Of a DNA stretch of 64,000 bases, positions 1-64,000 are shown piece by piece. Below the pieces are notes generated by a model that saw nothing but the letters and a program-made list of their open reading frames with translations, did not search any database and was not told where the DNA came from. Each line of letters begins with the position of its first letter. The first letter of the stretch is position 1. The DNA comes from a virus (Duplodnaviria > Heunggongvirae > Uroviricota > Caudoviricetes): the IMG/VR virus record IMGVR_UViG_3300010213_000001, positions 1 through 64,000 of that record, one strand, 5' to 3'. The translations under genes and the position numbers were made by a program.

Positions 1-57
1 TTCGAACCTGCAGTCTTCTGTATATAACAGACGCTCTTACCATTGAGCTATCAGAGT
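1..57 (-). tRNA. tRNA gene or tRNA-like element with atypical anticodon arm, 3' end cut by the window edge
   Basis: Reverse complement reads ACTCTGA-TA-GCTC-AATGGTAA-GAGC-G-TCTG-TTATATA-CAGA-AGACT-GCAGG-TTCGAA: canonical D arm and TTCGAA T loop, but only a 4-bp anticodon stem; anticodon ambiguous (ATA or TAT). Confidence 0.75.
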
Positions 58-549
58 AGGTGTGAGATATGTATATTATATCTCACTAAAATGTTTTTGA
101 TGGCATTTGGAATCCATCAGAAATACAGTTGTTTGGAATGAAGATATACATCTACAACTGTATAGTCACTATACTCTATCTAAAAAATTGACTAAGTCAA
201 GATAGGTTTTATAGTTATAGGAGATATAACTAAAGGGGTAGATTTAACTCCCTGAAAATATTTATTTATTGTTTTATTGGCTATATCTCACAACTGTCTC
301 AATATCTTACAACCTTTTTCAAGGCTGTTAATAAGGACAGTAGTAAGACTACCGATACGTCGCAATCCTTATTGTAATGGAAAATGGGTTTTAATCCTGT
401 GCCATTAGCTGTTAATCAGGGATAGATTTTAAATTGATTTGAGAGCCTCAACGAAACTCTCAAGTTTGTTATATCTCTCTTTCACTACCTTTTGAGCTTG
501 GTAGAGAAGAGCTTTCTTTAAAGGACTTACACCTTACGGATGCCTTTTA

Positions 550-741
550 TTATTTTTTAACTTTAACCATTGCTGCCATTACAGTAGCAGCTTGGTTATC
601 GGACATACGTCCGTATGTTAAAAAATATTTTAAGTTTCTTCTAGCCTCTAAGGCTAGATTAAATAGAGACTCATCTCTATTAAATAATCCTTTTTCTACT
701 GCAGCTTCTAATTGCTGCAATCTTTTTTTGTTTGTATTCAT
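550..741 (-). CDS. Small basic hypothetical protein (63 aa from ATG 741), copy 1
   Basis: ORF track 550-765; ATG of MNTNKKRLQQ at 741 is the more plausible start; lies between two CRISPR repeats. Confidence 0.6.
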   Translation of the reverse strand: MNTNKKRLQQLEAAVEKGLFNRDESLFNLALEARRNLKYFLTYGRMSDNQAATVMAAMVKVKK

Positions 742-818
742 TATACAGATTCCTTCCCCAATCACTTGGTTCAGAGGACACTCCTTAATGCCCTATTTTC
801 TCCTTACTCAAGGGAGAA

Positions 819-883
819 TAATAAAAAGAAAACCACTAGTTGAGTACCACACAGGAGCTACCTGTATTGTGGACTAATGGTTT
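819..883 (-). terminator. Long hairpin with U tract downstream of the mini-array (copy at 1492-1556)
   Basis: AAACCACTAGT (830-840) pairs with ACTAATGGTTT (873-883), with an inner CCACACAGG/CCTGTATTGTGG stem; the A run at 819-829 gives a U tract on the minus strand. Confidence 0.55.
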
Positions 884-958
884 ATTGTGAAATCAAATTC
901 ATAAGTTTAATTCCTTTAAGACCTTGTTAGGCAATCTTTCTTGTAGATTAAGATTGTA

Positions 959-1068
959 GTCGCAATCCTTATTGTAATGGAAAATGGGTTTTAATGGCTG
1001 TTAATAAGGACAGTAGTAAGACTACCGATACGTCGCAATCCTTATTGTAATGGAAAATGGGTTTTAAT
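959..1068 (-). CRISPR. CRISPR mini-array repeat-spacer-repeat (37-nt repeats, 36-nt spacer); further repeat copies at 359-395 and 1632-1668
   Basis: Identical GTCGCAATCCTTATTGTAATGGAAAATGGGTTTTAAT at 359, 959, 1032 and 1632. The reverse strand ATTAAAACCCATTTTCCATTACAATAAGGATTGCGAC resembles class 1 (I-B/III) repeats ending AAGGATTGAAAC/GAGAC, giving an 8-nt handle ATTGCGAC. Spacer at 996-1031. No cas genes seen in the window. Confidence 0.8.
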
Positions 1069-1222
1069 CCTGTGCCATTAGCTGTTAATCAGGGATAGAT
1101 TTTAAATTGATTTGAGAGCCTCAACGAAACTCTCAAGTTTGTTATATCTCTCTTTCACTACCTTTTGAGCTTGGTAGAGAAGAGCTTTCTTTAAAGGACT
1201 TACACCTTACGGATGCCTTTTA

Positions 1223-1414
1223 TTATTTTTTAACTTTAACCATTGCTGCCATTACAGTAGCAGCTTGGTTATCGGACATACGTCCGTATGTTAAAAAATA
1301 TTTTAAGTTTCTTCTAGCCTCTAAGGCTAGATTAAATAGAGACTCATCTCTATTAAATAATCCTTTTTCTACTGCAGCTTCTAATTGCTGCAATCTTTTT
1401 TTGTTTGTATTCAT
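1223..1414 (-). CDS. Small basic hypothetical protein, identical copy 2
   Basis: Duplicate of 550-741 at offset 673. Confidence 0.55.
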   Translation of the reverse strand: MNTNKKRLQQLEAAVEKGLFNRDESLFNLALEARRNLKYFLTYGRMSDNQAATVMAAMVKVKK

Positions 1415-1695
1415 TATACAGATTCCTTCCCCAATCACTTGGTTCAGAGGACACTCCTTAATGCCCTATTTTCTCCTTACTCAAGGGAGAATAATAAAAA
1501 GAAAACCACTAGTTGAGTACCACACAGGAGCTACCTGTATTGTGGACTAATGGTTTATTGTGAAATCAAATTCATAAGTTTAATTCCTTTAAGACCTTGT
1601 TAGGCAATCTTTCTTGTAGATTAAGATTGTAGTCGCAATCCTTATTGTAATGGAAAATGGGTTTTAATGGCTGTTAATAAGGACAGTAGTAAGAC

Positions 1696-1786
1696 TACCG
1701 ATACAAGTAGCAAGCTCTACCGATAAGCGTAACTGCATTACCGAAGTAATACAAGTGCTACCGATGACGCAGCTAAAAAGTACCGA
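1696..1786. repeat. Five TACCGA motifs at about 21-bp spacing (iteron-like)
   Basis: TACCGA at 1696, 1718, 1739, 1759 and 1781 (spacings 22, 21, 20, 22) in non-coding DNA. Confidence 0.75.
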
Positions 1787-1796
1787 AGCAGCCACT

Positions 1797-1830
1797 AAAA
1801 CAAAAGGTACGAGAGGTTAATCCCGTACCT
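1797..1830 (-). terminator. Rho-independent terminator of the 1860-2420 gene
   Basis: Minus strand AGGTACGGGA-TTAACC-TCTCGTACCT-TTTGTTTT. Confidence 0.75.
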
Positions 1831-1859
1831 AAGTTAATAACTTATGAACAACCCGAAGC

Positions 1860-2420
1860 CTAAGCTCCGAATTGTCCGATTACAGGTCGACCACCGAGGA
1901 ACTCGACTACTGCCTCAAAGACAGCATAGTCGGGCTGCTTATGACGACCCAATTCAGGTTGGACGATGTTGCCCAACTTTATGATAGAAGTAGCATCAGA
2001 GATGCTCAACCACGTACGTGCGATGGTGTTGTTGATAATGGCTGCACCTAAGGCAGTCGCATTACCTTTGTTGTAAATGGTATGAACCTTACCGTCGTCT
2101 GCAACTTTGGCAGCAACTTGCACACGGTGTGAGCCGTCAGGAAGATTTGAAGCAAAAGGCTCCTTCTCTGTGCCCGGCTTTTGAACCGAATACATTTCAG
2201 CACCTTTGTCTAACGCCTCCTTAACTGCAGACGCAACGCCTGTGTTTGGACCTCCCGTAGGGTCGTTAGACGTGTTATCAAGCTCGGCGTACAAGACGCC
2301 TTCTTTGATTAGGTCCTTGTTTTGGTCAAGGATTTCTGCCTTGCTTGTGCCCGGCAGATTGTTTTCTCTAGCGAAGTTCTTAAGTTCAGTCGCAGATGCA
2401 TCGATTTTGATCGATTTCAT
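1860..2420 (-). CDS. Hypothetical protein (186 aa, MKSIKIDAS...), GC-rich gene
   Basis: ORF track 1860-2528; the upstream extension runs through A/T tracts, so ATG 2420 is preferred; followed by a terminator. Confidence 0.75.
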   Translation of the reverse strand: MKSIKIDASATELKNFARENNLPGTSKAEILDQNKDLIKEGVLYAELDNTSNDPTGGPNTGVASAVKEALDKGAEMYSVQKPGTEKEPFASNLPDGSHRVQVAAKVADDGKVHTIYNKGNATALGAAIINNTIARTWLSISDATSIIKLGNIVQPELGRHKQPDYAVFEAVVEFLGGRPVIGQFGA

Positions 2421-2629
2421 AATGTAAGTGTTGGAATTGACCCTCCTCCCGGGGTTAGAAAATAAAAAAAAAATTGTTATAAATTGTGGAAAAAACGGAC
2501 AAAATGTTATTGTGGTTTTCCCAGCCAAACCATAGAGGGGTTTTTGTTATAATGCACATCACTCACATATAAACTTTAAAAAAAATTTTAAAAAAAATTT
2601 AAATTATAACGTAGCTGGATTATATTTCG

Positions 2630-2637
2630 TATCTTTG
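2630..2637 (+). promoter_or_regulatory. Bacteroidota-type sigma70 -7 promoter element (TAnnTTTG)
   Basis: CGTATCTTTGTG about 30 nt upstream of the first plus-strand ORF, at the strand switch. Confidence 0.6.
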
Positions 2638-2667
2638 TGCTAAACAAATTAATTTAATTATAACAAT

Positions 2668-2982
2668 ATGACACATTCGTCAGGACGAGAAGTTAATAAT
2701 GACTTTACAACTAACGTACAGCTAACTAGAGAAAGAGAGTTAGCTGCAATGATACAAACTAGAGAAGAAACTATTAAGAGTCTTCAAAAGCAATTAGAGG
2801 AAGCAGAAAACAAACTTAAGATTGCACAAGATGCATTAGTTTTAGCTAAGAGAACTAAATCAATTAGCTATATAGATATAAACTTACTACCTAGTGAGTA
2901 TTATGGAGAAACTATAAAGGATAAAATAAAAAAGTGTAAACTAGACACATCTAAGGGATTACCTATATTTTATATTAGATAA
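2668..2982 (+). CDS. Hypothetical coiled-coil protein
   Basis: 104-aa ORF, heptad-like TIKSLQKQLEEAENKLKIAQDAL. Confidence 0.7.
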   Translation: MTHSSGREVNNDFTTNVQLTRERELAAMIQTREETIKSLQKQLEEAENKLKIAQDALVLAKRTKSISYIDINLLPSEYYGETIKDKIKKCKLDTSKGLPIFYIR

Positions 2983-3005
2983 AATTAATTAACGAAAATA
3001 CAAAA

Positions 3006-3599
3006 ATGAAAAAGAAAATATCTGATAGTTTAGCTAAAGAACTGGAGGCTCGTGAGAGATTAGGCAAATTAATTGATAACCCTTATATAACTGGGTTTGT
3101 TCCTAAAGACTTGGATAGTGAAATTAAAGTAAATACAATGAATAATAAAACAAAGAAATTAGATAAGACAGTTTTAACTGGCAAAAAAGCGATAGAACTT
3201 AATACACCAGATAAGATATTTGATTACTTAGAATCTAAATATGTTCCAGAAGTATTTGGAGATAAAGTATTGTTATATATCTTCCCAGAAGATTTAACTG
3301 AAGATGTAGCATTAACTGAGAAAGGTTTAATGATTCATCATGATGATACTAAACAGATTAAGTTTAGAAGAATGGGAGATAAGGAGCAAACTGAAGAGAG
3401 ATTAACTCAACTAGGATTAGTAATTGGAGCAGGCAGTGGATTAGTTACTGATACAGGATCAGTAGTTACTATGCATGTTAAAAAAGGAGATTTAGTTTAT
3501 GTTGGGTATCATGCAGGAGGAGAAATAATGTATGATGGAGTAGGGTATAAGATATTAAGAGAGTACGATATTATATGTAAGCTACCAAAAAAGTTATAA
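3006..3599 (+). CDS. groES: Co-chaperonin GroES/Cpn10-like protein with N-terminal extension
   Basis: EVFGDKVLL...TEKGLMI...GLVIGAGSG...VKKGDLVYVGYHAGGEIMYDGVGYKILREYDII matches the Cpn10 pattern. Confidence 0.85.
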   Translation: MKKKISDSLAKELEARERLGKLIDNPYITGFVPKDLDSEIKVNTMNNKTKKLDKTVLTGKKAIELNTPDKIFDYLESKYVPEVFGDKVLLYIFPEDLTEDVALTEKGLMIHHDDTKQIKFRRMGDKEQTEERLTQLGLVIGAGSGLVTDTGSVVTMHVKKGDLVYVGYHAGGEIMYDGVGYKILREYDIICKLPKKL

Positions 3600-3609
3600 T
3601 TTAATAAAT

Positions 3610-4458
3610 ATGATTATTGATAAAGTATCTGTTGACGGTTTAATAGGATTTAATGATGAATTTCATAAGTACTTCTTTATTGAAGAATCTAAAAGAAACT
3701 TACAATTTAAATCAGCTACACAAATTGCTAAAGGATTCCAACCAGAATTTCCCTTAGAAGAAAGATCTCTAAAGACTGCCCAAGATATGGGTATAACACA
3801 ACAACAAGTTAAAGATAAATGGAAGCAAGCAGGAATAGAAGCATCTATTGATGGTACATATATACATTCTATATTAGAGCATTTAGCATTAAATGGTATG
3901 CCTGTAACTTTAACTAGGTGGCATCCTAAGTTAACCGGAGCGTTCCAATTCTATGAAGACTATATTATAAGTACTAAGTATAATAAACCTGTATATAAGG
4001 TAGTGAATTGTGAACAGATACTTTATTATTTAGATGATACTAGAGATGCATACTTTGCTGGTCAGAGAGATATAATGCTGGAAGAGATAAGTACTGGTAG
4101 ACTGTTAAGTATAGACTATAAGAGTAGTAAATCTATAAAATATGAATCTTATTATAATAATGGGTCCAAGGAATACTTGAAGGGCTCATTTTCTTTTTTA
4201 GAGAATTGCAACTATAATACTTTTACTATACAATTGAACTTATATAAATTGTTTGATACAACTTATAATGACTATGCTAGAAAGAAAGCAGAGCAAGGAT
4301 TATATGACATGTATATATGTCATATTACTGAAACAGGATATAGTATGATTAAAGTTGATGACTTAGATATTGAATATAGTAAGGAAACTGGAGAATTCAT
4401 ATCTAATAAGCAAAAATTAAAAGTAGCTGCAAATTTAAGTAGATTTTTACTAGATTAA
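3610..4458 (+). CDS. PD-(D/E)XK (Cas4/RecB-like) exonuclease
   Basis: GTYIHSILE, FAGQRD, IDYKSS and QLNLY motifs; usual position upstream of the terminase in crAss-like phages. Confidence 0.85.
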   Translation: MIIDKVSVDGLIGFNDEFHKYFFIEESKRNLQFKSATQIAKGFQPEFPLEERSLKTAQDMGITQQQVKDKWKQAGIEASIDGTYIHSILEHLALNGMPVTLTRWHPKLTGAFQFYEDYIISTKYNKPVYKVVNCEQILYYLDDTRDAYFAGQRDIMLEEISTGRLLSIDYKSSKSIKYESYYNNGSKEYLKGSFSFLENCNYNTFTIQLNLYKLFDTTYNDYARKKAEQGLYDMYICHITETGYSMIKVDDLDIEYSKETGEFISNKQKLKVAANLSRFLLD

Positions 4459-4470
4459 TAAAACAAACAA

Positions 4471-5082
4471 ATGGAAACAATTAAGAATTTATATATTGGA
4501 ATAGAAAGATTAAATCTACCAATAGAGCCAGACATGGATGTCATACAAATTAAATACCCTGAATATTTAATATATGTCAATTATCATAACTTATCATTAT
4601 ATTCATCAAGTTATGAAATACTAAATGAGGATTATCCTGGATATTTAAAACAACCTTACATAGTACAATCTCCAATATGTTTAACAGTAGCTTCTATAAA
4701 GCTAGAATACAATAAATGTAGTTTTGAAATTCCTGTTGTAATTGAAGCTCATGAAAATGCTAAAATGTTTTATCTAAAACTTTATATGGATGCAGATACA
4801 CAACAACATTTTTATAGATATATTTATTTTGCAAATAATCCAACAGATAGTAAAATAAAGCATACATTATCAGAAGAGGAATATAATGAGGCAGCTAAGA
4901 GGATAGTGCTACCTGAGGTACTAGTAAGTACATTTTCAAGATTGAAATATTTGCCTGAGCATAATCCAATGACTACATCTATGACTGATATACCAACATT
5001 AATAAAATATTCTAATCTTCTTATAGATGACCTAATAGAATGTAAAGCTATAAGAGATAATAGCAAGTATAATACAATATAA
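4471..5082 (+). CDS. Hypothetical protein
   Basis: 203-aa ORF in a tightly packed operon. Confidence 0.75.
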   Translation: METIKNLYIGIERLNLPIEPDMDVIQIKYPEYLIYVNYHNLSLYSSSYEILNEDYPGYLKQPYIVQSPICLTVASIKLEYNKCSFEIPVVIEAHENAKMFYLKLYMDADTQQHFYRYIYFANNPTDSKIKHTLSEEEYNEAAKRIVLPEVLVSTFSRLKYLPEHNPMTTSMTDIPTLIKYSNLLIDDLIECKAIRDNSKYNTI

Positions 5083-5086
5083 ACAA

Positions 5087-5683
5087 ATGGCTTATTTACC
5101 AATATTAAGATTTGAGGACGGTAAAGTTCTTAAAAATAATGAATGTATCAATGTGTTAAGATGGTACTCCAACTTGGAGGCATTTGCTGAAGATGAAGAT
5201 GAGTTAATGGAATATCTTAAGTATATTTATTTAGTAGCAGATTATGCTAGTCCATATATAGAATTTACAGATATTAAAGATAGATGTACTCAAGCGTTAG
5301 GAAATGTGAATCTATCTAAAGAGCAAATTAACAGTGAGCAAGTACTATATGCTCTTGATGAATATGATTCTATTATGAGAGCAGATACTCAAATGGGATT
5401 TATAGATGATTTATATACAGCTATTAATTCAACTAGAGAATATCTTAGAACTGTAGACTATACTAAATTAGTAGAGTCAGGAAACAGAAGAGGCACGCCA
5501 TTATATAACCCTAAAGATGTGATAACTATGGCTAAAGATGCTGAAAAAGTAATTAACAGTTTAGAATCTTTAAAGAAGAAAATAGTTCTTAACATAAGGA
5601 CTAAACAAGAAGATGATAAGAAAGCTCAGAAGAGTAGAGGAGACAGACAAAGAGGATTTATGTCTATAAACTTAAATTCTTAA
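5087..5683 (+). CDS. Helical protein upstream of TerL (candidate small terminase subunit)
   Basis: YIYLVADYASPY motif, coiled C-terminus ending ...SRGD; function inferred from position only. Confidence 0.55.
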   Translation: MAYLPILRFEDGKVLKNNECINVLRWYSNLEAFAEDEDELMEYLKYIYLVADYASPYIEFTDIKDRCTQALGNVNLSKEQINSEQVLYALDEYDSIMRADTQMGFIDDLYTAINSTREYLRTVDYTKLVESGNRRGTPLYNPKDVITMAKDAEKVINSLESLKKKIVLNIRTKQEDDKKAQKSRGDRQRGFMSINLNS

Positions 5684-5708
5684 ATATAAAAATATTAATA
5701 ATTGATAT

Positions 5709-8147
5709 ATGAGTTATATAGTTGGGGAAATGGATAATGAAATTGAATCGTTTCCAAATATTACAGATCCAATAGAAGATAAGATACTTAACAAATATCC
5801 CATTAAAATACATAGGTATTTATCTAATGAGGTATTAAGTTTAGATAGTGTGCACCACAATGATGTACTTATGTCTAACACTGAAGCAAAGAGAAAAGGA
5901 TTGCCTTATTATGAGCCTTATGATTATAAAGGTAGAACTTTATATAAACTAAGAAATACAGAAATGTTTAGTATAATGTCTAAACAAAAGACAATAAAAG
6001 GTAAGTACAATCCATTTCCAATAGATACCAGAGAACATAGACAATTAACACTTAGGGAAATATATAGATGTTTATATGGCTATAAGTGTGGAGCAATAGA
6101 AATTACAGGATATAATTATTTTTATTTAAATTATAGTCTTGTAGATTTAACAGAAGAGATAAATGGAGTACCAGTAACTAGTTCAAAGCAACCTCTTTTT
6201 TGGAAGATTCACTTTGATTGGTTTTGGGCAGTTGATATAGCAGAGAAAGGTATAACTGAAGAAAAATACAATAGCTTACCTCTAGACATTAGAATATCTA
6301 AAAGATGTTTATCTGGCAAGAGACATATTGTTTGTGCTAAGACTAGACGTTCAGGATGGTCATTTTTAACTCAAGCTATGACAATGAGAGATGTAGCCAT
6401 TACAGATCCAAGATATATGAACTTTAAATTAGATTACATAATTGCATCTAAAGAGGATTATGTAAGTGATTTGTTTGACAAGATATTAACTACTAAATCT
6501 TATTTAGATAGAGAAACTGATTTTATGTTCAAACATTTCTATGATAGATATGATACTAAAACAAGAATTAGAGCTTCTGAAAAGGATGTAGAAGGAGTTG
6601 AGATTAGAACAGGTGGTGAAGCTATTGGAGTTGTCATAAATAAAGATGCTAAGAAAGTAAGGGGTAAAGGTGTGTATAAAGTATTTGCTGAAGAGTTTGG
6701 AGTATTTCCAGCTGGTACAAAAGCAATGGCATCAATCTTACCTTTAGTACAACCTGGTGGTATTGTGACAGGAATGTTTATTGGGTTTGGTACAGGTGGT
6801 GAGGAAACAAGTGATATATCTGCAATTAAAGACTGTTTTAATGAGCCTGATACTTTCAATATGATGGAGTTCGATAATAGTATTTTTGAAGAAGCTGCTA
6901 CAAATACAGGATTCTTTGTACCTTCAATGTATACTAATAGAAGATTCTTAGATAAAGATGGTAATGCTGATTTACTAGCTGCTCTAGAATATCAATTACA
7001 AGAGAGAAAAAAGAAAGAAGTCTTAGATGCAGAATCTATAGTTAAATTTAAAGCAGAGGAACCTATTTGTCCGTCTGATATATTTAACTTTGGATCAGCT
7101 GATAATCCATTTAATATAGATAAGTTAGTAGAAGCCAGAGAAGTTATAGAATCTGAATTTATAGAATCTAGAAGAGAGATTTTAAGGGGTGATACACAAA
7201 TTGCTCAGGCTCCATACCATAAATATAGATTAGATTATGTATCTAATAGTAGTGGACAGGTAGTAGCAGTTACAGCTGTAAGAGATAATAACGGTTATGT
7301 TTATATGAAAGAGAATGCTCCCGATACTTTAGATGAAATGGTTCCAAACGGATTATATATAGGAGCAATAGATAGCATTGACCAAGGAGCAGAAGAAAGC
7401 GCAGTCGGTATTAAAGGATCAAAATTAGCTATGGTGATTAAGAAAAGATCCGCACCATTTATAGAAAAAAATGGTAATTCATATGTTGCATTCTTATCTA
7501 TAAGGTCTGCTAAAGTAGAAGAAGCTTATGAAGAGGCACTAAAGTTAGCAATTTTATTTAATGCTTCTATTAACCTTGAGAGGTCTAAAATTAGAATTAT
7601 AAATCATTTCCAAAAGAGTTCATTCTTTGGAGATCAGTCATACAGATTTTGTGATGAATTAATGGCGCTCAATGATAGTGCTAATAGATTTGCCAAAACG
7701 AAGAAAATGTTTGGTACTGCACCAACTACAAAGAATAATCAATTAATGGATTCATATTTAGCAACATACATCAATAATTTTGCATTGCAAATGACATTCC
7801 TACCTTTGATTGAAGAGTGCTTATACTACACTGTTAAACAAAGAACTAAGTTTGATAATGTTGTAGCACTAGGTTTATGTGAACTGTATGATGAATCTCT
7901 TATTTTAGCAGGTAAAGCTCCTACAAACCCAGATAAAGAGTTTAAGTTACTTCCTCGATACGTCTATAAGACTGTAAATGGTAAAAGAGTTAAAGTACTA
8001 GACAATGCTGGTGCTAATGAAATGAGAATACATAGTCAACGTAAGTTCACACACACTGAAAGAGGAGCAAATGGTGGATTAATTATGAAATATGGGTATG
8101 TAATAGAAGACGTTGATGGAGCAGATAATGATCTGCAAGACAATTAA
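5709..8147 (+). CDS. terL: Terminase large subunit (crAss-like)
   Basis: ITGYNYFYLNY, Walker A-like AKTRRSGWS, RGK..FAEEFG Walker B, FGTGG motif, RNase H-like IDSIDQG and FDNVVALG. Confidence 0.93.
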   Translation: MSYIVGEMDNEIESFPNITDPIEDKILNKYPIKIHRYLSNEVLSLDSVHHNDVLMSNTEAKRKGLPYYEPYDYKGRTLYKLRNTEMFSIMSKQKTIKGKYNPFPIDTREHRQLTLREIYRCLYGYKCGAIEITGYNYFYLNYSLVDLTEEINGVPVTSSKQPLFWKIHFDWFWAVDIAEKGITEEKYNSLPLDIRISKRCLSGKRHIVCAKTRRSGWSFLTQAMTMRDVAITDPRYMNFKLDYIIASKEDYVSDLFDKILTTKSYLDRETDFMFKHFYDRYDTKTRIRASEKDVEGVEIRTGGEAIGVVINKDAKKVRGKGVYKVFAEEFGVFPAGTKAMASILPLVQPGGIVTGMFIGFGTGGEETSDISAIKDCFNEPDTFNMMEFDNSIFEEAATNTGFFVPSMYTNRRFLDKDGNADLLAALEYQLQERKKKEVLDAESIVKFKAEEPICPSDIFNFGSADNPFNIDKLVEAREVIESEFIESRREILRGDTQIAQAPYHKYRLDYVSNSSGQVVAVTAVRDNNGYVYMKENAPDTLDEMVPNGLYIGAIDSIDQGAEESAVGIKGSKLAMVIKKRSAPFIEKNGNSYVAFLSIRSAKVEEAYEEALKLAILFNASINLERSKIRIINHFQKSSFFGDQSYRFCDELMALNDSANRFAKTKKMFGTAPTTKNNQLMDSYLATYINNFALQMTFLPLIEECLYYTVKQRTKFDNVVALGLCELYDESLILAGKAPTNPDKEFKLLPRYVYKTVNGKRVKVLDNAGANEMRIHSQRKFTHTERGANGGLIMKYGYVIEDVDGADNDLQDN

Positions 8148-8158
8148 ATAACAAAGAT

Positions 8159-8872
8159 ATGGAAAATATAAAGGTTAATATAAAATCATCAACTCTTAGT
8201 AAAGCTAAGGCAATTGTACAAGGTGCAGCTAACTTAATACAAAACTCAAATAAAGATATATCTAAAGATAGAATGGATATATGTAAAGGTTGTCCTTTAC
8301 TCAAGTTTACCAATGGTGTACACATATGCGACCCAAGTAAAAAGATTAAAGCAGAAATAAATTGGCTGAATAATTCAAAAGATAATGCGGATGTAAGTGT
8401 AAATGGCTGTAACTGTATACTAGAAAACAAAACTACTGTTGTAGGTTTGGGGCAGACTTGTCCAGCCTTAAAATGGAATCTTACAGACTTACTATACTTA
8501 GCTATAAGCAATAAAGATTATGTATATTTGCAAAATACTAGTAACCTAGATAAGTTCATTGAGTCTATAAAGACTATAGGTTTAGTTATGAGTTGTTATA
8601 ACTTTAATGTTAGTTTAGTCAAAAAACTAATATCACATCAACAACTTGTAAATGTTGGTTATGAATTTAAAGTATTGTCTGATGGGGAGCCTGTGATAGA
8701 ATACCATAAAAATGATAGATCTGTAATCTTATTGGCGTATATAAATGGAGCTTATAGCTTGAGTGTAAACAATAGTATATTAGTATCTAGAGAGCAATCA
8801 CTAACATATAATATTAACGAATTATTAAACACAGTATTAAACCCTACTGGTAACAAAGATAAAGAAGATTAA
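8159..8872 (+). CDS. Cys-rich putative Zn-binding protein
   Basis: RMDICKGCPL...CDP...GCNCILENKT...CPALKW, a pattern typical of crAss-like phages. Confidence 0.7.
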   Translation: MENIKVNIKSSTLSKAKAIVQGAANLIQNSNKDISKDRMDICKGCPLLKFTNGVHICDPSKKIKAEINWLNNSKDNADVSVNGCNCILENKTTVVGLGQTCPALKWNLTDLLYLAISNKDYVYLQNTSNLDKFIESIKTIGLVMSCYNFNVSLVKKLISHQQLVNVGYEFKVLSDGEPVIEYHKNDRSVILLAYINGAYSLSVNNSILVSREQSLTYNINELLNTVLNPTGNKDKED

Positions 8873-8873
8873 T

Positions 8874-9239
8874 ATGAATATATTTATAAATAAAAATAAT
8901 TATATCATAGCCTATGTTAGGCTAGTGTGTTTTGGCTTAGGTATAAAATTAACAGATAGAGAAGAGGCAGTACTAGAAAGTGTAGCTTTTTGTAATAAGT
9001 TTTCTAGAAAAGAGAAGAATAAGCTATGTGATTCATTAGATGTATCAGTCTATAGTGTTGCTAATACCCTTAAATCTTTAAAGACTAAAAAGCTTATTAG
9101 AAGAGTTAATATTGATAAAAGTAATAAGGAAGAAAGAAAAGAATATGGAAGCTACTATTATAGTTGTAATTTTTCTCTTCCTAAGAATATGGAACAACTA
9201 AGTCAAAGTAAAATACAAATAAACTTTGTTACTAAATAG
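8874..9239 (+). CDS. Winged helix-turn-helix DNA-binding protein
   Basis: KLTDREEAVL...KLCDSLDVSVYSVANTLKSLKTKKLI. Confidence 0.65.
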   Translation: MNIFINKNNYIIAYVRLVCFGLGIKLTDREEAVLESVAFCNKFSRKEKNKLCDSLDVSVYSVANTLKSLKTKKLIRRVNIDKSNKEERKEYGSYYYSCNFSLPKNMEQLSQSKIQINFVTK

Positions 9240-9245
9240 AAAAAT

Positions 9246-11750
9246 ATGAAAAAACTAGTTAAGTCTAAAGACTATATAAATAGAAAAGATCAGACGAGTG
9301 ATATTAAGATAGATAAACATACCACCACTACCAGAGATTTAGATTATGAAGAGTTAGAAGATGAAGATGGGAACAGTCTAATATACAAGAATGGAAGAAT
9401 AAGTTCTGAAGCAGGTTCAGGAATAGGATTATTATCTTCATTAGATTATGATGAGTCTTTTGACGAATCAAGCAAGCTAAATGTTAATTATTTAACTAGT
9501 AAAGTAGACTCTATAATTAATGACTTATATAGTCCCAATCAACAAGCTGTTAGATTATTCCAATATTATCATGGTGTTAGAACTGATTCTAAATTTAGTG
9601 AATTAGTTGCTAAAGATGGACTATCTAATCCATTAGATATGGATTTTCTATCTATCATAAAACCTAGAATAAATGTTCTCTTAGGTGTACAGAAAGATCA
9701 TACTATGCAATATACAGTTCAATGTACTGGCAATGATCTTTACTACAAAGAAGAAGAAGAAGAGAAACAAAAATTGTTAAACACTATATTTAACAAAGTA
9801 AGAGAGGAGAATATACGAACTATTAATAAGTTTAACAAAAATGGTTTTAGTCATATTGATTATTATGATAGTAAGCAACTTCAAATGGATAAGAAAACTT
9901 ATCTAGAGGCTACTAAAAGTAAGCCTACACATAATAATAGAACTTCTTTAGAAGAAGAATTGCAAGAGATTATATTATCATATAAAAAGACATTCAAGTC
10001 TACTATACAACAACAATCTGACCTTGTGTTAAAATTAATACAGGATAAAAATAGGTTTGCTAATAAAGTACTTACTTGGTTAAAGTATCTACTCATTTGT
10101 GGTAGAATGTATGGGAGAGCTAACTTTGCTAATAAAGGAGAGATACCAACTATTGAAGTTTTACATCCTTTGTTCGTATTTCATCCTGCTTTAGAAGAAG
10201 GACAACCTGTCTCTGATTGTCCGCAAGCTTACCATATGAGAAGACTATCTAAGATAGAAATACTAAATAGATATGGGCACTTAATGACTAAAGACCAAAG
10301 ACAAGAGTTTATAAGTTGTAATTATAGTTCTAGATGGATTTCTTCTGATACCACATGGGACCCACAAGTAATGCATACATTGTATCCTGATACAGTAGAA
10401 CATATGTATGATACATCTTCGATATACTACAAAGACTATAATAATATTAACGAATCTAAGTTATATTGTAATGTATATGAAGTTGAGTGGATTGAAATGG
10501 TAGAAAAGGAAATTAATGGTAAAACAGTTCTTATACAAGAACTTTATCAAGCAATTAGAATAGGTGGTCCTGGAGGCTTTTATCTAGATATGGGACCAAG
10601 TGATAAAGCAGTTAGAGATATAGACAATCCACTTAAAACTAAGTTGACTATTGAAGGTATGACTATTGCCGATTCTAATCTGTATAACTCAACACTAGTT
10701 GGATCAATAATGCCTACTCAGGACAAGTATGACTATATCAACCTACTAAGAGAAAATTTAATTCATAATGCTCATGTTGGTGGTATTACTATAGATTTAA
10801 ATGTTATACCTACATATCTTGGAGCTACAATACCAGAAAGAATAGATAAGTGGATGGATAATATCAGAGCTGGATTTAATATAGTTAATCCTCTACAAGA
10901 TGGTATGAAGATGGACCCGTCTGGTCACTATGCTACTAAGTCCTTTGACTCCAATCTTAATCCTAATCTTATCCAAGCTTTAGATATGGTTCTAGATAGA
11001 TATGAGCAGAATGCTGGCGATATAACTGGTATAAATAGACAAATGTTAGGACAATTCCAGGAAAGAGATGGTGCAGCTGTAACTAAGCAAGCTCTATCTA
11101 TGGCATCACTACAATCTAAAGAATGGTACTCTTTGTTAGACACATTTGTAGAAATAATATTAACTTCTGCTCTAAATATGTCTAGGATATCTTTAAGTGA
11201 AGGACAAGCATTGTCTTATACGTTAGGTAACAAGAGTGCTTTATTTACAATAAATAAACACTTTAATATAGTTAATTATAATGTTAAAGTTGTTGACTAT
11301 ATGAAGGAGTCTATAAAGTTAGAGAGATTAAGAAGTTTCGTAACACCTTTAATAGAGTCTGCTGGATTATCTAAAGAGGAAGTATTAGAGATTACTGTAG
11401 CAGAGACTGCGCAACAAGCTTACTCTAGATTACAAGATATTATATCTGAACAAAAAGTTAACAAATTATCTCAATCTCAAGCTGAAGTAGAGCAATTACA
11501 AGCTCAACTAGAAGAGCTAAGTAAAGAGATTGAAAAATATAAGAAGATGGAATTAGATATAAAACTGATGGAGCAACAAAGAAAAGAAAGAGAGTTAATG
11601 CAGAGCTCTATTTCTGATTTAGAAAAGAGAAAATTAGAAGAGAGAAAATTAAATGTTAAAGATGAAGCCTATAGAAGAAGAGAAGAGATAGAATTAGAAG
11701 AAGCTAGAGCAGGCGGCAGAGATGTAGAAGTCAAAAATGTAGAAATGTAA
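9246..11750 (+). CDS. Portal protein
   Basis: 834 aa; YYHGVR, IIKPRINVLLG, VYEVEW, ITGINRQMLGQFQERD and a C-terminal coiled coil, as in crAss-like portals. Confidence 0.9.
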   Translation: MKKLVKSKDYINRKDQTSDIKIDKHTTTTRDLDYEELEDEDGNSLIYKNGRISSEAGSGIGLLSSLDYDESFDESSKLNVNYLTSKVDSIINDLYSPNQQAVRLFQYYHGVRTDSKFSELVAKDGLSNPLDMDFLSIIKPRINVLLGVQKDHTMQYTVQCTGNDLYYKEEEEEKQKLLNTIFNKVREENIRTINKFNKNGFSHIDYYDSKQLQMDKKTYLEATKSKPTHNNRTSLEEELQEIILSYKKTFKSTIQQQSDLVLKLIQDKNRFANKVLTWLKYLLICGRMYGRANFANKGEIPTIEVLHPLFVFHPALEEGQPVSDCPQAYHMRRLSKIEILNRYGHLMTKDQRQEFISCNYSSRWISSDTTWDPQVMHTLYPDTVEHMYDTSSIYYKDYNNINESKLYCNVYEVEWIEMVEKEINGKTVLIQELYQAIRIGGPGGFYLDMGPSDKAVRDIDNPLKTKLTIEGMTIADSNLYNSTLVGSIMPTQDKYDYINLLRENLIHNAHVGGITIDLNVIPTYLGATIPERIDKWMDNIRAGFNIVNPLQDGMKMDPSGHYATKSFDSNLNPNLIQALDMVLDRYEQNAGDITGINRQMLGQFQERDGAAVTKQALSMASLQSKEWYSLLDTFVEIILTSALNMSRISLSEGQALSYTLGNKSALFTINKHFNIVNYNVKVVDYMKESIKLERLRSFVTPLIESAGLSKEEVLEITVAETAQQAYSRLQDIISEQKVNKLSQSQAEVEQLQAQLEELSKEIEKYKKMELDIKLMEQQRKERELMQSSISDLEKRKLEERKLNVKDEAYRRREEIELEEARAGGRDVEVKNVEM

Positions 11751-11770
11751 AAAGTAAAATTAATAAATTA

Positions 11771-12601
11771 ATGAAATTACCAGCTAATAGGATACATATA
11801 GATATATATAATATTGATAGTGTTGATAGTATAAAGTTTCTAAAGACCGACAACACTATAACATTAATTAAACTAAATAATAATTTAACTAACAATCTAC
11901 TATCTCAAAGAGAGAAAATAGTTGAAGATGTAATAGGTAATGCCAAATTTAGTGAAGATGATATTCAAGAATTATACACCTCTCTAAAGATAGAGTATAA
12001 AGATATACATGATATAGTAATATCGAGTGTTAGCAAGGTATTTTTTAATGATGTTAAGATGGGGGCTACTGTAAAAGCCCTCACTAACATAAACAACAAA
12101 GATCTTATAGAGTCTTGGAATTTAGTAACTAATGATAATATTCCATCTGGATATATACAGTTATTTAAATATAAGTTTCATGTTACACAATCAAGATATC
12201 AAGATAAGAGACGGGTAGAGAGAATGATAAAAGAATATAAGTTCAGATTAATAGATGAACTTAACGAGCAGATAAAGTGCATGATATACTTAATATATAG
12301 TAAATGTAATAATATTAATGCTCCTTTACTAAAATCTAATGAGATAGACATGATTTATCTTGAAACTCTTTATCAATCAATAAATAATATTGAAGATGTA
12401 CTAGTTCCTGTTGCTATTCCAGGAAAGGCTACTGTATTTATAAAAGAGAGAACCCTATTCAAATCAAAGTATATAAGACATCTAAATGAAGAAGGAATAT
12501 TTAGGATACTATCTATTATAAATAATATAAAACACGGGTACAGAGCAGATTATACTCAAGAAATAAAAGCAAATAAATCAGTTAGAGTTAGAATTGTATA
12601 A
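11771..12601 (+). CDS. Hypothetical protein
   Basis: 276-aa ORF after the portal. Confidence 0.7.
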   Translation: MKLPANRIHIDIYNIDSVDSIKFLKTDNTITLIKLNNNLTNNLLSQREKIVEDVIGNAKFSEDDIQELYTSLKIEYKDIHDIVISSVSKVFFNDVKMGATVKALTNINNKDLIESWNLVTNDNIPSGYIQLFKYKFHVTQSRYQDKRRVERMIKEYKFRLIDELNEQIKCMIYLIYSKCNNINAPLLKSNEIDMIYLETLYQSINNIEDVLVPVAIPGKATVFIKERTLFKSKYIRHLNEEGIFRILSIINNIKHGYRADYTQEIKANKSVRVRIV

Positions 12602-12684
12602 TTCTAGGTAATATAAATTGTTAATTATATTTTCTTTAGTGTTATTTATAAATAAATTCACAACAATAAAATATAAATATAAAT

Positions 12685-14115
12685 ATGCCTAGGTCAAATA
12701 TGAGGTTTGCAGCTAGTTCTGTAGACAAGAATGATAGAATCATAGCTATATTAGAACAGATATATCAAATAATAGGACAAGGTGGTAGTGGGGGTGGCGG
12801 CACACCATCAAATGTTACAGTAGATAACTTCCCTAATGACTATGCGTTAGAGTCCACCCAATTAGACACTGTGTCTAATCTAGCAGATGTACTAACACAA
12901 TTACAAGGAACTATACAAGTAGAAGAGCAGAATCCTATAACAGGATTTAACTTGGAAGCTACCCAACAAGATGTACTAACTGAACTACAGAATCTAATTA
13001 CTGAACTGGAAAAAGCTAAAGACTTTCAACTTGAGACGTTTATAGATACAGGTAACAATAATCAAGTAATTATAAGAAAAGAGGTATTGACAGAGACAGA
13101 TGGATTATATTCTGTTATTTTTACTGATATAGATGGAAACACTTTGGTTCCTACAGGTCCAATACAAACACTAGCTGAGTTAGCATTAAATAATACTGTC
13201 AAAACAGTAGATTTAAATCCATTTGCTCCTCAGAATTTAACAATACCTTTAAATTATTCTGTATATTTTGACAATAATACAACTGGTAGGTATAACATAA
13301 AAAGTGATCAAGGATTTGAGTTTTTGGAAGTGTTTGCTCAAAGTTCTGTTCTTCAAAGTAATACAATTGTAAAACTTTCCAATACTGGAGAACCAATAAT
13401 ATATCAAAGGGTAGCTAGTTCTAATTCTACTGGTTTCTCTATGTTTTTCGATTATACAGATATTAATAGTAATGCAGCTTTAGAATTTAGGATGGAGTTT
13501 GACAATGCTGGAGATTATGTATCTTCCACATTAGAAATCTATGATTATGATATATATGAAGATTATACTTCAGATTTGACATTAACTTATATTCCATCAG
13601 CAACATCTGAGATAGGTGTAAAATTTAATAATAATACTAATGTATTTGAATTATGGGTTGATGGAGGTTTATCTTACTCAAGAGCAATTGATAAAATTAC
13701 TACTCCTTATGAAATAGTTACAATAACTAGCAGAGCAGATAGTAACTTAGCAAATGAGACATTCAAACTATATCAAACAGTATCTAAAAATCATACACCT
13801 ATCTTATTAGATATAAGTAAAAAGAATAGAGTGTCTACCAATAGCTTTACAGATTATAGTGGAACTACATCACTAATTAGTACTCAAATTATTCCTAATA
13901 ATTCTAATAGAAAATATCTATTAATACAAAATGTATCTGATACAGATATATGGGTGAATTTTGGTGCTGTAGCTACAATAGGAGCAGGAAGTATTAAACT
14001 AGTACCTAATGGTCACTATGAGTTATCAGCACAAGCTGGAGGATATATAAACACAGATTTTGTAAGTGTTATATGTTCAGTTGCTGGAAAAGAATTTACT
14101 ATTAAAGAAGCTTAA
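12685..14115 (+). CDS. Putative virion fibre/spike protein
   Basis: Gly linker GGSGGGG, repeated (A/N)LE(S/A)TQ..V helices, C-terminal beta domain NRKYLLIQNVSDTDIWVNFG. Confidence 0.65.
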   Translation: MPRSNMRFAASSVDKNDRIIAILEQIYQIIGQGGSGGGGTPSNVTVDNFPNDYALESTQLDTVSNLADVLTQLQGTIQVEEQNPITGFNLEATQQDVLTELQNLITELEKAKDFQLETFIDTGNNNQVIIRKEVLTETDGLYSVIFTDIDGNTLVPTGPIQTLAELALNNTVKTVDLNPFAPQNLTIPLNYSVYFDNNTTGRYNIKSDQGFEFLEVFAQSSVLQSNTIVKLSNTGEPIIYQRVASSNSTGFSMFFDYTDINSNAALEFRMEFDNAGDYVSSTLEIYDYDIYEDYTSDLTLTYIPSATSEIGVKFNNNTNVFELWVDGGLSYSRAIDKITTPYEIVTITSRADSNLANETFKLYQTVSKNHTPILLDISKKNRVSTNSFTDYSGTTSLISTQIIPNNSNRKYLLIQNVSDTDIWVNFGAVATIGAGSIKLVPNGHYELSAQAGGYINTDFVSVICSVAGKEFTIKEA

Positions 14116-14147
14116 TAAACCTTTAACTAATTAAATTATAAAATATT

Positions 14148-15104
14148 ATGAGTTTATATAATCCACTAGACGCACCAATAAAGGATGCAAACAATGGACT
14201 AAACGTTCAAAACAAGACAGTTAAATTAGGGAGCTCTTTAATAGAGGATACTACAGTTGATGGACAATACTTATTAGATTTAAAGTCTGACCTGAGTAAC
14301 TATATAGGTGGACCATCTGATACAGATGTTGGATTTAGAATAGGAGAAGATGTAGATGGTGGAGAAATAGGAACATCTTTATATGCTTTACACAATCCCA
14401 CATATAACAGAGCTGTAGTACAAGTAGGAATCGATCCTTCTTCTGGTAATGATGCCTATATTAGAAATGTTGTGGCAGATGAAAACATAGGAATAGTAAA
14501 TCTTGGCTTAATTACAACGTCTCAATTAAGATTAACTACAAATCTAGACGCCCAAGTTCAGCTTGGTCATGCTAATTCAGGAGGAGTAGGTAATAAGACA
14601 TTATTTATAAGTCAGACAGATGAAAGTAATTATACTGACAATGACAATGGGGCGGGTCTCTTATACAGAGGCGGGGGATTCTTCACTAGTACAGAGATAG
14701 AAGCTAATTTTATATATTCTGGGCTACTTTTTAATAGTTTAGTGCCTAAAAAGTATGTTGATGATACTATATCTAGTTCTGTAGTATCTGGAGCTATAGT
14801 TGAACAAACCTACACTATAGGAACTACAGTTACTGTAAATAATGATACTACTATTCTATATGTAAATCCCGCATCAACCCAAGCAACTTTGACAATTACA
14901 CTTTCTGCAGCTCCTATAAATGGTCAAGAAGTAAAAATAAGTTTTGGAGGTACATTAACAGCAGGTACAGTAATAACTTCATTAACTATACAAGGAAATA
15001 CTGGGCATACTGTATTAGCTGGTAGTTCAATTACAACAGCTATTGCAGGAGATGGATATATATTCAAATTCCAATCTAGTGCTAATTTGTGGAGAGTGTT
15101 TTAA
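14148..15104 (+). CDS. Putative tail fibre protein
   Basis: NGL...VKLG.SL.EDT, LVPKKYVD and C-terminal ATLTITL.AAP.NGQEV fibre motifs. Confidence 0.7.
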   Translation: MSLYNPLDAPIKDANNGLNVQNKTVKLGSSLIEDTTVDGQYLLDLKSDLSNYIGGPSDTDVGFRIGEDVDGGEIGTSLYALHNPTYNRAVVQVGIDPSSGNDAYIRNVVADENIGIVNLGLITTSQLRLTTNLDAQVQLGHANSGGVGNKTLFISQTDESNYTDNDNGAGLLYRGGGFFTSTEIEANFIYSGLLFNSLVPKKYVDDTISSSVVSGAIVEQTYTIGTTVTVNNDTTILYVNPASTQATLTITLSAAPINGQEVKISFGGTLTAGTVITSLTIQGNTGHTVLAGSSITTAIAGDGYIFKFQSSANLWRVF

Positions 15105-15140
15105 TTATTAAATTTCTAATAAACTAAAATATATAATACA

Positions 15141-15488
15141 ATGAGTTTTCTAACAAATACAAGTAGAGCCAGGATGTATAACAATAATACTACCACTCTG
15201 TCTAATTTTAGGATGGTTAAAGTAGAAACAACAGTTACAAGTGCCTCACATGTAGTAGACTATAGCGCATATGGGTTTAGTACTGTTGCTACTGTAATAC
15301 CAGTAGTTATTAGAAATATAACAAATAACACTCAAGCTAGCTTTGCTACAGTTAAATCTTTCACTAACACGCAAGCAATCATAGTTGTAGCAGAATCTAA
15401 TACATCTGGAGTACTAATAGGAGGAACCACAGAAGGTTTAGAATTAGTAACTGGTGTAAATGTTCACTTAATAATAATAGGAATATAA
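15141..15488 (+). CDS. Small beta-rich putative fibre or structural protein
   Basis: 115-aa Thr/Val-rich ORF in the fibre cluster. Confidence 0.6.
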   Translation: MSFLTNTSRARMYNNNTTTLSNFRMVKVETTVTSASHVVDYSAYGFSTVATVIPVVIRNITNNTQASFATVKSFTNTQAIIVVAESNTSGVLIGGTTEGLELVTGVNVHLIIIGI

Positions 15489-17420
15489 TGGCATATTTAT
15501 CAAACATAACATATAAACATTTCGAAACTCCTGTAAGCTCACTAGGCGATTTACCAGCTCCTGTTGCTGGGGTTATACAGCTAAAAGACAATACTACTTA
15601 TAGGTTTCAAGGATTAGTTAATATAGATAATAATACTATACGGTGCGGAGTATCTAATACATTGATAGGATTCGATAAGTCTGATGATGGTATTATATAT
15701 ACTGGTACAAGTTCTGCTATTGAGGTCACTAATCAAAGTATTACAGTAAGTAATATACTTATTAATATTATAGATGCTTCAGGACAAGGATTCTCTATAA
15801 CTAATAGTACATCGTTCTCATCTCAAATAAGAGAATGTATAATTTCAGGAGCTGGAAAAGCGGGGACTATTAATGGAGGTAATCTAGTAGCCATCAACAA
15901 TAATATTCATGCTTCAGGATATGGATGGGATATCTATGGTACTGTAAACAAATTAGGTATAGCTATAAACTATTTTGAGAATGGAAACAGTACAGAACAT
16001 ATACATCTTGAAACTGGAACATTTAACATTGTTAAGATAATAGATAATGATTTCACTACAAACTCTCCCAATGTAGCTATATCAATAGATAATGATGTGG
16101 TTGTATCTGTTTTAGGGGGAGGTTCTATAACAGGTAATACTTTTAATGGAAGTGGTCAATATATATCAGGTATATCAGAAGTATCTCTAGATTGGATCAT
16201 TGAGAATAATGGAAGGAGAGTATTAAACACTTCTGATACAGTGACACAGAGAAAAGTAAGAAGTGAAGAAGAATTAGATCTATTCTTAGCTCTACCAGAC
16301 CCTACAAAATATTCATATTTATTAGATGCTGAAGAATTTGTTCTTACTTCTCCAATAGTAGTACCTGGAAGTGGTACAAATGGAGGATTAACTTTCTTTG
16401 GGCTGGGTAATAACTTCACAAGGCTAACAACTTCAACTCCAAGTATAAATATGTTTGAGGGTGGAGGAAATCTATTCCTTAATGATATGATAGTTTCTTG
16501 TGAGGGAACTAATTCTAAGGTATTTGGCATCAGCAACAGGATTTGAAGCAGTTGAGGTTATAAATATAAACTTTCAAGATTGTGAGTCTCTTGGATATTT
16601 AGATGGATTTAGACAAGGTTTAATACTTAACGGATTTATGTTAGACGTAAAGGAAGGTCTTGAATTCAGAGGTACTTGGTCTGGAGGTGTTAGGATATCT
16701 GACTCCAGATTCATATTCACGCCAACTACAGGCTCTTATATGTTTAAAGGAGCAGTAGGACAGACTTTTGGTTCTAGATTTATATCTAATGCTAACTCGA
16801 CAATAGGAACAGGTTCAATAGGATATGATTTTACAGAAAGTAATTTTGTTAATGATTCTAACTTCCAACTAATAGATGCTCAATTCAATGGAGCTGGAAC
16901 ATATGTTAATGGCATAACTGCAAGCTCTAGAAAATCATTATGGAGAGATTGTGTTGGAGTAGATGATACCTTTCAAGGATGTGTATATAGAAATACAACT
17001 GACACTCTTACAGATATTACAGCTACTGGAACTTATGCTGAACTAGCAGTGGTAAATAATGTAATAGAAGATGTGCACTTTACATCCCAATCTTCTACTA
17101 ATTTTCATGCTAGGTTAATATCTTCATTACCTATTAATGTTAGAATAGACTTGTTATTAGCTTTACAAGCAGGTAATAATCATGCATTAGAAGTGCAGGT
17201 TAGGAAATATAATTCTACAAATACTACTTTTATTGTGGTAGATAACTTTACAATGACTTCTAATGGAGGAACTTTAGGAACAAGGGTAGAGCCTATATCT
17301 TTAGCTTCATTTACCAGATTAACACAAGATGAAAGAATAAGAGTCTTTGTTAGAAATAATAGTGGTAATACTGATATTTTATGTGAAGCATCTTCTAAAT
17401 TAATCATATCAAAGAGATAA
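15488..17420 (+). pseudogene. Beta-helix tail spike-like gene split by a frameshift near 16520-16530 (ORFs 15488-16546 and 16500-17420)
   Basis: The first frame ends SKVFGISNRI* while the +1 frame continues ASATGFEAVEVIN. The downstream ORF has only a weak GTG start and the same beta-helix composition. Confidence 0.6.
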
Positions 17421-17427
17421 TATAACT

Positions 17428-18027
17428 ATGAAAGTATACAGAAAACATACAGAACCTAATTCTATTCCATATTTAGATAATTGTTACTTAGGTAACTCTC
17501 CACTTACTCCAGAGGATGTAGATGTGACCTCAACTGAATCTTTATTTGCCTTTGTTCCTAGTAATCAAATAGATTACATACAATATAGACAATTTTGTAA
17601 GGAAGAATTGTTACCTAATTGGAATACTATAGACGAATCAGAAAAGATAGAATTGGTAAGACATAATATTGCTCCTGATGAAAATGAAAAGATGTCAAGG
17701 GTTTCTATAGAACAACATAGAATAAATTACTTTGAGATATTAAGATTGGAAAGACAAGCTAGAGCTAATAGATGGGAGAAAGCTAAGAAACATATAGCAT
17801 TTGAGTTTAGATTAAATCTGCTTAATCAGTTGCTTATGTATCAAGATACTAAGCCTTATAAAGATGATTATATTGATGCAGAGCTTCCTTATCTAATACA
17901 TTGGATAGCTTCAGATGCTAATCCAACTTTAGGTATAGACTTTACTACAAATGGATTCAGTTCTAAAACATACTATGATACATCAATACAAACCGTGATT
18001 TTAGATATATTACTAAACAATATATAA
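17428..18027 (+). CDS. Hypothetical protein (possible fibre assembly chaperone)
   Basis: 199-aa ORF directly after the spike gene; role inferred from position. Confidence 0.65.
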   Translation: MKVYRKHTEPNSIPYLDNCYLGNSPLTPEDVDVTSTESLFAFVPSNQIDYIQYRQFCKEELLPNWNTIDESEKIELVRHNIAPDENEKMSRVSIEQHRINYFEILRLERQARANRWEKAKKHIAFEFRLNLLNQLLMYQDTKPYKDDYIDAELPYLIHWIASDANPTLGIDFTTNGFSSKTYYDTSIQTVILDILLNNI

Positions 18028-18039
18028 CTTTTAATTAAA

Positions 18040-21000
18040 ATGAATAAACTAAAATACAATAAGAGTAAAGACATATATCAGTATGGCGGAGAATTTAAGA
18101 CCAGGGAAGATTATATATCAGCAGTCGGAAAATTTCTAAATAGATATAATGGTTCTAATCTATCTAATAAAACTGAATGGGATGCTGAGATAGAGAAAGA
18201 GTTTGTTGATTTTTTAAAATCTGATAAAGCGGCAAGTTTAGGAATTAAGACAGGTAAAGATTTTCGAGAAAAAGTTTTAAAAGCTCAGGCTCCAAAGACT
18301 AGACTTGAAAAGTATAAGGAAGCAGACAAGAAAAGAGCAAAGTCTGTAACTAGAGATTGGTCAAAACCAATAACTGAAACAATCAAGAATGAAAAAGAGA
18401 CAAAGCCAACAATATCTAAAGATTCTTCTATTATTACAGAAGCTGGTGATATCATAGGAGCTATAAAGGATTCTGCTACAGGATTTTATGATAAGTATGT
18501 TGGAGGTGATGACGACTCTGATGATTCACAAGATACAGGAAAACAGATCTTCGCAGATGTAGAAGTACCAGTAACAAAGAAGGAACTAGATAGCAAGTAT
18601 CAATTATTACATGATACAGTTCTAACATATGATCCTTATGTTAGAAGTGGAGCTAATTTTTATAGAAAAAATACAAATCCAGAATATGTCCCTACTTATA
18701 AGGCTATTGGTACAAGTTACGAGAGAGATCTTAGAGGATATAATGCAGGAGATCAAACTCAAAAAGATAAAAAATTAGGTAGTATAGTTACCTCCTCAGA
18801 CTTACCAGAATTGGAGAAACAAGGATACAAATATACTGGTAAACCTAACTATCCTGAAGTTACAGGATCTGTAATACCTCTACTTGACCATTCTTTGGCA
18901 TCAGGATATAAACATCCTTACTACGATGCTTGGTTTAATAGTTTAAAAGATGATGATATTGTTCAAGTAGCTTCTACGTCTAAAGATGGAAATATTTCTT
19001 TACAATATAAGAACAAGAAAGATGTGCAGAAAGGAGAAACAGCTGTAAAAGGGAGAACTAAAACTTTATCTGAATTAGAAAGTAGTGTAACTAAAGAAGG
19101 AGATAATGAATTCTTCAATTTTCAATCTTCTAAAGGAGTATACTCTAAAACACCTTTTGTTAGTAATGATTTCCCTATACCAGCAGGACCTAGAACACAA
19201 AATTTAAAGTTGCCATTCTCTGAGCTTAGTGGCGCAGGTAGGTTCAAAGGTGCCATGGTAGGTATCTATACTAAAGATGAAAATGGTCAGATAACAGATT
19301 ATGGTCAGATGTCAGGCGGAGTAGCAGATATAATGAAGAGAGCAAGAGAAATAAAGGCTAAAACTGGTCAAGAGCCTAATATAGTTCTATATGACGCTGG
19401 TTCTGTATCAGGTAGTATCGCTTCACCTGATGGTTGGAATGAAGAACATTATAATAAATTGACAGGGTATAACAATAGTGTATTTGCTACACCTACATTA
19501 TTAGCTACTAAGACACCAACTCGTAGAGTCATACTAAAGGATCTACTTAACAATAAGAATGATACGTTATTTTTTAATACTCTAGCGCCAAAGACAGAAA
19601 AAGAACAAGAGTTATTTAGGAAGAAGATAATTAGACAAAGAGGTGGTACTCTTAGTAATTTACCTAGATATAAGTATGGAGGAAAATTAGAAGAAGATTG
19701 GATTAGGGAATATACCATAGATGGTAAGAAAGCTAAATTCTTTGGTAATACTGAAGGTAATAGTTCTGTGAAGTTTAACAGAGTTGCTATGATAGCATCT
19801 AGATATGATGAAATAGTTAAAAAGTTAGATGAGATTATATCTGAAGAAAGTAAGAAAACACAATACAATTCTCAAACAGGAAACACTGAGACAACTCAAA
19901 TATATAACTTAGCTGTTGCTTTTAAGCTAATAGTTCAAACTGGTATAAGGATAGGTAACGAAGATTCAGCTGAAGGATTTATGTCTACATATAAAGAGAA
20001 AGGTAAGGAAGTGCTAGCTAAAACATATGGATTGAGTACATTACTACCAGAACATATAGAATTTAAGAATGGTGTAGCATATCTTGATTTTACTGGTAAA
20101 AAACATGTAGAGAATAAATTTACATTAAGTAAAGAGCTTAGTAAATTAGTAAAGCCAATATATGATAGTAAGTTTCCAACTTTGTTCAATATAGATGAGT
20201 ATACTTTAACTCAATTTATAAAAAGTACTACAAGTCCATATTTTAGCTCTAAAGATTTTAGGACTTTCAGAGCTAATGTTTATGCTAATGAAATTGCTAG
20301 AACTATAGCAAAACCTAAAATAAAGAAAGAATACAGAGATGCTGTAAATAAGGTAGCAGATTATGTTAGTAGTAAATTGAACAATACTCCAGCTGTAGTT
20401 AAGAAGTCTTATATAGATGGTCTACTATTTTGGTATTACTTTGGTAAGAATGAAGACCTACCATCAAAACTAGATGATACTAAAAGTAAGAAATTACAAA
20501 AAGGTGGGAGTGTAGTCATACAATATAAATATGACAAAGGAGGTAGAATAGATATGTTTGATTACTTATTTGATAATACACAAACTAAGTTCCAAGAAGG
20601 CGGAACGACTAGTTTTGTAGATAGTGCTGCTAATGGCTTGAATTATATGCTGTCCTTAGTTGGGTTAGATCTTAAGAATAAAGACGGGAGTACATATGAC
20701 TTCAACCAGAGTACCAGAACTATAGATAGTTTAAGTAGAAAAGTAGACACACATAGGGCTGAAGTAGCTAGAATAGAGGAGGAGCAAAGAAAACTTAGAG
20801 AAGAATATGATAAAAAGTTAAAACAATATAATGACTTTGTAAAGAGCTCAAAATATTACAATCCTTCAGATACACTATCTGCTGGATATAAGAGTGGAGG
20901 TACAATCCCAGAAAGATATAAGAAGTTAGGATTTACCAAAGTAGGACAAGAGAAGGAATCTACTAGAAAAGGCAAAAAGTGGATGGTATTAGCTAAGAAA

Positions 21001-21174
21001 GGAGATAAGTATAAAGTAGTACATGGAGGAGATCCAAATATGGAAGATTATTCACAACACAAAGATCCGAAACGCCGTAAGGAATTTTGGGATAGAATGG
21101 GAGGTAGAAGCTCTGCTAAAGCTAAAGATCCTTTTAGTGCTTTGTACTGGGCAAAAAAGTTAGGAACTTGGTAA
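18040..21174 (+). CDS. Multidomain polyprotein-like protein containing a DNA topoisomerase IB catalytic core (about 19684-20493) and a small basic C-terminal phage domain
   Basis: TopIB catalytic pentad: TGIRIGN (R), FTGKK (K), SKDFRT (R), LNNTP (N), KKSYID (Y), plus TYGLSTL. Seven x-x-x-GG motifs separate the segments. Confidence 0.85.
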   Translation: MNKLKYNKSKDIYQYGGEFKTREDYISAVGKFLNRYNGSNLSNKTEWDAEIEKEFVDFLKSDKAASLGIKTGKDFREKVLKAQAPKTRLEKYKEADKKRAKSVTRDWSKPITETIKNEKETKPTISKDSSIITEAGDIIGAIKDSATGFYDKYVGGDDDSDDSQDTGKQIFADVEVPVTKKELDSKYQLLHDTVLTYDPYVRSGANFYRKNTNPEYVPTYKAIGTSYERDLRGYNAGDQTQKDKKLGSIVTSSDLPELEKQGYKYTGKPNYPEVTGSVIPLLDHSLASGYKHPYYDAWFNSLKDDDIVQVASTSKDGNISLQYKNKKDVQKGETAVKGRTKTLSELESSVTKEGDNEFFNFQSSKGVYSKTPFVSNDFPIPAGPRTQNLKLPFSELSGAGRFKGAMVGIYTKDENGQITDYGQMSGGVADIMKRAREIKAKTGQEPNIVLYDAGSVSGSIASPDGWNEEHYNKLTGYNNSVFATPTLLATKTPTRRVILKDLLNNKNDTLFFNTLAPKTEKEQELFRKKIIRQRGGTLSNLPRYKYGGKLEEDWIREYTIDGKKAKFFGNTEGNSSVKFNRVAMIASRYDEIVKKLDEIISEESKKTQYNSQTGNTETTQIYNLAVAFKLIVQTGIRIGNEDSAEGFMSTYKEKGKEVLAKTYGLSTLLPEHIEFKNGVAYLDFTGKKHVENKFTLSKELSKLVKPIYDSKFPTLFNIDEYTLTQFIKSTTSPYFSSKDFRTFRANVYANEIARTIAKPKIKKEYRDAVNKVADYVSSKLNNTPAVVKKSYIDGLLFWYYFGKNEDLPSKLDDTKSKKLQKGGSVVIQYKYDKGGRIDMFDYLFDNTQTKFQEGGTTSFVDSAANGLNYMLSLVGLDLKNKDGSTYDFNQSTRTIDSLSRKVDTHRAEVARIEEEQRKLREEYDKKLKQYNDFVKSSKYYNPSDTLSAGYKSGGTIPERYKKLGFTKVGQEKESTRKGKKWMVLAKKGDKYKVVHGGDPNMEDYSQHKDPKRRKEFWDRMGGRSSAKAKDPFSALYWAKKLGTW

Positions 21175-21185
21175 AATGTAATATT

Positions 21186-21938
21186 ATGAAGGCAATAATT
21201 GATACTAAATATTTTAATAAAATTGATACAGATAATAAAGCATATATTCTAGGTTTAATAGCATCTGATGGAAGCATAAAAAATAAATATACAGTTAGAA
21301 TATCTTTAAGAGATAAACATATCCTGGAAGATATTAATGCTTTATTATTTCCTAAAAACGTTTATAGAGTAACTCAAAATAAATGTGATAAAATGTTTGT
21401 TCTTAATTTATGCTCAAAGGACATAATCAAAGATTTAAACAACCAAGGAATTTATAAAAACAAAACATATAACTTAAAGTATAATTTTAGTGTACCAGAT
21501 AAAGTATATCCCAGCTTTGTTTTGGGATATTTTGATGGTGATGGCTGTATAAGAAAGAATTTAGAACGTAGCGAGCTTTCAATACTTGGAACTAAAGATG
21601 TAATCACTGGAATAAGAAATGATGTAGATAGATTAGCTGGTGTAGAAGGTAGAATATATACTGATAAAAATCAATTATATAAACTATGCTATGCAGGGAA
21701 AAATAAATCTAAGAAATTTGTAGAGTGGCTATATTCTGGAAAAAGTATATGCTTAAATAGAAAGCGAATTATAGCTAATGAGTTAATAGCTACTAAAACA
21801 CTTAAAGAAAATATTATGTGCTCCATTGAAGAATATAGAGAAAGTAACATGAGTATAAGAGAGTTCTCTGAGGTAAAAGGTATTAAATATAATACTATGA
21901 GATCTAGGTTACGAAGACATAAATGTCTTGGAACTTGA
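21186..21938 (+). mobile_element. Free-standing two-motif LAGLIDADG homing endonuclease gene
   Basis: AYILGLIASDGSI and SFVLGYFDGDGCI motifs with an HTH-like C-terminus; ATG at 21186. Confidence 0.9.
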
Positions 21939-22038
21939 TAGAGTCTTTATCGTTTATTCTTTAAGCATTAAAACAAAAGTATAATAATTTAAGCTAATAG
22001 TTATAGCTTAAATATAATAAATAATATAATAATAAATA

Positions 22039-22227
22039 ATGAAAAATAAAAATAACGAAGCTACAAAAGAGCAAACTATCAAATTAGAATTAACCACTCA
22101 ACAAATTAATAATATTATTATTGCATTATCACAGCAGCCTTATGTAAATGTTGTTGAGACAATTAATAGTATATTCGCACAAGTTAATCCTTTGTCTGGA
22201 GAGAATAGTGTTGAAGCTAAAGCTTAA
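22039..22227 (+). CDS. Small phage tail-associated protein
   Basis: IKLELTTQQINNIIIALSQQPYVNV resembles small proteins commonly found beside phage fibre genes. Confidence 0.7.
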   Translation: MKNKNNEATKEQTIKLELTTQQINNIIIALSQQPYVNVVETINSIFAQVNPLSGENSVEAKA

Positions 22228-22257
22228 TAATAATTTAAAATAAAATTATAGTTTAGG

Positions 22258-22287
22258 AAGAAGGATAGAAGTGTCCTTCTTTTTTTT
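22258..22287 (+). terminator. Rho-independent terminator
   Basis: AAGAAGGATA-GAAG-TGTCCTTCTT followed by a T run. Confidence 0.75.
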
Positions 22288-22324
22288 GTATGTTTATATA
22301 CAAAAAGTATATAAAAATTTTAAT

Positions 22325-24586
22325 ATGTCTATAATTAGTAGTGCTGCGTTACTTCAAGAGAAGATGAACGCACAGAATTTAGTAAATTTACAATTTCAAC
22401 CGCAGACACCTCCTGATAATATTACAGCTGTTGAAGTTAACGCCGTGTTGAGTACTATACTAGCATTAATAGAAAACTCAATACAGAGTGGATATAATAA
22501 GATTGATAAGATAGATATTACTAATGTATATCAAGGCAGTGTAGCTAATACATTAGATATAATATTGAGTGGGTATCAACCATTAATCAATCCAATAAAT
22601 ACCGCCTTTAACAAGAATTTTGGAGGTGGAGGTAACTCTATAGATATTCCTAGGTTTGACGATCCTAGATTTACAGATGAGAGAATACCAGTCAGTAACA
22701 GTGTGAGTACTGTTAAATTACAAGATAACTCAGTTACTGACACCAAATTAGCTGATATGCCAGCTCTTACCATTAAAGGTAATAATACTAATGCCTTAGG
22801 TAATCCATTGAATTTAACAGTTGCTCAAGTAAGAGCATTACTTAATATACAAGATGGAGCTCAGGCTAATTTTACAGGTAAGAATTCAATTACTGTAGAT
22901 AGTAATGAATATCAGCTGGTTAACGATCAATTAGCTCCTGGAAACTTCTATTATTATGGTACGGACTCTACTGGGAATAAAGGATATTTTACATTAGAGT
23001 CAGCTATAAATAATTATGTATCAGTTTTAGATGGTGATGATTGGGGCGATCAAACGGCTGATGTAGAAACTATTGTCACTAATCCAGACACTAGTAATAC
23101 TTTTAGTATTCTATCTGGTAACGGTTTAAATCCTAACCCAATAGCTATTAATGGGGGAGCTCTAAGAGATTTCATTAATGACGTTGTAAGTGTTAGTGTA
23201 GCAGGAGATAACTGGGGAACTCAAGTAGTTGAATTAGTAGCTGGAGGTGGATTAGTTGGTAATGGGACAACGGCTTCTAGATTAGGGCTGAATATCATAT
23301 CTAACTCTTCTTTAACTGGTGTGGGTACTGCAGCTTCAAACTTGGCTGTAGATGAAAACTGGTTGTCTACTTATATAGCCGATTATATAACAAATAATGG
23401 CGCAGATGGATGGGGAGATGATGTAGCATTTACTTCTGGATTAATTACAGGAGATGGTACATCAGTTAATAGAATAAGGCTAAGTAATGGATCTAATATA
23501 CAGAATCAATTAATCTTATGGGATTTTACTTTAAATCAATATAAGCTAGTCGACGCTGCAGGCTTTTCAAATGAATTACTTACAGTAAATACCTTATCTC
23601 CTATTACAGGCACTGGTTCAGTAGGTAACAGAGTTAGATTGGAAGATGGTGCAGCTGCAGGTAATATATTACAATGGGTTGCAGGGTCACCTGGATCATG
23701 GCAACAAATTAATTTTACTACTCTATTAAACAATACTCTTACTTATGGTAATGGAATAAATAAAAGTGTAACTAATGTTGTAAAATTAGGAGGAACGTTA
23801 ACTGAAAATACCAATATAATAACTAACGGTAATAATCTAGATCTAACTTATACTAATTTACCATCAGCATTTGCAGGGGATCCTAGAATATCTAAGTTTG
23901 GATACGTTCTATCTAGTACCCATGATGAAGGTCGTCCACTATTGGGATTATCTTCTGGTAATTATACAGATTTTAATACAAGTGTAGCTGATTATAAATA
24001 TGTATATGGAGGAATAGAGTACACTGACGGTAATGTATTTACTATAGGAGCACTTTCAAAGATTGGAGGTATAATAATTGATGAATCTATATTTAGATTA
24101 GATTCAAGCGAAGTATCATTTTCTATATCTGGAACATCTCAAACATCTTTCAATATATCAGAAGATCTGGGGGCTGTTTACGACTCAACAAACGACTTAG
24201 GTATAAGATATACTGGATTTGGAGAAAGTTCAGTAGATAATGATAGTATAGCTGGTGCTGATTATTCATCCTTACAATTTAATTCTTTAGTACCTAAAAA
24301 GTATGTTGATACTAAGGTTGGAGTATATACAGAAACAATACCTTCATTAGATAGTGGAAGATATGTAATAACTCATAACTTAGATAGTACTGTTCTACAA
24401 GTACAAATAAAAGTATTCTTATATAGAACAACTTATATATTAATACCGGCTAGTGGTATAAATAATTTAGGTAGGGGTGAAACAATTACAACTAGAATAG
24501 ATGATACTAATCCTAATGCTATAACTATTACATGTAATTTTAATACTAAAAGAGTAGCTCAGGTCATAGTACATAAAATAATATAA
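22325..24586 (+). CDS. Tail fibre protein
   Basis: ATG 22325 (the ORF-track start 22271 lies in a terminator). Repeats GD(D/N)WG(D/T)Q / ADGWGDD with L.G.GT..N.L, SVT..KL repeats, LVPKKYVD, ITHNL. Confidence 0.8.
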   Translation: MSIISSAALLQEKMNAQNLVNLQFQPQTPPDNITAVEVNAVLSTILALIENSIQSGYNKIDKIDITNVYQGSVANTLDIILSGYQPLINPINTAFNKNFGGGGNSIDIPRFDDPRFTDERIPVSNSVSTVKLQDNSVTDTKLADMPALTIKGNNTNALGNPLNLTVAQVRALLNIQDGAQANFTGKNSITVDSNEYQLVNDQLAPGNFYYYGTDSTGNKGYFTLESAINNYVSVLDGDDWGDQTADVETIVTNPDTSNTFSILSGNGLNPNPIAINGGALRDFINDVVSVSVAGDNWGTQVVELVAGGGLVGNGTTASRLGLNIISNSSLTGVGTAASNLAVDENWLSTYIADYITNNGADGWGDDVAFTSGLITGDGTSVNRIRLSNGSNIQNQLILWDFTLNQYKLVDAAGFSNELLTVNTLSPITGTGSVGNRVRLEDGAAAGNILQWVAGSPGSWQQINFTTLLNNTLTYGNGINKSVTNVVKLGGTLTENTNIITNGNNLDLTYTNLPSAFAGDPRISKFGYVLSSTHDEGRPLLGLSSGNYTDFNTSVADYKYVYGGIEYTDGNVFTIGALSKIGGIIIDESIFRLDSSEVSFSISGTSQTSFNISEDLGAVYDSTNDLGIRYTGFGESSVDNDSIAGADYSSLQFNSLVPKKYVDTKVGVYTETIPSLDSGRYVITHNLDSTVLQVQIKVFLYRTTYILIPASGINNLGRGETITTRIDDTNPNAITITCNFNTKRVAQVIVHKII

Positions 24587-24590
24587 TAAT

Positions 24591-25988
24591 ATGGGATTAA
24601 TACGAGATAGTGCATTACTACAAATGCCGTATAATAATGATGGGTTGGTAACAGCCTCAAATGCTAGAACAGTCTTTGGTGTAGTAGAAGACTGCTTAAC
24701 AGACGCGACAACAGACTTAACAACTTTAATAAATAATATTGTTACTGGAGCCAATGCAGATGGTACATTGTATGATGTACAACTAAAAGGTATTGGTAAT
24801 ACAATAGTATCAAGTCCTAAATTAAAGTTTGATTTAGATACTTCTAATCTTAATCTATTAAACGCTGGAGCTAACTTTACATTATCTAATGATGATTCTA
24901 ATGACTTCAAGGTATTAATAAGTGGATTAGGAGATTTACTTAGTATAAATGGAGACAATACTGTAACAGTAGGTAATCTTGGCACTAATATAACTTTTAG
25001 AAGAGGTTCAGCAGTATTAGATGAAAGTGTAACTTTATCTACTGATAGCTTAAGTATACAAAATTCAAACGTAACTATTAAATCTGCTTCAGATATAACG
25101 GGAAATGCTTTAGAAGTAAAGAACGGTAACAATGCAAATTTAAAGACTTATCTTAATAATGGAAGAACTACTAGACAAGTTAGTATACCTTTCCAACAAG
25201 ATACTACAAATGTACAGAATGTTAATACAGAGAATGTAACTATAATAGGTACAGCAGGAGGAGCAGGAACATTACAAGTTATAGGTACTAGTAAAACATT
25301 TAATATTGCTCCTTTAGCAGCAGTTAGTCAATATTATGAAGGAGAGAGAGTTACATTAAGTAGCTCTGCTGCGTTTACTCCATTAAGTCCTATAACAGGT
25401 AACCAAGTAGTTTTTAGTGGTTCTAATATAACTAGTGCTATAGGATATAGAAGTAATGGTATTCTATTAACTGGTGCAACTCAAAATGATAATCCTACAG
25501 TAACTAATGGTTGGGCATATTTATCATCTAATACAAAGATAGGTATAGAAGCTAACTCGTATCCTCAATTAGGAGGTATAAGTGAGTTATTAAGGTTACA
25601 TAGGTACTATCAAACAGGTACTGTCCCTGCAGGATTTGCTATGGCTGTAGGAGAGGGCTCTCAAATTACTTTTAAAGGGTACTTTGCTCTTACTGCATCT
25701 GGTATTTCAAATAGAATATATAGCGACAGCATTCAACATAGAATAGCAATTTTAGCAGATTCAGATTCTCCATTGACTACAGAATATGCTTTTAGAACAA
25801 CAGCAGCTGATGTTAATGTGGAACCTTTAAAGATAACAGGAAGAAATATAACTATAGGAATTCTTAATTCTATAATTAAACTTGTGGGACTACCAGTATA
25901 TGCTGATAATGCTTCTGCTACTGGAGGAGGATTAACTGTGGATACAGTATATAAAACAGCTACAGGAGAGCTGAGAATAGTAGTATAA
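24591..25988 (+). CDS. Tail fibre/spike protein
   Basis: Thr/Asn/Gly-rich; C-terminal GLPVYADNASA..GGL....VYKT.TGELRIV module seen in Bacteroidota and their phages. Confidence 0.7.
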   Translation: MGLIRDSALLQMPYNNDGLVTASNARTVFGVVEDCLTDATTDLTTLINNIVTGANADGTLYDVQLKGIGNTIVSSPKLKFDLDTSNLNLLNAGANFTLSNDDSNDFKVLISGLGDLLSINGDNTVTVGNLGTNITFRRGSAVLDESVTLSTDSLSIQNSNVTIKSASDITGNALEVKNGNNANLKTYLNNGRTTRQVSIPFQQDTTNVQNVNTENVTIIGTAGGAGTLQVIGTSKTFNIAPLAAVSQYYEGERVTLSSSAAFTPLSPITGNQVVFSGSNITSAIGYRSNGILLTGATQNDNPTVTNGWAYLSSNTKIGIEANSYPQLGGISELLRLHRYYQTGTVPAGFAMAVGEGSQITFKGYFALTASGISNRIYSDSIQHRIAILADSDSPLTTEYAFRTTAADVNVEPLKITGRNITIGILNSIIKLVGLPVYADNASATGGGLTVDTVYKTATGELRIVV

Positions 25989-26014
25989 CTTAAACAATAA
26001 TCAATATAAAACTA

Positions 26015-26488
26015 ATGACACAACAAGAATTAATTACAAATCTAGTGGGGAATAGTAATCTAGATTTGGAGGTAGTAATAAAAGATACTGCCGAATGCAA
26101 AGTTATAGCTAAGTTTATAGCTTTGTCTTTTGAACGTAACAGTTATGTTACTATGAAGCTTGAGGTAACTACTATAAACAAAGATGTTAGTCTTAATACA
26201 CAAGGTACAGTTACAGATATGGATCCTATAGTTATCACCAAGATGATTAGAGCAGATGAGAATAGTCAGATACCTGTAGTAGACGAGAATGGGGATCCTT
26301 TTTTAGATGATGAAGGAGTACAACTAACTATACCAGAGAATATATTCTGGAAGTATCTAGCTTGGGAACAACCTTTGTATGCAGGATTTAAAACATTGTT
26401 AGAGAATGTAATAAAAGTAAAGTTTAATATGGTTCCTAATAATCTAGTACTACAGGTAAATAGCCAATCTATTAATAACCCGAACTAA
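26015..26488 (+). CDS. Hypothetical protein
   Basis: 157-aa ORF after the fibre genes. Confidence 0.7.
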   Translation: MTQQELITNLVGNSNLDLEVVIKDTAECKVIAKFIALSFERNSYVTMKLEVTTINKDVSLNTQGTVTDMDPIVITKMIRADENSQIPVVDENGDPFLDDEGVQLTIPENIFWKYLAWEQPLYAGFKTLLENVIKVKFNMVPNNLVLQVNSQSINNPN

Positions 26489-26513
26489 ATATTCAAAAAT
26501 AAACAATAATACA

Positions 26514-27464
26514 ATGAAATCATTCAACATGAGCGGAGCTGCTACCAAAATCTCAGGTATGTATGGGGCGATGACAGTAGCTTTACTAGAATATAATTAT
26601 AATCCAGATGTGATATCAGGTATAAGTTCTGGTACCATATTATCTATGATATCAGCTTTATTAAAAGAACATCCCGAATTGCAAGAGTTAGTTTATGAAA
26701 AAGTTACTAACTTTAAGACTAAAGAATTTATGTCTAAGCCGCCTTTTAATGATAAAGGTAAGATAACAGTGAACGCAGGGCTAAGAGTAATTACTGGAAA
26801 GCCCTCTTTAGGAAAGCAGGATAATCTAGTTGCAACTTTAGGAGGGATTATAACTAGACCTCTATACAATGAATATATTCGTGGTATAGACAAATACCCA
26901 GATGTTGTAATAGGGACAGTAGATTATACAGACGGCAAGAGAAAGTATTTTGACGTGAGAAAAGATAAGCTTTCTTATGAAGAATATTTGAAGTACAGCA
27001 ATGCATCTGCATCTATTCCTATAGCTGTAGAGCCAGTAGATTACCACGGTAGACCTCTATTTGATGGTGGAGTTAGAGATCATATAGGTGCGCCATTTAT
27101 GCTTAAAGAAAGCTGTTATGCTGACAAGATAACAAGTACACTTAATATATTTTCTAGACCTGAAGATTATCAATTGGCTGATACAAATTGGTCAATAGAG
27201 GGCAAGAGTGTATTTGATGTTGCTTTCAGGACATTTGATATAATGAATATAGAGATATCCAAGAACGATGAGATACAGATTATAGCTGAATCATTATCTA
27301 GAGGATTAGATAGTAAAATTATATATCTTACTAATTACATGGAATCTCTATACGATACAGATAAATCTAGATTGATTCTATCATACAATGAAGGGATTAG
27401 AGAAGCTAGAGAACAACTAGGTCTAATAAGTACAGAGGAAACAAAAGAAATAAACAAAGTATAA
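26514..27464 (+). CDS. Patatin-like phospholipase
   Basis: Oxyanion loop SGAATK, nucleophile GISSG (GxSxG), ASASIP and catalytic DGG. Confidence 0.9.
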   Translation: MKSFNMSGAATKISGMYGAMTVALLEYNYNPDVISGISSGTILSMISALLKEHPELQELVYEKVTNFKTKEFMSKPPFNDKGKITVNAGLRVITGKPSLGKQDNLVATLGGIITRPLYNEYIRGIDKYPDVVIGTVDYTDGKRKYFDVRKDKLSYEEYLKYSNASASIPIAVEPVDYHGRPLFDGGVRDHIGAPFMLKESCYADKITSTLNIFSRPEDYQLADTNWSIEGKSVFDVAFRTFDIMNIEISKNDEIQIIAESLSRGLDSKIIYLTNYMESLYDTDKSRLILSYNEGIREAREQLGLISTEETKEINKV

Positions 27465-27465
27465 A

Positions 27466-29901
27466 ATGATAAGATTAAATAATGTTCCAGATATATCCAC
27501 TTATATATCTGGAAACTACATTACAATAGCTAATGGCAATCCAACTACACTAACATTTAGTGAGACTGATAACTCATGTCCATCAACAGTAACTCCTTCA
27601 ACAGTTTCTATATCTGGTACATTATTAAATCTCACTACACTAAATGTTGGTTCGCTGTTAAATTGTAATCCAGATCCTAATATAACTTATAGTGATACGT
27701 TTTACTATGAAGTAATTAATCCTAAAGTTATATATCAAAGAAATGATAAAAATAGCAATATAACATTTATAGATGTCACTGCTAAACAAACATACAATCA
27801 CTCGCACAATATTCCAGTAAATAACAATACTTGGCTACAAAATCCTAATATTGTAAATAATAATTTAGGTAGGATAATTATAGAAAGATATAATGAAACT
27901 ACATTAGCATGGGATAGTGTGGGAAGTATGCCATTAAATGGAACTTTAACACTCTACAGTAATTTGACTGGCGACCAGCAGCAGAATTGTTTGTTTAGAA
28001 GTAGGTATATTATTAGAGAAAGACAAAACTGTGGTGGTACTAGTCCCATTATATTTGAAGCAGAAGGAGAAGAGTTTGAATTAACTTTGAAGTATTACGA
28101 AGAAGATAATTTATATATAAAACAAGTTCTTATAAACGATACTAGTAAGTTTAATTTATGTGAGCAAGATCCAACAGACTTCTTAACAATAGAAGTTGAT
28201 AATCAATTTGAGGTATTTTATGATAGTTATAATATAGATTATGTTTATCAATATTTAAATAGTAGCTCTTCCTTGGGAAACACCCCACTACTAAATTTAA
28301 GCTATAATGAACCTAACAGAAGTGTAGTAGGATCAATATTAAATATCTCTCCAAGGCAACCAATTACAAATGTTAATGTTGAATTTGTAGGATGTCAAAA
28401 CATATTCTTAGATGGTATTTTAGAAACTAACCCTATTTGTATAGGAGGAGTGCCAGAAGTATCTGGGGATTTTAACTGTAATGATTTCAATGAAGATTTC
28501 TATAGAAATTGCTCTGGTTCTAATGATCCAAGTATAGTTGTTGAGAATAAAGATTTATTGATTGAGGGAGTTAGACCTAATATAGGGAATGTAACTCAAG
28601 AGGATTGTACTTATTGTCTTAATATTGAAGATAATACAATTATAGAAAATCCTTGCTTAAAAGGTAAGGTACTATATCAATATAAAACTAGCTTAAATGG
28701 AGAGTGGTGTGAATTCAATCCTGTAAAAGAGATATATCCATTATCAAACTTTACTCATTGTTTTTGTGATGCTGGCACTATTTATATACGAAATAAATAT
28801 AAGTATTTTGAAGAACATAAATGTGGTTGTGGTCCGTCTCACGATCATCATGAAGACATATTATTTGAAACAGGTTGGTATGAATATACTTTAGATGTTT
28901 TAGAGTTCAAACCTAATATGGAAGCTACTATTATTAATAATGATGGTTGTTGTACAATATTAGAGTATATTAATCAAGAAGACAGATATATTAATATAGT
29001 TCCATCCATACTAGAATTAAATAATTATTTTTGTGAAGTTACAGAAGAAATATCCACAAATCCAAGTATACGATATAATTTAGAGCTGTATAGTCAGAAA
29101 GATAAAATTTGGGAGATTGTAGATCAGTTTGTAGTTGTAGTAAATAGTGATGATTACAATATATCTTCGCCAATAATTACAGACTCTAATATCTTAGAAT
29201 CTTATGGATATTCAATAGATAAAGATACCTTAGAACAAGGAGCATATAGAGTAAGGTATGAGATAATAAATTGCTGTTATACTACAGAGAATGTTATATA
29301 TATCAATATTTGTGATAGTCTAACTATTCATAAAGACTGTGATTTAGATAATGAAGAATATACAGAATGTGATTGTTATAAATATATATTTAACAATTAC
29401 TCTCCTACTTACACATATACTGTAGAAGTGTATGATACACATAATGATGTTGTGGTAGATACATTAATTATATTACCTAATACAGAATTAGAATATAATT
29501 TTCTAGAAGATAGTATCTATACACTAAATATTAGAAATGATAATGGTATATCTACAATAGGTAAATATACTAATCCATACTCTATACCTATATTTGTATT
29601 TTGTGCAATAAATAAATGTTATACAAGCCTATCTATAGATGTTTTATGCTCACATAATGCAGATTGTGATTGTGAAGATGAAGATCTTCTAAAAGATAGA
29701 TTTAGGCTTAATAGAATAATGATGTTGTATCAAAGTTATATGAGGTTAATTGAAAAGGAATATTATTTGACTTCTAGATATAATATTATTGATATTACTA
29801 ATAGAATGAAAACTTTTAAAAGATTAAACAAAATATACGAACAGTTAAAGAATCTTTGTGAGCCATGTAATAATGGAACAAGAAAAAATTGCTGTGGTTA
29901 A
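27466..29901 (+). CDS. Large Cys-rich structural protein
   Basis: 811 aa, beta-rich, many Cys including CGCGPSHDHHED and C-terminal CEPC...NCCG. Confidence 0.7.
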   Translation: MIRLNNVPDISTYISGNYITIANGNPTTLTFSETDNSCPSTVTPSTVSISGTLLNLTTLNVGSLLNCNPDPNITYSDTFYYEVINPKVIYQRNDKNSNITFIDVTAKQTYNHSHNIPVNNNTWLQNPNIVNNNLGRIIIERYNETTLAWDSVGSMPLNGTLTLYSNLTGDQQQNCLFRSRYIIRERQNCGGTSPIIFEAEGEEFELTLKYYEEDNLYIKQVLINDTSKFNLCEQDPTDFLTIEVDNQFEVFYDSYNIDYVYQYLNSSSSLGNTPLLNLSYNEPNRSVVGSILNISPRQPITNVNVEFVGCQNIFLDGILETNPICIGGVPEVSGDFNCNDFNEDFYRNCSGSNDPSIVVENKDLLIEGVRPNIGNVTQEDCTYCLNIEDNTIIENPCLKGKVLYQYKTSLNGEWCEFNPVKEIYPLSNFTHCFCDAGTIYIRNKYKYFEEHKCGCGPSHDHHEDILFETGWYEYTLDVLEFKPNMEATIINNDGCCTILEYINQEDRYINIVPSILELNNYFCEVTEEISTNPSIRYNLELYSQKDKIWEIVDQFVVVVNSDDYNISSPIITDSNILESYGYSIDKDTLEQGAYRVRYEIINCCYTTENVIYINICDSLTIHKDCDLDNEEYTECDCYKYIFNNYSPTYTYTVEVYDTHNDVVVDTLIILPNTELEYNFLEDSIYTLNIRNDNGISTIGKYTNPYSIPIFVFCAINKCYTSLSIDVLCSHNADCDCEDEDLLKDRFRLNRIMMLYQSYMRLIEKEYYLTSRYNIIDITNRMKTFKRLNKIYEQLKNLCEPCNNGTRKNCCG

Positions 29902-29912
29902 ATTATATAATT

Positions 29913-31418
29913 ATGGGATGTAAAACATGTAAACCAATAACAACTATTGTCAATGATATCAATAATACTATATCTAATACAACTACTAGTGTCTATAATA
30001 AAATGGATGATAAAAGTTGTTTTGAGAGCAGATTTTCAAACAAACAAAACTTATATAAGATTAGAAAAGTTAAGATTGGAGCTAGTAAAGATAAGAAAGA
30101 GTGTTGTGAGGAAATAGACTTAAGCTCTATAAATCTTAAAGGAGAGTGGATAGATGGAGAATGTCTAGTGGAAAACAATCTACAGACTGGATATAAAAGA
30201 AGAGATATAATAAAAGTAACTAGTAAAGAGACATCCAATGAGTATACTATACCGTTGGATGCTACTCCTTATCTCATCTCTTCTACAACTAAGCTATCTT
30301 TAAAAGAAAGTATTGAATTACTTAATAATAGAATTATAAAATCTGATGATTGTAGAAACGAATTTTGTAATGATGAATTAACTGTAACATTGACAAGGGA
30401 TTGTCCTCCAGGTTCATCTAGTACAAGTGTTGAATATACAATTCCAGAGTGTACTATCATTAGTAATATAAGTAAAGAACATGCCAATATGTTGGCGCAA
30501 TTACAATTAGCTGCAAACAGTAGAATATATGCAATTTGTAATGCAGAGTGTGTGCCAAATACAAAATATTGTAATGACGAGATAAGTGAAACAAGAATAA
30601 AACAAAATTGTCCTATAGGTAAGGTAGGACTAGAGGTAACATATACTGTTGAAGCTGGTAGATTTTGTTCTTTAATTTCTAAAGATAAGGCAAACGAGCA
30701 AGCACAATATTACTTAGATAGAAATATAGATAGATATATACTAACATCTGATCCTTGTTTATATTGTGCTGACCCTACTGTAGTTTGTAATGATGAGTAT
30801 TCTGAAGTATTAAATAAAGATTGCTCAGGCAGTATCGTAAGTACAACATACAATGTTGCTGCTGGAAAGTACTGTTTAACAGCTAATGAGAATAGAACTG
30901 AAGCACAAGCTAAGACTCAAGCAAATCAACAAGCAATAGACGAGGTTAATAGAAATAGAGCTGCTATCATTGCATCTCTACAATGTCCTACTCAATGTAA
31001 CACACAAGTACTAGTAGGTAATATAAGAAATACAAAGACAAGTTCAGTATCTAATACATATAATAATCCTTTAGATTATACAGTAACTTGGACACAAACT
31101 TATATAGACTTGTTTGAATCACAACCAGCTGTACAAGTCTTAAAAGGAGGATTTAATGTTCTACCTGCACTTAGCAATAGATATAGATTAGAGTTATACA
31201 GAAATAACACAAAGATTATAGACTCTGGAACATTTATAGATGATCAATATTTCCAACTAGTTTATAATGTAGAACTTGGAGATGAGATAAGATATGTACT
31301 TACTTTTGAAAAGATGTTTGGACTAGACGTAGTTCAGGAAGCTACTCAAAGGATTGGGTGTCCTCCTGCTATAGAAAATCTAATTACTAGAGTATTTAAT
31401 GAAGGAGATGGAATATAA
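29913..31418 (+). CDS. Structural protein with three DUF5977-like repeats
   Basis: Three (F/Y/V)CNDE...C......(V/T).Y.V.AG..C...S...AN..A units; ATG 29913. Confidence 0.75.
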   Translation: MGCKTCKPITTIVNDINNTISNTTTSVYNKMDDKSCFESRFSNKQNLYKIRKVKIGASKDKKECCEEIDLSSINLKGEWIDGECLVENNLQTGYKRRDIIKVTSKETSNEYTIPLDATPYLISSTTKLSLKESIELLNNRIIKSDDCRNEFCNDELTVTLTRDCPPGSSSTSVEYTIPECTIISNISKEHANMLAQLQLAANSRIYAICNAECVPNTKYCNDEISETRIKQNCPIGKVGLEVTYTVEAGRFCSLISKDKANEQAQYYLDRNIDRYILTSDPCLYCADPTVVCNDEYSEVLNKDCSGSIVSTTYNVAAGKYCLTANENRTEAQAKTQANQQAIDEVNRNRAAIIASLQCPTQCNTQVLVGNIRNTKTSSVSNTYNNPLDYTVTWTQTYIDLFESQPAVQVLKGGFNVLPALSNRYRLELYRNNTKIIDSGTFIDDQYFQLVYNVELGDEIRYVLTFEKMFGLDVVQEATQRIGCPPAIENLITRVFNEGDGI

Positions 31419-31428
31419 TTAATTAATT

Positions 31429-33840
31429 ATGAAAAATACAATAGACAAGGAGAGAATTAATAATATACTATCTCCATATAATAATCATAATATAATACCA
31501 ACTAGACGAAATAAAAGAGATTTAATACAATCATATTATTCATCAATTAAATTAGATTGTGAAGGAGATATAGCTTGTAATACTCGACCTTTGTCTATTT
31601 TGGAGGAGATAAACAATAAAGTATTTTACTTATCAGAACTATACTTAACTGATCAAATAGATCAAATTGCTGTAAAATCTAAGTTTGGTAAGACAAAACT
31701 GTGTGACTTTGATAATATTAGTGACCTACATTATTGGATTAATCTACTTGGACTATTCTACATGGATATTATAGAATACTCTAATACCTGTAAATGTGTA
31801 GGTGACGATATCCTAAAGAAATTTGAAGACAGGTATAAGATAGATTGCATTCTAGAGAATATAACATGTAGAAAGGATCAATTAGGTTTATTATTCAATA
31901 AAATATATAAGGTGTTCTTATCTAATATACCAAGATGTGATAGTGTTGTTAGTATAGATTGGACAGATGAGTATTATTGTATATGTGATGCTCCTGTATT
32001 ACCACCAATTACTATTACTTCAATAGTTCCAACATACAGAACATTAGATATTTACTGGGAGCACAATGCAACTGGTATATTATATTTAATAGAGGTTCTA
32101 AATTATAATACTCAAGAGACTATTACATCTACAATTACGTCTGATAAGAATATAACAATTGAAGGATTAAGCCCAGATACAGAATATACAATAGTAATAA
32201 CAGCAAGTAATTGTAACTCTAGAGTTACAGTATCTCAAAATCAAGAAACACTTCCTGTATTTATAACTGTTAATTTAATAGATAATAGACAACTTACAAC
32301 ATCTGTAATTTATAATTTATCCTTTATTGGTACAAGACAACTTGATGAAAATGAAATATTTTCTCTAGACTTCATATTATCAAATATAGATCAGCAGCCT
32401 TTAGATGTATTCATACCTAATTCATATAGCTACTTCTCTAAATTAATCATTAGTGATATTAATGGATCAACTGCATTATATGTTAATAATCAAACTGATT
32501 CTAACTTAACTAAATTAGATAATTATCTAGGGTTATTATCTCAAGGTAGATATAGAACTCAACCATTAATTAATACTACTATAGATGTATATATTGATGA
32601 AATATCCTATCTTTTAGATAATCCGACTTGTGATTCAAACAGTACACTTACTTATAATACTTTAGAAATTTCTAACAGTGGCATTGATATTACAATACCA
32701 TTGCCGAGCACATTAACTTCCATACAGAATCAAGTCAATACAATGAGTAGTGAGTTATTTATCTCTGGTAATGTAGCACAAACAGTATTAGATTCATATC
32801 AAGAATTAAATTCCTCCGTCTGTTGTAAGGATCCAGCATTAGTTCCAAGTAACATTAGTATTTCTAATATTACTGATAGTGCGTTTACTATTAATCTAAC
32901 GTCAAATCCTGTAGCTACTACAACAATATTGATAGAAGATGCTGGAGGCACTGTATTTGAAGGACCTATAGGCTCTGGAACTACAAGCTATACAGTCAAT
33001 CATCAAGTAGGAATCTCCTACTCTACAGAATATACCGTAACAGTAACAGTTACCAATTGTACTGGAACACTTAGTGAGAGTACTAACGTAACCACTAACA
33101 GTGTAATTAATACAGCTCAATTGTTTGTTAGAGGAGGTTCTGGAGCCGTCTACAACACAAGAACAAGTAGTTTAGATACTTCATACTTATCAACATTGCC
33201 GACTATAGATAGCTGGACATCTAGTGTAAATGTATCATGTTTGGAGAACTATCCTCCTTATACAGCAATAGATAAGATATATAATGCTGATAAACTTAAC
33301 ACTAATGGATTTGCTTTAGAAGCACCTAACACTGGTATTGGATATAATAATCTAACTACTCCATTCCAGGCTAATATTGGTACTGGTACCTTTGCTTGTT
33401 GTACACCAAACCTTACACCATGGAGTATAAGCAATACTCCTACTGAAATATCAGCTACGTTAGATAATAGTTCTACTGTTAGCCAGTATATCTACAGTGG
33501 TAAGTTCTTAGGTATAAGACCTATACCACAACCTAATTTATTGAGATTAGAAGTTATAATCTCGACTAATAATAGTGGTGGACATACTATAGCAAGTGAT
33601 ATGGAATTGTATTTGCTTATTGATGGTAATCCAGTTATAAATGGAGTACAGTTTAACTTAGCTCCAGGATACTATGTCTCTGGTCCGTTCCACACTGTAC
33701 CGTATGACTACTCTCCAGCTACTTTAGTTAGTGAAGGGGAGATTGAAGCGTATGTATTAATAAGAAGTAATGCTTTACAACCATTTAATCCAGCTAATAA
33801 GTCAGGAATTAAGATTTGGTATCAAATAATAAAGAACTAA
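31429..33840 (+). CDS. Fibronectin type III domain structural protein
   Basis: ITIEGLSPDTEYTIVITASNC and ISYSTEYTVTVTVTNC FN3 signatures. Confidence 0.75.
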   Translation: MKNTIDKERINNILSPYNNHNIIPTRRNKRDLIQSYYSSIKLDCEGDIACNTRPLSILEEINNKVFYLSELYLTDQIDQIAVKSKFGKTKLCDFDNISDLHYWINLLGLFYMDIIEYSNTCKCVGDDILKKFEDRYKIDCILENITCRKDQLGLLFNKIYKVFLSNIPRCDSVVSIDWTDEYYCICDAPVLPPITITSIVPTYRTLDIYWEHNATGILYLIEVLNYNTQETITSTITSDKNITIEGLSPDTEYTIVITASNCNSRVTVSQNQETLPVFITVNLIDNRQLTTSVIYNLSFIGTRQLDENEIFSLDFILSNIDQQPLDVFIPNSYSYFSKLIISDINGSTALYVNNQTDSNLTKLDNYLGLLSQGRYRTQPLINTTIDVYIDEISYLLDNPTCDSNSTLTYNTLEISNSGIDITIPLPSTLTSIQNQVNTMSSELFISGNVAQTVLDSYQELNSSVCCKDPALVPSNISISNITDSAFTINLTSNPVATTTILIEDAGGTVFEGPIGSGTTSYTVNHQVGISYSTEYTVTVTVTNCTGTLSESTNVTTNSVINTAQLFVRGGSGAVYNTRTSSLDTSYLSTLPTIDSWTSSVNVSCLENYPPYTAIDKIYNADKLNTNGFALEAPNTGIGYNNLTTPFQANIGTGTFACCTPNLTPWSISNTPTEISATLDNSSTVSQYIYSGKFLGIRPIPQPNLLRLEVIISTNNSGGHTIASDMELYLLIDGNPVINGVQFNLAPGYYVSGPFHTVPYDYSPATLVSEGEIEAYVLIRSNALQPFNPANKSGIKIWYQIIKN

Positions 33841-33841
33841 T

Positions 33842-34960
33842 ATGATACAATATAAGAAGTTAATCATAAAGAGAGATAACCAGATTATTGGTTATCTCTA
33901 CTTTCAACAAGGCGCGACGCCAACTATACAAGATATAAGAACATATCTACATAATTATAACCTATCTAGCTATTTCTCAGATCAACAGCTTCAAGATATT
34001 ATAGATTCTCAGTATATAGATATTGATGGAGATCTATGTTGTACTGATCTGCCTCCTTTGGCTCCAGTCATAGAATATACTGTAGAAGATAACAATACTA
34101 TATACTTCAGTATTAATAATTATATAATTAGTCAAGACTATATTATAAATATTTATAATATGGAAGCTCCTAATGTGTTATTAGATTCAATAGAGTATAC
34201 AGAACCAATAGGTATAGATCTAGATGCAGGAATGTATAAGTTTGTTATAATTACAAGTACATGTGCTGGAACAGTTACTAGAGAATTTAACATAGAATTT
34301 GGTAATATTAGTATAGTTATAAATATTTTTGGGAACTTACAATCATCAAACATACAAAGTCCAGACACAACTATAACTATTCCGACTTTTGTTGGGGATA
34401 GTGTTGATATTAATGCTAATGTAATTGATCAGATAAATAACTTATGGAGAATTAACTCTATTACAGCCAATGGAATGGAAACAATTAATAATGAAGTGTT
34501 TGATATTGCCAAAGTTTTTACAAATGGAGTTATTACTGAAGTAAATTTTACAGCAAGCAATATACAGCAAAGTTTGACAATAAATATATTAAGTACATAT
34601 AATACTGTTGAATGGTGTGATCAAGAAGAGTGCTTTGAGTGTGTCTTTGATCAGTTTCCTTGTGTACCTGTAACTAATGCTTGGACTGATGAACCTAACC
34701 CAACTGGAATTGTTAGAAATAGTGGAAACTTGGATGCTATATTTCCAGCAAATACATATACTATAGTATGGCAAACTCCAGTGGCAGCTACAATATTAAT
34801 CGTCGACAATATAAGTGGTTTTGTATACAATACTACTAATGTAAATCCTGGAAGTGGATCTTATACTGTAGTTAAGCCCAATGGTGCTGCAGGTGTAAGA
34901 TACATACCTGTTAGTAGTAGCGTTACGGGATTTGATTTAAGAATTGAAACTACTTGCTAA
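33842..34960 (+). CDS. Ig/FN3-like structural protein
   Basis: CCTDLPPLAP...LDAGMYKFVIITSTCAGT module. Confidence 0.65.
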   Translation: MIQYKKLIIKRDNQIIGYLYFQQGATPTIQDIRTYLHNYNLSSYFSDQQLQDIIDSQYIDIDGDLCCTDLPPLAPVIEYTVEDNNTIYFSINNYIISQDYIINIYNMEAPNVLLDSIEYTEPIGIDLDAGMYKFVIITSTCAGTVTREFNIEFGNISIVINIFGNLQSSNIQSPDTTITIPTFVGDSVDINANVIDQINNLWRINSITANGMETINNEVFDIAKVFTNGVITEVNFTASNIQQSLTINILSTYNTVEWCDQEECFECVFDQFPCVPVTNAWTDEPNPTGIVRNSGNLDAIFPANTYTIVWQTPVAATILIVDNISGFVYNTTNVNPGSGSYTVVKPNGAAGVRYIPVSSSVTGFDLRIETTC

Positions 34961-34971
34961 AATAAATAACT

Positions 34972-35757
34972 ATGACACAAATAAAAAGAAACATATTAAA
35001 TATTATTAATAATGGATCAGTTGTTCAAAGCATATCTATAACAGACTCAACTACAGCACAGGAAATTGCTACTGCTGCACTAATAACTATAACGGAGGCA
35101 CAGAATATACTTAATAGTAGAATTATTGATGATTTAAATAATTATTGTTGTGATGGAATATTGCCAACAATAATGCAACCTCAATACGCGTTTAATACAG
35201 ACACTCATATACTATCAATAACTCCAGTTGTTAATAACTCAGATGGCAACAATAGTATTACTATCTATAATGAAAATTCAACATTAATTGATACTTTCTC
35301 TGGATTAGGTCCATTTGATCTAACAGACCCTATTCAATTTAATACAAACTTCCCACATACTAGAGTTATAGATATTAATATTGCTGCAACAAATTGTGCT
35401 GGTACAATAGACAATGATTATAGTTTATCTATATTACCTGATTTTGTATTTGGTAATGCGGGAAATCCCACAAGGGGAGGATTAAATAAATTTAGTAATC
35501 TAGTACCAGACTCTAATTTTTCTACTAACTTCCCCGCTGGAGATACTGTAGAGCTTAGATATTTTATAAATAATATAGAAGTTTTAGATACTAGAACAGT
35601 ATTCCAATCTATAAATAATATTATTAATTTTACACAACCAATAAGTTATACTAATAGCGTAGTCTCTTTATACCCAACTAAATTACAGCTAAAAAACCTA
35701 GCAAATAACTTTATATTTGAGTTTGGTAATGATTTATCTTATATATTCACTATATAA
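34972..35757 (+). CDS. Ig/FN3-like structural protein, paralogous to the preceding gene
   Basis: Similar N-terminus (T.Q(D/E)I...Q.I..S..ID) and a YCCDGILP...AATNCAGT module. Confidence 0.65.
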   Translation: MTQIKRNILNIINNGSVVQSISITDSTTAQEIATAALITITEAQNILNSRIIDDLNNYCCDGILPTIMQPQYAFNTDTHILSITPVVNNSDGNNSITIYNENSTLIDTFSGLGPFDLTDPIQFNTNFPHTRVIDINIAATNCAGTIDNDYSLSILPDFVFGNAGNPTRGGLNKFSNLVPDSNFSTNFPAGDTVELRYFINNIEVLDTRTVFQSINNIINFTQPISYTNSVVSLYPTKLQLKNLANNFIFEFGNDLSYIFTI

Positions 35758-35763
35758 TAGCAT

Positions 35764-35787
35764 TTTATAATGTAATTACATTATAAA
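35764..35787. promoter_or_regulatory. Perfect 24-bp palindrome upstream of the capsid operon
   Basis: TTTATAATGTAATTACATTATAAA is its own reverse complement. Confidence 0.5.
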
Positions 35788-35868
35788 GCATATAATATCA
35801 AAATACAATGTTTTATTACATTAATAATCAAAATTAATGAAAATACAAATTAATATATAAATTAATAT

Positions 35869-37050
35869 ATGGGTACAAATGATAATGGTTTCGTTGATAT
35901 CAACGATTTAGGACTTGGAGACTTTGATGAGATATTAGCTATTTCTCAAGGAGCAGAACCAGAGCCCACCAAACCAGGTAAACAAACCTCACAAAAATCT
36001 ACTCAGAAAGATACAAGTAACACTGAGTTAAACCTAGAAGATTATTTTAAGTCAGATTCAGAATGGGCAGAAGAGCTAGGTAAAGTAGAAGAGGCTTCTA
36101 CAAAAGAAGATGACTTTGAAGATCTATTTAATTTTGTTGAAGATACTGATACTGAATCAGATGATACAGATTTAGATAATGAACTGGAACCTATTAAAGA
36201 TGATAAAGAAAGTGACAAGACAGAAAAGATTGTAGAATTAAATCTAGATGAAAAAGTAGTTAAAGAATTGTCTGATCCTGAGTCTATTTTATCTAAAGTT
36301 GTAAATAAACTTAAAGAAACTGATTATGTTGGTCTAACTGATTTCTTAATAAAAGAAGGATATGTTAGAGCAGAGATCGAGGGAACAGATTTTGTTTCTT
36401 CTGTAGATTATTTTACAGATGATCAGTTGCTAAATCACGATATCAGAAATAGATGTACAGGTTGCAGTGAAGAGCATATTAATGATATGTATTTAAAGAT
36501 CCGCCAATCTCAAGCATCAGATGCTTACATTAAAGATTTAAGAAAGTCATATGTTAATATGGATAAACTTAAATATCAGCAAGAACAGAAACTGCAAAAT
36601 GAAGAGAGAATAAAAGCTATAGAAAAAGAAAATAACGAAGCGATAAGCAAAGTTAAAGCTTTAAATGCTATTGGGGACTTTGTAAATAAAGAAGATATTG
36701 TTAATAAATTTATTCCATTCTTAAAAAAAGATGATACTGGAACATCAAAGTTTATTCAGGAGATATCTTCAGATCCAGTAAAGCAATATAAAGCTATGGT
36801 ATATCTTCAATTAGAAGATAAAATGAGAGATCATTATAAACAAGAATTAGAAAGATCTTTCAAATTAGGAGTAGAAAGTGTTATTGGATCTGGTAAGAAA
36901 GTAGAGAATAAAGTTACTAGCTCTCCTAAAACATCAAAGAAGAGATCTGTATCAGAACCTAAGTTAGCTGGAGATACTATTGATTTTGATAGTATTACAG
37001 AAGACGAATTGATGGATATCAGTGAACTAACAAAAATTAACGGATTATAA
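35869..37050 (+). CDS. Acidic scaffold-like protein upstream of the major capsid gene
   Basis: Very D/E-rich N-terminal half, coiled-coil C-terminal half; usual position before the MCP in crAss-like phages. Confidence 0.7.
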   Translation: MGTNDNGFVDINDLGLGDFDEILAISQGAEPEPTKPGKQTSQKSTQKDTSNTELNLEDYFKSDSEWAEELGKVEEASTKEDDFEDLFNFVEDTDTESDDTDLDNELEPIKDDKESDKTEKIVELNLDEKVVKELSDPESILSKVVNKLKETDYVGLTDFLIKEGYVRAEIEGTDFVSSVDYFTDDQLLNHDIRNRCTGCSEEHINDMYLKIRQSQASDAYIKDLRKSYVNMDKLKYQQEQKLQNEERIKAIEKENNEAISKVKALNAIGDFVNKEDIVNKFIPFLKKDDTGTSKFIQEISSDPVKQYKAMVYLQLEDKMRDHYKQELERSFKLGVESVIGSGKKVENKVTSSPKTSKKRSVSEPKLAGDTIDFDSITEDELMDISELTKINGL

Positions 37051-37160
37051 AATATATGATATAATATGCATTAAATATTAAATTATTTCTTGCATATTAT
37101 ATTTTTTTATATTTTTATAAATAAAACAAACTTTAAAAGAATTTAATTTATTAACAATAT

Positions 37161-38549
37161 ATGAGAGTTGTTCAATTATCATCCTTTCCAGAAGCAATGA
37201 ATCAAGGTACCCACACGTTGGAACACTTTGAAACTCTTATTGGTAGAGGTGTAAATGTTATGCCAGACGTAGTTCAATTACGTCCAGACTATTCAATGAA
37301 TTATCTTACTGATGGTATCGGTAGAACATTCATGGAAGGTCAAAAAAGTAAAAGTGAGAAATCTCAGTATATGATTGTTGAGTGGACACTTAACCAAAAA
37401 AATATACCTAAAGTAAAAATTGTAGCTGACTGCACAGAAACTGGAGTTGGTAAAACACCTGTAGCTATTGATGTTGATCGTCCTTACTACTTCCAAGGTG
37501 ATACATTCGTTCTAGAAAACCAACAACAATTGCGTGTAACTCTACCAGTTCAGAAGATTTCTGCTAATAGATGGAGATATATATGTACTCTAGAAGGTAA
37601 TGACTTAAGTAGAGGTATCAATACAAGATTCACCACTGCAGGTAAAATTACCATGTACCGTACTAACTATCATGGTGAGCTTTCTAAGCATGGAGCATTC
37701 AAGAAGATGAATACGACTGAAGTTCACAGAGCTTATCTTTCTAGACAACGTCAATCTCTTCAAGTTTCAGGAGACTTTGCTTCAATGCTAGCAGTTCTTA
37801 AGAGAGGTAACAAGTCAGCATACTTCAAAATTGGTGAACCAACTAGAGATCTTATGGAGTTGTTGATGCACTCTAGAAACAACTCAATGTTGTTTGGAGA
37901 ATCTAACCACGATGAGCATGGAAGATGTTTGAACATCAATGAAGATGGAATGGCTGAACCATCAGGAGATGGACTTCTTAAACAAATTGAAAGATACTGT
38001 GATAAGCTTAATTATGCAGTTCTTGATACATCATTATTTGATGAAGCTATAGAAAGTGTTATCTTAAAGACAGGTAAGCCTAGAGGAAATCAGATCACTG
38101 TTCTAGGTAACAGAAAAGGTCTAAAAGATGTTCACGCTGCTTTAGAGAGAGCTCTATTACAAAAATCTCCTCTTGGAGCTTGGTATTACCACCTAAATGG
38201 TAGTGATAAAGTTAAAGTTGGTAAAGAGTATGATATGTATCAGTATCAAGGTAATACTATTACATTTGTAGAAGATCACAACTTGAGTGAGAGTATCTAT
38301 AACAGAGGATATCTAATCTTTGTTGATACATCAATCAATGGTGACAAGCCTAACGTAGTTAACTATACATTAGAAGGAAGAAATCTTATCCAAGGTAAGC
38401 TTTTAGGTATGGGTGGACTAGATGGTAGAACTTCTGGTAATATTGCTACTGCTTTAGATGGAACTGAAATCCACCTAATGAGTTACTCAGGTCTAGCTGT
38501 ATTAAATCCATACGCTGGATTTATCATGCAAGAAAACTTATACGAATAA
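37161..38549 (+). CDS. Major capsid protein (crAss-like, HK97 fold)
   Basis: 462 aa; YFQGDTFVLEN, YRTNYHGELS..G, RQRQSLQVSGD, RNNSMLFG, SGDGLLKQI; followed by a strong terminator. Confidence 0.92.
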   Translation: MRVVQLSSFPEAMNQGTHTLEHFETLIGRGVNVMPDVVQLRPDYSMNYLTDGIGRTFMEGQKSKSEKSQYMIVEWTLNQKNIPKVKIVADCTETGVGKTPVAIDVDRPYYFQGDTFVLENQQQLRVTLPVQKISANRWRYICTLEGNDLSRGINTRFTTAGKITMYRTNYHGELSKHGAFKKMNTTEVHRAYLSRQRQSLQVSGDFASMLAVLKRGNKSAYFKIGEPTRDLMELLMHSRNNSMLFGESNHDEHGRCLNINEDGMAEPSGDGLLKQIERYCDKLNYAVLDTSLFDEAIESVILKTGKPRGNQITVLGNRKGLKDVHAALERALLQKSPLGAWYYHLNGSDKVKVGKEYDMYQYQGNTITFVEDHNLSESIYNRGYLIFVDTSINGDKPNVVNYTLEGRNLIQGKLLGMGGLDGRTSGNIATALDGTEIHLMSYSGLAVLNPYAGFIMQENLYE

Positions 38550-38578
38550 GAAGTATAGTATTTTCGTTAATTAAGATT

Positions 38579-38607
38579 TAAGACCTAGAAATAGGTCTTA
38601 TTTTTTT
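38579..38607 (+). terminator. Rho-independent terminator after the MCP
   Basis: TAAGACCTA-GAAA-TAGGTCTTA followed by T7. Confidence 0.85.
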
Positions 38608-38699
38608 GAAAATATTTTAATTAAAATATTTTTTTATAAGTATTTTTTTATTTACTTTAATTACATTAATGAAAATAACTAAGAAATAACAAAATAAAT

Positions 38700-39488
38700 A
38701 TGTCACATAGTTTAATATCAAAGGTCGCAAGGACCCAAAATAAACAAATTATATTTAAGCCTGTTTATGGGCTAGGTAGATTGATCTTACAACCGCCTAT
38801 TGATGTAAGAACAAGAAGAATAATTGGAGCTTATATTCCAACTCCAGAAGAAGAAAGACACTTGGAATTCTATGTTAAACCTAATAGAGTTAGAATAATT
38901 GAACCTGGTACTACACTAGATCTTAACATTCCTGTAGATGCTATGGATTGGGGATGGATATCTAAGTCTAGAGGTATAGCTTTAACAAAAGAAGAAGCCT
39001 TAACACAGAGTGATGTTTACTTCTATGTCTATGATGAAGTAATGGAGCAGCAAAGAGAGATGGAATACCATCAAATTATGTTGAAGGCTCTTAACTACGT
39101 TAATGATTCTACAGATGGCAAATTAAAAGAAGTAGCCAGAATGTTAGATGGTAGATTAGACAGATTACCACCATATCAATTGAAGAAAGAGTTATTTGAT
39201 ATGGCTCAAGATGACAATGTTAATAATATATATAAATTAATAGGTGTTTTTGAAGATCCAGATGCTAAATTCAAGACTTTGATCCACAAGTTAGTAGATG
39301 AAGGTATTATAAGAAATACTAATGAAGTATATAGATTTGATAATATTATTGTTGGGACTAATTTTGATCAAGCAGTTGCTTTCTTACAATCTCCAGAGAA
39401 TAAGGATATAATCAAAGCTATGGATAAGAGATTATCTCCACATAGATATGATGAAGAAGGAAGACTAGATGTGACTTTTATTGACTAA
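38700..39488 (+). CDS. crAss-like conserved protein downstream of the MCP
   Basis: LDLNIPVD..DW, LIHKLVDEGII, G.NFDQAVAFL.SPEN pattern and synteny. Confidence 0.75.
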   Translation: MSHSLISKVARTQNKQIIFKPVYGLGRLILQPPIDVRTRRIIGAYIPTPEEERHLEFYVKPNRVRIIEPGTTLDLNIPVDAMDWGWISKSRGIALTKEEALTQSDVYFYVYDEVMEQQREMEYHQIMLKALNYVNDSTDGKLKEVARMLDGRLDRLPPYQLKKELFDMAQDDNVNNIYKLIGVFEDPDAKFKTLIHKLVDEGIIRNTNEVYRFDNIIVGTNFDQAVAFLQSPENKDIIKAMDKRLSPHRYDEEGRLDVTFID

Positions 39489-39525
39489 TCATATACACAT
39501 TTAAGATTATCTTATAGGTAGTAAC

Positions 39526-39554
39526 ATAGGAAGAAGGTTTCTCTTCCTATTTTT
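39526..39554 (+). terminator. Rho-independent terminator
   Basis: ATAGGAAGA-AGGTTTC-TCTTCCTAT-TTTT. Confidence 0.75.
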
Positions 39555-39591
39555 ATTTCATTATATTTACAAATATTTAAACCAATAAATT

Positions 39592-40485
39592 ATGACAGCA
39601 AAACAGGTATTAGATTATTCTTTAATAGAACAGAATAAGATAGAGAGTCCTAGTCTTGAGATAATACAATATAACTATTTCTTTAATAAAGCTATAGATA
39701 ATGTATTAAAATTGAATTACGGATACTATGATATAAATCAACTTCAAACAGACAAATTATATACTTTAAAGAAAAGAGTTACTATATTAATTGATATGAA
39801 TAATTTAGAGGGAACTGTTGTTATGGATACAGGAAATCCTTTAAACTCTTATTCAACTACTACATTACCTATTACTTTAACAGAGAGAGGAATTAAATTC
39901 CTATTACCTGATGATTATTGGCATTTGCTCTCTGCTAAGGTAGTGATGCAGCCTAAAACTAACGGAAGTTCAGGATCTTGTAATACAGGACCAGGGAGTA
40001 GAATAGAAAGAGCTCTTAAAAGGGGTACGAGCGATCTATTGGTTGCTTCTCTTAACAATGCTTATAATAGACCAGCTATATTTGGAAGGAGTGGTCCTGG
40101 TATTGTATATTATGAAATAACAGATAATCCTCAACCTCCATCACATATCCCATTTAGTAACAGTGTACCTGGAGTAAATAATGGAGAAATAGAAGTTATT
40201 ACTGGGTTAAGACATAATAACTTAGATTTCTATTCTGTAGTCTTTGATTATATAAAGGTATATGATGTTATAAATTTGACAGAAGAGCAACTCTTTTTAG
40301 ATGTTGAACCAGGAGGTCCCGACGATATATCTCAAGTCATGGAATTTACTAATTCTGTATGTAGAGATATAATTACGGAGCTATCAAAACAACTAGCAGG
40401 TAATGCTAAAGAGGCTGACAAACTACAAATAGTATCAGCTTTAGGACCTCAAGACCTATCAGCTCCAAATCAAGGAGCTCAATAG
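39592..40485 (+). CDS. Tail ring/adaptor protein
   Basis: MTAKQV...E.NKIESPSL...YNYFFNKAI, YDINQ.QTD.L and LPDDYWHLL, as in crAss-like ring proteins. Confidence 0.75.
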   Translation: MTAKQVLDYSLIEQNKIESPSLEIIQYNYFFNKAIDNVLKLNYGYYDINQLQTDKLYTLKKRVTILIDMNNLEGTVVMDTGNPLNSYSTTTLPITLTERGIKFLLPDDYWHLLSAKVVMQPKTNGSSGSCNTGPGSRIERALKRGTSDLLVASLNNAYNRPAIFGRSGPGIVYYEITDNPQPPSHIPFSNSVPGVNNGEIEVITGLRHNNLDFYSVVFDYIKVYDVINLTEEQLFLDVEPGGPDDISQVMEFTNSVCRDIITELSKQLAGNAKEADKLQIVSALGPQDLSAPNQGAQ

Positions 40486-40592
40486 AAAAATAATAAATTT
40501 AAATAATTTACTTTGTTTATAACAAAATATTATATATTTATAAATATTATCTCAAAAGTAATAGAAAATAACAATAATACATAAATTTAATT

Positions 40593-41597
40593 ATGGCGCA
40601 AATTAAAAGAAGAAAAGCATTTCTAATTAATACACCAACTGACTTTCCAGCTCAGTTTTTAGATGCTTCTAATGCTGTAGTTTCTGCAGCTACTGCTACT
40701 AAGTTCCAACTATTGGGATTCAGCCCAGTAACTGAACTAACTACAATTCATGGTGTTATAGGTTCTAGAGGTTTGGAAGGTACTAGAAATGTATTACGTT
40801 TGAACAACACTAACGTAACTGTTACTGGTCCAATTCCTGCTAACACAATTGTTAATGTATTCATTGAAGCAATTACTACTGACTATGAAGCTGAATACAA
40901 CCGTTACATGGGTCATGATGGGGCTATAGCTACTTACCAAGTACTTTTGCAAACAGGAGATACTTACGATGTATTCTTAGCTAAATTGTATAATACAATT
41001 CGTCAAGACCTATATATGAACTATAAGCAACTTGTAAGAGTAGAAGATGAAGCTACAATCACAGGCGGTGGTAATGGTACATTCGTTAATGGATTGGCAA
41101 CAAGTATTACTCAATTAGACATTATTGCTACTGATATAACATTGAAATTGAACATTGATGTAACTGGCATTGACAGACTATTAACCTCTGCTTTTGTGCA
41201 AGTTGGTGCTCCAATTGTAGTAACTCCACAGTTCAACGGAACTAACAACTATCAAGTACTAAAAGGAGAATTCCCTCAGTGGAACCGTCTTCCTTACAGC
41301 TATGATTATACAATGACTCCGTACAGAGGAAACTTGTATACTTCATTTAGATGGTCTACATTAGTGAGTCATGAGCAACTTGGTGGTGGATTTGTAACTG
41401 ATCAAGTAGTTGAATCTACTCCAGTATACGATATCTATATCAACGAAACTTGTGATACTCTTATCAATGATTTAGTAGACTTCTTCGACAGAGCAACTAC
41501 TTTATCTACTGCTAACCCAGTTAAGTATAAAGCTCCTGTATGGTATGGACCAACTAACCCTCCTACAGCAGTAGCAGCTGCTGCATTTAAGATATAA
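40593..41597 (+). CDS. Putative auxiliary capsid (decoration) protein
   Basis: 334 aa, beta-rich, own upstream AT tract and downstream hairpin; synteny with crAss-like auxiliary capsid genes. Confidence 0.6.
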   Translation: MAQIKRRKAFLINTPTDFPAQFLDASNAVVSAATATKFQLLGFSPVTELTTIHGVIGSRGLEGTRNVLRLNNTNVTVTGPIPANTIVNVFIEAITTDYEAEYNRYMGHDGAIATYQVLLQTGDTYDVFLAKLYNTIRQDLYMNYKQLVRVEDEATITGGGNGTFVNGLATSITQLDIIATDITLKLNIDVTGIDRLLTSAFVQVGAPIVVTPQFNGTNNYQVLKGEFPQWNRLPYSYDYTMTPYRGNLYTSFRWSTLVSHEQLGGGFVTDQVVESTPVYDIYINETCDTLINDLVDFFDRATTLSTANPVKYKAPVWYGPTNPPTAVAAAAFKI

Positions 41598-41654
41598 TTT
41601 TAACAATATAATTTATTGTACTGCAATTAGTTATAATTGTATAACACACATGAA

Positions 41655-41676
41655 GGCTTTGAGGAAACTCAAAGCC
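41655..41676 (+). terminator. Stem-loop after the auxiliary capsid gene
   Basis: GGCTTTGAG-GAAA-CTCAAAGCC; weak U tract. Confidence 0.55.
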
Positions 41677-41727
41677 AAATTAGTTTTAAGACAATTGTAT
41701 TAATTTATATATTTGTTAATAAAAAAT

Positions 41728-42405
41728 ATGAATAGTTTATATATAATAGCTTCAGCTATACAAAATCATATAAGTGCAGGTCTTAAGGGCACAAATAATG
41801 AACCATACTCAGTTGAACAAATAATAGATGAGATACTAGTATCTAGAGCTGCAATAATTAAAGCAGAAGAAGATAATAGTAGATTAGATTCAAGAGATTT
41901 AGTACAATCTATATCATGTATAGAATTAGATTGTGAGAATATATCATTGTGTTGTAATGTTGAAACTTATAACATGGATAGATTTAAGCATTTTAAGATG
42001 CCTAAACCAGCAGCTTATGTTTCTGAACCTATAAAATACATTGGTTTAGTTGATAGGTCAATGAGCTTTAATATAGTTAAAGGGTCCACATGGGATACAG
42101 TAGATTATAGTAAGTTTAATAAATATATTAAGCCAAAACCTAAAGTTTGGATACATCCTAATAGAGAAGATGGATTTATTATAGATCCTCCAACTGAAGA
42201 TCTAAAATACATAACTATAGACTTTATACCAGAAAATCCTACTGATCTGTATCAATATGCATGTTGCCCCATTAATAATTTTGAAGACGATGCTAAAACT
42301 ATCCCAAATTGGATGGTAGATACAATAATGAACAATGTTATTAGTAGATTTACTAAGACAATGTATTGGACAAGTGCTAAGAGAAATGATGGTACTGGAC
42401 ACTAA
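41728..42405 (+). CDS. Tail ring protein
   Basis: IASAIQN...GLKG....SVEQIIDEI...R, CIELDC and FIPENP crAss-like pattern; ATG 41728. Confidence 0.75.
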   Translation: MNSLYIIASAIQNHISAGLKGTNNEPYSVEQIIDEILVSRAAIIKAEEDNSRLDSRDLVQSISCIELDCENISLCCNVETYNMDRFKHFKMPKPAAYVSEPIKYIGLVDRSMSFNIVKGSTWDTVDYSKFNKYIKPKPKVWIHPNREDGFIIDPPTEDLKYITIDFIPENPTDLYQYACCPINNFEDDAKTIPNWMVDTIMNNVISRFTKTMYWTSAKRNDGTGH

Positions 42406-42416
42406 ACTAAAATAAT

Positions 42417-43181
42417 ATGCAAAATAATTCAACATTTGATTACAATAGTATAGATATAGTTAAATACTATATATACGAATACTTTGGAGAAGAAAATATA
42501 AGTGATTCTACTCTAGCTTTTATAGTTAAAGTAGGATTATCACTGATAGGTAGTAAGTACCAAAGTGTCTTTAAATATTCAACTAAAGTATTAAAGTCTG
42601 GTAGAGAATACTTAATACCGATACCATGTAACTTAGAAGCTATAGAAGCTATTACATTAAATAATGTCGATGAGTATACAAGATACAACCGACATGACTT
42701 GGAAGTATTTCAAGCTTCATTTATATTACCTTATATTAGCGTGGTTACAGATCAAGTATTAGATAGTGCCACTGTATATTTAACTGCTAAAGACACTAAA
42801 GAATATTTTGTTAAAGGAACATCTATTAATTTTACATTTTTAGGTGATAAAGTTCAAGTAGATAAGAGATATGAAGGCAAAGAAGTTAATATCTTATATA
42901 GAGGAACATTGTCAGATAAAGATGGACAACCACTAATAACTAATGCTGAAGCTAGAGCTTTAGCCTTCTATTGGTTTTATACTAACGAACTAAAAAAGGT
43001 AGCAACTAGGAAAGGTGGAGATGCTGGAATTTTACAGCTAGCTGCTCAACAAAAAGACGAGTGGATAAGTAAGGCTAGAATACCAGAGTTATTAACTCAA
43101 AATGAGCTAACTGCAATAAAGGATGCTGTAAAGAGAAGAAGCTTCCCAAGTTATGGAAAAACTATGAAATTTGGAATATAA
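42417..43181 (+). CDS. Tail ring/tubular protein
   Basis: IPCNLEAIEAIT, VNILYRG..SDKDGQPLI, AR.PE.LTQNE and YGK motifs. Confidence 0.75.
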   Translation: MQNNSTFDYNSIDIVKYYIYEYFGEENISDSTLAFIVKVGLSLIGSKYQSVFKYSTKVLKSGREYLIPIPCNLEAIEAITLNNVDEYTRYNRHDLEVFQASFILPYISVVTDQVLDSATVYLTAKDTKEYFVKGTSINFTFLGDKVQVDKRYEGKEVNILYRGTLSDKDGQPLITNAEARALAFYWFYTNELKKVATRKGGDAGILQLAAQQKDEWISKARIPELLTQNELTAIKDAVKRRSFPSYGKTMKFGI

Positions 43182-44170
43182 TGCAATTTTATAATACGTA
43201 TAGAAAAAACCATATTATAAATACTAGAGAACTAGCTAAAATTAGTGAAGCTGAGATCCTAATGGGAGTGCCCACATTGGTCAATGGTAAGTATAAAGAA
43301 ACTTCTATAAAAGATTTTATAGATCCAATAACTAATAAGAAGATAAGAAGACACTATAACAAGATTGATGTGGGATCAATACTGATTAACAAGTTATTTC
43401 AATTGATGATAAATGATATAATATTTAACAATACACTAATTAAGTTTCCATTAGGAGCTAAATTATATATAGATAATATGTCACAAGATGAAATAAATTT
43501 TAAAACTGCTAATAATCTATATAGTAACTGGAGCTCATACTTTAGCAATAATAACTTATTTTATATAAGGTATGAAGGTTTAACTAGAACTAAAAGAGTC
43601 TTAAGTAGAAGAGTTCAAATTGAGTATAACAGATACCATAGAGATATATTAGAAAGAGGAAATGAAGGGGAAGAGTTCGTCATAACTAAGACTAAGAAAT
43701 ATACAGACTATCTTATCACAATAATAAAAGAGTATCCATACATTGAGCCAGTTAGAATCAGATACTTCTTAAAAAATGTAATGATGAATATACCTATGTT
43801 AGTATTAGCAGGAATGGATATACATCTATCATATCCTAATATAATTACAATATTTACAAATGTTCCAAGCAAAGGACTCCAACATAACCTATCAAAAGAA
43901 AAAGAAATTAAGAAAAAGTATATTTTAAATAATCTAAAGTCTGAAAAACTACACAAATATAGAATATTAAAGAAAGATATAGATGTCATCAACTACTATG
44001 ATAACATAGTATTTGGTACTTATTTCTTATCTAAATCATCATTAGATCATTACAATAAAGACTTTAGCAATTCAATTAAATCTAGTACAGTATTGACAAG
44101 CTTTGCACAAGAGATAGTAGACAATAATTTAATTGATAATTTTATCTATATGAAGAAACTACTTAAATAA
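43181..44170 (+). CDS. Hypothetical basic protein of the tail module
   Basis: 329-aa ORF translationally coupled to the ring gene. Confidence 0.65.
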   Translation: MQFYNTYRKNHIINTRELAKISEAEILMGVPTLVNGKYKETSIKDFIDPITNKKIRRHYNKIDVGSILINKLFQLMINDIIFNNTLIKFPLGAKLYIDNMSQDEINFKTANNLYSNWSSYFSNNNLFYIRYEGLTRTKRVLSRRVQIEYNRYHRDILERGNEGEEFVITKTKKYTDYLITIIKEYPYIEPVRIRYFLKNVMMNIPMLVLAGMDIHLSYPNIITIFTNVPSKGLQHNLSKEKEIKKKYILNNLKSEKLHKYRILKKDIDVINYYDNIVFGTYFLSKSSLDHYNKDFSNSIKSSTVLTSFAQEIVDNNLIDNFIYMKKLLK

Positions 44171-44179
44171 TAACATATT

Positions 44180-47100
44180 ATGAGCACAGCAAATAATACC
44201 TTTAATAAAGGATTAAATTTAGATACTCCAAATTATCAATATCAACCAGATACACTATCTTATTGTAGAAATTGTGACTATCTAACTGGAGAGGGAAATG
44301 AAGCCATATTACAAAATATAAAAGGTAATACAAAAATAGATGGTCTAAAGGAGAATTATTTTCCTGTAGCAATTAAATCTTATGGAGGTGTTGCATATAT
44401 TGTATCTGCAGAAGTAATAAATAATACATTTACTGGTAGAGGGGAGGTTGGCTCGTTTCCTAGTCCAGATTATTCTAACCTATCTTTAGTTAATGGTAGA
44501 ACACTAAGAGGAACTATAGACTACGAAAATCCAAGATATTCTCCATTAAAGAACTACCTAGATGAAAGTTTAGAGCCTGATGATCCTATTGTATTAAATG
44601 AAGAGCTATTAATATATGGAACATCAGCTTCAGTATATAAAGACTTTAACACTAGCTTATTCAATTTTACTGAGTTTACTGAATTTGATATAGAGATCCA
44701 GCCATCATATGATGGCAGTATTAATATAATCTTTACTGATAATTATAATCCAATAAGATTAGTAAATACTAGATTTACTGCATTATCAAACAATACTGTT
44801 GAGATTAGGGATAGAATTGGACAAGCTGATACTAACTTATATAATAAATATAACTTTAATAATACACTTAACTTATTCCAAAACAGTACTAAGATAGTAA
44901 ATCTTGATCTTGATTCTATAGGATTTGGAGGAGAATTAAATTCTGGAATTTATAGGTATTATATAAAGTATGCTACACAAGATGGAAACGTAACTAATAT
45001 AATCGCTGAAAGTTTTAATGTTAATATATTTCATGGAACAACACTAGTAGATGCTAGAGGAGGAGACGACAACTTACTTAGAAATACAAGGAAGAGTGTT
45101 AGGTTGAAACTATCTAATCTAGATATGTCTTACAAAATGCTTAAAGTACAATATTCTTATTCTTATGGAGACAATAATATTGAAACAGAATTTTATGAGA
45201 TAGAAGATAGTTTTAATATAACTAATAATAGTATTACTATTCAGCATACTGGTAGAGAGAGTATTTTTCCAATAAGTAGGCAGGAATTAGGAATAGATTA
45301 TGTTACAGCATTTACAGGTAAGTCTCTAACACAAGTCAATAATAAGTTATATATAGCTAATATTAAAAGTAAACAATATAATTTAGTAGCTTTTGAAGAA
45401 TTTGCTAACAATATTAAAGTTGGACATAAACAGAAAAAAGTAGAAGTACCATTTACTTCTGCAATAGTAGATGATAACAGCATTTATAGTTCTTTATTAA
45501 CCACTAAGATAGCCAATACCAACGATAGTCTATCTATTGGATATAAGAATGGGTATCATAATCCATTTAATACTTACTACTTTGTAGGATATACCCCAGG
45601 CGAAAAATATTTGTATTCATGTAGATTTATTCTAGATGACGGTACTACAAGCCAATGCTTTCCTTTAAGAGGGATTGATAACTGGGAAAATGATAAATAT
45701 ATAACATATGGTAACGAAACACTAAATGAAGCTAATGATTATTTCAGTACTAATAATGGTGAAAACTTAAAAGGTTTATATAGATTTCCACAAAGAACTT
45801 CTAATAATTTATTTGCTCAAAGAAATGGTGATACTTCTTATTCAATAATTGATAGTGATACTAATATTGAAAGAGAAGTGGACTCTATTGGTGATGGATC
45901 ATTAACTACAGATGAATCAGCATTCATCTTTAGCGATAGTATTACAGATATTAATACTCAAACATTAGAAGATTATTACTTTAATGAGCTAAATGGCGGG
46001 TCTTCAATTATAGTAACAGAAGAAACTCTAGAAAACTATGAAAATCCAAACTATGAAAATCCAAACTCTGGAGATTTCTTCTTTGATTATTCTATATTTG
46101 ATATAAATGACTGTATATCAAATCCTGATTGTGAATTAACTCAAGAAGTGATAGATTGTATAAATGATATAAATTGTACGGTTAGCTTACTACGACACAA
46201 TTGTGAATTTATATCAACAACTGCTGGCACAGCATTCCCAGCAGGACAACTCTATGAAATATCTGGTGTTACTTGCTCTGGAGATCAATTTAACAATACA
46301 ACATCTACTATCACTTTAACATACCAGAATCAAGTAGATAGCTATGGAAATCCATTAGGAACAACTTATGATTATCAAGTAATATCTACAAAAGAGGCTC
46401 AAGCTAATATACTAGCTGTCACGTTTGAATTACCAAATACTCCTTATCCAGAAGGGACTATAGGAGTACAATTTATGAGATCTATAGAAAATAGTAAAGA
46501 TTCCATAGGGCAGGGATATATAGTAGATACGTTACCAGTTCCATCAATAGAAATATATGGTAAAGAAGAGAGAGGGAACAGATATATTGATTATATATCG
46601 GACTTTGGAGATGGAGGTATGAAACTTGTTCCTTCTATAGATTATGTATTAGAAAGTCCAGCAGTCTGGGATAGAAGAGGATTAGGACCAAATAGAAAAA
46701 AGATTAGAGAAGACGAAGGTGGTAACACAGGCTTGCAACCTGTACTATTCAATAATAAAGGTTGGAAGGCTACAGAACCGTATGAAGAGAGGACAAAATT
46801 TGCTTTTATAAGTAATGACCTATTATCAAATCCAGTTGAACTGTCTTCAACATTAATAGGAGGTAATTTTAAGTTAAAAGAGATAAGTAAGATTGGATTA
46901 TTTACTGGAGTAAGAACATCTAACAGAAGTTCAGGTAGAAACATTGGAGTTGAAGGATTTAGTGTTTATAAGACTATTACAGTAGAATCATCTACTGAAA
47001 GACTTATAAACTGTGAGTTAGATTTTGTACTAGCTGATGTTGAAGGAAGAACTCCAAATGGATTTAGTAGTAGATGTCAGTTCAGTGGTACACATAACGA

Positions 47101-50062
47101 TTTTAAGTATGAATCTTTTGTTATGTTCCCTTTAAAATTTAATTCATATATTGGAGTGTCCACTGAAGACACTATAACATTAGGAGAGTTCTCAAATAAT
47201 ACAAGTGGTGATAGATTAGGAGAGAATCTACATGTAGAGCCTAACTACGGAGGAGATGATAATCCATCATTTGGAGTTATTAGACCTGTAGCTATGCTAG
47301 TTAATCTATATAGAGATTTAGGATTTGACTTAGGCACTAATGTGGATGATTTAAACAGAATAAAATCAGATGTAAATTTAGCAGCTATATCATATACTCC
47401 TGTAACTAAAAGATTATACTGGATTAAACCTGAAGATGAGTTGGATTCAGTAGATATATTAGATGTTAGTGAAGATGGTAAAATAGTTGCGTACCAAGGA
47501 GACAACTTTGTTAGCTTAGGAATTAGACAATTATATAATAATATTTATGGTGTAAATGACGAAGCTCCAGAAAATTCATTTAGATCAGGACGTGTTGGAT
47601 ATAGTTTAACTCTTGTTAACGATAGTATTTACAATCCCTTATTCAGAACTATAGAAATACCTAATCAAGCTGAGCCAGCTTTAAACTTTTTCCCGAATCT
47701 TCTAACTACATCTCCTAATAACCTAGGTAATAAATATGCACAAGGTAACCAGTGGAGAGACTATGAAGAACTTGAATCTACTGCATTCAATTTTGGGGGA
47801 GTAAAAACTTATACAGATAGAAACTATATTACTTTAGTTGACAGAGTTCCATTCTTAAATACAGAATTTTCTACAAGAGTTATTTATAGTGAGTTACACA
47901 TTAACTCTGCAATTGAGAACGGATATAGAAACTTTCTACCTTCAGCATATAGAGACTATAGTCAAGAAATGGGAGCTATAACAGCTATTAGATCATTTCC
48001 TAATAATAACAACTATTTAGTCTTAGTTCAAGAAAATGGTATAGGGTTGGTTCCTGTTGTACAAAGAGATTTATTAGCTGATACAAGTTCCTCCACTAGT
48101 GGTAGTCTTTATTTTGATGAAGCAGGTATATTAGGAGATATAGATAAAGTTCAGCAGTTAACAAAACAATATGGATCTAAATGGTTGAACTCTATAGTAA
48201 CTACTAATACATCAATATATGGTGTAGATATAGAAAATACTAAGGTATGGAAGTTAAATCCAGGGTTGGAATTAATTTCTGATTATAAGATTCAGAGCTG
48301 GTTGAGATTAATAAAACCAACATATAGTTACAAATCTGTCAATCTATTAAATAGATATATTTATGGATACTATAACTTAGGTTCTAATTATGTTCATTTT
48401 AACTATAAAGATGTAGTATGCAGTAGTAGTGTGCAGGATGATACTCCATACGCTTGGCAAGTAGACTACTCTATTTTGGAAGAATATAATAATGGAATCT
48501 TAACAGGGCAGGAAAAACCTAATGTGATTAGTGATCCAGATTACATAGAGCCAGCCGTACTTGAGCAGATAGAGAGTCCTTGTCCCATACAAGGAGAACC
48601 TTCTTTTCCTAATAATATAGATATATATGTTGTGTGGGATACTACATCTTTTAATCCTACTTTAAAGGCTACTTTACAACAGAATGTTATAGGTCCTTGG
48701 ATACAAAACTTTAGAACTCAGTATCCACAGTGGATTGGAAATTTCCAGCAAATAGATGCGCCTAATACAACTGAAGGGGAGCAATGGTTAAGTTATGTAA
48801 ATCTTATACCAAACACTGCTACAAAAGTTGTACTAATTTGTATGATTGATGAAGCACATACTAGTTATCATAACCAAAGCGTAACGAGATGGGATAGTAT
48901 AGCAGATGCTAATAATCTATTTAATGTAGCATTATCTACAAGTGGCACAACCCAGCCAACAGCTCAATATATAACAGATTATAATAATTTTATAACCATA
49001 TACAATACCAGATTTGATTATTTTAAAGGTATGGTATATGCTATACCTAGTGCACCTAGTGTATTACCTAGATTATTTGCTAACCTCCAATTACATGCTT
49101 ATTGTGCAATAGAAGGTACAACTGTAAGTCCTGGAGAATTTGTACCATCACAGCAAGGGGACATAAGTATTATACAATCAGAGAACTTATATTCTACTAT
49201 TGGACCAGGTTTGAAGAACTTTGGATGGCAAGAGCAACATAACTTTAGTGGTCAAGCTAGTGATTTAACTCTTGAACAATTTACTGAAGATATCAATCCT
49301 TTAATAATAGAATCTCCTACAGAAGGGTTTAGTGGTTGGAAGCCTAGGGTTTCCTCTGCTACTTGTACTCCATTATATAAATTGATTTGTGTGGAGACTA
49401 CACCAGTACTAACTCAAAATATCAGCTATAGTGAAACTTTAGGTTACTGGAATAGCTTTTGGGGATTTTTTCCATCTAAAACATTTAATCTATATAATAA
49501 ACATTATTCTTTTAATGGGTCATTAACTAGTCCTATAAATGAAATATGGGAACACAATACTAATAATACAAGATGTAACTTCTATGGATACCAAGATGAA
49601 TTTGTATTTGAATTTGTTATTACTTCAGAGATACAATTCCAAAAGATATTTACAAACTTCATATTATTGTGTAATGAAGTACCTCCTATATTTATAGAAT
49701 ATACTACTGATAATGAACCTACTATAGATGATGTTAAACCTAACCCTATAAAAGAGCCTAGAGTGCAGACTATTTATCCAAGATTTAGACAAAGATATTA
49801 TAGTTCTTACAATCCGTCTAATCCTAATCCAGTTTTAAATAGAGTTATAAAATATAATGCTAAGTATAAAGAAAATCACATGTATATTCAAATAGATGAT
49901 AACAATAGAGATACTAAAGGTAGGGTACATCCTTCTCCTTTTACTAAGCTAAATAATGCTAAAATAAGAGACAAATACCTTAAAGTAAGATTTAGATATA
50001 AAGGGGATGAATATTCTATTATACAGGCTGTAATTACAGCTTATCAAATATCTTTTAGTTAA
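44180..50062 (+). CDS. Tail stabilization/muzzle protein with inserted domains
   Basis: 1960 aa; NTFNKGLNLD, LQNIKGN, GEVGSFPSPDY, YDGSINIIFTD..NPIRLVN and KIRDKYLKVRFRY crAss-like stabilization motifs. Confidence 0.85.
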   Translation: MSTANNTFNKGLNLDTPNYQYQPDTLSYCRNCDYLTGEGNEAILQNIKGNTKIDGLKENYFPVAIKSYGGVAYIVSAEVINNTFTGRGEVGSFPSPDYSNLSLVNGRTLRGTIDYENPRYSPLKNYLDESLEPDDPIVLNEELLIYGTSASVYKDFNTSLFNFTEFTEFDIEIQPSYDGSINIIFTDNYNPIRLVNTRFTALSNNTVEIRDRIGQADTNLYNKYNFNNTLNLFQNSTKIVNLDLDSIGFGGELNSGIYRYYIKYATQDGNVTNIIAESFNVNIFHGTTLVDARGGDDNLLRNTRKSVRLKLSNLDMSYKMLKVQYSYSYGDNNIETEFYEIEDSFNITNNSITIQHTGRESIFPISRQELGIDYVTAFTGKSLTQVNNKLYIANIKSKQYNLVAFEEFANNIKVGHKQKKVEVPFTSAIVDDNSIYSSLLTTKIANTNDSLSIGYKNGYHNPFNTYYFVGYTPGEKYLYSCRFILDDGTTSQCFPLRGIDNWENDKYITYGNETLNEANDYFSTNNGENLKGLYRFPQRTSNNLFAQRNGDTSYSIIDSDTNIEREVDSIGDGSLTTDESAFIFSDSITDINTQTLEDYYFNELNGGSSIIVTEETLENYENPNYENPNSGDFFFDYSIFDINDCISNPDCELTQEVIDCINDINCTVSLLRHNCEFISTTAGTAFPAGQLYEISGVTCSGDQFNNTTSTITLTYQNQVDSYGNPLGTTYDYQVISTKEAQANILAVTFELPNTPYPEGTIGVQFMRSIENSKDSIGQGYIVDTLPVPSIEIYGKEERGNRYIDYISDFGDGGMKLVPSIDYVLESPAVWDRRGLGPNRKKIREDEGGNTGLQPVLFNNKGWKATEPYEERTKFAFISNDLLSNPVELSSTLIGGNFKLKEISKIGLFTGVRTSNRSSGRNIGVEGFSVYKTITVESSTERLINCELDFVLADVEGRTPNGFSSRCQFSGTHNDFKYESFVMFPLKFNSYIGVSTEDTITLGEFSNNTSGDRLGENLHVEPNYGGDDNPSFGVIRPVAMLVNLYRDLGFDLGTNVDDLNRIKSDVNLAAISYTPVTKRLYWIKPEDELDSVDILDVSEDGKIVAYQGDNFVSLGIRQLYNNIYGVNDEAPENSFRSGRVGYSLTLVNDSIYNPLFRTIEIPNQAEPALNFFPNLLTTSPNNLGNKYAQGNQWRDYEELESTAFNFGGVKTYTDRNYITLVDRVPFLNTEFSTRVIYSELHINSAIENGYRNFLPSAYRDYSQEMGAITAIRSFPNNNNYLVLVQENGIGLVPVVQRDLLADTSSSTSGSLYFDEAGILGDIDKVQQLTKQYGSKWLNSIVTTNTSIYGVDIENTKVWKLNPGLELISDYKIQSWLRLIKPTYSYKSVNLLNRYIYGYYNLGSNYVHFNYKDVVCSSSVQDDTPYAWQVDYSILEEYNNGILTGQEKPNVISDPDYIEPAVLEQIESPCPIQGEPSFPNNIDIYVVWDTTSFNPTLKATLQQNVIGPWIQNFRTQYPQWIGNFQQIDAPNTTEGEQWLSYVNLIPNTATKVVLICMIDEAHTSYHNQSVTRWDSIADANNLFNVALSTSGTTQPTAQYITDYNNFITIYNTRFDYFKGMVYAIPSAPSVLPRLFANLQLHAYCAIEGTTVSPGEFVPSQQGDISIIQSENLYSTIGPGLKNFGWQEQHNFSGQASDLTLEQFTEDINPLIIESPTEGFSGWKPRVSSATCTPLYKLICVETTPVLTQNISYSETLGYWNSFWGFFPSKTFNLYNKHYSFNGSLTSPINEIWEHNTNNTRCNFYGYQDEFVFEFVITSEIQFQKIFTNFILLCNEVPPIFIEYTTDNEPTIDDVKPNPIKEPRVQTIYPRFRQRYYSSYNPSNPNPVLNRVIKYNAKYKENHMYIQIDDNNRDTKGRVHPSPFTKLNNAKIRDKYLKVRFRYKGDEYSIIQAVITAYQISFS

Positions 50063-50105
50063 AATAATTATATTTAATACTAAATACATTATAATAAATA
50101 TACTA

Positions 50106-51011
50106 ATGAAAAATAATGAGATTAATAAATATCAGTTAGGTAATTTATTCCAGGGAATTTTATCTGGACAAGGCAGCAATTTCAACTCTATAGTAAATAG
50201 TCTAGGAAATATAGGTAATAACAAAACCAATACTGTAGACACTTCTAAATTAAATGCAGAAGAATTAAAGGCTATAAATGAGGGCACTGCTACTGAAGAA
50301 CAAATAAATACATGGATATCAGAAGGGAAATTGTCTGCTCAACAAGCTACGGAACTAACCAATAAAAGTAAAATGAATTTGGGAATGGGACTAGCAAACA
50401 GTATGGCTACATTTAGTGAATTGAATGCTGATGGCAATATAGATACTACAGATTTAGGGCAGACTGCTGGAGATTTTATTTCTGGTTCATCTCAATACGG
50501 ACAAATTGGAAAACAGATTGGTAATATAGCTACAAATATCATAGGTCAAGATAGAACTACTAATACATTAGGGGAAGGGGTTCAATCACAAAAAGCTGGT
50601 ATTACTGCAATGAATAAAGCTTTGGAATACACAGCAGCAGGCGCAGAATATGGAGGATTGCCTGGAGCTGCTATTGGAGCAGTAGCTGGAACTGCTATTG
50701 GATTAGCACAGGGTAATAAAGCAAGACAAGAAGCCGAGGAAGAGTTTCTTAAGAGAAGAAGAGAAAGATTGGATAGATTCAATGATTATTCTAAGAATCA
50801 ATATCTAGATCAATACACAAACCAAATGTTATATGCTAAAGATGGTGGAATTTATATTAAAGAAAGTAATAAAGGTAAGTTTACAGAATACTGTAAAAGA
50901 AGCGGCTACTCTAAAGTTACTGAAGATTGTATAAATAGAGCTAAGAAATCTAAGAATTCCAAATTAAGAAAGAGAGCAGTCTTTGCTGAAAATGTTAGAA
51001 AGTGGAACTAA
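50106..51011 (+). CDS. Putative internal/ejection protein with glycine zipper and crAss-type basic C-terminal domain
   Basis: GAAIGAVAGTAIG; YAKDGG followed by IYIKESNKGKFTEYC...RKRAVFAENVRKW. Confidence 0.7.
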   Translation: MKNNEINKYQLGNLFQGILSGQGSNFNSIVNSLGNIGNNKTNTVDTSKLNAEELKAINEGTATEEQINTWISEGKLSAQQATELTNKSKMNLGMGLANSMATFSELNADGNIDTTDLGQTAGDFISGSSQYGQIGKQIGNIATNIIGQDRTTNTLGEGVQSQKAGITAMNKALEYTAAGAEYGGLPGAAIGAVAGTAIGLAQGNKARQEAEEEFLKRRRERLDRFNDYSKNQYLDQYTNQMLYAKDGGIYIKESNKGKFTEYCKRSGYSKVTEDCINRAKKSKNSKLRKRAVFAENVRKWN

Positions 51012-51030
51012 AATAAAATAATTAATTTAT

Positions 51031-52872
51031 ATGAAAAAATGTAATACTGGATGTAATATCCAACAAGATGGTATTGATACAGATGTCTTGCATCTTATTC
51101 CAGAAGAGGTTTATGACTTAATGAAGAAGAGAGCTAGAATTAGATCGTCTAAACCATATAATGATAAACACAAAGAATGGTTAAAAAAGCAAGCTAATAA
51201 GAAAGGAGTTTCTTTAAGAGCATACTTAATAGGACTATCTAATGAAGTAGAACCTCATTTGATTGCTATAGAGAAAATGCAGCAAGGAGGCGAATTAGAT
51301 GATGATCTGTTAATGATAAGTGAAAACATTAATAATAGATTAAATCAAATTGCTGCTATGTATAATCAGCAAGTGCCAGACGCTACTTCCGCTAATACAA
51401 TAAACAAACAATATAAAAAAGGCGGTAAGATGAAGCCTATGTATCAAAGAGGCTCAGTTCTAGAACAATCTAGAGAAATGTTAGCAAAGAAAATAGATAG
51501 TCAAAGAGCAAGATTGTATGATGATAATATAGCTGCTAAAGAAGGATATCAATCTACAGGATTTATAAAAGTAGATAATCCATCAGAGATGTTGGAAGCT
51601 GACGCATGTTATATTGTAGAAAAAGGTAAAAAACCTAGAAAAGTAGATTGTTCTGTAAATGGAGCTGTTAAAGGAAATGCCCTAGAAACTAAGGATGGTG
51701 TTACTTATTATATGAGAGAGCAGACCAAGTATAGTACTAATAAAACAGATGGTAAATCTACTATAACAGATTGGCAATCTCCCGAGATATCTAATAGTAG
51801 TTCAAGAGGTGGAGAAGGTGACCCTGCTCCAGAAGAAGGTAAAGGAAAAGGCAAAGATAGTAGTAATAGAAGAGGATACAAGTGGGCTGTAGAAGGTGGA
51901 TGTGGATATTGTACAGGGAAAAATAAGCAGAATATGATAGTAAAAGATATAACAGATTTTGTCTCTTCTAATTCTAATATTAGTGCCTTTGTTGGAAGAC
52001 ATCTAAATGCTTTAGTTAGTAACTACAAGAAAGCTGGAGGTAAGGATACTGATACTATAGCTATTCCAATGGGAGATAATATGAAATCCTTTCAGCAAGC
52101 AGCAGAGATGGGCTGTTTTTGTGCTGTCTCAGGTAATATAAAGGTGGATACTCCTCCAACAGAAACTATAGAAGCTGATAGACAAGTAGATGTTATTAGT
52201 GAAGAAGAACCAAAACCTATTAAGGATAACATAAATAGAGCTTATCATTACTATGCTAAGATAGAGATTCCATATCCACAGGAAATTAATAATGGTAAAG
52301 GATTTAAAACTGATGTGGTATACTTCTCTGTAGTACCACAAATGAGTGGAAACAGTGTTCAGTCGTTAACCTTATCAAATTTAAGTGTTGGAGCTAATAC
52401 TTTACCTAAGGGACAAAGTTTAAGTGGAGGTATTAAAGAAGGAAATGTAATAAAAGGGAATGCTAATCTAGGCACTGTACGTTTACCTATGCCATCAAGT
52501 GATCAAATAGAATCTGTGTTTGGAAAACTTGAAAAAGGAATAAGAAAAGAGAATACAGCAGGATTAGATAATTACCTTAGAGAGCAAATAACTCAAAACT
52601 TAAATTCTAATTGGCTTGATAAAATAAAAGGATTTATAGAAGATAAAATAAGTAAATCGAAAGATGCTAATTTAGAAAGTCAAGAATTTGAAACTGGAGC
52701 TGATGGTAACTTGCAGAATAGAGCTACTCAACCTAAACTTCAACAAGGAGGACAGTATCCAATAGGTAAGGAGTTCCTTATAAGAAATAAGGATATGTTT
52801 AAAGAAAGAAACATTAAAGAATATATAAAGAATTACTCATCTAGAATAAGCCCAACTTATTTTAATCAATAA
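51031..52872 (+). CDS. Putative internal virion protein with several xxxGG motifs
   Basis: MQQGG, YKKGG, YQRGS, LQQGG; CGYC and CFC cysteine pairs. Confidence 0.65.
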   Translation: MKKCNTGCNIQQDGIDTDVLHLIPEEVYDLMKKRARIRSSKPYNDKHKEWLKKQANKKGVSLRAYLIGLSNEVEPHLIAIEKMQQGGELDDDLLMISENINNRLNQIAAMYNQQVPDATSANTINKQYKKGGKMKPMYQRGSVLEQSREMLAKKIDSQRARLYDDNIAAKEGYQSTGFIKVDNPSEMLEADACYIVEKGKKPRKVDCSVNGAVKGNALETKDGVTYYMREQTKYSTNKTDGKSTITDWQSPEISNSSSRGGEGDPAPEEGKGKGKDSSNRRGYKWAVEGGCGYCTGKNKQNMIVKDITDFVSSNSNISAFVGRHLNALVSNYKKAGGKDTDTIAIPMGDNMKSFQQAAEMGCFCAVSGNIKVDTPPTETIEADRQVDVISEEEPKPIKDNINRAYHYYAKIEIPYPQEINNGKGFKTDVVYFSVVPQMSGNSVQSLTLSNLSVGANTLPKGQSLSGGIKEGNVIKGNANLGTVRLPMPSSDQIESVFGKLEKGIRKENTAGLDNYLREQITQNLNSNWLDKIKGFIEDKISKSKDANLESQEFETGADGNLQNRATQPKLQQGGQYPIGKEFLIRNKDMFKERNIKEYIKNYSSRISPTYFNQ

Positions 52873-52877
52873 TAACA

Positions 52878-53201
52878 ATGAAATATAATATCTATAAGAA
52901 ATCTAATGTAATCCCTACTGGAGTTCTTCACAAAGAAAAAAATGACTTACCAGCATCTTTTAAACTAGGGACGAAAGGCATACCAATAGTATCTTGTGAT
53001 ATTAATACTAAAGTATGTGCTAAAGCTGCTGAAGTAGAGAAAGAAGAGTTAATAATCCATAGTGAATTATCTAAGGAGGTTGAGAGACTAGCTACATTGT
53101 ATTTATCTTCTAAAGATCCAAGAATAGCTCTAGATTTGGGAAAGCTTATGTACAATCAAATTAATAATAACACACAGGATTATAGTGGTAAATACAAATA
53201 G
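52878..53201 (+). CDS. crAss-like conserved protein
   Basis: NVIPTGVLH, KGIPIV, AEVEKEELI and LGKL pattern. Confidence 0.7.
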   Translation: MKYNIYKKSNVIPTGVLHKEKNDLPASFKLGTKGIPIVSCDINTKVCAKAAEVEKEELIIHSELSKEVERLATLYLSSKDPRIALDLGKLMYNQINNNTQDYSGKYK

Positions 53202-53209
53202 ATTATAAG

Positions 53210-53824
53210 ATGAAGAATAAAAGTAGATTAACAGCTGTAACTATAGGAGATAAGGAATATACATGTATTATTCCTCAATCTTCTAAAGAAGGATTATTAA
53301 ACTATAATAAAGGAGAATTAGGAGAATATGGAATGCTATTCTCTTTTCCTTCTAGAGACGTTACAATAACATCACATGGAATGAAATTCCCAATTAATAT
53401 AGTTATTATACAAGATTACAAGATAAAAGATATTATATATTTAACTCCTAATAATATACTTGAGACAGAAGGACAATATGCTGTAGAGTTTGATTCTATA
53501 GCAGATATTTCTTCTATTAAGAAGGGAGACACAGCCAAAATACTAAATTCAATGGGAGATACAGTAAAAGTAAGAGTACGTTTACCAAAACACGAAGCAG
53601 GAGGTCAGCCTCACTATCAAGATACATTCTTACTAGATGAGAAAGGACACGTACAAATGATATTACATGGTAAAGAGAGAATTTTTAGTAGAGAGCATAC
53701 TAACAAAATTATGAATTTAGTAAGCAAAAAGCCTACAATTGAGAATCTCATGAAGCTTGGACAATTAGTAGCTAACATAGTAAAGATACATTCTGAGCAA
53801 AAACAAGAGTATGTTGAAGAATAA
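53210..53824 (+). CDS. DUF192-like domain protein with crAss-type C-terminal domain
   Basis: KEGL...GMLFSF....MKFPINIVII, then HEAGG, then LDEKGHVQM.L.GKERIFSR. Confidence 0.7.
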   Translation: MKNKSRLTAVTIGDKEYTCIIPQSSKEGLLNYNKGELGEYGMLFSFPSRDVTITSHGMKFPINIVIIQDYKIKDIIYLTPNNILETEGQYAVEFDSIADISSIKKGDTAKILNSMGDTVKVRVRLPKHEAGGQPHYQDTFLLDEKGHVQMILHGKERIFSREHTNKIMNLVSKKPTIENLMKLGQLVANIVKIHSEQKQEYVEE

Positions 53825-53887
53825 TTTATCTTTATAATTGTATTTTATTAAATTTATATACAATAAGAAATTTTAACAAATTAAATA

Positions 53888-54316
53888 ATGAAACTAGTAG
53901 CAACAAATCCTAATAAATTTAAAGCTAATGCTTACGCAGCATATGACTTTATAAACAACAGAAGAAGTGTTCCTTTATATCAAGCTGGAGGAGTGGCTCC
54001 AGATCCTGAAATGGCTCCTGATGCACAACCAGCTCAACCAGATGTTCAAACTTTAATGCAAGAGTTTAGTCAGACTCAAGATCCAAATATTGCAATTCAG
54101 ATATTGCAGATGTTGGCTCAACCTGAAACAGCAGCTCAAGCAGTAAGTATGCTAATGCAGGCAATGCAATCTCAAACTACAGAGGCAGCTCCAGCTGAGC
54201 CAGGTACTGAAGTACCAGCAGCTGCTAATGGAATGAGTTTAGATGATTTAAAGTTAGAGAATTCTCTATTTGATAGAATATATAAAGAAGTAACAGGAAA
54301 AACTTTAAAGAAATAA
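53888..54316 (+). CDS. Gln/Ala/Pro-rich putative internal virion protein
   Basis: YQAGG followed by a low-complexity segment and QDPNIAIQILQML. Confidence 0.7.
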   Translation: MKLVATNPNKFKANAYAAYDFINNRRSVPLYQAGGVAPDPEMAPDAQPAQPDVQTLMQEFSQTQDPNIAIQILQMLAQPETAAQAVSMLMQAMQSQTTEAAPAEPGTEVPAAANGMSLDDLKLENSLFDRIYKEVTGKTLKK

Positions 54317-54322
54317 TTAATA

Positions 54323-55069
54323 ATGAGTACTCACCCTATGGATATTGGAAACTTTTCAGATTGGGCAGTTATATTCTTATTAGTTAAAGAAATATTTAAT
54401 TGGATTAAGCAAAGTAAATTTGAATTAGTTTTAAAAACTGTTTTAGATCATTTTGCCGATAGACGTAACCAAAAGAATAAATTATCTGATAAGTATATTA
54501 AAGAATTATCTGGTAAAGTATCAGAGCTAGAAGAAGCTAATTCCCACTTATATAAAGAGTTAAAAAAGTCCTCTAGTATTGATAGGGTGCTAGATGCTAT
54601 AAGAGATAAGTATAACTTTAGACGAGCTTATACTATAATATTTAGCAATGGTACAGTTGATCTAGCAGGAGCAGGAATTTTCTATTACTCTATAGTAAAT
54701 GAATGTAGTATATACCATGAGCCACCTATTAAATCTTTATATAATAAGAAATCTTTATCTGAGATATCATCTTGGATAAATCAAGTTAAAGATGTAAAAA
54801 TATGGGACAGCAATTCATATATAGATGAAGATACAACAGTAAAAATATCATCAGATATAAAGGATTATATGTTGGTACACTCTATAGATAGATTAATTGC
54901 AGCTCCTATATTTCTAAATAATATATTAATAGGGGCTTTATGCTTAGAAATAAAATCATATAGCTCATTTCCAAACACTACAATGAGGAAAAATTCTTAC
55001 GAGGAAGCTCTATCAGATATACTATTACATAAACATACTATTGAAGCTATTTATCAAAAATATAAATAA
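54323..55069 (+). CDS. Putative holin (N-terminal hydrophobic helix plus GAF-like domain)
   Basis: WAVIFLLVKEIF segment, coiled coil, GAF-like LIAAPIFLNNILIGALCLE; adjacent to a putative endolysin. Confidence 0.55.
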   Translation: MSTHPMDIGNFSDWAVIFLLVKEIFNWIKQSKFELVLKTVLDHFADRRNQKNKLSDKYIKELSGKVSELEEANSHLYKELKKSSSIDRVLDAIRDKYNFRRAYTIIFSNGTVDLAGAGIFYYSIVNECSIYHEPPIKSLYNKKSLSEISSWINQVKDVKIWDSNSYIDEDTTVKISSDIKDYMLVHSIDRLIAAPIFLNNILIGALCLEIKSYSSFPNTTMRKNSYEEALSDILLHKHTIEAIYQKYK

Positions 55070-55075
55070 TAAATT

Positions 55076-55996
55076 ATGAGTTGGTGGAGGAAATTACTAG
55101 AAAAACTTAACATCGTAAAAAAGAAAGAATCTATTAAAACAAAAGAGTCGGCAGATGTTGTTGAAGAATCTGTTAATGATACTGAAGATGATAAAGAAGA
55201 TATTACTGAAAATACAGTTGAAGAAGATAAAGACAGTGAAATTGTTCCTGAAATAGTAGATGAAAATACTACACCAGTTACAAATTTAAATATGGAGCAG
55301 CTTTTATCTTTGTGTGAGAGTGATATAGAGTATATAAAAAATAATGCCATATTAGATAAGTTATTTACTAATATTGTTGATTTTTCAATTAAAAACGAAT
55401 ATACTATATTCTCAGATAATACATACAACTATAATATAAACCTATGGTTTATAAGAAACAGTAGTGTAACAGAGGATGCTTTTAATGATGTAGTTTTTGT
55501 TTTCTATAAAGAGTCAATAACAAATATATGGAAAGGTAAATTGTTTAGATTAACTACTAATCCAGGATTATACTATCTTAATAATCCAGCACATAAAGAT
55601 GGTACAGCTATAATAGCTCCAGGACAATATATTGGAACTCATAAGATAGATATTCATAGAAGAAATACATCATCAGCACATGAAGCGTTGTGCCATAGAC
55701 GTGGTATAGTTAAAGTGTTTAGAGATAATAATATGGATTCTGTACTAGACATATCTGGAAGTATATACTTAAATGGTGCTGGATTAAACTGTCATCAACC
55801 TACTGTGTACTCAGAAAATACTGGTAAAGTAAATAGAAGCTCAGCTGGTTGTTTAGTACATAGAACTAGAAAACAGTTTGATTCTAAACAAGACTTAAAA
55901 ACAGAGAATACATTTATGGGATTACTAAGATTGTCAGTAGATAATTGGGGAGAATGGGTTAGTATAACTTTAATAGAGTCAAATAAACTAATGTAA
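55076..55996 (+). CDS. Putative endolysin with L,D-transpeptidase-like His/Cys motif
   Basis: TTNPG, GTAII.PGQY, VFRDNN.D and GLNCH...NRSSAGCLV (H-x14-SAGC); acidic N-terminal extension. Confidence 0.65.
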   Translation: MSWWRKLLEKLNIVKKKESIKTKESADVVEESVNDTEDDKEDITENTVEEDKDSEIVPEIVDENTTPVTNLNMEQLLSLCESDIEYIKNNAILDKLFTNIVDFSIKNEYTIFSDNTYNYNINLWFIRNSSVTEDAFNDVVFVFYKESITNIWKGKLFRLTTNPGLYYLNNPAHKDGTAIIAPGQYIGTHKIDIHRRNTSSAHEALCHRRGIVKVFRDNNMDSVLDISGSIYLNGAGLNCHQPTVYSENTGKVNRSSAGCLVHRTRKQFDSKQDLKTENTFMGLLRLSVDNWGEWVSITLIESNKLM

Positions 55997-56045
55997 TTTG
56001 CTCAATATATTACTCAAATTATGATAATGATATAATACTTCATAC

Positions 56046-56076
56046 ACAGAATAACAATATTGTTATTCTGTTTTTT
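56046..56076 (+). terminator. Palindromic terminator after the lysis genes
   Basis: ACAGAATAACAATATTGTTATTCTGT followed by a T run. Confidence 0.7.
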
Positions 56077-56116
56077 GTTTAAATTTATAAACTAGTAATA
56101 TAACTAGATAATTAAT

Positions 56117-57931
56117 ATGAAAAAAACTAATAAAAGAATCCCTAAACATGAAAAGGGAGCAGTAATAAAACAAAAGCTAGTTGATTGGTTGAATAAGAAT
56201 GGCTCGTCTATATCTAGAATAGAGGCTGCTGAATTAAGAAAAGGTATTGAGGATCTAAATCCCGATATGTTTTATTCTATAAATGAAGACAAAGAAGGCT
56301 ACTTAACTTTTAAACAAGATGATTCTGGAAAATGGAATGAGTCTTCTGATTTTGGAGCTGGTATTTATAAAAAAGATGGTAAGTTATCAAGGAACAGAAG
56401 TGGATTTCTTCAAACTCTGTCAGGCAACAGAAAGTATGCAGCCTATGGAGGTAGAGAAAACCCTAGAAGAATAAAAGATGCTTTAATTAAGGCTAAGGAG
56501 CTTAATATATTACGCAACATTAAGGATGAAGAAGGTCAATCAAAGAGTACTGATACTACAGGCAATTCTAATGCTGCTACTAGTATAGATGATTTAATAG
56601 GAACTACTCCAACTAATGTTCTAAATAAAAACGGTATTGATTACGTTACTGTTGATGGTCAAGAGATACCTGTTAAGATAGGACCAGATGGTAAAATACA
56701 AAGTATAATCGCAATAGAGGATGTTGCTATTGATGCTGTAGAAGGAACAGGACAAGATGCAAAATTTAAAGATGGGATAGATCCATATACTACAGGAGTA
56801 GACTTATTTGATGAGTCTAGCAATAATCAAGACGCCTCCACATCAGACACTATACCTACTGATGAAGAAGGGAATATTGTATTTACAGACGGTAGACTAT
56901 TTCAAAAGTATCTTATAGATAAAGCTAAGGCAGCTAACATGACCGTTACAGGTAGAATGTTAGGAGTAAAGACTGCAGTTGATACCCACAATGGAGTTCC
57001 TATAGATGGTAAAGTTGGAGATTTAACTATGGCATTAGCAACTAAGTTAGGAGTTGCTGATAAGTGGAAAGGTAATATGTTTAAGAATAAAAAAGTAACT
57101 GTTACACAAGATTCTCCTCAGAATGTTGATGAAGATATTAGTGATGATCCAATTAAAGATAAAGATACTAAATTAAAAGAGATAGAAGATGAAGTAAAAA
57201 GAATAATAGATCCTACTAGCGCACAATATGGATATGTTAAAAGACTACAAGAGTTATTTACTGAGTATGCTAATTTAACTGGTAAGTTTTATCCCAACGC
57301 TGACACACTTCTTAAGATGACTGAACAAGCTAGTAAGACTGAAGATTCTCCAACTTTAGAAGCCAAGATAAGAGATAATAACATGGATCGTGTAAATCAT
57401 GAAGGCAGGATACAATATGGTAATACAGATGATCTTAGATATAAGTTCAGACCAGACATATATACTGGAAGTCAAGGTACTAGCAATACATCCACATCAT
57501 CTACTTCAGTAGACCTTAATCAAGGAAAGCAGATAACTAAAGGTAGTGAATTATTTCCCTTTTTTGGTATAAAGTCAGGAGAATATTCTAAAGAAGATAA
57601 ACAAAAAGACATAGATACACTAAATAAGAAAATAGAAGGATTATCTAGATTTAAAGACAGTAATCCTAAAGCATATGAACAAAGTCTAACTAAACTTCTA
57701 AAAGAATATAAGGAACTAACTGGGCAAGACCATCCTGTAGCATCTATGAAAACTGGAGGTGTTGTAAGTAAGTATGAGAATGGAGGCAGTTTAGACCTAT
57801 CTTATTTAGATGATCTATTAAGTTTCTCAACTAGTTATGAATCTGGCAGCCTACAAGATTACTTTAATAAAAAGAGTGCAAGAAAGGAGGAGTCACAACC
57901 AGTAAATTTTACCAAGAAGGGGGCTCTCTAA
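56117..57931 (+). CDS. Putative ejection/cargo protein, 0-frame product (604 aa)
   Basis: HEKGA, MKTGG and YENGG motifs; peptidoglycan-binding-like IDGKVGDLT; stops just after a slippery site. Confidence 0.75.
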   Translation: MKKTNKRIPKHEKGAVIKQKLVDWLNKNGSSISRIEAAELRKGIEDLNPDMFYSINEDKEGYLTFKQDDSGKWNESSDFGAGIYKKDGKLSRNRSGFLQTLSGNRKYAAYGGRENPRRIKDALIKAKELNILRNIKDEEGQSKSTDTTGNSNAATSIDDLIGTTPTNVLNKNGIDYVTVDGQEIPVKIGPDGKIQSIIAIEDVAIDAVEGTGQDAKFKDGIDPYTTGVDLFDESSNNQDASTSDTIPTDEEGNIVFTDGRLFQKYLIDKAKAANMTVTGRMLGVKTAVDTHNGVPIDGKVGDLTMALATKLGVADKWKGNMFKNKKVTVTQDSPQNVDEDISDDPIKDKDTKLKEIEDEVKRIIDPTSAQYGYVKRLQELFTEYANLTGKFYPNADTLLKMTEQASKTEDSPTLEAKIRDNNMDRVNHEGRIQYGNTDDLRYKFRPDIYTGSQGTSNTSTSSTSVDLNQGKQITKGSELFPFFGIKSGEYSKEDKQKDIDTLNKKIEGLSRFKDSNPKAYEQSLTKLLKEYKELTGQDHPVASMKTGGVVSKYENGGSLDLSYLDDLLSFSTSYESGSLQDYFNKKSARKEESQPVNFTKKGAL

Positions 57932-57938
57932 AGCTCCC
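57904..57938 (+). other. Putative programmed -1 ribosomal frameshift signal
   Basis: In-frame heptamer A AAT TTT (57904-57910), 8-nt spacer, GC-rich hairpin GGGGGCT-CTCTAA-AGCTCCC (57919-57938); the -1 frame is open into ORF 57958-59520. Confidence 0.8.
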
Positions 57939-59520
57939 GAATACTTCCATTAAATATGTGAAGTATGATAAAGGTGGTAAGGTGCTAAGAGGTAGTCCAT
58001 ATTATGATACTGTATTAGACAAAATAATAAATCCAAGTGATAAAGTTTATAATCCTGAATCATATAGTGCTATTCCAGTAAGTGAAATGGAGAAGTTCAA
58101 AGCTAATAGAGACAATAGAATGCAGCCTAAGGATATTCTCAATCCAAATAATGATAAAACTAAGTTATTAGGAAATGATAATAAAGAGAGAGAACTTGAT
58201 ATCTTATCACCTAATAAAACTTCTGATTTGGAAAATGTAGGTGGTTTATCGCCTAATGATAATACTAGAGAATTGGATAGAAAGGGCTCAAGTTTTGAGA
58301 ATACCGGCAACAGACAAAATCAAGATATAGCTAACAAAGTTAATTATGGAACTGGGTTAGACCATACTACTGCTCAATATGTAACTGCCATAGGAACATC
58401 AGCTGCCAATTTTGGATATGTCCCACAAAGAAAGAATGTAAAAAGAAATGTATTTATTAGTGATATAGAAAAGAAAGCTTACAATTCTTTGCAAAATAAG
58501 ATGAATCAGCAATTTGCTGATCAAAGATCTAGGACACCTAAGACTAGTGATGCTACATTGAATACTCTATCTCAACAAGCGACAACAGAGAATGCATATC
58601 AACAAAATCTAAGCTTAGCACAGTCAGAAGCTCAAGATATTAATAGACAGAAAGATTTACAATATGGACAACGTATGCAAGCTGATGCACAAAGAGTAGC
58701 AGAATTAAATCAAAGCATTGCTATTGATAATGCAGAAGCACTAGCTAAAGATAAAGCTAAAGATATGTTTAGAACTACTGTAGCTCAGACTACTATGGAT
58801 TATGCAGATACTAAGAAACTTGAAAAGGAACAACAAAGACAATTAGCTGAGAATTTATTTATTAGTAAACAGAACCAAGAAATTGAAAAACAAATATCTG
58901 AATTATCAAACAAGAAAGCTAAATTATTAGGACCTGCTACACAAAGAGATAGAATTAACTATGCTTTGTCTATAGGTCAAATAGACGATGCTCAAGTACA
59001 AATAGCAGCTAAGAATGCCATAGATCAATTTAATACATTATATCCAGAAGATAAAGTATCCGACTTCGCATCTCTGGATTCAGCTTTAACACAAAAAATA
59101 AATGATTTAGATACTGAGATGGGGAATCTTAGAGAAGCTGCTAATAATAATGCTTTAGAGATAAGAGCTAAGGGTGCGTTAGTTCAAGGATATCAGTATG
59201 CTCCAACAAGTAACCAATACGGACATTTGAATAATTCATCAACAGGACAGCAATTCAATCCTAATAATCCAATTGGAAAACAATTGTTTAAGAAAGGTGG
59301 TAAGACTAAATCAGATTATCAATTTGAAGCTTATAAACATGAATTGAGAAAAGAAGCAGCAAGAAGTAAGGAAGAAATGAAATATGATAATGCTGCTAAA
59401 ATAGAACAGTTAAAAATTTCAATGAAAATAGCAGAGAATAATATAAGAAATTTTACTAAATCAATAGAAGCTTACAATAAAGATATACATAATATATATA
59501 ATAAGGGCAAGAATAAGTAA
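57910..59520 (+). CDS. -1 frame extension of the 56117 protein (Gln/Ala-rich coiled coil); predicted fusion about 1134 aa
   Basis: Begins YQEGGSLKLPNTSIKYVKYDKGG; only a GTG is available for independent initiation; FKKGG near the C-terminus. Confidence 0.75.
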   Translation, partial: YQEGGSLKLPNTSIKYVKYDKGGKVLRGSPYYDTVLDKIINPSDKVYNPESYSAIPVSEMEKFKANRDNRMQPKDILNPNNDKTKLLGNDNKERELDILSPNKTSDLENVGGLSPNDNTRELDRKGSSFENTGNRQNQDIANKVNYGTGLDHTTAQYVTAIGTSAANFGYVPQRKNVKRNVFISDIEKKAYNSLQNKMNQQFADQRSRTPKTSDATLNTLSQQATTENAYQQNLSLAQSEAQDINRQKDLQYGQRMQADAQRVAELNQSIAIDNAEALAKDKAKDMFRTTVAQTTMDYADTKKLEKEQQRQLAENLFISKQNQEIEKQISELSNKKAKLLGPATQRDRINYALSIGQIDDAQVQIAAKNAIDQFNTLYPEDKVSDFASLDSALTQKINDLDTEMGNLREAANNNALEIRAKGALVQGYQYAPTSNQYGHLNNSSTGQQFNPNNPIGKQLFKKGGKTKSDYQFEAYKHELRKEAARSKEEMKYDNAAKIEQLKISMKIAENNIRNFTKSIEAYNKDIHNIYNKGKNK

Positions 59521-59575
59521 TTTTTATTTAAATTTAAATACAATAACAACAATTAATAATTAATTATTTTAATAA

Positions 59576-59923
59576 ATGGAGACAACTAATATGGAGCCAG
59601 GAATGGACATGGAACAAAATATGCAACAGCCTATGATGCATCCTGGAGAAATAATCATAGCTGCTGCTGAAGAACTAGCAGATAAATATCTTAAATTAAA
59701 AGTTAAATATTTGGCTAAAGAGATAGAAGAAGAATATTCAGGAGAGAGTTCTGATGAAATGGAAGAGCCTATTGATCATAAGTTAATGAAATGCTTAGAT
59801 TTTACAACTAATATCATGCGTGTTATTACGGATCATGTTAATATGTTAGCAGGAGGAATGCCGCAAGAAGATGATTTTGAAGAAGAAGCTATTGAAGAGG
59901 ACGACGAAGAATTTGTAGATTAA
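59576..59923 (+). CDS. Acidic Met/Glu-rich hypothetical protein
   Basis: 115-aa ORF with AT-rich leader and a downstream terminator. Confidence 0.7.
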   Translation: METTNMEPGMDMEQNMQQPMMHPGEIIIAAAEELADKYLKLKVKYLAKEIEEEYSGESSDEMEEPIDHKLMKCLDFTTNIMRVITDHVNMLAGGMPQEDDFEEEAIEEDDEEFVD

Positions 59924-59958
59924 TACTAGGCTACACAACCTTAATAATAGATATTAGT

Positions 59959-59989
59959 AAAAGAGTAATAAATTTATTACTCTTTTTTT
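59959..59989 (+). terminator. Palindromic terminator
   Basis: AAAAGAGTAATAAA/TTTATTACTCTTTT followed by a T run. Confidence 0.7.
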
Positions 59990-60010
59990 ATTTATAACAA
60001 ATACAATAAT

Positions 60011-60403
60011 ATGGCAACCAATAAGAAAAACCTTAAACCTACTAATACTAGATCTGGCAATACTAAAGCTAAAGGCGCAAACTTCAAGAAAGAAGAAATA
60101 ATATCAGTATCAGATAAGCTACTAACAACAATACAAGAGTCCAACAAGAAGCTAGTGGATGTTATCCATTTACTACTAAAACTTAAAGAAGATCAAGATA
60201 TCTATGTAGTTAATGTTGGAGACGACAATACTAAGTGGTCATTCATAATATCAGATGTAGAAGATCCAGCTAAAGATATAAAGTTTAGAGTTGATTATGA
60301 ATTCAACCCACTTGAACTTGAAGTTAGTATTATAAACACAATACTTATAAGTCAACTAGAGCTAATAATTAAAAGTAGTGTACAACCTTCTAAAGTCCTA
60401 TAA
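60011..60403 (+). CDS. Hypothetical protein
   Basis: 130-aa ORF; hairpin AAAGTCCTATAA/TATAGGACTTT overlaps its stop. Confidence 0.65.
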   Translation: MATNKKNLKPTNTRSGNTKAKGANFKKEEIISVSDKLLTTIQESNKKLVDVIHLLLKLKEDQDIYVVNVGDDNTKWSFIISDVEDPAKDIKFRVDYEFNPLELEVSIINTILISQLELIIKSSVQPSKVL

Positions 60404-60547
60404 TTTATAGGACTTTTATTTTATTATTATATAATATAGTTTTAATGTAGTATCTTTATATACTATAAGTAAATACTAATATAATAATTTACATTATAAA
60501 ACTAAATTATTATAATAATATTATAATATATTTAATTATAAGATATA

Positions 60548-62419
60548 ATGGACAATACATTTGAAGATATAAGTTTGGAACAATATGATGAAATAGACGC
60601 AACATCTATTTATCAAGAAGGTGGAACTTTTGAAGTACCATCTTTCCAGCCTGTTGTACGGCAGTTTAACCCTGTACAAATGAGGTTTAATGCTCAAGAA
60701 TCAGATTTCATAAAGAGTCCTGGTATACCTCAAATACCAGATATAGACTATGATGGGTTAGATAAACTACAAGGTAAGGGGCATACAAATGATGTAAATA
60801 ATTACATAAACTCTAAAAAGCAAGCACAATACGAGCTGCAAAGTTTAGTTACCAAGTATGGATACGAAGCCACTAAGCTGCCTATATTTGGAGAGATGAT
60901 AAATAGAATGAAAGTTGATCCCGCAGAGCTTAATGAATTAATAGTTAGAAAAGAGATGTCTAAGGAGTTTGCTGATATTAATAAAGCTAATGGAGGGGAA
61001 AACGAATGGGTAACTGATGCTAATGGTAGTATACTAGTACAAAACAGTGAAGGAAATTATGAATATGTAGATCCCTATGTATTAATGACGTCCAAAGATA
61101 AAGTTCCTATAACAAGTTCAGATGCAATACAAAGAAATGATAGAGATAATAAACTAACTAGAAATCAAGATATTATGCCTGCTGTTGCCCAAGTTTGGGG
61201 CGGGGATAAAGCTCTAGATCATCTTAATTCACAATTAGATAAGATAGGATCTACAGAGCGTCAAAGAGCTAGTGAAGCCATAGCTGGATTAGGTAATTTA
61301 AATGGTTCAAATGTATTTGGTAAAGCTGGATCAGATAGAACACTATCATCAAATGAAAAGCAAGTAATAGATTTGTATCAGTCATTAATGAGAACCATGG
61401 ATACAGCAGCTAAAAATTACTTTAGAAATAAGGCTATACAATCTATAGGTAAAGTTGATTTAGATAGAGAAACATATGAGAGAGCAGTTAATGAAGCCAC
61501 TGGCAAGCTAGTATTATCTTACGTTAGTAAAGTTCTAGACACTAAAGACATATCTAAAAATACAGTTGATATTGATGCTACTCTAACTAAAGGAATTAAA
61601 GGCGGAGCAGGTTGGGAAATGCCAGATGAAGCTGAGTGGCTAATGTCTACAGCTCAAGGATACTATATGCGAGAAGTAGATGGTAAACTAGTTGTAGATG
61701 ATGGTTGGGATAAATCTAATATTTATAATTATGATCCTGAAACTGGTCAAATGATGCAGACAGACGCTTATTTTTATACTGATTTAGGACAAGAAGAAAA
61801 AGAAAGAGTTCAGCAGCCTATTGGTACTTCATTAGAAGGAACAAGAGTACAATTTAATTCTGGAATACCAGTAACATTAAAAGGCGGTATTCAAGCTGGA
61901 GCTAATCCTCAATTGATAGGATTTATAGATAAAGATGGTAGACATCAACTTAAAGTAAAGACAGCTGGAGTTTTCAAAGCTAGTGAACTAGAAGGTCAGA
62001 CTATAATGGTTTATAATAAAGAAAAGAGAAAGTTCGAGAGTCAACCTATTGTACAAGATGGAGAGATAACTGATGCGGCAAAGCAATTATTAAAGGCTAA
62101 AGAAGTAGTAGGAGCAGGAATGTTTTTTGGAAATAGTAGAGATGAGGGTATTGAGACCCTTGTAGCAAATGGATTCAGTAAAGAAGAGGCGGAAGCAATA
62201 GTAGCTCCCACTGATAAATGGGGACCAAGTGATGAAGGTATGTATGTGATACCATTTATGGATGACTATACAACAACTCAAGCACATCAGAGAAATCATG
62301 GAAAGGTAGCAAATAGAAAACAATTGTCATTGGAGAATAGAATAAAAGTTAGTGGTGCTCAAGAAGCACAGCAAGCTGAAAATCAAATTAGAGAAATGAG
62401 TATCCGTCTAGGATTATAA
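60548..62419 (+). CDS. Putative ejection/cargo protein preceding the giant virion proteins
   Basis: N-terminal YQEGG, G(H)TNDVN motif, position in the crAss-like cargo cluster. Confidence 0.7.
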   Translation: MDNTFEDISLEQYDEIDATSIYQEGGTFEVPSFQPVVRQFNPVQMRFNAQESDFIKSPGIPQIPDIDYDGLDKLQGKGHTNDVNNYINSKKQAQYELQSLVTKYGYEATKLPIFGEMINRMKVDPAELNELIVRKEMSKEFADINKANGGENEWVTDANGSILVQNSEGNYEYVDPYVLMTSKDKVPITSSDAIQRNDRDNKLTRNQDIMPAVAQVWGGDKALDHLNSQLDKIGSTERQRASEAIAGLGNLNGSNVFGKAGSDRTLSSNEKQVIDLYQSLMRTMDTAAKNYFRNKAIQSIGKVDLDRETYERAVNEATGKLVLSYVSKVLDTKDISKNTVDIDATLTKGIKGGAGWEMPDEAEWLMSTAQGYYMREVDGKLVVDDGWDKSNIYNYDPETGQMMQTDAYFYTDLGQEEKERVQQPIGTSLEGTRVQFNSGIPVTLKGGIQAGANPQLIGFIDKDGRHQLKVKTAGVFKASELEGQTIMVYNKEKRKFESQPIVQDGEITDAAKQLLKAKEVVGAGMFFGNSRDEGIETLVANGFSKEEAEAIVAPTDKWGPSDEGMYVIPFMDDYTTTQAHQRNHGKVANRKQLSLENRIKVSGAQEAQQAENQIREMSIRLGL

Positions 62420-62434
62420 TATAAATAAAACATT

Positions 62435-64000
62435 ATGCCAGAACCTAAAAAACTTAATAGAGAGATAGACTTCAGTAAAGTTATTGAAGCTGGAATGCAA
62501 TCAGGTAGTACATTGTCACCTATACAATTAGCTGGGTTATTAGATTACGAAAAGACTAATTTTGGAAGTGCGACTACTTTTAAGTTAAATGAAGATAATT
62601 TAAGTCAGTATACTCCTGAAGTAAAGAATAAAATAAAAGACTTATATACTCAAACACAAGCAGTGTATGGAGCATATAAACAAGCTGGAGCATTTCCAAT
62701 AAAAGCACCTAGATTTGGTAAAAATAAGGTAATGGAGCTATTCTATCCAAATATGGAATACTCTAAAGGTATAAAGTATGATGCTCCAGATTTAGAGTTC
62801 TACTGGAATGGTAGTATGGTTCCTTCTAGAAATATGACTAGTCAAGAGATTAGAGATATAGCACCATTCTATTTAGATACTAAGGCAAATGAAATAAAGT
62901 CTCTAGATAAAACTAAATTAGAGCAATTTTCTGATGGTTGGAGTTTCTCTAATATTGGACAAAGTTTTATCAATGATCCTTTAAAAGCTATTAAAACAGG
63001 ATTAGGCATTGAATTACCAAATGTAAATGACAGTATTGCAGATCTTGGGTTTTCTACTAATCCTAAACTAGCTGTAGCTAATTATGGTGATATTGCTAAG
63101 CTTAATACAGAAGAAGGTAAAGCAGCTGCACAAATGTTAGCTTTAGGTATTGTTAATCCTAGAACAGAGTATAAGAAGAAAGCTGATGATGGTGCTGAAT
63201 ATTATTTATGGAAGACATTAGATGAAACACATGATAGTTTCCAGGAAGAAGTTAGAAGTGTGTGGGGTCCTAAGACTATGTACCACAATAACTACTTTTC
63301 AGAAGGATTAGAGGCTGCTAATGACTTTTTAATGAATAGTTTAGATGGAGCTAATTTTATATTTAACTATGCTCCAAAGAAGATTATAGGAGGATTAGGA
63401 TCCAGATATTTATTTGATGGCACATTTGATAAGCAAATAGAGAAGGAATATAATGCTTATAATGCTTGGTCATCTTCTAGGAAATCTCAAGCATCTGAAG
63501 AAGATGCTGAATCTTGGACGTCTAATCCTATTAATTTTACTAAAGGTATAATAGATGGAGCTGCTCAACTAGCATTGACATTAGCAACAGGAGGGCTTGG
63601 AAAAGGGCTAGTATGGGGAATGGGTAAAGCATCAGCTTCATTAAGTGCTAATAACTTATTAAAGTTGTCTGCCAGACGAGCTCAGAACTTGGTTACTGTT
63701 CCAGCTACAGCTTATGGATATTCTTATGCTGCCTCCGCAGCCAATAAGGAGGCTCGTCAAGCAGGAATAAACCCTGAAGCAGCTATGATTATGTCTGGAA
63801 TAGCAGCAGCAGCTATAGCTGGTTCAGAGCGATTAACTGGTGGTAATTGGGTAAAGAAGTTATTAGGTAAAGATATAGCTCAAGGATATGGATCTAAAAT
63901 AGCTAAGGAACTAACAACAGAAGTTATGAGAGCTAATAGATTAAATAATACTAGCTTGATAACATCTGATGTATTAAACTCTGAAGCATCCAAAGGAGCG
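62435..64000 (+). CDS. N-terminal part of a giant virion protein (crAss-like cargo / virion RNA polymerase cluster), truncated by the window
   Basis: ATG 62435 (MPEPKKLNREIDF...). It is absent from the ORF track, which I take to mean no stop before 64000; I translated only parts by hand. Gly/Ala-rich hydrophobic segments occur near 63550-63850. No RNAP motif seen in the window. Confidence 0.7.
   Translation, partial: MPEPKKLNREIDFSKVIEAGMQSGSTLSPIQLAGLLDYEKTNFGSATTFKLNEDNLSQYTPEVKNKIKDLYTQTQAVYGAYKQAGAFPIKAPRFGKNKVMELFYPNMEYSKGIKYDAPDLEFYWNGSMVPSRNMTSQEIRDIAPFYLDTKANEIKSLDKTKLEQFSDGWSFSNIGQSFINDPLKAIKTGLGIELPNVNDSIADLGFSTNPKLAVANYGDIAKLNTEEGKAAAQMLALGIVNPRTEYKKKADDGAEYYLWKTLDETHDSFQEEVRSVWGPKTMYHNNYFSEGLEAANDFLMNSLDGANFIFNYAPKKIIGGLGSRYLFDGTFDKQIEKEYNAYNAWSSSRKSQASEEDAESWTSNPINFTKGIIDGAAQLALTLATGGLGKGLVWGMGKASASLSANNLLKLSARRAQNLVTVPATAYGYSYAASAANKEARQAGINPEAAMIMSGIAAAAIAGSERLTGGNWVKKLLGKDIAQGYGSKIAKELTTEVMRANRLNNTSLITSDVLNSEASKGA

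What the first reader, a model, noticed from the sequence alone, without database searches (positions are those of the whole stretch)
323..1704. CRISPR mini-array cassette inserted, in tandem, inside its own protospacer (S-R-X-R-S-R-X-R-S)
Seen: a 36-nt sequence S (GGCTGTTAATAAGGACAGTAGTAAGACTACCGATAC) at 323, 996 and 1669; a 37-nt repeat R at 359, 959, 1032 and 1632; and a 563-nt segment X with a 63-aa ORF and hairpins. The middle S is a normal-length spacer between two repeats. The outer copies join unique phage DNA, and S contains the first of five phased TACCGA motifs that continue rightward, so S looks native to this locus. Deleting the insert leaves flank-S-flank. Known: phages carry Cas-less mini-arrays against competitors, solitary repeat units can act as RNA anti-CRISPRs, and spacer-protospacer recombination between CRISPR loci and phages has been shown in staphylococci. 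Inference: a 673-bp circle (R-S-R-X) integrated Campbell-style through its spacer and amplified. This would be a minimal CRISPR-addressed hitch-hiking element or a captured competitor array, and each S copy now has repeat sequence on at least one side, which may mask it as self. A de Bruijn loop through another genome's array would give exactly the same string, so an assembly artefact is a serious alternative.
Basis: partly seen in the sequence, partly recalled or inferred. Interest (0 to 1): 0.85.

Follow-up and report, generated by a model that had tools for sequence, protein, structure and literature searches.

The report
CRISPR cassette inside its own target
The assembled genome of a large bacterial virus carries a small piece of CRISPR 'memory' DNA plus an unknown gene exactly at the sequence that the memory matches, which likely records the memory recombining into its own target and would explain how viruses pick up CRISPR mini-arrays, although an assembly error is not excluded.

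Summary
The string S-R-X-R-S-R-X-R-S is exact in a 244.7-kb crAss-like phage contig. R is a real CRISPR repeat (35/37 to a Cytophagales type III-B array). S is native at both ends: with the insert removed it pairs with the left flank in a long hairpin and starts the right flank's phased motifs. X is unique, unusually hairpin-packed, and encodes a 63-aa protein without homologues. Best reading (0.5): a 673-bp R-S-R-X circle, likely looped out of a CRISPR locus, recombined into its own protospacer. The same layout occurs in 2 of 34 other viral-contig arrays surveyed, one with mismatched copies that share only 20 exact bases. A pure graph join needs k ≤37 and still needs the circle; no reads were available, so an artefact keeps about 0.22. 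Two copies are not established: one insert plus a free circle explains every k-mer. The guide has the same sense as the predicted native RNA, so it is probably non-interfering, and 'self-masking' covers only two of three S copies. It matters as a candidate natural route by which phages capture mini-arrays beside their targets.

The parts
285..349 (-). Native long hairpin (closing GAAA loop) that pairs S with the left flank; crosses the left junction
   Evidence: about 23 expected pairs between S and left flank; gain of -11.8 kcal/mol against -2.1 +/- 2.2 for 2000 random flanks (fraction 0.0005)
323..358 (.). S copy 1, continuous with the native left flank
359..395 (-). CRISPR repeat R copy 1, Bacteroidota type III-B family, read on the minus strand
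396..958 (.). X copy 1: 563-nt segment of unknown origin, 34.6% GC, five perfect hairpins
550..741 (-). 63-aa ORF without homologues, predicted three-helix bundle; coding sequence packed with perfect inverted repeats
   Evidence: (pLDDT 91 from one sequence)
959..995 (-). R copy 2
996..1031 (-). S copy 2, a spacer-length unit between two repeats; would give a crRNA of minus-strand sense
1032..1068 (-). R copy 3
1069..1631 (.). X copy 2, identical to copy 1 (ORF copy at 1223-1414, minus)
1632..1668 (-). R copy 4
1669..1704 (.). S copy 3, continuous with the native right flank; its 3' flank matches the repeat anti-tag at 0 of 8 positions
1696..1786 (-). Five phased TACCGA motifs, the first inside S; part of a predicted native structured RNA
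   Evidence: empty allele z -5.7 on minus, -2.5 on plus
1805..1830 (-). Terminator-like hairpin after the 186-aa gene
1860..2420 (-). Native 186-aa orphan gene, first gene of the leftward arm (context)

Best explanation
The contig holds a 1,346-bp insert (two identical R-X-R-S units) inside a 36-base stretch of native phage DNA, and it most likely arose when a 673-bp circle, probably looped out of a type III-B-family CRISPR locus by repeat-to-repeat recombination and carrying a spacer against this phage, recombined into that spacer's own target. Steps: (1) shown: R is a type III-B-family repeat, S is native, the borders fall exactly on repeat and spacer ends; (2) inferred: a donor locus had R-S-R-X-R or R-X-R-S-R, X being a gene-sized piece between two repeats; (3) inferred: recombination between the outer repeats released R-S-R-X; (4) inferred: a single crossover in the 36 shared bases, by host recombination since no phage integrase or annealase was found, put it into the phage; (5) inferred: phage and spacer could coexist because the guide has the same sense as the phage's predicted local RNA and so would not trigger type III immunity; (6) open: whether the second unit is a true tandem copy or an assembler's second pass round a loop.
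For: R is 35/37 identical to the 70 exact-core repeats of a Cytophagales array flanked by cas1, cas2, cmr1, cas10/cmr2, cmr3, a RAMP and cmr5 and 35/37 to a second array. S pairs with the left flank (p 0.0005) and begins the right-flank motif series. With k of 55, 77 or 127, 36, 80 and 162 contig k-mers exist in neither the empty allele nor the circle, so the junctions would have to come from reads. The same layout, an array piece bounded by whole repeats and flanked by a spacer-length duplication, is in 2 of 34 distinct viral-contig arrays with two or more repeats; 0 of 10,920 cross-paired flanks score as high. In L021 the two 36-nt copies differ at 2 sites and share only 20 exact bases, the four repeats are identical, and removal of the insert restores an ordinary gene start. 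Gene-sized cargo between two repeats of this family exists in a bacterium: G410 has an EcoRV-type nuclease and a D12 methylase between two such repeats. Spacer-target recombination is reported in the laboratory (review PMC8616872, passage); type III-B spacers enter in either orientation and only antisense ones interfere (PMC5576922, passages).
Against: No reads, no empty allele, no donor array with S and no second occurrence of X or exact R were found. All copies of S, R and X are identical, as a graph loop would also give. The assembler and its k are unknown. Cas1, tyrosine integrase, Erf, RecT, RecA and Rad52-like genes were each not found in G000 (the one weak AAA_24 hit lies in a 2,974-codon frame), so the recombinase is assumed. 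36 bp is short for homologous recombination (own knowledge). The model does not explain why X is so hairpin-rich (ORF z -8 against a minimum of -5.3 in 139 phage windows). L059 is a weaker parallel: 26 exact shared bases, and all three of its spacers have partial matches nearby. No empty allele was found for L021 or L059 either.
Confidence: 0.5

Rival explanations
1. Assembly join: the phage has the empty site, and a separate real R-S-R-X circle or tandem in the same sample was threaded into the contig through the shared 36-mer.
For: At k of 37 or less every contig k-mer is supplied by the empty allele plus the circle. All copies are identical. The locus lies 322 bases from a contig end that cuts a tRNA. 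The record is seen only as itself: X's protein and four phage proteins each have one member on 2 contigs.
Against: Common metagenome assemblers finish at k of 55 or more (own knowledge; this record's assembler is unknown), where 36 or more junction k-mers have no other source. An ordinary long host array would offer many other exits from R, so the donor must in any case be circle-like. L021 shows the layout with only 20 exact shared bases.
Confidence: 0.22
2. X-R-S-R is a self-standing single-stranded mini-circle, a satellite of this phage that would use its spacer as an attachment site and be copied or packaged with the helper.
For: The unit folds at z -6.9 (RNA, minus), -5.3 (RNA, plus), -5.7 (DNA); the ORF folds equally on both strands (z -8.1 and -7.9), unlike the one-sided native RNA; five perfect hairpins in X against a mean of 1.0, reached by 1 of 429 phage windows and 0 of 34 host-locus windows. 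The ORF gives a confident fold. The spacer matches its carrier at 36/36.
Against: No relative of X or of its protein anywhere searched; no Rep, integrase or ribozyme; no Bacteroidota-type promoter motif in the unit; L021 and L059 have the layout with plain array pieces, so no dedicated element is needed.
Confidence: 0.17
3. Off-target Cas1-Cas2 integration: S is a repeat-length target duplication and R-X-R was pasted twice like an oversized spacer.
For: S (36) is within one base of the repeat length (37); repeated integration at one site gives this alternation; a clean spacer-sized case turned up in the survey (L074 = L112: 32-nt duplication, 36-nt insert).
Against: The insert is 637 nt, not spacer-sized, and ends exactly on whole repeats at both sides; S is not within 13 mismatches of R on either strand; in L021 the duplicated copies differ while the repeats do not.
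Confidence: 0.07
4. A native phage mini-array locus that took a spacer from itself and then duplicated locally, with no circle or outside donor.
For: X is not clearly foreign: Markov score z -1.8 (18 of 429 windows lower) and GC3 of its ORF 0.22 against 0.19 for the terminase.
Against: The insert splits a predicted native RNA whose halves fit together; no cas1 in G000; X has no paralogue in the genome; published mini-array spacers target relatives, not the carrier (PMC6858448, Discussion).
Confidence: 0.04

Closest known systems
Spacer-protospacer recombination between CRISPR loci and phages (Varble et al. 2019, Nat Microbiol; seen only as cited in review PMC8616872; the paper itself is not held)
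   Same: A spacer and its target serve as the homology that joins CRISPR DNA to phage DNA; the product has the shared sequence at both junctions.
   Different: Reported in laboratory staphylococci as transducing particles; here a natural near-complete phage record carries a small, cas-less array-derived insert with its own gene, in a type III-B repeat family.
Cas-less phage CRISPR mini-arrays (PMC11656645 section 5; PMC6858448 passages and Discussion)
   Same: One spacer between host-type repeats in a phage without cas1; would rely on host Cas proteins.
   Different: The spacer matches its own carrier at 36/36 and the array sits inside that match; the guide is of the non-interfering sense for the predicted local RNA; a 563-nt gene-bearing piece lies between repeats. 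PMC6858448 suggests leaderless mini-arrays may get spacers by recombination with host arrays; this looks like a snapshot of such a step.
Single repeat units / RNA anti-CRISPRs (PMC11656645 section 5)
   Same: Host-type repeats in a phage transcript could yield Cas6-cut RNAs that occupy Cas proteins (inference).
   Different: Four full repeats with a proper spacer, not a solitary unit; no expression evidence.
Neo-CRISPR off-target spacer integration (Nivala et al. 2018; seen only as cited in 10.1101/148544)
   Same: A repeat-length stretch of native DNA alternates with inserts.
   Different: Inserts here are 637 nt and bounded by true repeats; the duplicated stretch does not resemble the repeat.
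Bacteroides fragilis type III-B (Cmr) repeat (PMC10600005, passages and supplement rows)
   Same: Same repeat family and 3' end pattern; Cas6 leaves an 8-nt 5' handle; fixes the reading strand as minus.
   Different: R is closer to a Cytophagales repeat (35/37); the phage encodes no detected cas1.

Membership tests
Bacteroidota type III-B CRISPR repeat | Near-identity to repeats of an array beside cmr/cas10 genes | tested here: met
   35/37 to L001 array with cas1, cas2, cmr1, cas10, cmr3, cmr5
Bacteroidota type III-B CRISPR repeat | Spacer of family-typical length between repeats | tested here: met
   S2 is 36 nt; mode 36 in L001, 21 of 69 intervals
Phage CRISPR mini-array | One or two spacers, no cas genes | tested here: met
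   One spacer-length unit; Cas1 not found in the 96%-complete record; other cas families were not searched genome-wide
Phage CRISPR mini-array | Repeat identical to the host's | tested here: inconclusive
   Host not found; no exact R in three collections; nearest 35/37
Phage CRISPR mini-array | Spacer targets related viruses, not the carrier | tested here: not met
   Spacer is identical to the carrier's own native sequence; relatives were not found, so targeting of them is untested
Phage CRISPR mini-array | Leader or promoter before the first repeat | tested here: inconclusive
   A TAATCAG word is shared with the L001 leader side but with none of 7 other loci of the family, and at another distance; no -7 motif
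Single repeat unit / Racr | Solitary repeat | tested here: not met
   Four full repeats
Spacer-protospacer recombinant | Shared spacer sequence at both junctions, borders on repeat ends | tested here: met
Spacer-protospacer recombinant | Physical linkage of CRISPR DNA and phage DNA | not testable with these tools
   No sequencing run was listed
Spacer-protospacer recombinant | Donor array holding the spacer | tested here: inconclusive
   S not found exactly in viral contigs; not among the spacers of L001 or L002; S itself was not scanned in the metagenome or genome collections
Neo-CRISPR (off-target Cas1-Cas2 integration) | Duplication of repeat length | tested here: inconclusive
   36 nt against a 37-nt repeat
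Neo-CRISPR (off-target Cas1-Cas2 integration) | Spacer-sized insert | tested here: not met
   637 nt between S copies
Satellite or viroid-like circle | Replication or processing module (Rep, integrase, ribozyme) | tested here: not met
   Rfam finds only a tRNA in 1-3000 at E up to 1; ORF63 has no PHROGs or Pfam hit and no significant fold match
Satellite or viroid-like circle | Free circular form | not testable with these tools
   No reads
Regulatory mini-array (10.1101/2023.03.03.530964, passages) | Seed-side partial match of the guide to a nearby promoter | tested here: not met
   The only S-X match is 12 of 13 nt at the guide's 3' end, reached by 6% of random windows

The most novel reading that the evidence does not exclude
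R-S-R-X is a 673-nt CRISPR-addressed mini-circle: a satellite that keeps a spacer not as a weapon but as an attachment site, integrates into its helper phage's own protospacer, and uses host Cas6 cuts at its repeats to release a discrete, hairpin-packed 600-nt RNA encoding a 63-aa protein; plain array circles (L021, L059) do the same passively, and this is a general route by which phages gain mini-arrays next to their targets.
Probability: 0.18. Interest if true: 0.9.

Novelty: new variant of a known kind. Interest (0 to 1): 0.66.

Why it matters
How phages acquire Cas-less mini-arrays, and why their spacers so often match genes next to the array in related phages, is open: PMC6858448 (Discussion) only suggests recombination with host arrays. 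Insertion of an array-derived circle at its own protospacer would explain both at once, because the array lands beside its target and, once the native copy drifts, is left aiming at the same locus in relatives. It gives a simple signature (a spacer-length duplication around an array) that can be counted across virus databases; here it was in 2 of 34 arrays besides this one. It would also show that a spacer of non-protective orientation can act as a landing site and carry gene-sized cargo into a phage.

Tried and rejected
Sequencing runs for window 1-2700: none was listed; no evidence either way, and read laying could not be used. Exact R: 0 hits in viral, genome and metagenome collections; exact S: 0 in viral contigs; the 24-nt R core: 0 viral, 1 genome, 1 metagenome locus. 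These scans may leave out the window's own or very close records. R with up to 3 mismatches: 1 of 401 genomes of the order; looser cores: 3 of 401 and 5 of 401 genomes of the phylum, nearly the same sample twice. Relatives of ORF63 and ORF186: none by tblastn in viral contigs, word search, full phmmer of ORF63 over 1.84 billion proteins, ESM Atlas features, PHROGs, Pfam; fold searches gave no match at E 0.001; the wide structural search was not run. The unit against phage and plasmid records: one 27-nt chance-level match, none. Spacers of L001 and L002 do not match G000 convincingly. Rejected as not significant: a decayed repeat at the right end of X (13 of 15, reached by 4% of random windows) and the S-like word at X's start (6%); X's terminal 36-mers as hidden spacers against this phage (11 and 14 mismatches, inside the shuffle range); X's start as a leader. 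L029 scored 24.5 in the first survey pass but is a diverged tandem copy of a repeat-plus-spacer unit and does not count; three scores of 45 were indexing errors at contig ends. No earlier scan notes on this genome or sequence. Literature: searches returned 0 papers; 72 one unrelated listing; others listed 7, 12 and 5 papers, none describing by title or abstract start an array inserted in its own protospacer in natural phages. Most subscription papers are outside this library, so this is weak evidence of novelty. PMC7105378 (passages) gave nothing of use. Supplement file 2 of PMC10600005 was not searchable; bioRxiv supplements (the viral mini-array table of 10.1101/2023.03.03.530964) were not seen and may list such cases.

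Full report
Observation. S (36 nt) stands at 323, 996 and 1669, R (37 nt) at 359, 959, 1032 and 1632, and the two X copies (396-958, 1069-1631) are identical; the 673-nt period starts at 323 and ends at 1704. The window is the start of a 244,700-nt, 30% GC virus record, linear and 96% complete by CheckV. Nothing else in it comes closer than 13 mismatches to S or R, and X has no second locus.

The carrier. The terminase (5709-8147) and portal hit PHROGs families, and the terminase's best named relatives are crAss-like and Flavobacterium phages at 23-30% identity; very long ORFs lie at 62-98 kb. So this is a large, distant crAss-like phage, probably of Bacteroidota. The locus sits near the strand switch, at the start of the leftward arm, between a 186-aa orphan gene and a tRNA cut by the contig end. 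Cas1, tyrosine integrase, Erf, RecT, RecA and Rad52-like families were each not found in it. No close relative was found, so no empty allele could be read.

R is a CRISPR repeat. Its 24-nt core found one array among the genome contigs, in a Cytophagales genome (L001, 70 exact-core repeats), and one in the metagenome contigs (L002, 15 matches); both repeats are 35/37 identical to R. L001 lies beside cas2, cas1, cmr1, cas10/cmr2, cmr3, a RAMP and cmr5: type III-B. Three things fix the reading strand as minus: decayed repeats at L001's left end with cas2 at its right, the Bacteroides fragilis repeat RNA ending in AUUAAGAC with an 8-nt handle (PMC10600005, passages and supplement rows), and Rfam's CRISPR-DR7 match on the minus strand of the related L021 repeats. 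The middle S has the modal spacer length of L001 (36 nt, 21 of 69 intervals).

S is native at both ends. With the insert removed in a script, S pairs over about 23 bases with the left flank in a long minus-strand hairpin closed by GAAA, and over about 7 with the right flank; the gain from the true left flank is -11.8 kcal/mol against -2.1 +/- 2.2 for 2000 random flanks (fraction 0.0005). S also holds the first of five TACCGA motifs spaced 20-22 nt apart. The 397-nt empty region folds at z -5.7 on the minus strand and -2.5 on the plus strand, which suggests a native structured RNA read leftward (inference; no expression data). The insert therefore splits that region while leaving each S copy joined to its own flank.

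X. It is 34.6% GC and only mildly unlike the phage (18 of 429 windows score lower; ORF GC3 0.22 against 0.19 for the terminase). Its 63-aa ORF has no relative by word search, by phmmer over 1.84 billion proteins, in PHROGs or Pfam, yet folds from one sequence into a confident three-helix bundle (pLDDT 91) with no significant structural match (the ESM Atlas lists a 62-aa viral cluster at TM 0.73, under its naming bar). The striking property is structure: the unit folds at z -5.3 to -6.9, X has five perfect hairpins where phage windows average 1.0 (1 of 429 reaches five; 0 of 34 host-locus windows), and the ORF folds at z -8.1 and -7.9 on the two strands, against a minimum of -5.3 in the 139 phage windows scored before the time limit. 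This is unexplained. Weak hints that X begins with a leader, ends in a decayed repeat or hides spacers did not pass controls.

Is it an artefact? No run was listed, so only logic is available. For k of 37 or less the empty allele plus a 673-nt circle supplies every contig k-mer; for k of 55, 77 and 127, 36, 80 and 162 k-mers belong to neither and would have to come from reads across flank-S-R and R-S-flank. Common assemblers end at k of 55 or more (own knowledge), but this record's assembler is unknown. A small-k join would also need a donor whose repeats lead only to S and X, that is, the circle. So the R-S-R-X unit with a spacer identical to this phage is robust under either reading (about 0.85), physical insertion less so (about 0.7 over the rivals that need it). 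The copy number is not established: one inserted copy plus a free circle explains every k-mer at k 55-127.

Parallels. Two pattern scans of viral contigs gave 10 loci of this repeat family and 122 loci of a recalled type I-C motif (the scan stopped after 14 of 64 parts). Of these 132, 20 were dropped for short flanks and 7 as duplicates, leaving 105. Among 34 with two or more repeats, 2 have a spacer-length duplication on both borders: L021 (1 of 3 type III) and L059 (1 of 31 type I-C); 0 of 10,920 cross-paired flanks score as high. L021 reads S'-R-sp-R-sp-R-sp-R-S in the first codons of a 98-aa gene; the copies differ at two sites, share only 20 exact bases, the repeats are identical, and the last repeat rebuilds the ATG. 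That fits a circle excised from an array whose spacer came from a related strain, and it is hard to get from a graph join. L059 is weaker: 26 exact shared bases, and all three spacers have partial matches within about 500 nt, as for a competitor-type mini-array. Empty alleles were not found for either. In a bacterium, G410, two isolated repeats of R's family enclose a 1.85-kb EcoRV-type nuclease and D12 methylase pair, so gene-sized cargo between such repeats exists and is a model for R-X-R.

How it likely works. A donor locus with R-S-R-X-R (or R-X-R-S-R) would release an R-S-R-X circle by recombination between its outer repeats; one crossover in the 36 shared bases would put it into the phage and duplicate S. 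Both steps are inferred. Type III guides must be antisense to a transcript, and type III-B spacers are taken in either orientation (PMC5576922, passages). The guide here has the same sense as the predicted leftward RNA, so it would likely not interfere, which lets phage and spacer meet in a living cell. For the same reason 'self-masking' is not needed, and it is incomplete: the 3' flank of a plus-strand target matches the anti-tag at 8 of 8 positions for copies 1 and 2 but 0 of 8 for copy 3. If leftward transcription crosses the insert, host Cas6 would cut it into a 73-nt crRNA and a 600-nt tag-X RNA; a terminator-like hairpin at 1805-1830 leaves that open.

Comparison with what is known. It works like the spacer-target recombination reported for staphylococci (seen only through review PMC8616872) and looks like a phage mini-array (PMC11656645 section 5), but fails one defining feature of mini-arrays: the spacer matches its carrier. 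It is not a single repeat unit, and not a neo-CRISPR unit (known to me through 10.1101/148544), whose insert is spacer-sized. PMC6858448 (Discussion) notes that phage mini-array spacers target adjacent genes of relatives and suggests recombination with host arrays; insertion at the protospacer would produce exactly that adjacency. My searches listed no paper on natural arrays inside their own protospacer, but the library lacks most subscription papers.

Verdict. Observation confirmed; interpretation partly supported. Most likely a real, recent spacer-guided insertion of an array-derived circle with gene-sized cargo (0.5); assembly join of a real circle 0.22; dedicated satellite 0.17; off-target Cas1-Cas2 0.07; native duplication 0.04. 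New variant of a known kind, interest 0.66, held down by the lack of reads and of any second X, and raised by the independent parallels and the directly countable signature.

Noticed in passing
window 58-358 plus 1705-1800, minus strand: The empty allele looks like a native 400-nt structured RNA (z -5.7 minus, -2.5 plus) with five phased TACCGA motifs, between an orphan gene's terminator and a tRNA; no Rfam match.
   Followed up: partly
window 1860-2420, minus strand: 186-aa orphan gene, a strong compositional outlier (Markov z -8.4, GC3 0.49 against 0.19); by eye its N-terminus resembles small helical nucleic-acid-binding motifs, which Pfam does not confirm.
   Followed up: partly
window 57-82 and G000:C1 244672-244697: A 26-nt motif, part of a palindrome, follows tRNA-like sequence at both ends of the contig; the tRNA at 1-57 is cut, and the ends do not join.
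   Followed up: no
L021 1965-2295: Four type III-family repeats and three spacers inserted in the first codons of a 98-aa phage gene, flanked by a 36-nt duplication with two mismatches; the last repeat rebuilds the start codon.
   Followed up: yes
L059 1169-1394 (minus strand): Three type I-C repeats flanked by a roughly 30-nt duplication at a gene end in a complete 41.7-kb phage; all three spacers have partial matches within about 500 nt in the same genome.
   Followed up: partly
L146 (G410:C2 94505-96430): Two isolated type III-family repeats, 34 nt identical, enclose a low-GC EcoRV-type nuclease plus D12 methylase pair next to a type I restriction subunit: a repeat-flanked defence cassette. 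The genome has cas1 genes elsewhere.
   Followed up: partly
L074 and L112: The same insertion in two records: a 32-nt duplication around a 36-nt insert made of part of a type I-C repeat plus 11 nt, in what looks by eye like a transposase gene; fits off-target spacer integration of a piece of an array.
   Followed up: partly
L080, L089, L106, L141: Single type I-C repeats with 11-17-nt duplications beginning right after the repeat and recurring just before it: 4 of 67 single-repeat I-C loci score 11 or more against 11 of 10,920 cross pairs; may record how solitary repeats enter phages.
   Followed up: partly
L020 around 2001: A type III-family repeat with a second, decayed copy about 200 nt away in a viral contig.
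   Followed up: no
window 3006-3599 and about 2630: GroES-like co-chaperonin domain gene near the terminase; a Bacteroidota-type -7 promoter word (recalled consensus) before the rightward arm.
   Followed up: no
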